In this document: positions 1 to 64,000 of the stretch, in pieces
How the letters are laid out: every line of letters begins with the position of its first letter
Numbering within the stretch: position 1 is the first letter of the stretch
From: Escherichia coli
GTDB lineage: Bacteria > Pseudomonadota > Gammaproteobacteria > Enterobacterales > Enterobacteriaceae
Reading direction: 5' to 3' (one strand)
Length of the DNA: 64,000 nt
Assembly: GCF_050920415.1 (NCBI RefSeq)
Contig: NZ_CP169309.1
Made by a program: the position numbers and the translations under genes
The notes under the pieces: model-generated
The model's input: only the letters and a program-made list of their open reading frames with translations
What the model was told of the DNA's origin: nothing
The model's database searches: none

Positions 1-1253
1 TTACCCAGTTCTATCAGGGCGTGGAAACCGTACGTTCTCTGACCAGCCTCGCGATGCTGACCGGTAACCTCGGTAAGCCGCATGCGGGGGTAAACCCAGT
101 TCGTGGTCAAAACAACGTGCAGGGGGCCTGCGATATGGGCGCGCTGCCAGATACTTACCCTGGCTACCAGTACGTGAAAGATCCGGCTAACCGCGAGAAA
201 TTCGCCAAAGCCTGGGGCGTAGAGAGCCTGCCTGCACATACCGGTTATCGCATCAGCGAGCTACCGCATCGCGCAGCGCATGGCGAAGTGCGCGCCGCGT
301 ACATTATGGGCGAGGATCCGCTGCAAACGGATGCGGAACTGTCGGCAGTACGTAAAGCTTTTGAAGATCTGGAACTGGTCATCGTTCAGGACATCTTTAT
401 GACCAAAACCGCGTCGGCGGCGGATGTCATTTTACCGTCAACGTCGTGGGGCGAGCATGAAGGCGTGTTTACTGCGGCTGACCGTGGCTTCCAGCGTTTC
501 TTCAAAGCAGTTGAACCGAAATGGGATCTGAAAACGGACTGGCAGATTATCAGTGAAATCGCCACCCGTATGGGTTATCCGATGCACTACAACAACACCC
601 AGGAGATCTGGGATGAGTTGCGTCATCTGTGCCCGGATTTCTACGGTGCGACTTACGAGAAAATGGGCGAACTGGGCTTCATTCAGTGGCCTTGCCGCGA
701 TACTTCAGATGCCGATCAGGGGACTTCTTATCTGTTTAAAGAGAAGTTTGATACTCCGAACGGTCTGGCGCAGTTCTTCACCTGCGACTGGGTAGCGCCA
801 ATCGACAAACTCACCGACGAGTATCCGATGGTACTGTCAACGGTGCGTGAAGTCGGTCACTACTCTTGCCGTTCGATGACCGGTAACTGTGCGGCACTGG
901 CGGCGCTGGCTGATGAACCAGGCTACGCACAAATCAATACCGAAGACGCCAAACGTCTGGGTATTGAAGATGAGGCATTGGTTTGGGTGCACTCGCGTAA
1001 AGGCAAAATTATCACCCGTGCGCAGGTCAGCGATCGTCCGAACAAAGGGGCGATTTACATGACCTACCAGTGGTGGATTGGTGCCTGTAACGAGCTGGTT
1101 ACCGAAAACTTAAGCCCGATTACGAAAACGCCGGAATACAAATACTGCGCCGTGCGCGTCGAGCCGATCGCCGATCAGCGCGCCGCCGAGCAGTACGTGA
1201 TTGACGAGTACAACAAGTTGAAAACTCGCCTGCGCGAAGCGGCACTGGCGTAA
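1..1253 (+). CDS. fdhF: Formate dehydrogenase H, C-terminal ~410 codons; 5' end lies upstream of the window
   Basis: ORF open to window edge (frame continues from nt 3); translation recognised as FdhF C-terminal region; stop TAA at 1251-1253 followed by hairpin terminator. Confidence 0.9.
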   Translation, partial: TQFYQGVETVRSLTSLAMLTGNLGKPHAGVNPVRGQNNVQGACDMGALPDTYPGYQYVKDPANREKFAKAWGVESLPAHTGYRISELPHRAAHGEVRAAYIMGEDPLQTDAELSAVRKAFEDLELVIVQDIFMTKTASAADVILPSTSWGEHEGVFTAADRGFQRFFKAVEPKWDLKTDWQIISEIATRMGYPMHYNNTQEIWDELRHLCPDFYGATYEKMGELGFIQWPCRDTSDADQGTSYLFKEKFDTPNGLAQFFTCDWVAPIDKLTDEYPMVLSTVREVGHYSCRSMTGNCAALAALADEPGYAQINTEDAKRLGIEDEALVWVHSRKGKIITRAQVSDRPNKGAIYMTYQWWIGACNELVTENLSPITKTPEYKYCAVRVEPIADQRAAEQYVIDEYNKLKTRLREAALA

Positions 1254-1266
1254 TACAGTCCTTTCT

Positions 1267-1295
1267 ACAGCCTCCTGTCGGAGGCTGTTTTTTTA
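1267..1295 (+). terminator. Rho-independent terminator downstream of fdhF
   Basis: Inverted repeat acagcctcc/ggaggctgt followed by T7 run. Confidence 0.75.
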
Positions 1296-1346
1296 TCCAT
1301 TCGAACTCTTTATACTGGTCACTCCCTACCCAATCGTATTATCAAA

Positions 1347-2036
1347 ATGAAAAAAATTATCGCATTGATGTTGTTTTTGACATTCTTTGCCCATGCGAAC
1401 GGCTCCGAGCCTGGCAGTCAGTATCTCAAGGCTGCAGAGGCTGGAGACCGACGCGCACAATATTTTCTTGCCGACAGCTGGTTTAGCTCCGGCGATTTGA
1501 GCAAAGCCGAATATTGGGCACAGAAAGCCGCCGACAGCGGTGATGCTGATGCCTGCGCGCTGTTAGCGCAGATCAAAATCACCAATCCGGTCAGTCTGGA
1601 CTATCCACAAGCAAAAGTTCTTGCAGAGAAAGCGGCGCAAGCGGGCAGTAAAGAAGGTGAAGTAACGCTGGCGCATATTCTGGTAAATACGCAAGCGGGT
1701 AAACCGGATTATCCAAAGGCGATTTCGCTGTTAGAAAACGCCTCTGAAGATCTGGAGAACGACTCCGCCGTCGATGCTCAGATGCTGCTTGGTTTGATTT
1801 ACGCTAACGGCGTGGGCATTAAGGCCGACGATGAGAAGGCAACCTGGTATTTCAAACGCAGCTCTGCGATTTCACGAACCGGTTATTCCGAGTACTGGGC
1901 GGGAATGATGTTCTTAAATGGTGAAGAAGGTTTTATCGAGAAGAACAAACAGAAGGCGCTGCACTGGCTGAACCTGAGCTGTATGGAAGGGTTTGATACC
2001 GGGTGTGAAGAGTTTGAAAAATTAACTAACGGTTAA
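1347..2036 (+). CDS. yjcO: Sel1-repeat periplasmic protein
   Basis: 229-aa ORF with N-terminal signal peptide and repeated Sel1-like motifs; position between fdhF and gltP as in K-12. Confidence 0.85.
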   Translation: MKKIIALMLFLTFFAHANGSEPGSQYLKAAEAGDRRAQYFLADSWFSSGDLSKAEYWAQKAADSGDADACALLAQIKITNPVSLDYPQAKVLAEKAAQAGSKEGEVTLAHILVNTQAGKPDYPKAISLLENASEDLENDSAVDAQMLLGLIYANGVGIKADDEKATWYFKRSSAISRTGYSEYWAGMMFLNGEEGFIEKNKQKALHWLNLSCMEGFDTGCEEFEKLTNG

Positions 2037-2190
2037 TGTAGGCCTGATAAGGCGCGCCAAGCGTCGCATCAGGCATTGATGTCGGATGCGGCGTAAACGC
2101 CTTATCCGACCTACAAAATCACCCTAAATCAAGCTATTGCGCAGTCTGGCGTAGGCCTGATAAGACGCGGCAAGCGTCGCATCAGGCATC
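2037..2190. repeat. REP/BIME cluster (two palindromic units)
   Basis: gtaggcctgataagRcgc...gcgtcgcatcaggc and tcggatgcggcgtaaacgccttatccgacctac motifs, between convergent yjcO and gltP. Confidence 0.85.
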
Positions 2191-2227
2191 CACACATTGC
2201 CGGGTGTATGTCCCCGGCAATCCTCAA

Positions 2228-3541
2228 TTATTGATCCGCAGTTTTATCAAATTTGCCCAGCACTTCGCGCTCATAAGCCAGCGCTTTCTTACGGTCAAAT
2301 TTGTGTTCCCACTTGGCAATCACCAGCACCGCCAGCGCATTACCCACCACGTTCAGCGCAGTACGCGCCATGTCGAGGATACGGTCAACACCGGCAATAA
2401 ACGCCAGACCTTCCAGCGGGATCCCTACGCTGCCCAGCGTTGCCAGCAACACCACAAACGACACGCCCGGCACGCCAGCAATCCCTTTCGAGGTCACCAT
2501 CAGCGTCAGCACCAGAATGATTTCCTGCCAGATGGACAGGTCAATGCCATACAACTGCGCGATGAAAATAGCGGCAATACTTTGATACAGCGTCGAACCA
2601 TCAAGGTTAAAAGAGTAACCGGTCGGCACCACGAAACTGGTGATCGACGCCGGTGCACCATAGGCTTCCATCTTCTCAATAATTCGCGGCAGCACGCTTT
2701 CAGAGCTGGCAGTGGAGTACGCCAGAATCAGCTCATCTTTCAGAATACGAATCAGGATCCAGACGCTTAACCCGCACAGGCGCGCCACAATTCCCAGCAC
2801 TACCAGCGCGAAAAACAGAATGGCGAAATGCACCAGCAGCACCAGTTTCGCCAGTGGCCACAGAGACGAGAAACCAAAGTTAGCCACCGTCACCGCAATC
2901 AGCGCAAACACACCCACTGGCGCATAACGCATCACCATGTGAGTCACTTTAAACATGGTTTCAGAGATGGAGCGGAACACGGTCACCAGCGGTTCACGAT
3001 GCGTTGCGGGCAGGGAGGAAAGCCCCAGACCAAACAGTACCGAGAAGAAGATGATCGGTAACATTTCGCCTTTCGCCATCGACGCCACAATATTCGTCGG
3101 CACCAGAGACAAAATCGTGCCCATAATACCGTGGGAACTGCTCTGTACCGCTTCTGTAGTGCTCTGATATTTCGAGATATCGACGGTTGCCAGCTGCGAC
3201 ATATCCACCCCGGCACCGGGCTGGAAGACGTTCGCCAGGGTGATCCCCAGAATGATGGCGACAGTGGTGATCACCTCGAAATAGATAATGGTTTTCGCGC
3301 CAATACGCCCGAGCTGTTTGGCATCACCAACACCCGCAATACCCACCACCAGCGTGGAGATCACAATCGGCACAACAATCATTTTGATCAGATGGATGAA
3401 GATATCACCCGCCGGAGAGAGCAAATTGACGACCAGCCATTCGCGACTGTCGCTATGGTAGTGCAGGTAGCTTCCCAGGAGAATGCCCAGCACCATAGCA
3501 AACAGAATCTGCCAGGCCAGGCTGAATTTTATATTTTTCAT
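2228..3541 (-). CDS. gltP: Glutamate/aspartate:proton symporter
   Basis: 437-aa product starting MKNIKFSLAWQILF; ATG at 3539-3541 preceded by GAGGAA RBS; the longer 478-aa ORF in the track is an upstream in-frame extension. Confidence 0.93.
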   Translation of the reverse strand: MKNIKFSLAWQILFAMVLGILLGSYLHYHSDSREWLVVNLLSPAGDIFIHLIKMIVVPIVISTLVVGIAGVGDAKQLGRIGAKTIIYFEVITTVAIILGITLANVFQPGAGVDMSQLATVDISKYQSTTEAVQSSSHGIMGTILSLVPTNIVASMAKGEMLPIIFFSVLFGLGLSSLPATHREPLVTVFRSISETMFKVTHMVMRYAPVGVFALIAVTVANFGFSSLWPLAKLVLLVHFAILFFALVVLGIVARLCGLSVWILIRILKDELILAYSTASSESVLPRIIEKMEAYGAPASITSFVVPTGYSFNLDGSTLYQSIAAIFIAQLYGIDLSIWQEIILVLTLMVTSKGIAGVPGVSFVVLLATLGSVGIPLEGLAFIAGVDRILDMARTALNVVGNALAVLVIAKWEHKFDRKKALAYEREVLGKFDKTADQ

Positions 3542-3881
3542 CAGAATAACTTCCTCAATGGAGCGCCGTTCCCGTTCAGAAACGCGAGAACGTGACATAC
3601 TGCCAGGGCATGAATTGTGTTGCGTTGGTTTGTAGATTTTTTTAACGCTTATAATCAGTATCATTTGCGCGGTATGTTGCGCAACCCTTTAACAACAGAG
3701 CTTTTCGCTGCATTAATGCATAATAACGCGAGTTTATGGTAGGATTAATGAATAACCATTTGTTATGGAAAGATTTTTATTTGTTTAATCTGCAATAATA
3801 CTGATTGGTGATTATTTTTGGTATATGTTCATTCGATTGTTTTTTATGCAGCTCAATAACATAATCTTCATCACCAAATGA

Positions 3882-4478
3882 TTAATCCGATCTTCGCTGC
3901 AACAATTTCGCCATATTAATCGACTCGACCAGCTGTGTCCGGTTGATCCGGGGTGAGTTGAGATCCATCACTTTTTGCCATAATCCGATGGCCTGCGCGT
4001 AGTTCGCCTGCATAAACGCATCGGAAGCCAGCAGCATCAGAGCGGTGATTTCGTTAGAGTCCAGCGCGAGGGCTTTGTCGATCATTGCGCGAGTCTGGGC
4101 GGTCATATGCTGGCTGGCCTGGTAATACAGCACCGTCGCCAGCGCCGCATACAGTTCAGCGTTCTCACCACGTAGTTGCAACGCCTGACGGTACGCCAGC
4201 AGCGAATTGCTGTAATCGTTTTGCCACAGATAATACTCGCCCAGTAACGCCCATTGTTCGCTGTTTTGTGGATTAGCGCGGATTTTATCCTGCAATGCCT
4301 GAAGCTGCGCTTCCGGGGTTTGCTGGCTGGCAAACTGATGTAGCGGATCGCGCTGACGCTGATACTCCGCACGTACCGCCTGCCATTTTGGGCTTAACAG
4401 ATAACTGCCGACACAGAGAAATACCATAAATATCGTGAGTGTTGTCAGCATTTTCACCGGTATTTGAGGCTGTTTCAT
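3882..4478 (-). CDS. nrfG: Formate-dependent nitrite reductase complex TPR protein NrfG
   Basis: 198-aa product starting [14 protein letters not shown]; start overlaps nrfF stop by 4 nt. Confidence 0.9.
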
Positions 4479-4858
4479 CGCTTCGCCCTTACCCGCCAGA
4501 GGATCAGTATCATCAGCAGTAACAACACCACTGGCAGCGCCCACAACATCAGCGTCTGACCGGTTAACGGTGGGTTATAGCGAACAAAATCTCCGTAGCG
4601 TTCGGTCATCCAGCCAATGATTTCGACTTCACTTTTCCCCTCCGCCACCATGCTGTAAACCTGATGGCGCATACTGACTGCCACCGGCGCATTGGATTCC
4701 AGTAAGTTCTGATTCTGGCATTGCGGACAACGTAACTGGCTGGCAATAGTTAACGCCTGTTCCTGTTGTTGCGGATTGGCGAATTGCCAGGTGTCTACAA
4801 CCTGAGCGCGCGCAAAACAGGTAAATAACAGCAGTAGCGTGAGAAGCCCTTTATTCAT
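4475..4858 (-). CDS. nrfF: Cytochrome c-type biogenesis protein NrfF (CcmH-like)
   Basis: 127-aa ORF with signal peptide and CPQC thiol motif. Confidence 0.9.
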
Positions 4859-6533
4859 CGCGCTTCCTCCCCCGCCATCCGCTTAACAATGCGCCCGCAA
4901 TCATCAACAATCCTCCCCCCCAGATCCAGCGCACACCGCGTTGTACATACAAACGAAAAGCGTAACGATCCGGTCCGGTTTTCTCGCCCATGACCGCATA
5001 CCAGTCATGGATGCCGTTCCAGCGAATTGCCGGTTCCATCATTTGCTGACGACGTGCTTCGTAAAAACGCCGCTCCGGCGTCAGTTCACCAATGCGTTGC
5101 TGATGGTCAAACAGCGCCACTATCGCTTTTTCGCTGGTGTAATTACCTTTGGCTTGCAGATCGAGGCGCTCAAAACGGAAGGTATATCCTGCCAGAGTCA
5201 CCTGCTGACCCGGCTGTAAATTCAGGCTGATCTCCTGACGGCTGACGCTTGAAACCACGATCCCCGCGGCAAATAACAGCACACCCGCATGCGCCAGCAG
5301 CGCCGGAAGCTGCACGCGTTTGCCAGAGACAAACGTCGCCAGCACAATCACCACCAGCATCAACAGACCAAACGGTAACGTCGCGCGGTTAAAATACGGC
5401 GCGCCAACGGAGAGGCGTCCCCAGCCCAGCAGGCCGTAAATCATCGGATAAAGCGTTCCCACCAGCACGATCAGTAGCACTGCGCAAAACAGCAACAGCG
5501 TAGCGAGGATTAACATTTCCCGCGATAACCCCGAAAAATGCACCGCCGGGCCACCGTCCCGCGCTCGCCAGCCATACAGAGCCAGAGACACAAGGCTAAT
5601 CAACGCAAACAGGCTGAACAACGGCACGGCGCGGACGTTATCCAGTGCGAACGCATGAACCGAAACCAGAATGCCAGAGCGGACAATTAAGGTGCCCAGC
5701 AGCGACAGCATCAGAGTAACTATCGCCAGTAACAGCGACCAGTGGCGGAAAATCCCCCGCTGGCGTGTCAGGGACAAACTGTGCAGCAGCGCAGTGGCAG
5801 AAAGCCAGGGTAATAAAGAGGCGTTTTCCACCGGGTCCCAGAACCACCAGCCGCCCCAGCCCAGTTCGCAATAGGCCCACCAGGAACCAAGGATGATCCC
5901 CGCAGTTAATGCCCCCCAGCCTGGTAGTGCCCAACGCCAGCAAATTCGGGCGCTGGCAGCATCAAACTCACCGCGCAGTAGACTCGCCAGCGCCACACTC
6001 GCCGCCACCATCAAACCACCATAGCCGAGATAAAGCAGCGGCGGATGAAAGATAAGACCGGGATGTTGCAGCATCGGATTGAGATCGCGACCTTCGATTG
6101 CTGGCGGAAATATCCGCGCAAACGGATCGGACCACAGCACCACAAACAGTAGCAGTGCGGTGAGCATGAGAGATAAAACGGCTAGCGTCAGCGGAAATAG
6201 CGGATCGGTTTGCTGCCGATAATGCCAGGCAAACAGCGCACTCCACGCGGAAAGGAGTAGCACCCAAAGTAGCAACGAACCTTCATGCCCTCCCCACACT
6301 GCCGCCAGTTTGAGTTCCCACGACAGCAGGCTGTAGCTATGTTGGGCGACATAAATGACCGAGAAATCGCTGATGAGAAAACAATACGTCAGTACGCCAA
6401 AGGCGAGCAGCAGGAGCGCGAACTGCGCCAGAGTGCCGATGCAAGTGAGTCGCATCATGGCAGGCCAGCGCAACCGCACTCCCGCAAAGGTTGTCAACGG
6501 GGTCAACACGTTGACCCCAAGACTTAACAACAA
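4851..6533 (-). CDS. nrfE: Heme lyase NrfE (CcmF-like) for the CWSCK heme of NrfA
   Basis: 560-aa polytopic membrane ORF; the K-12 product is slightly shorter by my recollection, so the true start may be an internal codon near 6509. Confidence 0.88.
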   Translation of the reverse strand: MLLSLGVNVLTPLTTFAGVRLRWPAMMRLTCIGTLAQFALLLLAFGVLTYCFLISDFSVIYVAQHSYSLLSWELKLAAVWGGHEGSLLLWVLLLSAWSALFAWHYRQQTDPLFPLTLAVLSLMLTALLLFVVLWSDPFARIFPPAIEGRDLNPMLQHPGLIFHPPLLYLGYGGLMVAASVALASLLRGEFDAASARICWRWALPGWGALTAGIILGSWWAYCELGWGGWWFWDPVENASLLPWLSATALLHSLSLTRQRGIFRHWSLLLAIVTLMLSLLGTLIVRSGILVSVHAFALDNVRAVPLFSLFALISLVSLALYGWRARDGGPAVHFSGLSREMLILATLLLFCAVLLIVLVGTLYPMIYGLLGWGRLSVGAPYFNRATLPFGLLMLVVIVLATFVSGKRVQLPALLAHAGVLLFAAGIVVSSVSRQEISLNLQPGQQVTLAGYTFRFERLDLQAKGNYTSEKAIVALFDHQQRIGELTPERRFYEARRQQMMEPAIRWNGIHDWYAVMGEKTGPDRYAFRLYVQRGVRWIWGGGLLMIAGALLSGWRGRKRDE

Positions 6534-6588
6534 CGCCAGAAAACCGACTTCAGGAAGGAATACGTCCAGAAACCACCTCTTTTCTGGC

Positions 6589-7545
6589 TTACGCCACCGT
6601 CAACTGCCCAGCGTAGAGAATGAAAAAGCGCAGCATCAACACCCCGACCAGGCTGGCCCCACACGCCGCCAGCACGGCAGGAATCCCGGAACTGCGATTG
6701 ACCCACGGTTTGAGCAACATTGGCACAATCAGCCCCAGCCCGGCGACACCAAGCCAGAACCACCACGTCCAGAAACCGCCGCCCAATGCCGCCACCAGCG
6801 CACGCACTTTACCGTCATCGCCCAGGGCCAGACCGACGAAAAACGCCACCAGCAGGAAGATTTCGCCCCATACCACAGGGATTTCCATACGGTGAACAAA
6901 GTGCGCTTCCGTGGAATGCGGGTTACTGCGTTGGCGTATCGCCATAGCGATCAACGCCACCGCCGCACCGGACGAAATGCCGGAGAAGAGGAATAGCACC
7001 GGCAGGATCGGGTTATTGAGGAACGGATATGATTTCAGCGCCGACAGCAGAAAGCCGGTATAAGCCCCCAGCAGCACCGCCAGCACCAGCATCAATGTTT
7101 CCAGTCCGCGATGAACGGGCGTCAGCAGACTCAGAACCTTTTGTACGATCCCCAGCTTCGGCAACCAGCGTTGTTGCAGGGCAAGCAAATCATGTTCAAA
7201 GATTTTCGCCAGCCACAGCACCAGCACCACCATGTAGAGCTGAAACAGCATCACCCCCATCGACATCACCGAGGTAAAACTGTAGTGGAACATCAGCTTC
7301 CAGAAGGTCCACGGTCTTGTCAGGTGGAAGACGAGGATCAACAGACCGAGGATCACCGCGCCAGGCCCGACAATCAGCGTGGTGCGCAGCAACGTACTGT
7401 CTGCACCGCCCGCCTGCGGGTAGAAGCGACGTAACAGCACGGCCAGCGTCACCAGACCGGCAGAAATACCAATCAAAAACAGGTAGATGGCAATCGGCCA
7501 GTCCCACACCAGCGATTCAAAATGAAATGCGGAAGTCTGCGTCAT
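6589..7545 (-). CDS. nrfD: Nitrite reductase membrane subunit NrfD
   Basis: 318-aa polytopic membrane ORF; overlaps nrfC stop. Confidence 0.92.
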   Translation of the reverse strand: MTQTSAFHFESLVWDWPIAIYLFLIGISAGLVTLAVLLRRFYPQAGGADSTLLRTTLIVGPGAVILGLLILVFHLTRPWTFWKLMFHYSFTSVMSMGVMLFQLYMVVLVLWLAKIFEHDLLALQQRWLPKLGIVQKVLSLLTPVHRGLETLMLVLAVLLGAYTGFLLSALKSYPFLNNPILPVLFLFSGISSGAAVALIAMAIRQRSNPHSTEAHFVHRMEIPVVWGEIFLLVAFFVGLALGDDGKVRALVAALGGGFWTWWFWLGVAGLGLIVPMLLKPWVNRSSGIPAVLAACGASLVGVLMLRFFILYAGQLTVA

Positions 7546-8213
7546 TGGCTCACCTCCCCGTATTTAAACGGTACGCGGTACAGCTTCGGTTTGGTTCCCA
7601 GCGCCAGCTTGTAGCGGTAAGTGGGCTTCTGGCGTAGCAGTTGTGAAATCTCACTGTTGGGATCGTCCAGATTGCCAAACGTCAGCGCCTTCGTCGGGCA
7701 AGCCTCAACGCACGCGGGGAGCTTACCGGCCTGCAAATTGGTCTTACGGCAGAAATCGCATTTGTCCGCCGTCTTCGTGACCGGATGGATAAAGCGCACA
7801 CGGTACGGACAGGCGGCGATGCAGTACTGACAACCGACGCAGAGATCCGGGTTAACATCGACAATCCCGCTGGCAGCATCGCGAAAAGACGCACCCGTTG
7901 GGCAGACGTCAACGCACGGTGCATGGTCGCAGTGCTGGCAAGACTTACGAAAGAAGCGATATTTCACATCAGGAAATTCGCCCTGCGGCTCGCTACGAAT
8001 AATTGTCAGGCGCGAGACGCCTTCCGGCACCTTGTTCACTTCCCGACAAGCATCCATACAGGCAGTACAGCCGATGCATAACGACTCGTCATGCACCATG
8101 CCGTAACGCACCCCATTGATATTCAACGTTTTCGCCACCACGCGTCCTGCGGTGCCGCTGACGGCTGCCAGCACGCCGACGCCGGTGAGAAACTGGCGAC
8201 GAGACCAGGTCAT
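7542..8213 (-). CDS. nrfC: Nitrite reductase 4Fe-4S ferredoxin subunit NrfC
   Basis: 223-aa ORF with Tat-type N-terminus (RRQFLTG) and multiple CxxCxxCxxxCP cluster motifs. Confidence 0.93.
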
Positions 8214-8776
8214 GGCTGCTCCTTAAGCAACGGAACAGACGCCGGGTTAAAGTTCGGATTGGTGCGCTGATCGCTGTGGCAATCGACGCAAATCTTAATC
8301 CGTCCTTTGTCACTTAACGTCTGCATCGTATCTTGCTGTGGATGCAGGGAATGGCAGCTGGCGCACGCCACTTTGGTTACGTGGACATCGTGCGGCCAGA
8401 ACGCTTTTTGCAACTGTTCCGGCAGATGGCAGGACATACAGACGCTGTTCTGCTCTCCAACCTTGTACATCGGCTCGTTAAAGCGCATCACATCTTTCAC
8501 CCCTTCGCGGTGTTGCGGTGATGGCTGGCCGTGACAGTTGGTGCAGGTGACCGGCAGTTTGTTATTTGGGTTGATAACAGAAGCATGTTTGCCATGCATA
8601 CCTTCGGTATCTGGTTTATGACAGTCCAGACAGGCGGCATCCGGGTTACGCTGCTGGGTAACTTCGTAGCAATCACCAGATGCCTGCGCCGCAGGGGTAG
8701 CGGTAATTCCGTTCAGGCTCCACAACAGGCCCGACGCCAGCACCCCGGCAGTTAATAACGAACGTAATACGCTCAT
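8210..8776 (-). CDS. nrfB: Pentaheme cytochrome c NrfB
   Basis: 188-aa product with signal peptide and five CXXCH motifs. Confidence 0.92.
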
Positions 8777-8820
8777 ATTCACTCCATTGTGTTTTCCGCC
8801 CCTTGCGAGGCGGAACGGGG

Positions 8821-10648
<1,828 letters not shown>

Positions 10649-12607
10649 ATGAGTCAAATTCACAAACACACCATTCCTGCCAACATCGCAGACCGTTGCC
10701 TGATAAACCCTCAGCAGTACGAGGCGATGTATCAACAATCTATTAACGCACCAGATACCTTCTGGGGCGAACAGGGAAAAATTCTCGACTGGATCAAACC
10801 GTACCAGAAGGTGAAAAACACCTCCTTTGCCCCCGGTAATGTGTCCATTAAATGGTACGAGGACGGCACGCTGAATCTGGCGGCAAACTGCCTTGACCGC
10901 CATCTGCAAGAAAACGGCGATCGTACCGCCATCATCTGGGAAGGCGACGACGCCAGCCAGAGCAAACATATCAGCTATAAAGAGCTGCACCGCGACATCT
11001 GCCGCTTCGCCAATACCCTGCTCGGGCTGGGCATTAAAAAAGGTGACGTGGTGGCGATTTATATGCCGATGGTGCCGGAAGCTGCGGTCGCAATGCTGGC
11101 CTGCGCCCGCATTGGCGCGGTGCATTCGGTAATTTTCGGCGGCTTCTCGCCGGAAGCCGTTGCCGGACGCATTATCGATTCTAACTCACGACTGGTGATC
11201 ACTTCCGACGAAGGCGTGCGTGCCGGGCGTAGTATTCCGCTGAAGAAAAACGTTGATGACGCGCTGAAAAACCCGAACGTCACCAGCATTGAACATGTGG
11301 TGGTACTGAAGCGTACTGGCGGAAAAATTGACTGGCAGGAAGGGCGCGACCTCTGGTGGCACGACCTGGTTGAGCAAGCCAGCGATCAGCACCAGGCGGA
11401 AGAGATGAACGCCGAAGATCCGCTGTTTATTCTCTATACCTCCGGTTCTACCGGTAAGCCGAAAGGCGTGCTGCACACTACCGGCGGTTATCTGGTGTAC
11501 GCGGCGCTGACCTTTAAATATGTCTTTGATTATCATCCTGGCGATATCTACTGGTGCACCGCCGATGTGGGCTGGGTTACCGGACACAGTTATTTGCTGT
11601 ATGGCCCGCTGGCCTGCGGCGCGACCACGTTGATGTTTGAAGGCGTACCGAACTGGCCGACGCCTGCCCGTATGGCCCAGGTGGTGGACAAGCATCAGGT
11701 CAATATTCTCTATACCGCGCCCACGGCGATCCGCGCGCTGATGGCAGAAGGCGATAAAGCGATCGAAGGCACTGACCGTTCGTCGCTGCGCATTCTCGGT
11801 TCCGTAGGCGAGCCAATCAACCCGGAAGCGTGGGAGTGGTACTGGAAGAAGATCGGCAACGAGAAATGTCCGGTAGTCGACACCTGGTGGCAGACCGAAA
11901 CCGGCGGTTTCATGATCACACCACTGCCTGGTGCTACCGAGCTAAAAGCAGGTTCTGCAACGCGTCCGTTCTTCGGCGTGCAACCGGCGCTGGTCGATAA
12001 CGAAGGTAACCCGTTGGAAGGGGCTACCGAAGGCAGCCTGGTGATCACCGACTCCTGGCCTGGTCAGGCGCGTACATTGTTTGGCGATCACGAACGCTTT
12101 GAACAGACCTACTTCTCCACCTTCAAAAATATGTATTTCAGCGGCGACGGCGCGCGTCGTGATGAAGATGGCTATTACTGGATCACCGGGCGTGTGGACG
12201 ACGTGCTGAACGTCTCGGGTCACCGTCTGGGAACAGCGGAGATTGAGTCGGCGCTGGTGGCGCATCCGAAGATTGCCGAAGCCGCTGTCGTGGGTATTCC
12301 GCACAATATTAAAGGTCAGGCGATCTACGCCTACGTCACGCTTAATCACGGGGAGGAACCGTCACCAGAACTGTACGCAGAAGTCCGCAACTGGGTGCGT
12401 AAAGAGATTGGCCCGCTGGCAACGCCAGACGTGCTGCACTGGACCGACTCCCTGCCAAAAACCCGCTCCGGCAAAATTATGCGCCGTATTCTGCGCAAAA
12501 TTGCGGCGGGCGATACCAGCAACCTGGGCGATACCTCGACGCTTGCCGATCCTGGCGTTGTCGAGAAGCTGCTTGAAGAGAAGCAGGCTATCGCGATGCC
12601 CTCGTAA
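10649..12607 (+). CDS. acs: Acetyl-CoA synthetase
   Basis: 652-aa ORF with AMP-binding signature [11 protein letters not shown]; RBS AGGAGA upstream. Confidence 0.96.
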
Positions 12608-12652
12608 CTCTCAATTGCCGGATGCGATCCGGGCAACAAGTCGGAAACGATT

Positions 12653-12732
12653 TGTAGGCCTGATAAGACGCGACAGCGTCGCATCAGGCATTGATTGCCG
12701 GATGCGGCGTATAACGCCTTATCCGGCCTACA
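12653..12732. repeat. REP/BIME cluster
   Basis: tgtaggcctgataagacgcg...tgccggatgcggcgtataacgccttatccggcctaca. Confidence 0.85.
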
Positions 12733-12819
12733 TAAGGCAAGGGTTACCTGGGCGTTAACCCGCTCCCATAAGGGCGCGGGAATTAAAACAATCCCTACAT
12801 TACCTCTGGAGAATCTGTG

Positions 12820-14780
<1,961 letters not shown>

Positions 14781-14958
14781 TCTCTCCCCTTCCCCGGTCG
14801 TCTGACCGGGGAATACTCTTCCTCTCCAATATGCATCATCTTTTCCCATAATATTAAACAAATAAACTCATTAAAAAAATGAGCGATTTTTGACAGTCGT
14901 AGAAAATGATAATGCAGAGAATATGCCTTTTCTTTCTTGTTAATTATAAGGATATTTT

Positions 14959-24179: not shown

Positions 24180-27002
24180 ATGGATAAGATCGAAGTTCGG
24201 GGCGCCCGCACCCATAATCTCAAAAACATCAACCTCGTTATCCCCCGCGACAAGCTCATTGTCGTGACCGGGCTTTCGGGTTCTGGCAAATCCTCGCTCG
24301 CTTTCGACACCTTATATGCCGAAGGGCAGCGCCGTTACGTTGAATCCCTTTCCGCCTACGCGCGGCAGTTTCTGTCACTGATGGAAAAGCCGGACGTCGA
24401 CCATATTGAGGGGCTTTCTCCTGCCATCTCAATTGAGCAGAAATCGACGTCTCACAACCCGCGTTCTACGGTGGGGACAATCACCGAAATCCACGACTAT
24501 TTGCGTTTGTTGTTCGCCCGCGTCGGCGAGCCGCGCTGTCCGGACCACGACGTCCCGCTGGCGGCGCAAACCGTCAGCCAGATGGTGGATAACGTGCTGT
24601 CGCAGCCGGAAGGTAAACGCCTGATGCTGCTCGCGCCAATCATTAAAGAGCGCAAAGGCGAACACACCAAAACGCTGGAAAATCTGGCAAGCCAGGGTTA
24701 CATCCGTGCTCGTATTGATGGCGAAGTCTGCGATCTTTCCGATCCGCCGAAACTGGAACTGCAAAAGAAACATACCATTGAAGTGGTGGTTGATCGCTTC
24801 AAGGTGCGTGACGATCTCACCCAACGTCTGGCAGAGTCGTTTGAAACCGCGCTGGAGCTTTCCGGTGGTACCGCGGTAGTTGCCGATATGGACGATCCAA
24901 AAGCGGAAGAGCTGCTATTTTCCGCCAACTTCGCTTGTCCAATTTGCGGCTACAGTATGCGTGAACTGGAACCACGCCTGTTTTCGTTTAACAACCCGGC
25001 GGGGGCCTGCCCGACCTGTGACGGCCTTGGCGTACAGCAATATTTCGATCCTGATCGCGTGATCCAAAACCCGGAACTGTCGCTGGCTGGCGGTGCGATC
25101 CGTGGCTGGGATCGCCGCAACTTCTATTATTTCCAGATGCTGAAATCGCTGGCAGATCACTATAAGTTCGACGTCGAAGCGCCGTGGGGCAGCCTGAGCG
25201 CGAACGTGCATAAAGTGGTGTTGTACGGTTCTGGCAAAGAAAACATTGAATTCAAATACATGAACGATCGTGGCGATACCTCCATTCGTCGTCATCCGTT
25301 CGAAGGCGTGCTGCACAATATGGAGCGCCGTTATAAAGAGACGGAATCCAGTGCGGTACGCGAAGAATTAGCCAAGTTTATCAGCAATCGCCCGTGCGCC
25401 AGCTGCGAAGGAACGCGTCTGCGTCGGGAAGCGCGCCATGTGTATGTCGAGAATACGCCGCTGCCTGCTATCTCCGACATGAGCATCGGTCATGCGATGG
25501 AATTCTTCAACAATCTCAAACTCGCAGGTCAACGAGCGAAGATTGCGGAAAAAATTCTTAAGGAGATTGGCGATCGCCTGAAATTCCTCGTTAACGTCGG
25601 CCTGAATTACCTGACACTTTCCCGCTCGGCAGAAACGCTTTCTGGCGGTGAAGCCCAGCGTATCCGTCTGGCGAGCCAGATTGGTGCGGGCCTGGTTGGC
25701 GTTATGTACGTGCTCGATGAGCCGTCTATCGGCCTGCACCAGCGCGATAACGAGCGCCTGCTGGGTACGCTTATCCATCTGCGCGATCTCGGTAATACCG
25801 TGATTGTGGTGGAGCACGACGAAGACGCGATTCGCGCCGCTGACCATGTGATCGACATTGGCCCGGGCGCAGGTGTACACGGCGGTGAAGTAGTCGCGGA
25901 AGGTCCCCTGGAAGCGATTATGGCGGTGCCTGAGTCGTTAACCGGGCAGTACATGAGCGGCAAACGCAAGATTGAAGTGCCGAAGAAACGCGTTCCGGCG
26001 AATCCGGAAAAAGTGCTGAAGCTGACAGGCGCACGTGGTAATAACCTGAAAGACGTGACGCTGACGCTGCCAGTCGGTCTGTTTACCTGCATCACAGGGG
26101 TTTCAGGTTCCGGTAAATCGACGCTGATTAACGACACACTGTTCCCGATTGCCCAACGCCAGTTGAATGGTGCGACCATCGCCGAACCGGCACCTTATCG
26201 CGATATTCAGGGGCTGGAGCATTTCGATAAAGTGATCGATATCGACCAAAGCCCAATTGGTCGTACTCCGCGTTCTAACCCGGCGACCTATACCGGCGTG
26301 TTTACGCCTGTGCGCGAACTGTTTGCGGGCGTACCGGAATCCCGTGCGCGCGGTTATACACCAGGACGATTCAGCTTTAACGTTCGCGGCGGACGCTGCG
26401 AAGCCTGTCAGGGCGATGGCGTGATCAAAGTGGAGATGCACTTCCTACCGGACATTTACGTACCGTGCGACCAGTGCAAAGGTAAACGCTATAACCGTGA
26501 AACGCTGGAGATTAAGTACAAAGGCAAAACCATCCACGAAGTGCTGGATATGACCATCGAAGAGGCGCGTGAGTTCTTTGATGCGGTACCAGCTCTGGCA
26601 CGTAAGCTGCAAACATTGATGGACGTTGGCCTGACGTATATTCGTCTGGGTCAGTCCGCAACCACGCTTTCTGGTGGTGAAGCCCAGCGCGTGAAGCTGG
26701 CGCGTGAGTTGTCAAAACGCGGCACCGGGCAGACGCTGTATATTCTCGACGAGCCGACCACCGGTCTGCACTTCGCCGATATTCAGCAACTGCTCGACGT
26801 ACTGCATAAACTGCGCGATCAGGGCAATACCATCGTGGTGATTGAGCACAATCTCGACGTGATCAAAACCGCTGACTGGATTGTCGACCTGGGGCCGGAA
26901 GGCGGCAGTGGCGGCGGCGAGATCCTCGTCTCCGGTACACCAGAAACCGTCGCGGAGTGCGAAGCATCACACACGGCACGCTTCCTTAAGCCGATGCTGT
27001 AA
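24180..27002 (+). CDS. uvrA: Excinuclease ABC subunit A
   Basis: 940-aa ORF; two ABC ATPase modules with Walker A ([18 protein letters not shown]) and zinc-finger CxxC pairs. Confidence 0.97.
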
Positions 27003-27007
27003 TCGTT

Positions 27008-27038
27008 AAGGCCGCTTTCTGAGCGGCCTTTTCCTTTC
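27008..27038. terminator. Hairpin terminator between convergent uvrA and yjbR
   Basis: aaggccgct/agcggcctt stem followed by T-rich tract. Confidence 0.7.
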
Positions 27039-27393
27039 AGAGTTGCACCAGCAATTTACGTTTTTCTTCCGGCAGTAAATTCACCGCCTGCTGATAAGAC
27101 GCATCCACCAGATAATAGATTTGCGAATCTGGCAGCGAACCGTCGAGATACACGGTGCTCCAGTGCGCTTTATTCAGATGGCGGCTTGGACGCACATCGC
27201 TGTGCTGCTGACGTAGCAGCTCCGCCAGCTCCGGGCTGGTTTTCAGCGAAACAGCTGGGCGATTTTCTACTTCTTTCACCATCGCAAACAGTACATCTTC
27301 CACTTTGATCTGCGTCGCTTTCCAGTCGTTATGCACGCTCTGTTCTGCGCCTGGTTTTGCCATGCAATATTGTAGCAACTCCGAAATGGTCAT
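27037..27393 (-). CDS. yjbR: Uncharacterized conserved protein YjbR
   Basis: 118-aa ORF directly downstream of yjbQ. Confidence 0.85.
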   Translation of the reverse strand: MTISELLQYCMAKPGAEQSVHNDWKATQIKVEDVLFAMVKEVENRPAVSLKTSPELAELLRQQHSDVRPSRHLNKAHWSTVYLDGSLPDSQIYYLVDASYQQAVNLLPEEKRKLLVQL

Positions 27394-27396
27394 TTT

Positions 27397-27813
27397 TTAC
27401 TCCCCTTGTAGTGTCGCGATGATGCGACGCGATCCGCCGTGGATGCGATGTTCCCCCAGCCAGATGCCTTGCCAGGTGCCGGTCTGAATACGCCCTTTAT
27501 GCACCGGCAATACAAGCGATGTTCCCAACATTGAGGATTTGATATGAGAAGGCATATCGTCGGCCCCCTCATAGTCATGCTCATAATTTCCGTTATCGGG
27601 AACGGTGCGGAGGAAAAAACGCTCCATGTCCTGGCGTACGGTGGGATCGCAGTTCTCATTAAGTGTCAGAGAGGCGGAGGTATGTTGCAGCAACAGATGC
27701 AGTAAGCCGATGTTAACACGCGGCATATCAGCCAGCTGATGCAGTATTTCATCCGTTACCAGATGAAATCCACGAGATTTGGCGCTAAGCGTGAGCGTCT
27801 TTTGATACCACAT
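27397..27813 (-). CDS. yjbQ: UPF0047-family protein YjbQ
   Basis: 138-aa ORF. Confidence 0.85.
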
Positions 27814-27923
27814 GTGCTGCTCCTTGATAAAACTCTCTTAATCAGTTTGCAGCAAGACAGCGAAAGGATAAAGGTGTGATTAAAAAAACAGCATTCGGGA
27901 GAGCATCACGCTCTCCCGCTCTG

Positions 27924-28658
<735 letters not shown>

Positions 28659-28973
28659 CTATTGAAACGTTTTATTATGAGATTTGTTGCAAAAACCATC
28701 TGACCATAACGCCAGCTGCCAGGGAATAAAAGGATTATCTACGGCTTTTGTTAAGAAAGGGAGCAGGATCACATGCGATCAGACTATGTTTGTTGTATTT
28801 AATAACTTAATGGCTCTCTATTGTGTAAAAATATTCGGATATAAAAACTTCTATTTTCTCAGTAGGAAATATCGATTATCAGAACCCATTCCTTTGTACG
28901 ATTAGCCGAAAAAATACGTATACCCACTTATTGATGATTGAGCAGGCGGCTGTTCATCCGCCTGCCAACGACA

Positions 28974-30167
28974 TTACATCACCGCAGCAAACGCCTTTGC
29001 CACACGTTGTACATTTGCCGTATTTAACCCGGCGACACACATGCGACCGCTGGCGATGAGATAGACACCAAATTCTTCACGTAGTCGGTCAACCTGAGCG
29101 GCACTTAAACCGGTATAACTGAACATACCGCGCTGATTAAGCAGATAATCGAAATTGCGTTCTGGCATTTCTGTGCTCAATACCTTCACCAGTTCCTGAC
29201 GCATCGCCAGAATGCGAGTACGCATCTCTTCTACTTCCGCCAGCCAGCTGGCTTTCAATGCCTCGTCATTCAGCACCGCAGCCACCACCTGCGCACCAAA
29301 ATTCGGCGGGCTGGAGTAGTTGCGGCGAACTGTTGCTTTCAATTGCCCCAGTACGCGGCCTGCGGCTTCGGCATCTTCACACAGCACAGAAAGTCCGCCG
29401 ACGCGCTCGCCGTAAAGGGAGAAAATTTTCGAGAACGAATTGCTCACCAGAGCGGGTAATCCAGCGCTGGCAATGGCGCGAATGGCGTAGGCATCCTCTT
29501 CCATACCGGCACCAAATCCTTGATAGGCAATATCAAGAAATGGGATAAGCTCGCGGGCTTTGAGAATTTGAATCACCGCATCCCACTGGTCATTAGTGAG
29601 ATCGGCACCCGTTGGGTTGTGGCAACATGGGTGCAGCAACACAATACTGCGGGCAGGTAATGTTTTTAGCGTCGCCAACAGGTCATTAAAGCGCACGCCG
29701 TTAGTCGCTTCGTCATACCAGGGGTAAGTACTCACTTCGAATCCAGCCCCGGCGAATATTGCTACGTGGTTTTCCCAGGTAGGATCGCTGACCCAGACGC
29801 CTGATTCCGGGAAGTAGCGTTTCAGGAAATCTGCGCCCACTTTCAATGCCCCTGAGCCGCCAAGGGTTTGAATGGTTGCTACGCGCTGTTGTTGCAGTAC
29901 CGGATGGTCCGCACCAAACAGCAGCGGCGCAATGGCATGGCGATAGCTATTAAGCCCTTCCATCGGTAAATAAAGCGAAGCGCCATGAGGCTGCGCATTC
30001 AGGCGCACTTCCGCATCCGCCACGGCTTTCAGTTGGGGAATAATTCCGTCTTCGTTGTAGTACAGACCGATACTTAAATTCACTTTGTCGCTGCGAGGGT
30101 CTTCTTTGAAACGCTCCATAAGCGTAAGAATCGGGTCGCCAGCGTAGGCGTCAACTTTTTGAAACAC
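28974..30167 (-). CDS. tyrB: Aromatic amino acid aminotransferase
   Basis: 397-aa product; uses GTG start at 30165-30167 ([14 protein letters not shown]...); the 428-aa ORF in the track is an upstream extension. Confidence 0.93.
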
Positions 30168-30419
30168 GCGATGGTTCTCCAGGTTTACGAGCAGGTGGTT
30201 AAAAACACAATAAACCGGAAGGTGGGGAAGATCGAGAGGATGTTCAGGGGTGAACGACAATTAGCAACAAAAAGTGACCAATGACAAACGCACATTCGCC
30301 AGAGGCACGACCTTTATAACAGCATGAAATAATATCAATTTATTGAATTAGTAAGATTTTATTAGCCGGATAGGCATTCATACCACATCCGGCACAGATA
30401 ATCAGATATTACAGAACGA

Positions 30420-31499
30420 TTAATCCACGTATTTCATCGCGACCCTTGAAGTCAGGCGCGTGATAAGTTCGTAAGCGCTCACTTTCGTCATTTCAGCGAT
30501 ACGTTCTACGGGCAAACCTTCGCCCCATAAAATGACCGGGTCCCCGGCTTTATCCTGCGCCTGTGGACCTAAGTCGACGCAGATCATATCCATCGCGACT
30601 CGCCCGACAATCGGCACTTCGCGACCGTTCACCAGCACTGGCGTACCGGACGGCGCGGCGCGCGGATAACCATCGCCATAACCCATAGCGACTACGCCAA
30701 GACGGGTATTACGTTCGCTTACCCAGGTTCCACCATAACCGACAGGCTCTCCGGCTTTATGCTCACGCACAGCAATCAGGCTGGAGGTCAATGACATTAC
30801 CGGCTGACAGCCAAAATCGGCACCGGTGGAGCGATCTTCCAGCGGCGAGACACCGTAAAGAATGATGCCCGGGCGCACCCAGTCAAAATGTGACTGTGGC
30901 CACAGCAGAATGCCCCCCGACGCGGCAATGGAACGTTGACCAGGTTTGCCTTCACAAAAGGTATTAAAGATATCGAGTTGTTTCTCGGTTGCACCGCATT
31001 TTGGCTCATCCGCGCGCGCAAAATGGCTGACAATATTCACCGGCTGACGAACGTTTTTGCACCGCGTCAGACGATGATAAAACGCCTCAGCCTGTTCCGG
31101 CCTTACACCCAGACGGTGCATACCAGTATCGAGTTTCATCCAGACGGTAACCGGCTCGTCCAGGCTGGCCTCTTCCAGCGCAGCAAGCTGTTCTTCGTTA
31201 TGCACGGCGGTATGAAAATGTTGCGCAGAAATCGTCGGTAGATCTCTGGCATCAAAAAAGCCTTCGAGTAAAAGTACAGGTTTGGTGATTCCCCCCGCAC
31301 GCAGTCGCAGAGCTTCTTCGAGACGGGCTACGCCAAAGGCGTCAGCATCGGGGAGCGTTCGCGCGGTCTCAAGAAGACCGTGACCATAAGCGTTCGCTTT
31401 CACCACCGCAACCATTTTACTGGCAGGTGCCAGTTCACGAAGACGTTGCAGGTTGTGTCGCAGAGCGCGGCGGTTAATCACAACAGTTGCCGCTTGCAT
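30420..31499 (-). CDS. alr: Alanine racemase, biosynthetic
   Basis: 359-aa ORF with PLP-lysine motif [10 protein letters not shown]. Confidence 0.95.
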
Positions 31500-31551
31500 T
31501 TGTGTTCCTTGATAAGTGTTTGCTTTAATTACCTAATTCATAAAATAATTA

Positions 31552-32967
31552 TTATTCGTCGTCGTACTGCGGCCCCGCATAGTTGTCGAAGCGCGACCAT
31601 TGACCGTTAAAGGTCAGGCGTACCGTCCCGATTGGGCCGTTACGTTGTTTACCGATAATAATTTCCGCGATGCCTTTTAAATCACTGTTTTCGTGATACA
31701 CCTCATCACGATAGATAAACATGATCAAGTCCGCATCCTGCTCGATAGAGCCAGATTCACGCAGGTCGGAGTTGACCGGGCGTTTGTCGGCACGTTGTTC
31801 CAGAGAACGGTTCAACTGGGACAGCGCCACCACCGGCACGTTCAGTTCTTTCGCCAGTGCTTTCAGCGAGCGGGAGATTTCTGCAATTTCCAGCGTACGG
31901 TTATCGGAAAGCGCCGGTACGCGCATCAGTTGCAGGTAGTCGATCATGATAAGCCCAATGCCGCCATGTTCTCGGGCAATACGCCGCGCGCGGGAGCGCA
32001 CTTCCGTTGGTGTCAGACCGGAGGAATCATCAATATAGATATTACGTTTTTCCAGCAAAATGCCCATCGTGCCGGAAATGCGCGCCCAGTCTTCATCATC
32101 CAGTTGCCCGGTACGAATTTTAGTCTGGTCAACGCGCGACAGCGACGCCAGAGAACGCATCATAATCTGTTCTGATGGCATCTCAAGAGAGAAGATAAGT
32201 ACCGGTTTATCTTGCAACATCGCCGCGTTTTCGACGAGGTTCATCGCAAATGTCGTTTTACCCATCGACGGACGCGCTGCGACGATGATCAAATCCGACG
32301 GCTGCAAACCAGCGGTTTTTTTGTTGAGATCGTCATAACCGGTGTTTACCCCGGTAACGCCATCGTGTGGCTGCTGAAACAGCTGCTCAATACGCGCCAC
32401 GGTTGCGTCGAGCACATCGGCGATGTTCTTCGGCCCTTCGTCTTTGTTTGCACGACTTTCGGCAATTTTAAAGACGCGGGATTCAGCCAGGTCCAACAGG
32501 TCTTCGCTGGTTCGCCCCTGCGGATCAAAACCGGCTTCGGCAATCTCATTCGCAACCGAGATCATCTCACGGACAACGGCACGTTCACGCACGATGTCCG
32601 CATAGGCACTGATGTTCGCCGCACTTGGCGTATTTTTTGACAACTCTGCCAGGTAAGCAAAACCACCAACGCTGTCGAGTTGTCCCTGACGTTCCAGCGA
32701 TTCCGCAAGGGTAATCAGATCGATAGGACTACCGCTTTCCTGCAAACGCGCCATTTCGGTAAAGATATGACGGTGTGGGCGGGTGTAAAAATCGTCTGCC
32801 ACCACACGCTCGGCTACATCGTCCCAGCGTTCGTTATCCAGCATTAAACCGCCCAACACCGACTGCTCCGCTTCGATCGAGTGCGGAGGCACTTTCAGCC
32901 CGGCAACTTGTGGATCGCGTTCGCGGGGTTCAGCCTGCTGTTTGTTGAAGGGTTTATTTCCTGCCAT
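31552..32967 (-). CDS. dnaB: Replicative DNA helicase
   Basis: 471-aa ORF; Walker A GKT in AARPSMGKTTFAMN. Confidence 0.97.
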   Translation of the reverse strand: MAGNKPFNKQQAEPRERDPQVAGLKVPPHSIEAEQSVLGGLMLDNERWDDVAERVVADDFYTRPHRHIFTEMARLQESGSPIDLITLAESLERQGQLDSVGGFAYLAELSKNTPSAANISAYADIVRERAVVREMISVANEIAEAGFDPQGRTSEDLLDLAESRVFKIAESRANKDEGPKNIADVLDATVARIEQLFQQPHDGVTGVNTGYDDLNKKTAGLQPSDLIIVAARPSMGKTTFAMNLVENAAMLQDKPVLIFSLEMPSEQIMMRSLASLSRVDQTKIRTGQLDDEDWARISGTMGILLEKRNIYIDDSSGLTPTEVRSRARRIAREHGGIGLIMIDYLQLMRVPALSDNRTLEIAEISRSLKALAKELNVPVVALSQLNRSLEQRADKRPVNSDLRESGSIEQDADLIMFIYRDEVYHENSDLKGIAEIIIGKQRNGPIGTVRLTFNGQWSRFDNYAGPQYDDE

Positions 32968-33049
32968 AGTGAATGGAGTTACCGAGATAAAGAATGGGTC
33001 GAAACTTTACCATATGAAGCAGACCCTGACGATACGTTCTGGAGGACAC

Positions 33050-34033
33050 ATGGCAACACGAATTGAATTTCATAAGCACGGTGGCCCGGAAGTACTTCAA
33101 GCCGTAGAGTTCACTCCTGCCGATCCGGCGGAAAATGAAATCCAGGTCGAAAATAAAGCCATCGGCATCAATTTTATCGACACGTATATCCGCAGCGGCC
33201 TTTATCCGCCGCCATCGCTACCCAGCGGATTAGGTACCGAAGCGGCAGGCATCGTGAGTAAAGTCGGCAGTGGTGTAAAGCATATTAAGGCAGGCGATCG
33301 CGTAGTCTATGCACAGTCGGCATTAGGCGCTTACAGCTCTTTGCATAACGTCAATGCCGATAAAGCGGCGATTCTGCCCGCGGCAATTTCTTTTGAGCAA
33401 GCGGCGGCATCATTCCTGAAAGGCTTAACGGTTTATTATCTGCTGCGCAAAACCTATGAAATTAAACCCGACGAACAGTTCCTGTTCCACGCTGCTGCTG
33501 GCGGCGTTGGCTTGATTGCCTGCCAGTGGGCAAAAGCCCTGGGCGCGAAGCTCATCGGTACCGTGGGAAGCGCGCAAAAAGCGCAGAGTGCGCTAAAAGC
33601 GGGGGCGTGGCAGGTGATTAACTATCGCGAAGAAAACCTGGTCGAGCGGTTAAAAGAGATCACCGGCGGTAAGAAAGTGCGCGTGGTGTACGATTCCGTC
33701 GGCAGAGACACCTGGGAACGGTCGCTGGATTGCCTGCAACGTCGCGGCTTAATGGTGAGTTTTGGCAACTCATCAGGCGCGGTTACCGGTGTGAACTTAG
33801 GCATTCTCAATCAGAAAGGCTCGTTGTATGTGACACGCCCTTCCCTGCAAGGCTATATCACCACGCGGGAGGAATTAACCGAGGCCAGTAATGAACTGTT
33901 CTCTTTGATTGCCAGCGGTGTGATTAAGGTCGATGTCGCCGAACAACAGAAATATCCGCTGAAGGATGCACAGCGTGCGCATGCGATTCTGGAAAGCCGG
34001 GCGACGCAAGGCTCCAGCCTGTTGATTCCATAA
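33050..34033 (+). CDS. qorA: NADPH:quinone oxidoreductase
   Basis: 327-aa product starting MATRIEFHKHGGPEVL; MDR superfamily with AAAGGVG NADPH motif. Confidence 0.93.
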   Translation: MATRIEFHKHGGPEVLQAVEFTPADPAENEIQVENKAIGINFIDTYIRSGLYPPPSLPSGLGTEAAGIVSKVGSGVKHIKAGDRVVYAQSALGAYSSLHNVNADKAAILPAAISFEQAAASFLKGLTVYYLLRKTYEIKPDEQFLFHAAAGGVGLIACQWAKALGAKLIGTVGSAQKAQSALKAGAWQVINYREENLVERLKEITGGKKVRVVYDSVGRDTWERSLDCLQRRGLMVSFGNSSGAVTGVNLGILNQKGSLYVTRPSLQGYITTREELTEASNELFSLIASGVIKVDVAEQQKYPLKDAQRAHAILESRATQGSSLLIP

Positions 34034-34040
34034 AAGAAAT

Positions 34041-34072
34041 AGGGCTTCCACCTGGGAAGCCCTTTCTTTTTA
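34041..34072 (+). terminator. Rho-independent terminator after qorA
   Basis: agggcttcc/ggaagccct stem followed by T-rich run. Confidence 0.75.
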
Positions 34073-34198
34073 TAGTTCGGCTGTATGTAGGGTACAGCAC
34101 GATGAATCTGTTAGAGGCGCAATAGTGACAGATTTGATTATCAATTCCTATTTTGTTCTAAGGATAAAACCTTAGGTTGTGATCGTCCGCACAATCCC

Positions 34199-34441
34199 TT
34201 AGTAACGCCAACGGTCATAGCGCTGATATTTCGGCACTTTTGGTGCTTTAATCGCCTTAATAACCCACACCACCGCAATCGCCAATAACAGCCACGGCAG
34301 CAACTTAATCATCAATGCCAGCATACCGCCGAGGAACATAATGGCCGTCGCCACAACCAGCGCAGCGATAATACCCAGCAACGAAACGCCGGTGACCATC
34401 AGCATGACAAAAAAGCCAATCACAAAAAGTAGTTCCAGCAT
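34199..34441 (-). CDS. pspG: Phage shock protein G
   Basis: 80-aa two-helix membrane product starting MLELLFVIGFFVMLMV; the 150-aa track ORF is an upstream extension through the promoter. Confidence 0.88.
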   Translation of the reverse strand: MLELLFVIGFFVMLMVTGVSLLGIIAALVVATAIMFLGGMLALMIKLLPWLLLAIAVVWVIKAIKAPKVPKYQRYDRWRY

Positions 34442-34478
34442 GATGCTCTCCCAAATATGAAATCTCTTGCTGGCATTA

Positions 34479-34494
34479 CAAGAATCATGCCAAA
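34479..34494 (-). promoter_or_regulatory. Sigma54 (-24/-12) promoter of pspG
   Basis: Minus-strand TGGCATGATTCTTGTA (GG and TTGT at canonical spacing) about 40 bp upstream of pspG ATG; IHF-like AATCAATAGATTA just upstream (34498-34511). Confidence 0.65.
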
Positions 34495-34574
34495 AATAAT
34501 CTATTGATTTAACAGCAAAACGCCCCGCGACGGTGCGCAGGGCGTGATGAATTTGACTACTTTTTGGTGAAAAG

Positions 34575-35567
34575 TTAACGCTTATCTGCCACCAGTTTGA
34601 GCGCGTGTTCCAGCACGTTAATGTCAGCACCCGCTTTATGGGCATTTTCACTTAAATAACGCCGCCACTGCCGCGCGCCAGGAATACCCTGGAACAGCCC
34701 CAGCATATGCCGGGTAATATGGCCGAGATACGTCCCCTGGCTGAGTTCACGCTCAATGTACGGATACATGGCACGCACCACCGCCACCGGATCGGCATCG
34801 GTATCCGAGGAACCAAAAATCTCTCGGTCTACCGCCGCCAGAATACCCGGATTCTGATACGCCTCGCGCCCTACCATCACGCCATCCATATGTTGCAAAT
34901 GCGCTTTAGCCTCTTCCAGCGACTTGATACCACCGTTAATCGACATCGTCAGATGCGGAAAGTCACGCTTCAGTTGATACACACGCGGATAATCGAGCGG
35001 CGGGATTTCACGGTTTTCTTTCGGGCTTAACCCAGAAAGCCAGGCTTTACGTGCGTGGATGATGAACATCTCACACTCGCCTTTGCCGGAAACGGTGTTG
35101 ATGAAATCGCAGAGAAATTCATAGCTGTCCTGGTCATCGATGCCAATACGCGTTTTCACCGTCACCGGAATCGATACGACATCGCGCATCGCTTTCACGC
35201 AGTCGGCAACCAGCTGCGCATTGCCCATCAGGCACGCACCAAACATGCCGTTCTGTACCCGGTCAGACGGGCAGCCGACATTCAGGTTGATCTCATCATA
35301 TCCGCGCGTTTCTGCCAGCTTCGCACACTGCGCCAGCGCCGCCGGATCGCTACCGCCCAGTTGCAACGCTACCGGATGTTCTTCTTCACTGTACGCCAGG
35401 TAATCACCTTTACCGTGAATAATCGCCCCTGTGGTCACCATTTCTGTATACAGCAACGTATTGCGGGAAAGCAGACGCAGGAAATAACGGCAGTGTCTGT
35501 CCGTCCAGTCGAGCATTGGTGCAACGCTAAACCGACCACTCCAGTGAACGTCAGTTTTTTCAGGCAT
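34575..35567 (-). CDS. dusA: tRNA-dihydrouridine synthase A
   Basis: Product from [29 protein letters not shown] (330 aa); in-frame ATGs up to 35618 are alternative starts. Confidence 0.9.
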
Positions 35568-35972
35568 TGCGCTGGTTTGGTTGATTTTTTGCATTTCAGA
35601 ATTACCGTGCATTTTCAAATGTAGAGATTATTTTAACGATATATCATGGAGTTATGTTATTCAGCATCACTGTTCAGGAGGCTCAATAGCGGGGTACTAT
35701 ACCATAACAACAGGAAGCGCCTGGCTCTTTGAAAAAGAAAAATGAGATTCCTTCAAAGCGTGACGCTCTCGCGAATTGAAGAAATAATCTTATTAGATGT
35801 TAGCGTGTGAAAAGCAATGATAAACAATTCAGTTTCGACGATAAATAAAAAATCACACATAAAACCGTGTTGAACTATCTCGCGGCGAATGGCATTGATA
35901 GATAAAAAAGAACCCAAGCAATGTTGGGTTCTTTTATGTAAAAAATCCCATACTACAGAGAAAATTCACATT

Positions 35973-36977
35973 TTATTTTTTTAACACAATATCGAATAGG
36001 TCATAAATGAACTTAATAATATCTTCGTTAATGAGATCGTTGTCATTTATATCTTTGTCATTCATATCTTTGCCAATTACAATGGGTCCCGTTGAGTCTG
36101 GGTCAAATGATTGAACGAATTTAATTAACGTCTCACCTGCAGTCTGCATTTTTGTAATGTCTGTGATGTCTTTATTGTCTTCTTCAGCCTTCTTTTTCCT
36201 CTCATTCAGAATTAAATTAAAATCCAGTTCATTTTTATCTACTAATTCTTTCATATCCCTCAGGCTTTTTTTCATCACTTGACGAGATAATATTTTTATC
36301 TTACTTGTTATGTGGTTTTCACAATAATCATTAACTCTTCGTGCTGTTGCTATGATATCAGCTGATGCACTACCATATGAGAATGAAAGTAAAAGGGAAG
36401 CCAAGGGTTTTAAGCGAGCATCGTTCTTTGCTTTATATGCATTTTCCAAATTTAAAAAACCTTCGCTTACAGTTTTTAGATGTAATGACGCTACAGGTAC
36501 TTTACCATAGGGTTTATCATAAAATAGCTGAATTGCGGAGGGAAGGTCATTCTGATTTATTACATCGAAAGTACACCTGTCTATTAGAGTTGCATCGCTA
36601 TTTTCCATTGGATTACAAACAAAATCCATCGCATAATGAAAAATCGCCCGTTCTACAAATGCAGAAATATAGTCACGATCACCTAATTGCTCATTAGTGC
36701 ACTCTACAATACACTCGTCAACCCAATCTTTGAGAGCATTTATTCGTCCAATTAAGGAAACATTCTTTTCACTTGCAGTCCATAAATTATGGGTAATCCT
36801 CTGAATAAACAAATCTATTTTTGCAATAATCGCAGCGCGATTACTCATCGTTGCATAATCAACCGATTTATTATACAGATCCTTAAGTTTTCCCGAGCTT
36901 ACATCTTTATTATCGTATTGATTTGAGTTGAGGCTTTTATTAAAGTAATCTCTTGAACTTCCTATTATACTTGACAT
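35973..36977 (-). CDS. Hypothetical protein, AT-rich orphan (K-12 yjbL/yjbM position)
   Basis: 334-aa uninterrupted ORF; strongly AT-rich versus neighbours; Lys/Asp/Asn-rich; no recognisable motif. Confidence 0.6.
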
Positions 36978-37293
36978 AATTTATCCACCTTTTTACCGAG
37001 CTGTATCATTCATATAATTCATTTGACAAAAAGTCACTATCAAAAATCGCTCATAATTTCTGATCTGTAGGCATACTTTCAAACGCATTTAAATAAATAG
37101 CGAGTTAACTTCAAGCAATGTATTTAAAAATGGAGTAATAATTATTGTCATGTTGATAATGGTGTCACCTGGCTATACAACACCTTACCTATGAAACAGA
37201 AAATCAACATTACAACAACAATAAGGGTTCTCGGTGTTTTTCCTGGAACATGGTAAAGTAAGGACATTCTTAACCCACACCTTGAGGTGCCCG

Positions 37294-52198: not shown

Positions 52199-52221
52199 GT
52201 CCTGGAATGAGGAAGAACCCC

Positions 52222-53766
52222 ATGGATGTCATTAAAAAGAAACATTGGTGGCAAAGCGACGCGCTGAAATGGTCAGTGTTAGGTCTGCTCGGCCTGCTGG
52301 TGGGTTACCTTGTTGTTTTAATGTACGCACAAGGGGAATACCTGTTCGCCATTACCACGCTGATATTGAGTTCAGCGGGGCTCTATATTTTCGCCAATCG
52401 TAAAGCCTACGCCTGGCGCTATGTCTATCCGGGAATGGCTGGGATGGGGCTATTCGTCCTTTTCCCTCTGGTCTGCACCATCGCCATTGCCTTCACCAAC
52501 TACAGCAGCACTAACCAGCTGACTTTTGAACGTGCGCAGGAAGTGTTGTTAGATCGCTCCTGGCAAGCAGGCAAAACCTATAACTTTGGTCTTTACCCGG
52601 CGGGCGATGAGTGGCAACTGGCGCTCAGCGACGGCGAAACTGGCAAAAATTACCTCTCCGACGCGTTTAAATTTGGCGGCGAGCAAAAACTGCAACTAAA
52701 AGAAACAGCCGCCCAGCCTGAAGGCGAGCGCGCGAATCTGCGTGTGATTACCCAGAATCGTCAGGCACTGAGTGACATTACTGCCATTCTGCCGGATGGC
52801 AACAAAGTGATGATGAGCTCCCTGCGCCAGTTTTCTGGCACGCAGCCGCTCTACACACTCGACGGTGACGGCACGCTGACGAATAACCAGAGCGGTGTGA
52901 AATATCGGCCGAATAACCAAATTGGTTTTTACCAGTCCATTACCGCCGACGGCAACTGGGGCGATGAAAAGTTAAGCCCCGGTTACACCGTGACCACCGG
53001 CTGGAAAAACTTTACCCGCGTCTTCACCGACGAAGGCATTCAGAAACCGTTCCTCGCCATTTTCGTCTGGACCGTGGTGTTCTCGCTAATCACCGTCTTT
53101 TTAACAGTGGCAGTCGGCATGGTTCTGGCGTGTCTGGTGCAGTGGGAAGCGTTGCGCGGCAAAGCGGTCTATCGTGTCCTGCTGATTCTGCCCTACGCGG
53201 TGCCATCGTTTATTTCAATCTTGATTTTCAAAGGGTTGTTTAACCAGAGCTTCGGTGAAATCAACATGATGTTGAGCACGCTATTTGGCGTGAAGCCTGC
53301 CTGGTTTAGCGATCCGACCACTGCCCGCACGATGCTGATTATCGTCAACACCTGGCTGGGTTATCCGTACATGATGATCCTCTGCATGGGCTTGTTGAAA
53401 GCGATTCCGGACGATCTGTATGAAGCCTCAGCAATGGATGGCGCAGGTCCATTCCAGAACTTCTTTAAAATTACGCTGCCGCTGCTGATTAAGCCGCTCA
53501 CACCGCTAATGATCGCCAGCTTCGCCTTTAACTTTAACAACTTCGTGCTGATTCAACTGTTAACTAACGGCGGCCCGGATCGTCTTGGCACTACCACGCC
53601 AGCCGGTTATACCGACCTGCTCGTTAACTACACCTACCGCATCGCCTTTGAAGGCGGCGGTGGTCAGGACTTCGGTCTGGCGGCGGCAATTGCCACGCTG
53701 ATCTTCCTGCTGGTGGGTGCGCTGGCGATCGTCAACCTGAAAGCCACGCGAATGAAGTTTGATTAA
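52222..53766 (+). CDS. malF: Maltose ABC transporter permease MalF
   Basis: 514-aa product starting [17 protein letters not shown]; large periplasmic loop; EAA-type motif. Confidence 0.95.
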
Positions 53767-53780
53767 GGGAGATAACAAAA

Positions 53781-54671
53781 ATGGCAATGGTCCAACCGAA
53801 ATCGCAAAAAGCACGTTTGTTTATTACTCATCTGCTACTGCTACTTTTTATCGCGGCGATTATGTTCCCGCTGCTGATGGTCGTCGCTATCTCTCTGCGT
53901 CAGGGGAACTTCGCGACTGGTAGCCTGATCCCGGAACAAATCTCCTGGGATCACTGGAAACTGGCGTTAGGTTTTAGCGTTGAACAGGCTGATGGGCGCA
54001 TTACGCCACCGCCGTTCCCGGTACTGCTGTGGCTGTGGAACTCAGTAAAGGTCGCCGGAATTTCCGCGATTGGCATTGTTGCGCTCTCCACCACCTGCGC
54101 CTACGCTTTCGCCCGTATGCGCTTTCCTGGCAAAGCGACACTGCTGAAAGGCATGCTGATTTTCCAGATGTTCCCGGCGGTGCTTTCACTGGTAGCGTTG
54201 TATGCGTTATTTGATCGTTTGGGTGAGTACATTCCATTCATCGGCCTGAATACTCACGGCGGCGTAATCTTCGCGTACCTGGGGGGGATTGCGCTGCATG
54301 TCTGGACCATCAAAGGCTATTTCGAAACCATCGACAGTTCGCTGGAAGAAGCGGCGGCGCTGGATGGTGCAACACCGTGGCAGGCCTTCCGCCTTGTCCT
54401 GTTGCCGCTGTCAGTGCCGATTCTGGCGGTGGTGTTCATCCTGTCGTTTATCGCTGCCATTACTGAAGTTCCGGTCGCGTCGTTGTTACTGCGTGACGTA
54501 AACAGCTACACCCTGGCCGTGGGAATGCAGCAATACCTCAACCCGCAAAACTACCTGTGGGGTGACTTTGCCGCCGCTGCCGTGATGTCTGCATTACCGA
54601 TCACCATCGTCTTCTTGCTGGCTCAACGCTGGCTGGTCAACGGACTGACGGCAGGTGGTGTGAAAGGTTAA
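53781..54671 (+). CDS. malG: Maltose ABC transporter permease MalG
   Basis: 296-aa polytopic ORF with EAA loop motif ([15 protein letters not shown]). Confidence 0.96.
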
Positions 54672-54741
54672 AGATGTTGTTCTGCCAATGTTATGCCGCT
54701 ACACCCTCAACTTACGTTATCCCAACTTGTGACTGTTATTC

Positions 54742-54766
54742 GGCGCTCTATGGAGCGCCTTTTTTT
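54742..54766 (+). terminator. Rho-independent terminator after malG
   Basis: ggcgctc/gagcgcc stem followed by T7; overlaps psiE stop codon on the other strand. Confidence 0.75.
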
Positions 54767-55175
54767 ACTCCCGCTTCAGCCGTTTCGAATTACACAGCCA
54801 TAAGGTGATCACCAGTAGCAGGATCGCTGCCGAGTAGATCAACACATCCAGTGGTGATTTATGATCGACGATGATCAAGCGCACAATGGCGGTGATCCCG
54901 ATATAGACAAAATAACGTAAGGGAAAGTGAAAACCGGACTGAAAGTACTTCACAATCAGCGCGATAAATTCGAAATAGAGAAAGTAAACCACCAGCCCTT
55001 CCACCAGCTCATATTTGCTGGCTTGTTCTGGCGCGAACAGCACATCAGCCAGATGCACCGTTTCTTTGCCGAGGAAGACAACCAAAATCAGGCCGAGACA
55101 CAACAGGCCAAGATTGAGAACGGTCTGCAAAATGGTGGAGATAAACTCCACGCGCGGACGAGAGAGTGACGTCAT
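54765..55175 (-). CDS. psiE: Phosphate-starvation-inducible membrane protein
   Basis: 136-aa product starting [17 protein letters not shown]; ATG at 55173-55175 with GGAGG RBS; the 209-aa track ORF is an upstream extension. Confidence 0.9.
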
Positions 55176-55290
55176 AGCAGTACCTCCTTCACAATGGCGA
55201 GGTTCCTGTATAACCCAAAAATGTGACGGAGATCTATATTTTTTGTGTATGTTTTGTTCAGATCGATTAAATGGGCATCTCCCAACCAAC

Positions 55291-55362
55291 GCCGGATGCG
55301 GCGTGAACGCCTTATCCGTCCTACCCGTAGGCCGGATAAGCCGCGCCTGGCGGCGCATCCGG
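55291..55362. repeat. REP/BIME cluster upstream of psiE
   Basis: gccggatgcggcgtgaacgccttatccgtcctac and gtaggccggataagccgcgcctggcggcgcatccggc. Confidence 0.85.
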
Positions 55363-55464
55363 CAAGACAAACCGCACCATAGCCTGTAATGCAAAAATCA
55401 CCCATTCAGGTGATTCCCAGCCACCAGCAATGCGCGAAAAATCGACAATGTTCCTCTGGAACAA

Positions 55465-55743
55465 ATGAAACGTAACCTGATAAAGGTGGTAAAAATGAAG
55501 CCTTATTTTGCTGCTTTGATGTTATCAGTCTCTGTCCTTCCTGCTTATGCTGGTCCGCTCGGTACTGCTGATAAAGCCGACCTACCGCAAAGCAATGTCT
55601 CCAGCCCAATGATGGCCCAGTCGCTCAGGCAACCAGACCTGCAACCAATATCGACGGACAGGAAAACAGAATGTTTTCGCCTTTACACACCAGATCGCAA
55701 ACCGGGGGTGAACTGCGTTCCTGATGGCTCGACAGGCCATTAA
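55465..55743 (+). CDS. yjbT: Small exported protein (yjbT-like)
   Basis: 92-aa ORF with internal signal-peptide-like segment MKPYFAALMLSVSVLPAYA; start uncertain (55465 or 55495); gene name from positional memory only. Confidence 0.5.
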   Translation: MKRNLIKVVKMKPYFAALMLSVSVLPAYAGPLGTADKADLPQSNVSSPMMAQSLRQPDLQPISTDRKTECFRLYTPDRKPGVNCVPDGSTGH

Positions 55744-55789
55744 GAATGAAGGTGCCAGTGAGTGCGAAAACTGGCACCTTTCCTCTGAC

Positions 55790-57886
55790 TTAGCGGAAAT
55801 TGACGCTTCGGTCGCTGGTCATGTCATACAACTGGAACTTACGCCCAAGTTGCTGACCACCGTCACGCGTCAGCGGCGTCCAGCCAATTGCCGCTCGGCT
55901 ACGAGTCGGGCCAGACGAGAAGAGATCCAACGGTACAGAGATATACACGCCTTTGGTGAAGTCCCCTTCGCCGTACTCCTCTTTCGAAACATTCGTGATC
56001 GTGGCATACCCACCCACTACCACGCCGCTGTCAAAGCGTTTGGCGATTTCCAGCGTGCCGCCTTTATCCCCTGCCAGATATTGCCCGACGCTGGCTTTCA
56101 CTAACACATCCTGAGCGAAAGATGGCGTCCAGTAGGCGGTCAAATGACCAGTTTTCACGCTGTAATCGGTGAATTTCATCATATCTTTCGCGCTACGCCA
56201 GTCGCGCTGTTTAACGTAGTTAGCATCCAGACCAAACGCCCAGTTGCTATCCAGCGGGCGATACAACACCTCTGCCCCCGCGCCGCCAAACATGGTTTCG
56301 AGATAACCACCGTAGACCTGACCGTAGAAGCCGTTGCCCAGATGCTGGAAATAGTTGGCTTGCAGGTTATTCACATAGACATCATTCTGCACATACTCAC
56401 GCACATGGGTACGAACGCGCGGTAAGTGCGAGTCCTGCGGTGGATTGGTGTAATTAAACTTGTCGTAATTGTTCGCCAGGTTAGCAAACAGGCTACCGGT
56501 GGTCAGCAGATGGTCCGTCAGCCACAAATCCGCCGTTCCCATCACGCCCAACTGGTACATGTAAAAGTTTTCCGGGCCCCCGACCGACTGGTTCAGCACC
56601 GGATCGATATGGAAATCAAAGCGTGATTTGTCGATATACCAGCCCTGCTCGGTGGACGCAGGAACTACCGGCTCGACGCGTTTTTGCGCCAGCGTCGTTT
56701 CGTGGCCCAACGGCTCTCCGGCAAGATGATTTTTCAGGCTGGCGACATCCGTTTCCGTCGTCACCTGCGGCATGTTAAGGCGATTTTCTGTAACGCGGAT
56801 CGTCTTGATCCCCTCCGGCAGATCGTTCATCACGATCCGATTAGCACGGATGATCCCTTCACGCGAATCACGATATTTCACCTGCTCACCGGTGACGTAC
56901 AGCGTATCGCCTTTCGTCTGGATCTGCGGATCGGCCAGTCCGGCGTTGTATTTCAACAGCGTTAACTGATTCGCCACCACCGAATGCTGCAAAATGGCAT
57001 CCTGTGGTTGCGGTTGATATTGCGGACGGGCGTTATCATTGTAGGACGGGCGTAGATCGTTAAAGTTGGTACGCAGCGTGACGCCAAACATAAAGGTGTT
57101 ACCGCGTTCATAGCTAAGGTTAACGTCGGCCCAATCGGTAACGCGATAAATCGCCCCGACGTTAAACTTACTTTTTTGCTCCAGCTTCCCGGCAAAATCC
57201 TGCTGATAATTATTGCCTTCATACTCCAGTTTCAGACGCAGCGGCTGCCAGGACGTCTGGTATTCCACGCCGCCAAACAGTGAGGCCGGACCGTGGAACA
57301 TCTGGCTGCCGTCGATAGATCCCGCTTGTTTGTAGCTGTTATCGCGATAGCAATATTTGTCACTGGCTGAACAGAGCGGATTTTTCACGTTACCGCTGGT
57401 GCCCAGATATCCCCAGCCCAGGCCGAGCGTAAAATCGAATGGCCCCCAGGCTTTGCTGGCGACAAGATATTCCGCATCGAACAGCCCCGTACCGCCGATA
57501 TCCCGCGCACCAACCGCCACCTGTGGCAGCCAGTAACTCTCTTCCCATAAACGCAGTTTGAGATCGAAGGCTTTATCTTTATACGTTTGATCACCAGAGA
57601 ACGCTTCGACGCTGCTGTACTGCCGAGTGCGCACGTCGGTATAACGCAGCGTTGTTTCCAGCCACGGGAAGAGTTGCACTGAAGCTGAGTAATAACGGTA
57701 CTGATCGTTATCGCGATAGTTCAGACTCAACTCCCCTTCCCGCGCCATGCGCGCGGTAGGTGTTTGTAATAATCCTACACCACCGAAATCCGATTGCGAC
57801 GGACCAATGGGCGCAGGATATGTTTCGCCGTAGCAAGCTGTGCTAATGCCCAGCGCCAGTAAGCTAAGCAGATGTCTTTTTTTCAT
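55790..57886 (-). CDS. yjbH: Outer-membrane lipoprotein YjbH (GfcD-like)
   Basis: 698-aa ORF; lipoprotein signal LALGISTAC; C-terminal aromatic residue typical of beta-barrels; start abuts yjbG stop. Confidence 0.9.
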
Positions 57887-58623
57887 TATTGCGGTATCCG
57901 CTGCGTCAGAGTCTGAAGAATGTCAGCGTTAAGGGCATCAGGTGTCTCACTCCAGACGGAGTCCGCGAGGCCAACATAAATAATGCTGCCGGGCATCGGC
58001 TCTACGTGACGCTTGTTCCAGTAAGCCACCGGCGCTTTTTGCGTGCGTCCGTCCGGGTAAACCACCCACGCGTAGCTGCGATCCGCACCGCTGAGCAGGC
58101 TCTGGTCAGAGAGATAGCTCGCCACGTCGCGACCGGGAGTGAATGACTGCTTGCCTGGACGACTGATAAGCCCGAACAACGTGACCGTGGACGGCGGTGG
58201 TCCGACCCACAGCGTGTAGTTGCCCTGCAACGGCGGGTTACCGCGTTCGGCAACGCGCACGATATCAGAATCAAGATTGATTTTTTGTCTGCCCGTCACC
58301 TTCAACGCCTGAATTTGCTGGCGTAAGGCGTTAATGGCGGCAGCATCGTCGGCGCTGGAATCTGCAGCCAGTTCTGCCAGCCGTGTCAGCAACGCCTGCT
58401 GCTGACGCAATGCAGCCGCCGTTGCTAGCTCTTCGCTAATCACCGCTCCGGGCCACCAACTGTTTGCGAGCCGCGGTTGACCCACCAGATCAATTAAATG
58501 CTCTGCGCCTGTCAGCGTTTTGGCCTCATTGCTGCCATTGCTGAACACTTTGACGGTGCCTGCCGCAAAGACCGATGACGCTCCCACGCTCATAATCAAC
58601 GCAGCAATAGTTTGTTTAATCAT
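57886..58623 (-). CDS. yjbG: Periplasmic protein YjbG (GfcC-like)
   Basis: 245-aa product starting [20 protein letters not shown]; overlaps yjbF stop by 4 nt. Confidence 0.88.
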
Positions 58624-59258
58624 TGTTTTGCCGCCTTGATGAGAGTGGTTTTCACCGGGAAATAATCCGCGCCGAGATACTGTTCCGACTGGCGAATTTG
58701 CCCTTCGCTGTCGATCCAATAGCGGTTATGCCAGCGCGCCTGGTCGGTGGAGACTTCTTCGTCCAGCACACGAACCGGAGTTTCATCGCTACCGACTTTG
58801 ACGGTATCGGTGCCATCCCATTTGAAAACCGAGCGTGCGGTGGCGTAGCGCACCTGCTGGTACTCGGTCCAGCCCATCGTGCGCGTCCAGGTTGCGCCAT
58901 CAACAATTTGTGCGGGTTTTATCAGCGGGTCGGCGGCAAGGTTATTCACTTCAATCAGGTTATCGCCGCCAAGCAAAGTCTTCACCAGACGACCATGTTG
59001 TGTGACGAGAGTGGCCTGATCCTGAGTGACCCATTTTTGTTGTCCATCTTCAGCGAAGGCCAGCACCACAAACAACTGCGGCCCGCCATTAAGCTGCATG
59101 TACTGGCTGGCGTAGGGCATATTTTGAATATCATCGTCCGTCAGCTGTACGCCTGGCGTACCGAACAGACTGTCCCACAGTGAATTGCCCAGCTCTTTAG
59201 TCGTGGCTGAACAGGCCTGTAATAGCAGGCAGATAAGAATGAGTGCAGGTCGCTTCAC
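58620..59258 (-). CDS. yjbF: Lipoprotein YjbF (GfcB-like)
   Basis: 212-aa product with lipobox LLQAC; probable GTG start at 59256-59258. Confidence 0.85.
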   Translation of the reverse strand: MKRPALILICLLLQACSATTKELGNSLWDSLFGTPGVQLTDDDIQNMPYASQYMQLNGGPQLFVVLAFAEDGQQKWVTQDQATLVTQHGRLVKTLLGGDNLIEVNNLAADPLIKPAQIVDGATWTRTMGWTEYQQVRYATARSVFKWDGTDTVKVGSDETPVRVLDEEVSTDQARWHNRYWIDSEGQIRQSEQYLGADYFPVKTTLIKAAKQ

Positions 59259-59372
59259 GACTCTTCTCCAGAGGGGCAGAATAACCACACCGGAGTGTGG
59301 TTATGGTTAATCCCCGTCATACTTCAAGCCACAGATGCGATGACTCAAATTATTTTGGGGATACATACTTTA

Positions 59373-59615
59373 TTACTGGGTACTGGTGGTCGTGGTTGTT
59401 GTGGTCCCGGTATTAGAACCATCACCGCCACCGGTTGCCGCGAGCGCGACACCCACCGCCGAGCTTACGGTGCTGACGCTGGTTGCGGAGGAGCTACCCG
59501 CCGAAACCGACGTTGCTGCAGACCCTGCCGCTTCGCCCACCTGTACAGGTGCAGCCCACGCAGAAGTCGCCGCAAGCGCAGATATGGCAAAAATGCCATA
59601 CAGAACTTTTTTCAT
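59373..59615 (-). CDS. yjbE: Small secreted low-complexity protein YjbE
   Basis: 80-aa ORF; signal peptide [21 protein letters not shown] then Ala/Ser/Gly/Thr-rich region ending in a poly-Thr tract. Confidence 0.88.
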
Positions 59616-59969
59616 AACAATTTCCCTTCATTGAATGAATGGAGATTTACCCAAAAACATTTCGGGCGGGATCGAGTATACACAACTAAAGCATGCGAAT
59701 TACGGCGCGGAGAATTAGTGATGGGGTTTTAGGATAATTGGAATGAATATCAAATATAAGCTTCAGCTTATATATAAATAACACTAAAAATCATAAGCTT
59801 AAAATAAAAATAAAAGTAATTAATCTGCGTATTTTCCGAAATCAATCATGATTAAAAATCTATTTTAGGATTAACCTCACGGTATGATTTTCGTTAAATC
59901 ACAGACAAGGGGATTTATCTGATAAAACAATGCCGACTTATAGTCGGCATTGTTATTAAGGTTATTTAA

Positions 59970-61619
59970 TTAACCGCGCCACGCTTTATAGCGGTTAATC
60001 AGACCATTGGTCGAGCTATCGTGGCTGCTGATTTCTTTGTCATCTTTCAGCTCTGGCAGAATACGGTTCGCCAGCTGTTTACCCAGCTCCACGCCCCACT
60101 GGTCGAAGGTGAAGATGTTCAGGATCACGCCCTGAGTAAAGATTTTGTGCTCATACAGCGCAATCAACGCACCCAGGCTGAACGGAGTGATTTCGCGCAG
60201 CAGGATAGAGTTGGTTGGGCGGTTACCTTCGAACACTTTGAACGGTACCACGTAGTCAAGCGTTGCCGGATCTTTACCCTGATCGCGATATTCCTGCTCA
60301 ACCACTTCGCGGGATTTACCAAACGCCAGCGCTTCGGTCTGAGCGAAGAAGTTAGACAGCAGTTTCTGGTGATGATCAGAGAGCGGGTTATGGGTGATAG
60401 CCGGGGCGATGAAATCGCACGGCACCATCTTCGTACCCTGGTGGATCAGCTGGTAGAACGCGTGCTGACCGTTCGTGCCAGGTTCACCCCAGATAATCGG
60501 GCCAGTCTGGTAATCCACAACGTTACCGTTACGGTCTACATACTTACCGTTGGACTCCATATTGCCCTGCTGGAAGTACGCTGCGAAACGGTGCATATAC
60601 TGGTCGTACGGCAGAATCGCTTCAGTTTCCGCGCCAAAGAAATTGTTGTACCAGATGCCGATCAGCGCCAGCAGTACAGGCAGGTTTTTCTCTGCAGGTG
60701 TGGTGGAGAAATGCTTGTCCATCGCGTGTGCGCCGGAAAGCAGTTCAACGAAGTTATCAAAGCCGATGGAGAGAACAATCGACAAGCCAATCGCTGACCA
60801 TAAAGAGTAACGACCGCCGACCCAGTCCCAGAACTCGAACATGTTGGCGGTATCAATACCAAACTCACCAACGGCTTTGGCATTGGTTGAGAGCGCCGCA
60901 AAGTGTTTCGCAACGTGTTTCTCATCACCTGCCGCTTTCAGGAACCAGTCACGCGCGCTATGGGCGTTGGTCATGGTTTCCTGAGTGGTGAAGGTTTTAG
61001 ATGCTACCAGGAACAGCGTGGTTTCCGGGTTTACTTTTTTCAGCACTTCCGCGATGTGAGTTCCATCGACGTTAGAAACAAAGTGCATGTTCAGGTGATT
61101 TTTGTACGGACGCAGTGCTTCGGTCACCATGTACGGCCCGAGGTCAGAACCGCCGATCCCGATGTTCACTACGTCAGTGATTGCTTTGCCGGTATAGCCT
61201 TTCCACTCACCGGAAATAATCGCTTCCGAGAAGGTTTTCATCTTCTCCAGCACGGCGTTAACTTCCGGCATGACATCTTTGCCATCAACCAGAATCGGGG
61301 TATTGCTACGGTTACGCAACGCTACGTGCAGTACGGCGCGGTTTTCAGTGCGGTTGATCTTCTCGCCAGAGAACATCGACTTAATCGCACTCGCCAGATC
61401 GCACTCTTTCGCCAGATCCTGTAATTTCGCCAGCGTCTCTTCAGTGATGCGGTTTTTGGAGTAATCCACCAGCATCTGATCGTCGAAGGTTGCGGAGAAC
61501 TTAGAAAAACGATCGCCGTCTTTAGCAAAAAGATCGGCGATCGTAACGTCTTTCATTTCATCGAAGTGTTTCTGTAGTGCCTGCCAGGCCGCGGTCTGCG
61601 TTGGATTGATGTTTTTCAT
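59970..61619 (-). CDS. pgi: Glucose-6-phosphate isomerase
   Basis: 549-aa product starting [19 protein letters not shown]. Confidence 0.97.
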
Positions 61620-61839
61620 TAGCAATACTCTTCTGATTTTGAGAATTGTGACTTTGGAAGATTGTAGCGCCAGTCACAGAAAAATGTGATGGTTTTAGTG
61701 CCGTTAGCGTAATGTTGAGTGTAAACCCTTAGCGCGATGAAGCATTTATTAGTTGAACTACTGACCGCCAGGAGTGGATGAAAAATCCGCATGACCCCAT
61801 CGTTGACAACCGCCCCGCTCACCCTTTATTTATAAATGT

Positions 61840-62143
61840 ACTACCTGCGCTAGCGCAGGCCAGAAGAGGCGCGTTGCCCAAGTAACGGTGTTGGAGGAGC
61901 CAGTCCTGTGATAACACCTGAGGGGGTGCATCGCCGAGGTGATTGAACGGCTGGCCACGTTCATCATCGGCTACAGGGGCTGAATCCCCTGGGTTGTCAC
62001 CAGAAGCGTTCGCAGTCGGGCGTTTCGCAAGTGGTGGAGCACTTCTGGGTGAAAATAGTAGCGAAGTATCGCTCTGCGCCCACCCGTCTTCCGCTCTTCC
62101 CTTGTGCCAAGGCTGAAAATGGATCCCCTGACACGAGGTAGTT
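61840..62143 (+). promoter_or_regulatory. lysC 5' leader containing the lysine riboswitch
   Basis: About 300-nt untranslated leader recognised as the E. coli lysC leader; putative -35 TTGACA at 61803-61808 upstream. Confidence 0.85.
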
Positions 62144-63493
62144 ATGTCTGAAATTGTTGTCTCCAAATTTGGCGGTACCAGCGTAGCTGATTTTGACGCG
62201 ATGAACCGCAGCGCTGATATTGTCCTTTCTGATGCCAACGTACGTTTAGTTGTCCTCTCAGCTTCTGCTGGTATCACTAATCTGCTGGTCGCTTTAGCTG
62301 AAGGACTGGAACCTGGCGAGCGATTCGAAAAACTCGACGCAATCCGCAATATCCAGTTTGCCATTCTGGAACGTCTGCGTTACCCGAACGTTATTCGTGA
62401 AGAGATTGAACGTCTGCTGGAGAACATTACTGTTCTGGCAGAAGCGGCGGCGCTGGCAACGTCTCCGGCGCTGACAGATGAACTGGTCAGCCACGGCGAG
62501 CTGATGTCGACCCTGCTGTTTGTTGAGATCCTGCGCGAACGCGATATTCAGGCACAGTGGTTTGATGTACGTAAAGTGATGCGTACTAATGACCGATTTG
62601 GTCGTGCAGAGCCAGACGTAGCCGCGCTGGCGGAACTGACCGCGCTGCAGCTGCTCCCGCGCCTCAATGAAGGCTTAGTGATCACCCAAGGATTTATCGG
62701 CAGCGAAAGTAAAGGTCGTACAACGACGCTTGGCCGTGGAGGCAGCGATTATACGGCAGCCTTGCTGGCGGAGGCTTTACACGCTTCTCGTGTTGATATC
62801 TGGACCGATGTCCCAGGCATCTACACCACCGATCCACGCGTGGTCACCGCAGCAAAACGCATTGATGAAATCGCGTTTGCCGAAGCGGCAGAGATGGCAA
62901 CTTTTGGTGCAAAAGTACTGCATCCGGCAACGTTGCTACCCGCAGTACGCAGCGATATTCCGGTGTTTGTCGGCTCCAGTAAAGACCCACGCGCAGGTGG
63001 TACGCTGGTGTGCAATAAAACTGAAAATCCGCCGCTGTTCCGCGCCCTGGCGCTTCGTCGTAATCAGACTCTGCTCACTTTGCACAGCCTGAATATGCTG
63101 CATTCTCGCGGTTTCCTCGCGGAAGTTTTCGGCATTCTCGCGCGGCATAATATTTCGGTGGATCTCATCACCACCTCCGAAGTGAGCGTGGCGTTGACAC
63201 TTGATACCACCGGTTCCACCTCCACTGGCGATACATTGCTGACGCAATCCCTGCTGATGGAGCTGTCTGCACTATGCCGGGTAGAAGTGGAAGAAGGTCT
63301 GGCACTGGTCGCGTTAATTGGTAATGACCTGTCAAAAGCCTGCGGCGTTGGCAAAGAGGTATTTGGCGTACTGGAACCGTTTAACATCCGCATGATTTGC
63401 TACGGCGCATCCAGCCATAACCTGTGCTTCCTGGTGCCCGGCGAAGATGCCGAGCAGGTGGTGCAGAAGCTGCATTTTAATTTGTTTGAGTAA
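62144..63493 (+). CDS. lysC: Lysine-sensitive aspartokinase III
   Basis: 449-aa ORF starting MSEIVVSKFGGTSVADFDAMNRSADIVL; kinase domain plus C-terminal ACT domains. Confidence 0.97.
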   Translation: MSEIVVSKFGGTSVADFDAMNRSADIVLSDANVRLVVLSASAGITNLLVALAEGLEPGERFEKLDAIRNIQFAILERLRYPNVIREEIERLLENITVLAEAAALATSPALTDELVSHGELMSTLLFVEILRERDIQAQWFDVRKVMRTNDRFGRAEPDVAALAELTALQLLPRLNEGLVITQGFIGSESKGRTTTLGRGGSDYTAALLAEALHASRVDIWTDVPGIYTTDPRVVTAAKRIDEIAFAEAAEMATFGAKVLHPATLLPAVRSDIPVFVGSSKDPRAGGTLVCNKTENPPLFRALALRRNQTLLTLHSLNMLHSRGFLAEVFGILARHNISVDLITTSEVSVALTLDTTGSTSTGDTLLTQSLLMELSALCRVEVEEGLALVALIGNDLSKACGVGKEVFGVLEPFNIRMICYGASSHNLCFLVPGEDAEQVVQKLHFNLFE

Positions 63494-63502
63494 ACACAGT
63501 AT

Positions 63503-63540
63503 GGCCCGAAAGACATTATTTCGGGCCGTATGTTTTTCTT
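63503..63540 (+). terminator. Rho-independent terminator after lysC
   Basis: ggcccgaaa/tttcgggcc stem followed by T-rich run. Confidence 0.75.
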
Positions 63541-63744
63541 GTCATTATGCCCATCAATAAACGAGTCTATTTCCTGTTAACCAGCATCTTTATCTGAGAA
63601 TAATTACCTTTAATTTTTTATCTGCATCTCTAGCTAATTATCGAGAGAGATAAATATTTAAGAGAAGGCAAAATGAATATTATCAGTTCTGCTCGCAAAG
63701 GAATTCCCGTACACTGAACTCTCCGGCTCACTGAGGGCACCATC

Positions 63745-64000: not shown

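Follow-up and report, generated by a model that had tools for sequence, protein, structure and literature searches.

The dusA and pspG genes follow each other on the minus strand of the window, the 64-kb stretch of Escherichia coli DNA that was analysed as a whole (Table 1). The dusA stop codon is a TAA at 34577-34575 and the ATG of pspG lies at 34441, which leaves a spacer of 133 bp (34442-34574) between the two genes. Both gene names were taken from the RefSeq annotation of near-identical E. coli DNA, where qorA and dnaB are the neighbouring genes, and the dusA start coordinate was deduced from the annotated gene length of 1038 nt. The 80-amino acid product of the downstream reading frame, which ends at 34199, matches PspG proteins carrying the Pfam family PF09583 (Phageshock_PspG). 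In a megablast search of 5,426 complete E. coli genomes, a single one gave no match to the region, which is annotated as dusA and pspG. Within the species the regulatory spacer is far better conserved than the coding flanks: the 601-nt stretch 34150-34750 shows about 97% identity to most E. coli genomes and reaches at least 99% in only 7 records, and a 111-nt part of the spacer is at least 99% identical in 3,507-3,508 E. coli records.

Table 1. Genes and regulatory features of the dusA-pspG region, with positions in the window.
Feature	Position	Strand	Basis or remarks
dusA, tRNA dihydrouridine synthase A, coding sequence	34575..35612	-	open reading frame list and RefSeq annotation of near-identical E. 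coli DNA
Conserved block CTTTTCACCAAAAA, consensus TTTC-R-C-Y-AAAA	34561..34574	-	conservation in 80 sequences
Putative PspF upstream activating sequence (UAS), single full site	34545..34562	.	pspA-derived matrix, conservation, literature count
Predicted intrinsic dusA terminator	34510..34545	-	10-bp G+C-rich stem-loop (34545..34520), then tail TTTGCTGTTA
Predicted IHF core AATCAATAGATTA	34497..34509	-	about -31 to -43; perfect match to WATCAANNNNTTR
Sigma-54 promoter TGGCATGATTCTTGTA	34492..34477	-	sole exact match in the window, identity to K-12 ChIP-seq site, conservation
Predicted 25-nt 5' untranslated leader, including ribosome-binding site GGGAGAG at 34452..34446	34442..34466	-	inferred start
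pspG, 80-aa integral membrane Psp effector, coding sequence	34199..34441	-	open reading frame, PspG-named homologues, PF09583, RefSeq annotation

The promoter element reads TGGCAT-GATTC-TTGTA. Its GG (34491-34490) occupies -25/-24 and its GT (34479-34478) occupies -13/-12, exactly 10 bp apart within the TGGCAC-N5-TTGCW pattern, and GT is also the -12 dinucleotide of pspA. Counted back from the ATG, the first T of the element is at 51 nt and its last base at 35 nt, on the strand of pspG. The original prediction had placed a -24/-12 type element on the minus strand, about 40 bp upstream of pspG and in a 133-bp spacer after dusA; the spacer coordinates and the strand hold, and the distance was a fair estimate. 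Motifs by themselves are weak evidence, as the degenerate -24/-12 pattern has one match in the 64-kb window with 0.44 expected from shuffled sequences, at least one match occurs in 36 of 100 shuffles and, with one mismatch allowed, the window holds 8 matches versus 10.9 expected, so that the count alone is not significant. The case for a promoter rests on placement, conservation and published data. Elsewhere in the window, a sigma-54-like sequence with one mismatch to the search pattern, TGGCACGTAAGCTGCA (26596-26611, plus strand), lies within a 940-aa plus-strand open reading frame (24180..27002) and could be one of the intragenic sigma-54 sites of E. coli.

For the analysis of conservation one genome per species was taken, which gave 80 Enterobacteriaceae loci, 79 of them usable; with the window, these made a set of 80 sequences. 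The -24/-12 element is exact in 76 of the 80 and carries a single mismatch in the other four, and its variation is concentrated in the five non-contact spacer bases. Departures at contact positions are TGTCA for TGGCA in Citrobacter werkmanii (L035), TGGCG in L053 and TTGA for TTGT in L037 and L082, single-base changes that may weaken or silence pspG induction in those genomes. Transcription is predicted to start at about 34466, judging from the position of the -12 element and the distance of 25 given for K-12 in PMC4591121. In the resulting leader the ribosome-binding site is conserved across the 80 sequences, but from the promoter up to that site neither sequence nor length is constant, the distance from TGGCA to the pspG ATG ranging from 48 to 85 nt. 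Two subspecies of Salmonella enterica, arizonae and diarizonae (L022 and L047), have a pspG leader about 33 nt longer, with 84-85 nt between TGGCA and the ATG, and this longer leader holds a G+C-rich palindrome, GCCCGGTAAGCGC..GCCGGGC, which resembles an inserted REP-type element.

According to the literature, pspG is no longer induced when rpoN or pspF is mutated, and Lloyd and co-workers (2004) reportedly found yjbO/pspG to be transcribed by sigma-54 RNA polymerase, with PspF and IHF as activators and PspA as a negative regulator. In E. coli K-12, a sigma-54 ChIP-seq site flagged as confirmed, OS40, was assigned to pspG (yjbO) with the sequence TTGGCATGATTCTTGTA at 25 nt from the gene; in the same study pspG went up on sigma-54 overexpression, and its regulation by PspF was cited from earlier work (Bonocora et al. 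2015, PMC4591121). The -24/-12 element of the window is identical to that site, and K-12 has the same gene order, dusA-pspG-qorA-dnaB. In Salmonella Typhimurium, a 39-fold sigma-54 enrichment was obtained by ChIP-chip at the pspG (STM4244) site, whose near-identical sequence, TGGCATGATTTTTGTAAG, occupies the orthologous position and differs in one spacer base (Samuels et al. 2013, PMC3844500). Additionally, the pspG promoter has been used in vitro, and its -12 and -24 elements are common to pspA (PMC4641871). The original reading of this element as a sigma-54 promoter for pspG matches these ChIP-seq and ChIP-chip data as well as the strong conservation.

An IHF-like site just upstream of the promoter had also been predicted, and AATCAATAGATTA is indeed a perfect match to the consensus WATCAANNNNTTR four bases upstream of TGGCA, where the A/T-rich 5' flank looked for beside such a core is a T-rich stretch, TTTTGCTGTTA. 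The IHF pattern has 9 matches in the window versus 2.6 expected. Among the 80 sequences the core is present with at most one mismatch in 65, its four middle bases varying freely, and it lies 4-5 bp from TGGCA in 78. This is unusually near the -24 element (4 bp in the window), and the IHF footprint might abut the polymerase; the layout of pspA is the same, with 6 bp from the IHF core to TGGCA in 9/9 sequences.

Further upstream, a putative binding site for PspF was located with an 18-nt weight matrix made from 18 pspA enhancer sites of nine genera (L002, which is K-12, and L083-L090), from which pspG sequences were excluded. With this pspA-derived matrix, 34545-34562 ranks first among 127,966 window positions with 20.1 bits, and only 3 positions in the window reach 15 bits. 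Genuine pspA UAS I sites score 16-25 bits, and the UAS I of K-12 scores 15.5 bits with K-12 left out of the matrix. The same offset gives the top match in essentially all of the 80 sequences (median 15-16 bits, in either orientation). The putative site holds the quasi-palindromic core GTCAAATTCAT (34557..34547, minus strand), has its centre near -86 relative to the predicted start and lies wholly within the spacer; spanning about -79 to -96, with the IHF site between it and the promoter, it falls in the range of about 80-130 bp upstream of the start in which a PspF site was looked for. With a 36-nt matrix covering both pspA sites the pspG region again came out on top, this time in the opposite orientation, and the site, being quasi-palindromic, does not reveal which way it faces. 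The second-best match to the pspA-derived matrix, TGATGAAATTCACCGATT at 56164-56184 (19.95 bits), lies inside a 698-aa minus-strand open reading frame (55790..57886) with no sigma-54 motif nearby and was set aside as probably due to chance.

A second, tandem site of the pspA kind was not found in pspG, the position 20 bp distal to the putative enhancer scoring a median of -5 to -8 bits. Two tandem UAS are a trait of pspA and are not required for PspF control. PspF binds the enhancers of both pspA and pspG (Mehta et al. 2013, PMC3709507, citing Lloyd et al. 2004 for binding to the pspG UAS), and the same paper gives two UAS and 100-fold induction for pspA, and one UAS and 20-fold induction for pspG, a count with which our single predicted site agrees.

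The last base of the enhancer core, at 34547, is a T on the minus strand (A on the plus strand), where C is found in at least 90% of the Enterobacteriaceae sequences that were aligned. Across the 111-nt regulatory region this C-to-T change is the sole difference between the window and the common E. coli allele, which includes a K-12-like strain; two records with at least 99% identity that were checked, SK1144 and the K-12-like HE_100, differ at this base only, and 100% identity over the 111 nt was found in just one of the 5,426 complete E. coli genomes (NZ_CP169399.1). Judged from these genomes, the change appears nearly private to the strain. With the matrix, T scores 20.1 versus 20.0 bits for C in one orientation and 12.4 versus 17.5 bits in the other.

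The spacer holds another well conserved element next to the dusA stop codon. Conservation of the sequence TTTCACCAAAAA (34572..34561) is roughly on a par with that of the enhancer, at 80-99% for most positions of the block in the 80 sequences, and in every locus only 1-3 nt separate it from the stop codon. Between the CAC of the block and the CAY of the main enhancer core (CAT in the window and CAC in the consensus) there are 20 bp, or two helical turns, a spacing equal to that of the two pspA sites, and the matching left half of a site placed there would be the dusA stop codon itself. As a full PspF site the block was rejected by the pspA-derived matrix, the low median scores at the distal position being those of the block. 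A small A/U stem predicted by folding at 34575..34559 was likewise rejected as a conserved RNA structure, as it came without covariation, and a scan of 34100-34900 against Rfam gave nothing at E <= 1.

Between the enhancer and the IHF site lies the hairpin of a predicted terminator, picked up by a scan for such structures. It starts 30 nt past the dusA stop codon, its first two bases being the last two of the conserved CACCAC, has 10 pairs, 8 of them G-C, and is followed by a U-run in the transcript; its folding energy is -22.1 kcal/mol (z = -2.9). Compensatory changes have kept the stem paired across 79 sequences, with 96.8% of cells paired and 9 of the 10 pairs changed on both sides, while none of 500 shuffles reached as high a value and slid controls were 36-60% paired. 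Because this covariation exceeds both the shuffled and the slid controls, the hairpin can be taken as a real RNA helix, and it is best read as the terminator of dusA.

Read from dusA to pspG, the alignment runs through the post-stop block, the conserved GTCAAATTCACCAC, the hairpin with its stems kept and its loop free, the T-run, ATCAA-N4-TTA, the promoter, the variable leader and the conserved ribosome-binding site, so that conserved and free blocks alternate. From the centre of the pspG enhancer to the centre of the IHF site the distance is 49 bp in 70 of the 80 sequences and 49-50 bp in 77, and from the dusA stop codon to TGGCA it is 80-84 bp across loci (about 82 bp in the window). The spacing upstream of the promoter is thus almost invariant across the Enterobacteriaceae, and that of the leader downstream is not. 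In the comparison with the pspA promoter for which the prediction had called, E. coli pspA has the same -12 variant, TTGTA, an IHF core immediately upstream of TGGCA as in pspG, and the same type of enhancer core (RTG-N5-CRC within GTTAGT..ATTCACCAC). The two promoters differ in the distance from enhancer to IHF site, since UAS I and the IHF site of pspA are 60 bp apart from centre to centre in 9/9 sequences, 11 bp more than in pspG. This difference is about one helical turn and would be consistent with the same need for a given face of the helix in IHF-assisted looping. They also differ in that the full sites of pspA are two, centred at about -99 and -119 with 20 bp between them, and are shared with the divergent pspF promoter, whereas pspG has one full site at about -86 plus the non-matching conserved block, and carries the terminator of a co-oriented upstream gene inside the loop.

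All these data lead us to read the spacer, with a probability of roughly 0.93, as the already characterised, stress-inducible promoter region of pspG, sigma-54-, PspF- and IHF-dependent and part of the PspF (phage shock) regulon, in which a single stretch of 133 bp packs five functions: a stop codon, an enhancer, a terminator, an IHF site and a sigma-54 promoter. On this reading, which makes the region an ordinary and already known one, sigma-54 RNA polymerase would wait on the -24/-12 element as a closed complex and PspF would bind its one quasi-palindromic site near -86. IHF, at 34509..34497, would bend the intervening DNA so that PspF could touch the polymerase and open the promoter with ATP, and transcription would then start about 25 nt upstream of the pspG ATG. 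PspA holds PspF inactive until the inner membrane is under stress, and the dusA terminator would end dusA transcripts and shield pspG from read-through.

One alternative goes back to the original prediction, namely that the spacer is too short for the PspF sites and that the enhancer or, in a variant of this idea, a second site comparable to UAS II of pspA extends into the 3' end of dusA. With just 82 bp between the stop codon and TGGCA, sites placed as those of pspA would fall at or beyond the stop codon in pspG, and the conserved block is found next to the stop codon with its CAC at the spacing of a second pspA site. However, these 82 bp are enough for one enhancer site, and the best match to the matrix stops 12 bp short of the stop codon. 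Nothing in 34563-34760, which includes the dusA 3' end, scores above 2.5 bits with the pspA-derived matrix, and the last dusA codons show as much synonymous variation as codons further upstream, the diversity of the last five being normal (e.g. four Ala codons, with an entropy of 1.9 bits). Given a best site within the spacer, low scores in the dusA 3' end and normal synonymous variation, there is no need for the enhancer to overlap dusA and apparently it does not do so, and with one UAS reported for pspG (PMC3709507) we consider an overlap decidedly unlikely. The block itself is possibly a PspF half-site or a bending tract, and a tentative suggestion, to which we give a limited chance of being right, is that it forms a functional part of the enhancer, as a degenerate second half-site or a bending tract that sets occupancy, perhaps together with the fixed-length terminator DNA as a dual-use spacer. 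If so, pspG would have more than "one UAS" and the left edge of its enhancer would use the dusA stop codon; the actual PspF footprint could reach the stop codon itself.

It is also conceivable that pspG is expressed mainly by read-through from dusA or from a sigma-70 promoter, the -24/-12 match being incidental, since the number of sigma-54 motifs in the window is not above chance by itself and dusA and pspG are co-oriented, their adjacency being kept even where PspG is only 39% identical. Nevertheless, the strongly covarying terminator stands between the two genes, a search of 34100-34900 gave no sigma-70-like promoter on the pspG strand, the -24/-12 element is kept across genera and the adjoining leader is not, and sigma-54 binds at this promoter in vivo in both E. 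coli (PMC4591121) and Salmonella (PMC3844500), which together make this the least probable of the alternatives and an extremely unlikely one. With regard to the hairpin at 34545..34520, its location inside the loop region and its almost invariant length and position, reflected in the 49 bp between enhancer and IHF site, would also fit a DNA spacer or structural element for looping, or else an RNA element acting on pspG. The compensatory changes keep the pairing and not the sequence, which speaks for an RNA helix, a T-run after a G+C-rich stem some 30 nt past a stop codon is the textbook layout of a terminator, and the hairpin lies upstream of the pspG start and is therefore absent from the pspG mRNA; a main role other than termination thus seems unlikely. 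The terminator and spacer roles of the hairpin are nevertheless not mutually exclusive.

Within the two-promoter PspF regulon the pspG promoter is a textbook case, and its version in the window is almost unchanged; beyond annotation our results have little significance. What the comparative analysis adds is a base-level map of five functions in 133 bp, which could guide the design of compact sigma-54 expression cassettes, together with some minor new details, namely the covarying terminator, the near-invariant spacing, the block TTTCACCAAAAA and the base change at 34547. Two small points that invite testing also come out of it, namely what the distal conserved block does and what the private base change means for the enhancer.

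Lastly, more distant relatives of PspG were looked up. Two of the four look-ups led to short, Enterobacter-like contigs with the same layout. On a metagenome contig coding for a PspG with 39% identity (L094:1303-1500), a gene of the Dus family still adjoins pspG, with a spacer of 198 bp that holds a strong terminator, AAAGCGTAATCTT..AAGGTTACGCTTTTTTT, and, at about 45 nt from the ATG on its upstream side, a sigma-54-like sequence, TGGCTTACTTTGTGCA. The layout of this one locus at such low PspG identity suggests, in qualitative terms, that the order of enhancer, terminator and promoter may be old. The palindrome TAACCAT-N6-ATGGTTA, which lies upstream of its terminator, might represent a different PspF site.

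Follow-up and report, generated by a model that had tools for sequence, protein, structure and literature searches.

An intact, rare allele of the DUF2713 gene in a diverged AT-rich cassette between dusA and zur of Escherichia coli

A DUF2713 gene and its signals

The window analyzed here is a 64,000-nucleotide stretch of Escherichia coli DNA in which the core genes dusA and zur are separated by an AT-rich block of roughly 1.7 kb. Within this block a minus-strand open reading frame (ORF; 35973..36977) opens with ATG and continues uninterrupted for 334 codons, giving a product of 334 aa. The sequence-only reading of this DNA had described just such an uninterrupted, AT-rich, minus-strand ORF between dusA and zur, and both the ORF and the GC profile agree with it. 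Sliding GC is 0.30-0.37 over ~35600-37250 and about 0.50-0.57 on both sides, so the block lies far below the window average. The AT-rich spacers, put at ~350 and ~315 bp in that reading, measure 360 bp from the ORF to the dusA start (35612) and 316 bp from the ORF to the zur start (37294). The coding sequence has GC 0.335 and GC3 0.287 in a host of about 0.52 GC. When 39 other genes of the window were compared, the ordinary ones had GC3 values of 0.41-0.72, and only yjcF (0.325) and a SopA-family gene (0.287) had values comparable to that of the ORF. The idea of a single AT-rich block stands as far as low GC is concerned but not as regards uniformity: the variable part is confined to 35711-37226, whereas 35525-35710 is a conserved stretch that replaces the dusA 5′ end.

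Shuffling the same 1005 bases never produced at least 334 open codons in 2000 attempts (mean longest frame 72 codons, maximum 157). Thus, the frame is not a chance product of AT-rich DNA. Its product matches the Pfam family DUF2713 (PF10897) with E = 2.5e-52 and 178 bits, residues 85-305 aligning to model positions 2-221 of 235. RefSeq already has the same protein, at 100% identity, as WP_000094901.1, a “DUF2713 family protein” of E. coli MFDS1022581. The chromosome of that strain matches the whole queried 1701-bp region (35600-37300) at 100%. This is a genuine protein-coding gene, an intact and rare allele of a DUF2713 gene restricted to E. coli. It is not the orphan it had been taken for, being a Pfam member with an identical protein in RefSeq. 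The expectation that no well-characterized family would be recognized did hold, as the sole family match is to the uncharacterized DUF2713.

The gene carries a Shine-Dalgarno sequence, AGGTGG (36985..36990, minus strand), which can be read directly from the sequence and ends 7 nt before the ATG. A putative sigma-70-like promoter, GTGACA-16-AATAAT (37141..37168, minus strand), scores 10/12 in a consensus scan and aligns in position with the K-12 yjbLM promoter TTGTCG-18-AATAAT listed in PMC3946193; promoter-like sites as a class are not above chance in this region, with 8 found and 7.8 expected from shuffled sequence. Downstream lies an intrinsic terminator (35906..35935, minus strand) with a 12-bp stem followed by a T run, which is conserved in K-12. 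The same positions overlap a sub-threshold Rfam match to STnc370. A 54-aa ORF (35753-35917, minus strand) was considered as a partner gene and rejected: its TTG start sits inside the terminator hairpin, and the counterpart frame in K-12 is 41 aa long with a different end.

At the same position in K-12, the PGAP annotation reads “DUF2713 domain-containing protein, frameshifted”. Of its two frames, the one of 84 aa is yjbL and the one of 246 aa yjbM, so the split described in the sequence-only reading is real. The lesion is a one-base deletion that shortens a run of eight A residues (A8) to A7: the sequence is CGTAAAAAAAATG in intact K-12-type alleles and CGTAAAAAAATG in K-12. The equivalent position in the window (36756..36776, minus strand) reads GTGAAAAGAATG, in which the run is interrupted. 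In both the window and K-12 the gene lies between dusA and zur and has the same orientation, and the noncoding flanks and the terminator can be aligned. The window ORF is the intact orthologue, in a divergent haplotype, of the K-12 yjbL-yjbM pseudogene. It is not, as had been proposed, the intact ancestral frame of the K-12 gene itself. The two belong to different, deeply diverged haplotypes that share ~47% protein and 66% nucleotide identity, short of the similarity expected of alleles within one species, and dS between the window and K-12-type alleles is ~0.8, compared with 0.07-0.15 in the flanking genes. Compared with the K-12 type, the window allele is also short of one 10-residue N-terminal repeat unit, and its residues 307-321 are an insertion of 15 residues rich in Asp and Asn. 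Alleles of 328-338 aa that have A8 where K-12 has A7 are the real intact counterparts of the K-12 gene. As a gene call this is not new, given the RefSeq entry and the existing annotation of the K-12 frameshift. What we add is that the haplotype is rare and deeply diverged, that the K-12 lesion lies in a homopolymer, that dusA bears a probable integrase scar, that the hypervariable cassette has sharp edges, and that no fold relative is detected.

The protein has a pI of 5.3, and D, I, K, L, N, and S are its commonest residues, in keeping with the Lys/Asp/Asn richness seen earlier. No transmembrane segment was found, as had also been noted; the maximum Kyte-Doolittle 19-residue mean is 1.32. A first AF2 model, built from 18 close alleles, reached a pLDDT of only 57.5 and was discarded for a second; Foldseek against the PDB with that first model gave no match at E ≤ 0.001. 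With remote homologues added, the second model reached pLDDT 73.8 and pTM 0.74 on an alignment of only 20 sequences. Here residues 1-42 are disordered (pLDDT about 30) and are followed by helices, a small three-stranded sheet at 135-166, and long helices. The product would thus be acidic and soluble, its first 42 residues polar and disordered and its body mainly alpha-helical.

Searches for relatives of known function gave little. Foldseek against AFDB50 returned only DUF2713 proteins, and a sequence profile search of the PDB returned only de novo designed helical bundles at E > 0.4. No recognizable catalytic motif was found in the protein. NCBIfam gave only HrpE, a spurious match (E = 0.086, 13 bits against a cut-off of 90), and the PADLOC defense models gave 0 families at E ≤ 1. 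Two PHROGs matches, phrog_29005 and phrog_28007, were set aside as uncharacterized yjbM- and yjbL-like entries that probably come from over-extended prophage calls. Nor does any profile support the UniProt-derived placement of YjbL in a “response regulator family” (PMC12871917).

An exhaustive profile search of 1.84 billion representatives yielded 54 proteins, mostly fragments of the E. coli gene. A few are full-length remote relatives at 19-27% identity (P0146, P0147, P0152, P0153, P0169, and P0170). Five residues, K53, D55, W66, L98, and F113, are invariant in all remote relatives; K53, D55, and W66 fall within residues 50-66 (36780..36830, minus strand), the most conserved coding stretch, where pN is low. 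A third search with the remote homologues alone found nothing new. P0146 and P0171, two distant paralogues related to each other, come from IS-flanked E. coli contigs that also bear introns, and on both contigs a 311-aa gene follows ~1.5 kb downstream; its SopD2-like N-terminus and PipB/PipB2-like pentapeptide repeats are matches that all fall below curated cut-offs. The first 25 residues of the window protein include 11 S/T/N/Q, the highest count among 42 window proteins (mean 5.2, sd 1.8), with AT-rich codons as a confounder. All remote homologues have 8-12 such residues in the same stretch.

Deeply diverged haplotypes of the cassette

Among 5426 complete E. coli genomes, 4270 have a detectable coding-sequence homologue of the gene. 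The window-type allele (≥95% identity) occurs in just 18 of them; homologues are 80-90% identical in 208 genomes and 60-80% identical in 4044. About 1150 genomes, or about 21%, are without the gene and have no replacement in its place. A7 and A8 forms were counted with a 90-nt query spanning the A7 tract. At least 869 genomes are identical to K-12 over these 90 nt, and a further 1160 match at 95-99%. Six sampled rows of the latter set span exactly 90 nt and are therefore without an indel and also A7. The K-12 split form is thus present in at least 16%, and probably ~37%, of genomes (about 2000 of the 4270 carriers). Because it is frameshifted in many carriers and missing from about 1150 genomes, the DUF2713 gene is dispensable.

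Identity to other haplotypes falls sharply at 35711 and recovers at 37227. Within these limits it is 0.78-0.87 in noncoding DNA and 0.66-0.89 in the coding sequence, and just outside it is 0.96-1.00. This drop, together with alignments to empty sites, defines a hypervariable AT-rich cassette (35711..37226) that consists of the gene and its own noncoding flanks. The alleles are mosaic, as a comparison of KFu014 with 2022N21 illustrates: identity is ~100% on either side and over the first ~25 codons, but 60-73% in the gene body. The cassette therefore segregates in E. coli as deeply diverged, recombining haplotypes.

Nei-Gojobori estimates for 8 intact alleles (28 pairs) quantify this divergence. 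Between major haplotype groups, dS is 0.49-0.84 and dN 0.23-0.40 (dN/dS 0.39-0.60); the window allele and its nearest haplotype, KFu014, differ by a dS of 0.17 and a dN of 0.11 (dN/dS 0.65); and within the K-12-like group dS is 0.04-0.13 and dN 0.03-0.07 (dN/dS 0.37-0.84). In the same strains dusA has a dS of 0.02-0.15, a dN of at most 0.003, and a dN/dS of at most 0.06, and zur has a dS of 0.03-0.11, a dN of at most 0.008, and a dN/dS of at most 0.08. For the DUF2713 gene dN/dS is below 1 in 28 of 28 pairs. Residues 41-70 form the most constrained block, with pN/pS down to 0.12, and a frame of 318-340 codons has been kept open across a dS of 0.5-0.84 in every non-K-12-type allele examined. 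The dN/dS pattern, the constrained block, and the mosaicism thus indicate weak purifying selection on old, recombining haplotypes with frequent loss. Selection on the gene is real but weak; a dN/dS of about 0.5 is high.

These results may be useful beyond the locus. For the DUF2713 gene K-12 is a poor reference: there are several haplotypes, with protein differences above 50%, and K-12 represents just one of them, with a copy inactivated by slippage. The 1.5-kb cassette combines high synonymous divergence with a position between core genes that differ by 2-3%; its synonymous divergence approaches that between E. coli and Salmonella. Balancing selection or repeated allelic replacement could be studied here in a clean natural setting.

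Acquisition, a probable dusA scar, and predicted silencing

In the sampled E. coli of phylogroup-B2 type, Nissle 1917 and ST131, dusA is followed by zur after 152 bp with no gene between them. The same compact, gene-free junction, 148-191 bp long, is found in E. albertii, E. whittamii, and three other Escherichia representatives, and a peptide-pattern scan of 100,044 species representatives confirmed the DUF2713 locus in none. The sharing of the compact junction by B2-type E. coli and other Escherichia indicates that it is ancestral and that the block was gained. In the window, the segment that is nonhomologous to the ancestral sequence extends from 35525 to 37226 and stands in place of 133 bp; the 1.5-kb AT-rich cassette (35711-37226) is absent from the ancestral junction. 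The gene is both AT-rich relative to its host and absent from close relatives, as expected of a xenogeneic gene. Thus, the horizontal acquisition that composition alone had suggested is upheld by the junctions. A plasmid search for DUF2713 gave only two weak matches, both in records that are really chromosomes, and tblastn against 50,697 phage genomes gave none.

The dusA-zur interval holds other cargo elsewhere: in Salmonella arizonae two genes, one alcohol-dehydrogenase-like and the other outer-membrane-protein-like; in Leclercia what appear by inspection to be a RelE/HigB-type toxin and an HTH antitoxin; and in Escherichia sp. MOD1-EC7003 a 178-aa ORF.

The dusA side of the block has a history of its own. 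Homology to ancestral dusA ends at 35524/35525, at codons 29-30 in the APMLDW motif. This break lies inside a 27-bp sequence, TCGAGCATTGGTGCAACGCTAAACCGA (35509..35535, plus strand), which is also the direct repeat (attL/attR) that bounds a dusA-integrated phage remnant of strain 121 and O157:H7, where a displaced dusA 5′ fragment is annotated beside the DUF2713 gene. The window DusA has a long N-terminus that resembles the element-supplied one (MHDNHEAQKINQTSVMPEKTGVYWNSRFSV), and its dusA 5′ end is ~85-90% identical to the end supplied by the element of strain 121 and O157:H7. The short native N-terminus, M..ES.T.YPAYRFSI, is common to B2-type E. coli, other Escherichia, Citrobacter, Klebsiella, and Kluyvera. 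Elements with dusA-specific integrases are known to replace the dusA 5′ end with their own copy (Farrugia et al. 2015, PMC4482086). Because the break falls in the att core, the N-terminus is of the element type, and the mechanism is documented, we infer with good support that 35525..35710 (minus strand), which comprises the first 29 codons of dusA (to 35612) and its upstream region, is the scar of such an element. The replacement would have occurred in an ancestor of the non-B2 E. coli, and the cassette may be what is left of the element's cargo or may have inserted there separately. On this reading, the locus would be a compact example of a core tRNA-modification gene whose 5′ end has, in most E. 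coli, been permanently rewritten by a dusA-targeting element.

Little else of such an element is left. The window contains no tyrosine integrase ORF between dusA and zur (in strain 121 the integrase starts 89 bp from dusA), and blastn at word size 7 found no remnant of attR or of the displaced ancestral dusA 5′ end in 35400-37400. Segment 35525-35710 is 96-100% conserved among cassette-bearing strains, and the replaced dusA 5′ end within it is conserved at 100%. An empty site together with the new dusA 5′ end occurs in only two of the 5426 genomes, HH97 and HH45; in both, the replaced end is joined to an ancestral-looking spacer without the cassette. Since the scar is conserved, the cassette hypervariable, and the HH97/HH45 junction of this form, scar and cassette may have separate histories. 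A simple secondary deletion was considered for HH97 and judged unlikely: its junction is the ancestral spacer ATATGCGACCAGGCAAT, and the CCTGGCT repeat that flanks the cassette is not reproduced there.

The literature on K-12 bears on how the gene may be regulated. Panyukov and Ozoline (2013, PMC3661553) list 78 “promoter islands”, among them the K-12 zur/yjbL spacer; it is H-NS-bound in all compiled ChIP studies and classed as foreign by three predictors (PMC3661553, Table 1). The upstream spacer of the window is ~80% identical to that of K-12. If the DUF2713 gene is likewise transcribed from its own sigma-70 promoter inside an H-NS-bound island, it would normally be silent, and by analogy with K-12 we predict H-NS silencing of the window gene. 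Other published traces of the K-12 gene are slight: a yjbM mutation that was not fixed in lactate evolution and had a 1% growth effect (PMC2784333), a listing of yjbL in a colistin Tn-seq study (PMC9687012), and the use of a yjbL deletion as a neutral tagging site (PMC9859026).

Possible roles and related systems

Taken as a whole, the locus is probably best explained as a rare intact DUF2713 allele within an acquired, diverged cassette, next to a dusA integrase scar and under predicted silencing. What the protein does is harder to say. Its conserved N-terminal core and fast-evolving remainder, together with the losses and the old haplotypes, may hint at action on an outside partner that itself evolves fast. 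A secreted or translocated effector-like protein is our single best guess, although an improbable one; an anti-phage or exclusion role is a little less probable again, and the absence of any remaining function is also unlikely. Some other cellular role is a distinct possibility that falls somewhat short of being probable. We would give little credence to the fuller scheme in which DUF2713, a family of E. coli and of mobile elements, acts on an outside partner, as effector or anti-phage factor, with its haplotypes kept by balancing or frequency-dependent selection after seeding by a dusA-integrating element. If it were an effector or a defense factor, DUF2713 would define a family without a detected fold relative.

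One alternative is that the gene is decaying junk, its function lost on arrival or when the element decayed; it would persist because H-NS silencing makes it cost-free, and would owe its diversity to neutral drift and recombination. Its dN/dS of 0.4-0.65 is 10-50x that of dusA and zur, the frameshifted allele is widespread (at least 16%, probably ~37%, of complete genomes), about 21% of genomes lack the gene without replacement, Keio yjbL deletion strains serve as neutral tagging sites, and no family, fold, or motif match points to a role for the protein. Yet frames of 318-340 codons have stayed open across a dS of 0.5-0.84, whereas the longest frame in shuffles averages 72 codons; none of the 28 pairs reaches a dN/dS of 1, and pN/pS falls to 0.12 at residues 41-70; and homologues only 19-27% identical retain the length, the motifs, and the five invariant residues. 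We thus regard decay without function as unlikely. A similarly low probability attaches to a type III secretion substrate, that is, a backbone “C-island” effector like EspX4/EspX5, delivered by the LEE or ETT2 system, whose body diversifies against host targets. The disordered polar residues 1-42, with 11 S/T/N/Q in the first 25, would then be the secretion signal, although this polarity is partly a by-product of AT-rich codons. The SopD2-/PipB-like 311-aa gene ~1.5 kb downstream on the P0146 and P0171 contigs fits the same idea, but this association comes from two related contigs and a neighbor gene below curated cut-offs. Besides the DUF2713 block, the window has just two deep AT troughs; they hold yjcF and the SopA-family gene at the yjbI position, which have the same GC3 and, we infer from their positions, match EspX5 (ECs5048) and EspX4 (ECs5021; designations as in PMC5931665). 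Finally, dusA phage remnants in O157-type strains bear NleG-type (DUF1076) genes beside the integrase. Each of these four points is circumstantial. Against them, the protein is homologous to none of the effector families (NCBIfam gave only HrpE, whose 13 bits fall far below the cut-off of 90), and no chaperone or secretion gene lies adjacent. DUF2713 is absent at the dusA-zur locus of E. albertii, a species that, as far as is known, always carries the LEE. Moreover, many strains that have no functional type III system carry the gene intact, and in some STEC it is probably frameshifted.

The last specific reading, a single-gene anti-phage or superinfection-exclusion protein left by a prophage-like element and engaged in an arms race with phage proteins, seems to us slightly more doubtful still. 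The site is a hotspot for phage and island integration, with an element now in dusA in ~13% of sampled genomes. A cytoplasmic protein would need no secretion machinery, in line with the wide distribution of the gene in commensal strains, and old haplotypes, mosaic recombination, and frequent loss are typical of defense genes. But no PADLOC model matches, neither a nuclease, NTPase, TIR, or SIR2-like motif nor a matching fold was found, and no relative occurs in 50,697 phage genomes. Furthermore, the locus varies by allele, whereas defense hotspots usually vary by gene content.

The preferred reading, of an acquired, diverged, and probably silenced cassette, can be set beside several known systems. 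The EspX4 and EspX5 genes are largely restricted to E. coli and often degraded in K-12. Like the DUF2713 gene they are single-gene AT-rich islets, here in the same 64-kb window and with GC3 of 0.29-0.33; DUF2713 differs in lacking pentapeptide repeats and shares neither sequence nor fold similarity with them. Compared with the genomic islands and prophages of dusA-specific integrases (DAI), the window shows the same replacement of the dusA 5′ end by an element-type end that begins in the att core, but it has no integrase, attR, or displaced native 5′ end, only 1.7 kb is left, and the cassette may be an independent insertion, as the HH97 junction suggests. A hypervariable single-locus gene with conserved ends is also familiar from fliC. 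Genes of the fliC type resemble DUF2713 in their conserved 5′ part, diverged remainder, and mosaic alleles, and in sharp edges against conserved flanks; in contrast to them, the DUF2713 product has no signal peptide or surface location. The H-NS-bound promoter islands include the K-12 zur/yjbL region, which likewise lies next to a horizontally acquired gene, although membership is shown for the K-12 haplotype only. K-12 yjbL/yjbM itself is a further such system: family, position, orientation, promoter position, Shine-Dalgarno sequence, and terminator are all the same, and one difference is that the K-12 copy is split by the A8-to-A7 frameshift, whereas the window copy is intact.

The dusA 5′ end and the borders of the cassette

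In both the window strain and K-12, the 5′ end of dusA (codons 1–29 and the upstream sequence, window 35525–35710) differs from the ancestral Escherichia version. It belongs to the type that elements with dusA-specific integrases bring with them, and it lengthens the DusA N-terminus. Such integration is still visible in strain 121 and O157:H7, where a degraded prophage within dusA (L014 6402–9967; L095 4805–4909; L096 1409–1513, each in the coordinates of its own locus) carries an integrase, DinI, and three DUF1076 (NleG-type) genes adjoining dusA. In these strains a displaced dusA 5′ fragment is annotated immediately ahead of the DUF2713 gene.

Among the 5426 complete E. coli genomes of the census, only two, HH97 and HH45, have the new dusA 5′ end without the hypervariable AT-rich cassette (window 35711–37226). 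Because the HH97 junction, CATAACAA|ATATGCGACCAGGCAATAC (L003 2514–2731), reproduces the ancestral dusA–zur spacer, its sequence suggests that these empty sites represent either the state before insertion or a precise loss. A 7-bp direct repeat, CCTGGCT, lies close to both cassette ends (window 35720–35726 and 37168–37174). Its presence there may be a chance occurrence, since across the 64-kb window the plus strand contains six copies of the heptamer and the minus strand five.

Variation among DUF2713 genes and their surroundings

Within the coding sequence, at the equivalent of window 36756–36776 (compared in loci L001, L097, L099, and L100), K-12-type alleles contain an A8 homopolymer, and the same tract is A7 in K-12 and EC0885. 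The tract is a slippage-prone site, and slippage there may switch the gene off repeatedly. Alleles also vary in their disordered N-terminus, where a 10-residue repeat, DA.KDKLDN.., is present in zero, one, or two units (allele alignment columns 25–47); the window allele has none (the site falls at approximately residues 24–30 of its protein). Beyond the other end of the gene, Rfam gives a subthreshold match to the STnc370 sRNA (window 35901–35966, minus strand), which scores 30 bits where the gathering score is 54 (E = 0.15). The match shares sequence with the terminator hairpin and is probably just that hairpin.

The flanking genes dusA (34575–35612) and zur (37294–37809) show dS values of 0.07–0.15 between the window strain and seven other strains. 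These values exceed most of those among the seven themselves (0.02–0.12). Either the window strain or this chromosomal segment comes from a divergent lineage.

Other low-GC stretches of the window

Two further single genes form deep AT troughs. One is yjcF (14959–16251, plus strand; GC 0.335, GC3 0.325), which encodes a pentapeptide-repeat protein and which we infer from gene order to be the counterpart of EspX5 (ECs5048), an O157 “C-island” effector. The third deep trough of the window is an intact 526-aa “SopA family protein” gene at the yjbI position in the ubiC–malM interval (45014–46594, minus strand; GC 0.32, GC3 0.287), probably the counterpart of EspX4 (ECs5021). The pdeC region (21000–23000) is moderately low in GC, at 0.43–0.45, relative to its surroundings.

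Distant paralogues and related junctions

Distant DUF2713 paralogues of 397 and 408 aa occur on E. coli contigs that bear IS110 and a group II intron (L006 1187–4777; L010 1731–5356). On both contigs, approximately 1.5 kb downstream, there is a 311-aa gene whose N-terminus is SopD2-like and whose pentapeptide repeats are PipB/PipB2-like.

The cargo of the dusA–zur junction itself differs among other Enterobacteriaceae (L039 1040–4495; L038 1450–4495; L015 1–1560). In Salmonella arizonae the junction contains two genes, one alcohol-dehydrogenase-like and one outer-membrane-protein-like; Leclercia has the same outer-membrane-protein-like gene together with a putative RelE/HigB-type toxin–antitoxin pair, recognized by inspection; and Escherichia sp. 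MOD1-EC7003 has a 178-aa ORF.

Follow-up and report, generated by a model that had tools for sequence, protein, structure and literature searches.

In the window, which is the whole stretch of 64,000 nucleotides of E. coli DNA analyzed here, malG and psiE are convergent neighbors. The junction between them is made up of the following features.

53781–54671, plus strand: malG, maltose ABC transporter permease, 296 aa (open reading frame list and translation)
54664–54766, plus strand: MalH-equivalent RNA, 103 nt, collinear with K-12 b4807
54672–54764, no strand assigned: malG-psiE spacer, 93 bp, between the convergent malG (plus) and psiE (minus)
54742–54759, plus strand: intrinsic terminator hairpin of malEFG/MalH (terminator scan and RNA fold)
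54760–54766, plus strand: T7 tract of the terminator (read from the sequence)
54765–55175, minus strand: psiE, phosphate-starvation-inducible inner-membrane protein, 136 aa (translation)

The original prediction placed the malG stop at 54671 and the psiE stop at 54765, with 93 bp between them, and these coordinates are borne out by both the sequence and the open reading frames. malG is the final gene of malEFG. Its protein in the window is 100% identical to K-12 MalG, and the PsiE protein is 99% identical to K-12 PsiE; the two genes are likewise annotated as malG and psiE in an identical record (CP169399.1). The psiE start in the open reading frame list was set further out, at an upstream TTG. 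Upstream of psiE, at 55275–55422, there is a cluster of REP/BIME-like palindromes, which match the Rfam naRNA4 model on both strands at 25.7–32.2 bits, below the gathering score of 59.5.

The terminator scan identified the hairpin GGCGCTC-TATG-GAGCGCC, which has a 7-bp stem with six G-C pairs and a 4-nucleotide loop and is followed by T7. The same hairpin is present in the minimum-free-energy RNA fold. On the malG strand, the junction thus has what an intrinsic terminator requires, a G+C-rich hairpin with a T-run directly after it. The end of the T7 tract is at the same time the complement of the psiE stop codon (54765–54767), so that the terminator overlaps the psiE stop. The single hairpin terminator that had been predicted in the spacer is therefore real, but both this overlap and the identity of the RNA with MalH had been missed. 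Read from the psiE side, the hairpin runs into GAAUAACAGUC, without a U-run, so that termination in both directions would be no more than a possibility. The hairpin sequence is kept in Escherichia, Citrobacter and Enterobacter, and equivalent G+C hairpins are found in other genera.

MalH has been described as a 3′UTR-derived, Hfq-dependent sRNA of malG (Iosub et al., RNA Biol 2020/21, PMC8081044). It is 104 nt long and 5′-monophosphorylated, and its authors proposed that it is cleaved out of malEFG by RNase E (PMC8081044). The equivalent RNA in the window consists of the last 8 nucleotides of malG, including the stop codon, together with the 3′UTR and the terminator. It is identical with K-12 malH (b4807, record 4242531–4242633) at 100 of 103 nucleotides; of the three substitutions, two fall within the loop of the terminator and the third in the body. 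An Rfam scan of 54000–55500 yielded no MalH family model and solely sub-threshold matches to the REP-like naRNA4. Judged from its sequence, the 93-bp spacer is the known MalH 3′UTR plus terminator rather than a leftover gap, and it deserves to be annotated as such. MalH is presumably expressed in this strain as well.

In K-12 (NC_000913.3) the annotated order is psiE (b4030), xylE (b4031), the malH sRNA (b4807) and malG (b4032), which agrees with the gene order on which the original prediction was built, with xylE between psiE and malG. The alignment to K-12 that had been proposed as a check gives two collinear flanks and a K-12-only segment of 1,792 bp (record 4240739–4242530). The two blastn blocks are malE-malG, with 96.1% identity, and psiE-yjbH, with 95.0% identity, and they join in the window at 54762–54766. 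The left breakpoint coincides with the exact 3′ end of the annotated MalH sRNA. The K-12-only segment is a xylE cassette in which xylE (1,476 bp) is preceded by 276 bp of regulatory sequence and followed by a 40-bp tail that forms a terminator hairpin of its own (CAGCACGCCG...CGGCGTGCTG). At either end, the segment breaks off within a T-run located behind a hairpin (TTTTTTT ... TTTTT), so that 5 nucleotides (TTTTT) are ambiguous between the flanks. Accordingly, the blastn breakpoints overlap by 5 nucleotides, and TTTTT at 54762–54766 is the point in the window that corresponds to the cassette site in K-12. Because the 1,792-bp cassette is missing, the psiE stop in the window abuts the malG terminator and not the xylE terminator. 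A remnant of psiE was also sought in the 62 nucleotides that, in K-12, lead from the malG terminator to the conserved block of the xylE promoter; there, the alignment with K. oxytoca and Citrobacter is unconvincing.

The window and K-12 share 94.5–96.5% identity over three long aligning stretches (within 2038–51296), a divergence of about 4–5%. Two other local differences from K-12 were seen in the window. At 28770–28971, about 200 bp stand in place of about 975 bp in K-12 (4268310–4269284, the tyrB-aphA intergenic region, which contains yjbS), which makes this a further small indel relative to K-12, and at 35979–36479 about 500 bp do not align to K-12 4260848–4261300 (inside yjbM) and are locally divergent or replaced.

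K-12 does carry xylE at this locus, and no xylE sequence was detected in the window. A tblastn search of the 64-kb window with K-12 XylE gave no significant match (best E = 0.24), and no XylE-homologous open reading frame of about 491 aa lies between malG and psiE, where the gap measures only 93 bp. CP169399.1, an independent complete genome (strain MFDS1022581, food, Korea), agrees with the window at 100% identity over 7.8 kb. The allele of the window is rare, being matched with at least 99% identity in 16 of 5,426 genomes over a 1.6-kb test stretch. The source is a deep-branching lineage that is labelled E. coli and lies outside all sampled mainstream strains.

Xylose can enter E. coli through either of two transporters: XylE, a proton symporter of low affinity, and XylFGH, an ABC transporter of high affinity. 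Growth on xylose is not expected to be abolished by the loss or absence of XylE alone. Intact xylR, xylHGF and xylAB are present in CP169399.1, and xylFGH was found in 5,419 of the 5,426 complete E. coli genomes. Xylose uptake in this lineage would thus depend on the XylFGH transporter. The absence of xylE is a finding of little weight: what is missing is an accessory low-affinity transporter, and the strain keeps XylFGH and xylAB.

The contiguous malG-psiE junction was found in 1,786 of the 5,426 complete E. coli genomes, about a third, and xylE was found in 3,638. The two counts add up to 5,424, and absence at the locus therefore very probably equals absence from the genome; in the source strain, xylE is probably missing genome-wide rather than relocated. 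The spacer is 93 bp in each of four sampled E. coli strains without xylE, and the sampled strains with xylE include K-12, O103, O111:H8 and O157:H7. In a few xylE-carrying E. coli genomes the gene is interrupted by IS1 or truncated and is annotated only as “MFS transporter” (NZ_CP027701.1 and NZ_CP069093.1), and in 14 of the 3,638 genomes that match xylE no single place covers 80% of the gene. The original prediction had offered two readings, a strain or lineage lacking xylE at this locus or an insertion of xylE in the K-12 lineage. The first is upheld, as xylE is present in K-12 and absent from the window and from a third of complete E. coli genomes. The second stands insofar as the relatives favor xylE as the derived state, but such a gain would predate the K-12 lineage and extend beyond it, since xylE is also carried by O157:H7, O103 and O111 strains. 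Our results support the view that the two readings describe one situation and that both hold. Strain-to-strain difference in xylE has already been reported, with xylE listed as one of the carbohydrate transport systems by which the B1A sublineage of E. coli was enriched as it diversified (PMC6896753), just as MalH is already published and annotated.

We then considered the same junction across Enterobacteriaceae. A PsiE-anchored scan with one genome per species yielded 80 loci, among which there were none from E. coli, E. fergusonii, E. marmotae, E. ruysiae, Shigella or Salmonella. psiE and malG are adjacent, with no gene between them, at 64 of the 80 loci, including 41 with a spacer of at most 135 bp. 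xylE lies between psiE and malG at nine loci (eight from the Citrobacter freundii group and one from K. oxytoca), xylE with other cargo is found downstream of psiE at one (C. sedlakii, where the locus ends before malG), other inserts separate psiE and malG at four, and the fetched stretch contains no malG at the remaining two. Within Escherichia, the comparison that had been suggested shows E. albertii, E. whittamii, Escherichia sp. E1V33 and Escherichia sp. MOD1-EC7003 all to be without xylE. Their spacers, of 93 bp in E. albertii and MOD1-EC7003 and 92–94 bp in E1V33 and E. whittamii, match that of the window base for base, hairpin and T-run into the psiE stop included. C. koseri, Enterobacter, Silvania, Leclercia, Trabulsiella and Phytobacter likewise have a MalH-like tail followed by a G+C hairpin and a T-run into the psiE stop.

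Where xylE does occupy the site, the right junction, with the xylE terminator abutting the psiE stop, is common to E. coli, Citrobacter and K. oxytoca, whereas their left junctions differ. In K. oxytoca, an insert of about 1.9 kb with xylE lies between 16-bp direct repeats, CTGAAACGCGARTAAA, which equal the psiE 3′ end (6397–6412 and 8308–8323 of the fetched locus L068). Of the two repeats, the one on the side of the malG terminator is left over from the uninterrupted junction, and the duplication marks an insertion. About 190 bp of unassigned sequence separate the left repeat from the conserved xylE promoter block at this locus. XylE orthologues in other contexts share 81–88% identity, and conserved blocks upstream of their genes recur in the xylE promoter region of E. 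coli. Such contexts include xylB-xylA<>xylE-xylR in Shimwellia blattae and AP025685 (3296–7800 of loci L092 and L094) and a xylE gene between psiE and pgi in Entomohabitans teleogrylli (4157–6488 of locus L093).

A neighbor-joining tree of malF-malG was constructed from 2,558 ungapped columns with nine mainstream E. coli strains and outgroups. The nine mainstream strains form one group with 100% bootstrap support, followed in branching order by MOD1-EC7003 (99%), the window (100%), E1V33 with E. whittamii, and E. albertii. All the outgroups, the window included, lack xylE, and a single gain inside mainstream E. coli explains the pattern. The tree of the right flank, psiE-yjbH, was uninformative, with only 407 ungapped columns left. 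The monophyly of xylE-carrying strains within mainstream E. coli received 41% bootstrap support, and the flanks show no fixed differences. Insertion is also favored by the occurrence of xylE in other chromosomal contexts and by the unrelated sugar-related cargo that three other species have at this junction. From the branching order and the distribution of the junction we infer that the xylE-less state is most likely ancestral and that xylE is a later gain in part of E. coli. It is quite probable that the lineage of the window never acquired xylE and that the window retains the original, uninterrupted junction.

These data could also be explained by secondary loss, in which an ancestral xylE was cleanly removed through a deletion between T-runs or through homologous replacement by a xylE-less allele. 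The K-12-only segment is bracketed by T-runs of 5–7 nucleotides, and a microhomology deletion would yield the exact junction without leaving a trace. Furthermore, E. coli, the C. freundii group and K. oxytoca share this site for xylE, and the gene has diverged between them as deeply as the flanking core genes. The dS of xylE between E. coli and Citrobacter is 1.05–1.13, equal to that of the flanking malG (0.90–1.25), which indicates that xylE is old at the site and that no recent exchange took place between E. coli and Citrobacter. The patchy distribution of xylE is compatible with repeated loss, and the mal region recombines, in keeping with the weak resolution of local trees within E. coli. 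However, an ancestral xylE would have to have been lost, independently and to the exact base, at least four times. Such losses would be needed in E. albertii, E. whittamii with E1V33, the lineage of the window and MOD1-EC7003, and a third of mainstream E. coli would have to have lost the gene as well. The same direct junction is also present in many genera in which xylE is not at the site, the duplication in K. oxytoca speaks for insertion rather than loss in at least that lineage, and the differing left junctions of E. coli, Citrobacter and K. oxytoca fit separate entries. Secondary loss is thus improbable.

A laboratory deletion, such as a Keio-type xylE knockout, or an assembly collapse can be rejected with near certainty: beyond the bare absence of the gene, only the spacer size of 93 bp, near that of an FRT scar, would speak for engineering, whereas the gap contains no FRT-like 34-bp site with three or fewer mismatches, all 93 bp are native malG 3′UTR, the identical sequence was obtained from an independent complete genome, the same junction is common to 1,786 complete genomes and other Escherichia species, and a window that is about 4–5% diverged from K-12 throughout is not a K-12 derivative. 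Nor was any scar of an IS element or transposon found at the junction, where terminal inverted repeats, target-site duplications and transposase remnants were sought. Every base of the spacer can be aligned with the malG 3′UTR of K-12 and of other Escherichia species, which leaves no room for a scar, and the T-run is the sole repeat at the K-12 breakpoints. The claim that neither a xylE residue nor an FRT or IS scar is present was thus correct. The missing xylE between malG and psiE should not be labelled a deletion or an annotation error.

With the ancestral absence of xylE as the preferred reading, the history of the junction may be pictured as follows. Transcription of malEFG would stop at the intrinsic terminator 71–95 nucleotides beyond the malG stop, and the malG 3′UTR would serve as the precursor of the MalH sRNA, with the terminator T-run overlapping the convergent psiE stop. 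A cassette of 1.8 kb, carrying a XylR/CRP-type promoter region, xylE and its own terminator, would then have been gained by part of E. coli, K-12 included, and would have entered exactly between the T-run and the psiE stop.

The other inserts raise the more tentative idea that sugar-uptake cargo has landed repeatedly, in different Enterobacteriaceae, at the junction of the malG terminator and the psiE stop, of which the window could represent the empty form. Under this idea, cargo may get in through short-homology recombination, either in the T-run of the terminator or in the 3′ end of psiE, as suggested by the 16-bp duplication in K. oxytoca. In Citrobacter sp. 18056 the cargo (6409–11146 of locus L040) comprises a PTS EIICB, a glucosamine-6-P isomerase-like protein, an asparaginase and a LacI regulator; in strain RIT691 (6409–8188 of locus L058) it comprises a LysR regulator and a HAD hydrolase; and in C. 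sedlakii (4522–10521 of locus L038) a PTS, an oxidoreductase, a DUF7916 protein and a GntR regulator lie next to xylE. Whatever the cargo, the locus offers a clean pair of empty and filled sites for studying how cargo enters the junctions of convergent genes.

In comparison with known systems, the window has the same architecture as the junctions of xylE-less Escherichia species and E. coli strains, which differ from it in point substitutions only. malG, the MalH 3′UTR with its terminator and psiE are also collinear between the window and K-12, but the xylE cassette is found in K-12 alone. [quoted passage not shown] For the cassette, the xyl operon of the Shimwellia blattae type is a possible source context: its XylE is 81–82% identical to that of E. 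coli and its upstream regulatory blocks are common with the E. coli cassette, although it resides at a different chromosomal location.

Follow-up and report, generated by a model that had tools for sequence, protein, structure and literature searches.

The segment at positions 59373 to 59969 of the window (the whole 64,000-nt stretch of Escherichia coli DNA analysed) comprises the promoter-proximal part of the yjbEFGH operon on the chromosome and the spacer upstream of it. This identity is secure, and we regard the explanation developed below, taken as a whole, as highly probable. The four genes are the following:

59373..59615, minus strand: yjbE coding sequence, 80 aa (from the list of open reading frames, Pfam, the RefSeq annotation of the identical locus, identity with K-12 and composition)
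58620..59258, minus strand: yjbF, a lipoprotein gene with a GTG start and the lipobox LQAC, paralogue of GfcB (Pfam PF11102, 6e-64)
57886..58623, minus strand: yjbG, a periplasmic GfcC-family protein (Pfam GfcC_N and GfcC_C, 7e-49 and 4e-42)
55790..57886, minus strand: yjbH, an outer-membrane beta-barrel protein, paralogue of GfcD (Pfam PF06082, 8e-270)

YjbE matched the Pfam family YjbE (PF11106) over its whole length (5e-33) and was 100% identical to YjbE of K-12. Together with the Pfam matches of the other three proteins and the synteny pgi-yjbEFGH-yjbT-psiE, this bore out the operon identity given in a preliminary description of the locus. Gene order, strand and chromosomal position were those of the K-12 operon (b4026-b4029), which is the same locus. 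The two yjbE genes differ by six synonymous and no non-synonymous changes, and the pgi/yjbE spacers are ≈ 95% identical apart from a 144-bp REP-type insert that K-12 carries directly after pgi and that the window lacks. When 5426 complete E. coli genomes were searched with an 801-bp query (59200-60000), 5422 gave a match, and every match was annotated as yjbE/yjbF/pgi. A match of at least 99% was obtained in only one of the 5426; in this single identical genome, the annotated gene order is malG, psiE, yjbT, yjbH, yjbG, yjbF, yjbE, pgi, lysC. On these comparisons, the locus is core E. coli and not horizontally acquired.

Overlaps of 4 nt (ATGA) and 1 nt (TAATG) join yjbF to yjbG and yjbG to yjbH, respectively. 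The overlapping start and stop codons that had been noted for the operon are limited to these two junctions, whereas yjbE and yjbF are separated by a spacer of 114 nt (59259-59372). The genes for YjbF (an outer-membrane lipoprotein of the GfcB/YmcC fold family), YjbG (periplasmic) and YjbH (an outer-membrane barrel) are translationally coupled. YjbF and YjbG have solved homologues (PDB 2IN5, YmcC, 3e-43, and PDB 3P42, 2e-53), and the AF2 model of YjbH consists mostly of beta strands with an alpha/beta region in the centre. Pfam found no glycosyltransferase, polymerase or flippase domain in YjbE, YjbF, YjbG or YjbH; the neighbours are pgi on one side and yjbT/psiE on the other. Because the four proteins contain none of these domains, yjbEFGH would be an outer-membrane accessory for the export or anchoring of a polysaccharide made elsewhere rather than a biosynthetic cluster. 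A PADLOC scan gave no matches.

The yjbEFGH operon is homologous to gfcABCD, of which GfcA and GfcD are uncharacterised (PMC11494523, PMC8592465). In gfcABCD, which makes up the front half of the group 4 capsule operon (EPEC O127; b0984-b0987 in K-12), the order of the four genes is the same and the proteins are of nearly identical length. Both operons have a 4-nt (F/G) and a 1-nt (G/H) overlap, in line with the 1-4 bp gene overlaps reported in PMC8592465, and in both a gap of ∼ 106-114 nt with a hairpin follows the first gene. Comparison with the proteins of the K-12 gfc locus by BLASTP gave 39% identity for YjbF/GfcB (2e-54), 41% for YjbG/GfcC (6e-65) and 65% for YjbH/GfcD (E = 0). Judged from these alignments, the paralogy of YjbF with GfcB, of YjbG with GfcC and of YjbH with GfcD is clear. 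The paralogy proposed in the preliminary description was not detected for the first gene. BLASTP detected no similarity between YjbE and GfcA (E = 65), GfcA did not match PF11106, and hhalign of YjbE-type against GfcA-type alignments aligned the signal peptides alone, no similarity being found between the mature parts. What can be read from the two proteins as common is only their position, their architecture and a short C-terminal motif. Each combines a signal peptide with a stretch rich in T/S/G/A, a hydrophobic patch of G/A/V, the motif D-G/S and a tail rich in Thr. The patch of GfcA-type peptides is of membrane-spanning length (KD19 2.0-2.3), whereas that of YjbE is not (1.1-1.4). In the group 4 capsule operon, gfcE-etp-etk (wza-wzb-wzc-like) lie downstream, whereas yjbH is followed by yjbT and psiE; yjbEFGH is only the ABCD-like half of that operon. 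Further homologous modules of four genes, with a small gene in first place and a link to capsule or exopolysaccharide, are orf1-wbfDCB of Vibrio anguillarum and gfcABCD of Aeromonas (PMC8592465).

A genome scan with an alignment of YjbF and GfcB yielded 21 loci: 13 of the yjbE type (Escherichia to Buttiauxella), one in Mixta, three of the gfc type and four distant gammaproteobacterial ones. Directly upstream in all 21 lies a small gene encoding a signal peptide and an A/S/G/T/V-rich peptide. The E-F-G-H order and the F/G and G/H overlaps were kept in nearly all of them, the exceptions being two assemblies with broken genes. The leader peptides of Mixta and of an Enterobacter sp. are of intermediate length. 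Those of Arsukibacterium and a gammaproteobacterial MAG are longer, contain poly-Pro and Cys-containing inserts, and have canonical terminators after their genes.

The yjbE reading frame is divided as follows:

59553-59615, minus strand: signal peptide codons, with a predicted cleavage site
59376-59552, minus strand: mature low-complexity peptide
59385-59405, minus strand: poly-Thr run, T71-T77

The signal peptide ends in AWA, and cleavage at this putative site would leave a mature chain of 59 aa. This chain contains 13 Thr, 12 Ser, 11 Ala, nine Gly and seven Val, so that A/S/G/T/V make up 88%, Ser and Thr 42%, and Val and Thr 34%. It has one Asp, one Glu, no Lys, Arg or His, no aromatic residues and almost no Gln or Asn. 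The C-terminal tail is Thr-rich and includes the poly-Thr run. YjbE had been described as an 80-aa exported protein whose mature part is nearly all Ala/Ser/Gly/Thr/Val and ends in poly-Thr, and this was found to be correct. The codons of the Thr run are mixed (ACC ACA ACA ACC ACG ACC ACC), and the run is therefore not a slippage tract. We found no protein repeats in YjbE, the only repeat being one of 9 nt in the DNA, a trivial consequence of the poly-Thr codons, and no Pfam family other than PF11106. NCBIfam/TIGRFAM models of sorting signals (PEP-CTERM, GlyGly-CTERM) matched neither YjbE nor GfcA. Searching a protein database with YjbE brought up chiefly fragments and frame-shifted versions of yjbE itself and was of no use for distant relatives, for which genome loci found through YjbF were taken. 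We also modelled mature YjbE joined to YjbH by a 40-residue Gly/Ser linker with AF2, using a 12-row paired alignment. The YjbE part had a pLDDT of 22-27 and no strands, and the model gave no signal of docking on YjbH, a result that is uninformative on binding. Mature YjbE is probably disordered, and the low pLDDT of the model is consistent with this.

Mature YjbE is 86-100% identical across genera, as compared with 66-99% for YjbF (leaving out one locus with a broken yjbF), 54-95% for YjbG and 83-99% for YjbH. Nei-Gojobori dN/dS of mature YjbE was 0-0.115 across related loci. Among the closest species, it was well below that of yjbG (0.07-0.16), and among more distant species, it was still lower than that of yjbG. 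The last 29 residues, including the length of the poly-Thr run, are almost invariant despite many synonymous changes. Since identity is high, dN/dS is low and synonymous changes occur without change of residue, the comparison argues that the low-complexity sequence of mature YjbE is under strong purifying selection on its exact sequence and is not drifting filler. That yjbE is a regulatory leader reading frame whose product is irrelevant was ruled out by the signal peptide and by the purifying selection on the mature sequence.

Two hairpins lie in the spacer between yjbE and yjbF, whose fold as a whole has z = −2.9:

59281..59304, minus strand: candidate attenuator or 3'-end stabiliser hairpin, with a perfect 10-bp stem, AUAACCACAC-UCCG-GUGUGGUUAU
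59310..59362, minus strand: second, longer hairpin, predicted by folding

The element AUAACCACAC-(U)UCG-GUGUGGUUAU followed by U-rich sequence is present in 13 of 13 yjbE-type loci, mostly with the loop cUUCGg (UCCG in the window). Its sequence is invariant, and covariation therefore lends it no support. The U-tract of the window hairpin is weak, and no terminator was detected when the window was scanned. In every lineage, including Mixta, the gfcA-type and the distant loci, the leader gene is followed by a terminator-like hairpin. It has a different G+C-rich stem followed by U's in the gfcA-type loci and is a canonical terminator (GGCCGCC...GGCGGC, then UUUUUU) in the distant ones. The hairpin at 59281-59304 is, as far as its structure allows a reading, probably a partial terminator or a stabiliser of the yjbE 3' end. 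Either function would explain the excess of yjbE mRNA: in a passage of PMC8208086 that cites Ferrieres 2007, yjbE mRNA is stated to be usually more abundant than yjbFGH mRNA, which is ascribed to stability. It would also imply that YjbE exceeds YjbF, YjbG and YjbH. The longer hairpin occurs in Escherichia only and is absent in the other genera; it gave a weak, sub-threshold match to the Rfam family isrH.

The spacer upstream of yjbE (59616-59969, with pgi at its far end) is 354 nt long and has 31.4% G+C as compared with 50.8% for the window. Sliding 200-nt G+C went down to 27%. The spacer contains the following elements:

59926..59954, minus strand: pgi terminator hairpin, an inverted repeat with a 13-bp perfect stem and then a U-rich run on the pgi strand
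59866..59879, unstranded: box 1, the best RcsB/RcsAB-box candidate, TAGGATTAACCTCA / TGAGGTTAATCCTA, ∼ 250-264 nt upstream of the yjbE ATG
59826..59839, unstranded: box 2, TTTCGGAAAATACG on the gene strand and TTTTAGGAnnATACG in other genera, a footprint block with five mismatches to the RcsAB consensus
59730..59743, minus strand: box 3, TTCCAATTATCCTA, a footprint block and RcsAB-box-like half-site matching the consensus at 9 of 14 positions
59672..59686, minus strand: invariant block GTTGTGTATACTCGA, with a candidate −10 element TATACT at 59675-59680 and a poor −35
59649..59667, minus strand: predicted 5'-UTR hairpin 1, GCCCG...UGGGU (RNAalifold)
59620..59646, minus strand: predicted 5'-UTR hairpin 2, an inverted repeat in which CCAUUCAU pairs with the Shine-Dalgarno region GAAGGGA at 59623-59629 (RNAalifold)

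The AT-rich upstream control region of ∼ 355 bp proposed in the preliminary description is thus real in length and composition. It is, however, not exceptional: in G+C it belongs to the lowest 2.4% of 354-nt windows, and the window has three further regions, at about 14.8-16.1 kb, 35.6-37.3 kb and 45.1-46.8 kb, whose A+T content is equal or higher. The pgi stop codon is at 59970, and the pgi terminator, which had gone unnoticed inside the proposed control region, occupies the distal end of the spacer. For this reason, the usable yjbE control region is ∼ 310 nt.

Alignment of the upstream regions of 13 lineages revealed short conserved blocks between variable sequence with indels, and an almost invariant 5' UTR. 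The RcsAB consensus is reportedly that of Wehland and Bernhard (2000). Box 1 keeps all six of its core positions and shares ATCCTAAAA with box 3. It is also an exact match to TN(G/A)GAN4(A/C)CTNA, a lower-affinity RcsB motif (PMC7913699). This motif occurred five times in the window (4.3 expected), and neither the RcsAB consensus, scored by mismatch count, nor the RcsB IUPAC motifs exceeded chance within the window. The search for RcsAB boxes that had been suggested therefore produced, in box 1, a candidate conserved across genera whose match, in this sequence taken by itself, does not exceed chance. For 11 other yjbE-type loci the full 400 nt upstream were available, and 6 of these contain the exact motif. 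It is the conservation of position across genera, not the motif match itself, that gives the RcsB-type boxes their weight. RcsB-type boxes were found upstream of both yjbE and the intact gfcA loci; in the latter, the box is a perfect palindrome, TAAGATTTATCTTA, and lies 204 nt ahead of the ATG.

The block GTTGTGTATACTCGA was invariant in 13 of 13 aligned upstream regions and in 14 sequences, and we infer that this block with its TATACT is the putative yjbE core promoter. The 5'-UTR hairpins were predicted with RNAalifold from 14 sequences of 13 lineages. In hairpin 1, 100% of cells were paired, with one compensatory pair (C-G/U-A) and G-U/G-C changes in two pairs. The sequence of hairpin 2 was invariant and without covariation, its length changing only in the loop (two Pluralibacter loci). 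The shuffle control of this 5'-UTR fold was weak, as 71 of 500 shuffles did as well.

Expression data for the operon have been published. [quoted passage not shown] The activation by envelope stress through Rcs assumed in the preliminary description is therefore in the literature, as are the operon identity and the relationship to gfc. Combined with the elements above, these data suggest the following scheme. Transcription would start in the AT-rich spacer upon activation by RcsA-RcsB under envelope or osmotic stress, as the literature has it, the activator probably acting through the conserved RcsB-type boxes upstream of the invariant TATACT promoter block. The product of yjbE would be exported by Sec and cleaved to the nearly uncharged, aromatic-free A/S/G/T/V chain of 59 residues with its poly-Thr tail. 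The hairpin after yjbE would probably attenuate read-through or stabilise the yjbE message, and YjbE may accordingly be made in excess over YjbF, YjbG and YjbH, consistent with the reported abundance of yjbE mRNA. Such an excess would speak for a role of YjbE as stoichiometric partner or as cargo of the machine, and not as catalyst.

The conservation of the spacer could have another origin. The preliminary description had overlooked an Rfam match on the opposite strand, which is preceded by a promoter-like site:

59812..59961, plus strand: match to Rfam RF02053 (STnc430), a candidate sRNA antisense to the yjbE direction, 72.6 bits (gathering score 47)
59778-59805, plus strand: sigma-70-like site, ending 7 nt before the STnc430 match

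On this reading, the AT-rich spacer would be conserved largely as the gene of STnc430 and not for the control of yjbE, which we consider improbable. The match exceeds the gathering score, covers the full model (positions 1-162), starts just behind the sigma-70-like site and ends in the pgi hairpin, which would supply the terminal hairpin. It also overlaps boxes 1 and 2. Salmonella STnc430, however, is a computational candidate only, a class V prediction in the pgi/yjbE spacer flagged 'np' with 0 cDNA reads in the Hfq study (Sittka 2008 supplement). The −35 of the plus-strand sigma-70-like site is not conserved, and the spacer is conserved across genera as short blocks with indels between them, a pattern that fits protein-binding sites better than RNA. 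Because conservation is block-wise, we prefer to read the match as conserved regulatory DNA plus a terminator, which is more likely than a real sRNA. Silencing of the yjbE promoter by H-NS, proposed in the preliminary description and here taken to be relieved by Rcs, is a possibility that we find more doubtful than not, if less remote than an STnc430 gene. Low G+C with A/T tracts is typical of H-NS-bound DNA, and the spacer has A/T tracts and 27-34% G+C over ∼ 350 bp. AT-rich spacers are, however, common in the window, the locus is core rather than horizontally acquired, and among the searchable papers we found none linking H-NS to yjbE.

For the peptide, the preliminary description had suggested an amyloid-like or heavily O-modified product. 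That YjbE is small, secreted and rich in beta-branched residues, and that a gene for an outer-membrane barrel lies next to its own, invites the idea of an amyloid-like matrix subunit. Against it, YjbE matched neither curlin nor any other amyloid family in Pfam and has no imperfect protein repeats; the scarcity of Gln and Asn, the lack of aromatics, the strandless AF2 model and the absence of a nucleator gene speak the same way, and we consider an amyloid YjbE extremely unlikely. The idea that the YjbE/GfcA-type peptide is itself the cargo fares somewhat better, while still being an unlikely one. The peptide would be a Ser/Thr-rich carrier, modified (e.g. O-glycosylated) or exported as such, YjbF/G/H would be its dedicated outer-membrane export device, and the polysaccharide phenotypes would follow from this. 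Each of the 21 loci has a leader peptide gene ahead of F-G-H, YjbE is strongly conserved despite its low complexity, and its mature part is rich in Ser and Thr. Chaperone-usher pilus operons begin with the gene of the major subunit (papA, fimA), a small secreted product made in abundance; behind it lie a stem-loop and then the translationally coupled genes of the outer-membrane machinery. With its terminator-like hairpin, the leader gene is laid out much like such a subunit gene, an arrangement that would yield more E than F/G/H. The analogy is one of expression logic only, there being no relationship in sequence or fold between papA/fimA products and YjbE, which has no predicted fold. It has also been suggested that the Ser/Thr-rich GfcA is perhaps modified and directed to GfcD, so that the idea of O-modification had already been raised for GfcA (PMC8592465). 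On the other hand, Pfam revealed no modifying enzyme encoded in the yjbEFGH operon, and the AF2 model gave no docking signal. Models of GfcD homologues show outer-membrane proteins of two barrels with a lateral gate, for which export of lipid-anchored polysaccharide has been proposed, and the molecular-dynamics work favours a lipid-anchored glycan as the cargo of GfcD (PMC11494523). We retain the view of yjbEFGH as an accessory for a polysaccharide made elsewhere.

For the yjbEFGH locus itself, a textbook case within the Rcs regulon, these results change nothing. They do bear on one gap. The GfcD/YjbH family has been described as among the most widespread families of outer-membrane proteins (PMC11494523), and an established function is lacking both for this family and for its leader peptide. 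As a speculation to which we give a small chance, the leader peptides (YjbE, GfcA and the distant relatives) may serve a widespread outer-membrane module of four genes as its conserved stoichiometric cargo or as a component of the surface, produced in hairpin-driven excess. YjbFGH/GfcBCD would then at heart export or anchor a mucin-like and perhaps glycosylated peptide, and would not be a plain polysaccharide pore. Handles on the role of YjbE are offered by the strictly conserved low-complexity peptide, the constant hairpin after its gene, and the conserved boxes and 5'-UTR structures.

The spacer between pgi and yjbE is 354 nt long in the window versus 498 nt in K-12, because the window lacks a 144-bp REP-type insert. 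In the K-12 locus (L003), this insert occupies positions 2392-2535, directly 3' of the pgi stop codon; it is absent at the corresponding junction, window 59969/59970. When the 801-bp region spanning window 59200-60000 was compared with 5426 complete E. coli genomes, a single genome, that of a Korean food isolate (NZ_CP169399.1), was at least 99% identical; 5399 were 95-99% identical. The ≥99% class having a single member, this allele is rare among sequenced strains.

Within the spacer, Rfam family RF02053 (STnc430), a candidate enterobacterial sRNA family, scored above its gathering score at window 59812-59961 on the plus strand, that is, opposite to yjbE. In Salmonella, STnc430 is a prediction only, with zero reads.

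A perfect palindromic RcsB box, TAAGATTTATCTTA, lies 204 nt upstream of gfcA in L018 and L019. The loci that carry it are intact gfcA loci from Escherichia sp. and E. albertii; in K-12, IS1 is located immediately upstream of gfcA. The top RcsAB-consensus match of the whole window was TAAGGACATTCTTA (37259-37272), which is palindromic and has three mismatches. Flanked by a DUF2713 gene on one side and zur on the other, this site is close to the Rcs-regulated yjbJ.

Long open reading frames overlap yjbE in mirror or alternative frames (59386-59634, plus strand; 59494-59631, minus strand), a consequence of the biased composition of yjbE. Many YjbE variants in public protein databases are frame-shifted and cross over into these frames.

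The leader peptides of the distant loci L021-L024 (Arsukibacterium spp. and a gammaproteobacterial MAG) are longer, at 105-129 aa, the shortest length varying with the start codon chosen. They contain two cysteines and a GT-repeat tail that terminates in an aromatic-containing motif. A poly-Pro run is present in the three Arsukibacterium peptides, and the MAG peptide has a short Pro-containing stretch. Canonical terminators were found downstream of all four leader genes.

Other features of the window were as follows:

45014-46594, minus strand: stretch with a gene for a SopA-family protein, flanked by ubiC and malM
55275-55422, both strands: sub-threshold Rfam matches to naRNA4, between psiE and yjbT
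61856-62052, plus strand: lysine riboswitch (Rfam, 99.5 bits), upstream of lysC, as expected

The naRNA4 matches probably mark REP-type repeats. Nearby, malG adjoins psiE (54671-54765); xylE, which separates these genes in K-12, is absent from the window's strain. The stretch containing the SopA-family gene is the most AT-rich of the window, with a G+C minimum of 27%.

Follow-up and report, generated by a model that had tools for sequence, protein, structure and literature searches.

Results and Discussion

The pgi-lysC intergenic region and the lysC transcript

The right end of the window, by which we mean the whole stretch of 64,000 nucleotides of Escherichia coli DNA analysed here, carries pgi, lysC and yjbD as they stand in the E. 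coli chromosome, and a megablast comparison found the leader and intergenic region at ≥95% identity in 5425/5426 complete E. coli genomes, from which we conclude that the window is E. coli chromosome. A gap of 518 nt lies between pgi and lysC (Table 1). The latter is annotated by RefSeq as the gene for lysine-sensitive aspartokinase III, its 449-aa product carries the Pfam domain AA_kinase (1.7e-46) together with ACT domains, and a terminator-like hairpin was detected by sequence scan 3' of the gene.

In their paper on the E. coli lysC lysine riboswitch, which cites Caron et al. 2012, Ghosh et al. 2024 (PMC10946432) count leader positions from the start of transcription, so that the G of the lysC AUG is +309, and from this numbering we derived position 61838 of the window as +1 of the lysC transcript. 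Further landmarks of that paper agree with the letters of the window (G349 is g62186, U354-357 are tttt62191-62194 and A364 is a62201), and the lysC 5' untranslated region, counted from the published start to the base preceding the ATG, comes to 306 nt. An earlier note on this DNA had the leader run from 61840 to 62143; its end holds, one base before the ATG, and its start is 2 nt off the published one. Upstream of +1, the hexamers TTGACA and TATTTA, picked by eye, are most likely the lysC promoter, judging from their spacing to the start at 61838 and their conservation in other genera; the block TTGACA..TTTATTTAT is kept in other Enterobacteriaceae. A consensus promoter scan did not report this promoter because its -10 element ends in A. 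Just upstream of the first aptamer helix, a perfect DNA palindrome spans +7 to +22 of the transcript and is predicted as a hairpin in every fold, though this putative RNA element could equally be a protein-binding DNA site. The sequence of E. albertii is unrelated from this palindrome upstream, the entire E. coli promoter region included.

Elsewhere in the window, five further Rfam matches exceed their gathering scores, namely sraL, three naRNA4/REP-type elements and STnc430. The last of these, on the strand opposite to pgi, lies immediately past the 3' end of that gene and is also found in synteny in Citrobacter, Kluyvera, Trabulsiella and others.

Table 1. Features of the lysC leader, its surroundings and other elements of the window, in window coordinates
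Feature	Position	Strand	Basis or remark
naRNA4/REP-type element	2041-2111	-	Rfam, 74-77 bits (range of the three elements)
naRNA4/REP-type element	12657-12728	-	Rfam, as above
sraL	19982-20122	+	Rfam, 153 bits
naRNA4/REP-type element	47903-47973	-	Rfam, as above
STnc430	59812-59961	+	Rfam, 72.6 bits
pgi	59970-61625	-	
258-aa open reading frame opposite pgi	60021-60797	+	
173-aa open reading frame opposite pgi	60903-61424	+	
lysC promoter, -35 TTGACA (most likely)	61803-61808	+	hexamer by eye from sequence
lysC promoter, -10 TATTTA, weak (most likely)	61827-61832	+	18-nt spacer from -35
181-aa antisense open reading frame, ATG start	61819-62364	-	ORF list
lysC 5' untranslated region	61838-62143	+	start from PMC10946432
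5'-proximal hairpin or DNA palindrome (putative), CCTGCG-CTAG-CGCAGG	61844-61859	+	predicted in folds
CTGCGC direct repeat, copies flanking the aptamer	61845-61850 and 62074-62079		
Lysine riboswitch aptamer (RF00168)	61856-62052	+	cmscan, RefSeq feature
P1	61860-61866/62042-62048	+	
P2	61869-61879/61925-61935	+	
P2a	61887-61892/61913-61918	+	
P2b	61896-61898/61904-61906	+	
P3	61938-61946/61960-61968	+	
P4	61969-61979/61986-61995	+	
P5	61997-62002/62032-62037 and 62004-62011/62018-62025	+	
L2-L3 loop-loop (kissing) contact, CCAGUC with GGCUGG	61900-61905 with 61949-61954	+	loop covariation
Anti-P1 (ON-state) helix, part a, GG.GGAGC with GCUCU.CC	62033-62040 with 62093-62100	+	
Anti-P1 (ON-state) helix, part b, GGGUG with CACCC	62047-62051 with 62081-62085	+	
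Variable apical hairpin of anti-P1	62060-62073	+	
C-rich, G-poor Rho loading (rut) region, centre about +240	about 62070-62100	+	proposed in PMC10946432
RNase E Site1, UCUU, published positions 250-253	62087-62090	+	transferred from PMC10946432
Shine-Dalgarno-sequestering hairpin (OFF), CCUUGUG with CACGAGG	62100-62106 with 62132-62138	+	pairing proposed here from sequence
Possible extension of the sequestering hairpin	62108-62112 with 62126-62130	+	
Shine-Dalgarno sequence of lysC, GAGG	62135-62138	+	
lysC, lysine-sensitive aspartokinase III	62144-63493	+	RefSeq annotation
RNA polymerase pause and Rho/NusG termination site, G of the lysC AUG (G309)	62146	+	PMC10946432
Terminator-like hairpin 3' of lysC	63499-63531		sequence scan

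Identification and comparative support of the aptamer

The earlier note had recognised in this leader the known lysine riboswitch of E. coli and had named a covariance-model search as the way to check it. That search, run with cmscan, returned a strong match to the Rfam Lysine riboswitch family RF00168 (99.5 bits against a gathering score of 30; E 3.1e-25), covering model positions 1-182 of 182 without truncation, and the identification is borne out both by the RefSeq/PGAP annotation, which places a "riboswitch" feature at exactly the equivalents of the matched positions in every record examined, and by comparison with K-12. From the -35 box through the lysC ATG the sequence is 100% identical to that of K-12 MG1655; the sole intergenic differences are three substitutions upstream of the promoter (61742, 61743 and 61759), and within the first 222 nt of lysC, which in K-12 is b4024 with its coding sequence at 4231884-4233233, there are six differences, all synonymous. 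Between the end of the aptamer and the ATG of lysC, a gene which is on the same strand and encodes an aspartokinase, there are 91 nt. Of the core and junction blocks, AGAGGNGC, GAGGGG, GCCGA, UGUCAC and GGUGGAG are all present in the window, and are invariant or nearly so across the alignment of 39 leaders described below. With the same pgi-lysC-yjbD context, and with the published landmarks G309, G349, U354-357, A364 and Site1 mapping exactly, the element is the same as the K-12 lysC riboswitch, and the leader is the very locus where the mechanism of the E. coli lysine riboswitch was worked out and is already known. The K-12 element was reportedly studied by Caron et al. in PNAS in 2012 and by Bastet et al. 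in 2017. With the B. subtilis lysC L-box and the crystal structures of the Thermotoga maritima riboswitch it shares the RF00168 family, the five-helix junction, the contact between loops L2 and L3 and the core blocks, and the B. subtilis L-box likewise lies upstream of an aspartokinase gene.

For the comparison between species, contigs sampled at one genome per species were searched for the LysC N-terminus by means of the degenerate pattern KFGGTSVADFDAM, giving at least 120 loci. Among the 120 loci listed, 54 have a leader similar to that of E. coli over ≥190 nt, and 38 of these 54 were aligned with the window to give 39 Enterobacterales leaders. RNAalifold recovered helices P2-P5 from this alignment, with compensatory changes in 29/64 predicted pairs. 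We also scored an explicit OFF-state structure of 69 pairs, made up of P1, P2, P2a, P2b, P3, P4, P5 and the Shine-Dalgarno-sequestering helix, in which 95.3% of cells across the 39 leaders are paired, a share that falls to 42-46% if the partners are displaced by 1-3 columns, and in which 28/69 pairs show double-sided changes as against 17.0 +/- 1.8 in column shuffles; on no measure did any of 500 column shuffles match the observed value. The pairs with double-sided changes fall in P2 (5), P2a (5), P2b (3), P3 (6) and the outer part of P5 (8), whereas P1 and the P5 base are constant in the 39 leaders and are hence uninformative for covariation. The folding energy of the leader as a single sequence is modestly better than that of shuffles (z = -2.05).

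The kissing contact between L2 and L3 is a feature of lysine riboswitch structures, as seen in published crystal structures. Its pairs covary across Enterobacterales, with CCAG/CUGG in 11 leaders, CCGU/ACGG in 12 and CCGU/GCGG in seven. Covariation of this contact, together with that of the aptamer helices, indicates that the aptamer is complete and under selection at the level of the RNA.

Expression platform and a model of switching

Three near-invariant blocks follow the aptamer in Enterobacterales leaders: GGUGGAGC(A/G)CUUCUGGGUG, which comprises the base of P5 and the 3' strand of P1; CGCC..CCC...CCGCUCUUCCCUUGUGCCAAGGCUGA; and CCCCUGACACGAGGU, just upstream of the AUG. Species-specific insertions of 0-100 nt are confined to the stretch between the second and third blocks, which is the apex of the sequestering hairpin. 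Such near-invariance of the platform across the 39 leaders is as expected, because the sequence has to satisfy two pairings. The first of these, anti-P1, is present both when the E. coli leader is folded to minimum energy without constraints and in the consensus from RNAalifold; 97-98% of its cells are pairable in the 39 leaders, with one compensatory change among 12 pairs. As drawn here it agrees with the published description, in which the RNase E sites are hidden within the anti-P1 stem (PMC10946432), and it covers both the UCUU of Site1 and the C-rich stretch around +240, where the C-rich run gcgcccacccgtcttccgctcttccc is visible in the sequence of the proposed Rho loading region.

The second pairing, the helix that would sequester the Shine-Dalgarno sequence, is pairable in 93% of cells in the 39 leaders and shows zero compensatory changes, as both of its strands hardly vary. 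Since P1, the base of P5, anti-P1 and the sequestering helix all show almost no compensatory change, the comparison cannot decide on the exact switching helices. Constrained folding reproduced anti-P1; with P1 enforced, the sequestering helix proposed here was not the minimum-energy solution. We infer its exact base pairs from the sequence, and the published helix may be drawn somewhat differently, because ours overlaps the 3' strand of anti-P1 by only 1-4 nt.

Taken together with the published work, these pairings suggest the following model. When lysine is scarce, anti-P1 would form (62033-62051 with 62081-62100) as the C-rich segment pairs with the P1 3' strand and the P5 base. The Shine-Dalgarno sequence would then be free, the RNase E site and the Rho loading region would be hidden within a duplex, and lysC would as a result be transcribed, stable and translated. 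Lysine bound by the five-helix aptamer would instead lock P1 and release the C-rich segment as a single strand; CCUUGUG would then pair with CACGAGG over the Shine-Dalgarno sequence and block translation initiation, RNase E would cut at UCUU, and Rho would load and, with NusG, terminate transcription at the start-codon pause and further inside lysC. For the identical K-12 leader, lysine has been reported to repress translation, to bring about cleavage by RNase E independently of translation, and to cause Rho/NusG termination at the G309 pause and within lysC (PMC10946432, PMC5499598, PMC3997798), and lysine repression requires the riboswitch domain, according to the authors (PMC10946432). Our account of ligand dependence and of the roles of RNase E and Rho is taken over from those experiments by identity of sequence, whereas the present analysis itself establishes what the element is, that it is complete and covaries, and that the leader is compatible with both alternative pairings.

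Lysine riboswitches of Firmicutes use an intrinsic transcription terminator as their expression platform. In the window, a scan found no plus-strand terminator between the aptamer and the lysC ATG, and the E. coli platform differs from that of Firmicutes in acting through Shine-Dalgarno sequestration, RNase E and Rho instead of an intrinsic terminator (PMC10946432), a difference that is already published.

The open reading frame antisense to the leader

A minus-strand open reading frame of 181 aa lies across the leader, exactly where the earlier note had seen it. Some 40% of its length is antisense to the lysC coding sequence and some 60% runs through the non-coding leader, which has a G+C content of 58% and by chance is free of TTA, CTA and TCA in one frame, leaving that minus-strand frame open. 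Dinucleotide-preserving shuffles of the leader reached a 181-aa frame in 3% of cases and kept at least one minus-strand frame open across the whole leader in 13%. The earlier note had taken the frame for an artefact produced by a structured non-coding region: the tests for coding that follow bear out the artefact, but its cause is the chance lack of stop triplets together with the overlap of lysC, not RNA structure.

One alternative is that the frame is a real, young, E. coli-specific overlapping gene, so that the leader would be constrained by an RNA and a protein at once. In its favour, the frame is intact in K-12 and in 2/3 of the other complete E. coli alleles fetched, few shuffles attain its length, and a few pipelines have annotated it as a hypothetical protein. 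Persistence of the frame within E. coli is however explained by the riboswitch itself, which hardly varies, and even there the third allele (strain L123) carries a 1-nt deletion that frameshifts the last ~20 codons. The annotated proteins amount to an 18-member "hypothetical protein" cluster that holds two other alleles and comes from a few dozen contigs at most, as against a leader present in thousands of E. coli genomes, and the exact allele of the window is absent from a collection of 15 billion proteins. RefSeq/PGAP has no minus-strand annotation at this frame in K-12 and the other E. coli records examined, a Pfam search with its translation gave no family (best E 0.57), no Shine-Dalgarno-like sequence precedes its ATG, where the minus strand reads GGGTAACGCAGACGTTCCAGA-ATG, and no promoter-like site was found on the minus strand in the upstream region scanned (62365-63700). 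We searched the literature for a gene antisense to the lysC locus or overlapping it and found no report of one.

Comparison with relatives argues in the same direction. In the sister species E. albertii the fourth codon of the frame is changed from TGG to the stop TGA, and the remainder is put out of frame by the loss of 1 nt from the loop of the hairpin at 62060-62073, a change that leaves the RNA unharmed but would destroy a protein. Most other genera have no open equivalent: the corresponding frame is closed at +188, relative to the pattern match, in most related loci with enough flanking sequence. Over the 222 nt shared with lysC, 25/30 differences between E. coli and E. albertii lie at third codon positions of lysC, and the 30 differences entail 4 changes in LysC but, in the antisense frame, 12 changes as well as a stop, a pattern which indicates that substitutions in the overlap follow the lysC frame and not the antisense one. 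An overlapping gene is in our judgement highly improbable.

The length of the frame is unremarkable, since the window holds about 20 other open reading frames of ≥150 aa that mostly lie under a longer one in another frame or strand. It resembles such shadow frames opposite real genes, for instance the two opposite pgi (258 and 173 aa; Table 1), and is unlike the usual ones in that only 40% of it stands opposite coding sequence, with the other 60% over a G+C-rich leader. The 181-aa frame is thus a chance open frame and not a gene, and is kept only as a by-product of the conservation of the RNA. On the same strand, the terminator scan reported AGCGATACTTCGCT followed by ACTATTTTCA at 62060-62073; this is the reverse complement of the apical hairpin of anti-P1, preceded by UGAAAAUAGU, with 5 pairs only, and is probably a chance match in a region that is variable in other genera.

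lysC leaders without the aptamer and other lysC loci in Enterobacterales

Among the at least 120 loci sampled, the syntenic lysC leaders of 12 genomes gave no match to RF00168. Six of these genomes are Citrobacter, two are isolates labelled Enterobacter, and Phytobacter, Trabulsiella, Dryocola and a metagenome-assembled Buttiauxella contribute one each. All 12 leaders strongly conserve the promoter and the 3' platform, and LysC at these loci is 85-95% identical to that of E. coli over the available part. What is missing is a block of ~229 nt, equivalent to about 61851-62079 of the window, that takes in the aptamer and the 5' strand of anti-P1; the leader left at the Citrobacter locus L004, for instance, measures about 90 nt. 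The junction coincides with the CTGCGC direct repeat that flanks the E. coli aptamer (Table 1), and this coincidence suggests that the aptamer was lost by repeat-mediated deletion between the two copies. Among the literature consulted for the E. coli leader we found no paper on aptamer-less lysC leaders.

Genera that keep the 3' platform without the aptamer, along with two short plus-strand open reading frames in the leader of the window (57 aa at 61943-62116 and 36 aa at 62031-62141), might suggest that the E. coli leader too is a lysine-independent region, either a constitutive target of Rho and RNase E or a leader-peptide attenuator, with a merely vestigial likeness to a riboswitch, but we regard this as practically untenable given that the aptamer of the window is complete (model positions 1-182) at three times the threshold score, that compensatory changes in relatives maintain its helices (P2, P2a, P2b, P3 and P5) and its loop contact, that both plus-strand frames cross non-triplet insertions and deletions in relatives, and that lysine-dependent regulation has been published for the identical sequence (PMC10946432).

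Outside these 12 genomes, lysC stands without a lysine riboswitch in Yersinia artesiana and Y. thracica, where only the Shine-Dalgarno block CUGACACGAGG is left, and in the two Xenorhabdus loci examined. Y. aleksiciae has a full riboswitch leader, so that presence of the element varies even within a genus.

Many Enterobacteriaceae have a second paralog annotated as "lysine-sensitive aspartokinase 3". The sampled loci include 13 of this paralog, which shares 62-67% identity with E. coli LysC at loci that cover the greater part of the gene and occurs in Citrobacter, Kluyvera, Pseudescherichia, Pseudocitrobacter, Kosakonia, Franconibacter and others. One of them (L033, 3372-4733, minus strand) matches NCBIfam NF006570 at 634 bits, and in Citrobacter youngae the paralog adjoins pth-ychF. 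In most of these loci the leader resembles the lysC riboswitch over 44-66 nt only, corresponding to P4-P5. A divergent lysine riboswitch at the second paralog was considered and rejected, as four such loci (L005, L014, L033 and L120) gave no RF00168 match at E ≤ 1, and we treat the ~50-nt similarity as a putative relic.

A rearranged leader was seen in E. coli WB61 (NZ_CP020025.1), in which a unit with an ISEcp1-family transposase and a DUF4942 pseudogene fragment lies inside the lysC leader, flanked by a duplicated 113-nt leader segment equivalent to 62024-62136 of the window. In this record just the last third of the riboswitch leader stands before lysC, and the complete aptamer lies ~2 kb upstream; an N at the junction means that the arrangement may be an assembly artefact.

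Conclusions

We are nearly certain that positions 61838-62143 of the window are the 5' leader of the lysC mRNA with a lysine riboswitch, which would switch as proposed above, and that the antisense open reading frame is a non-coding chance frame. For the window itself this amounts only to confirmation that a textbook riboswitch, correctly annotated, stands where it is expected. The lysC leader is also a useful negative control for scans based on open reading frames, because where a structured RNA is under strong purifying selection, a chance frame can stay open in thousands of genomes from a single species. Beyond E. coli, the comparison shows that the lysC riboswitch is not universal in Enterobacterales, and that in several genera the aptamer has been cleanly lost and the platform kept, so that the aptamer-less leaders present a natural experiment on the module of RNase E site, Rho loading region and Shine-Dalgarno hairpin without its sensor. 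It is conceivable, if somewhat doubtful, that this 3' third of the leader (about 62074-62143) acts as an autonomous module without the aptamer; if so, lysC in the aptamer-less species would be controlled there by something other than the binding of lysine to RNA.
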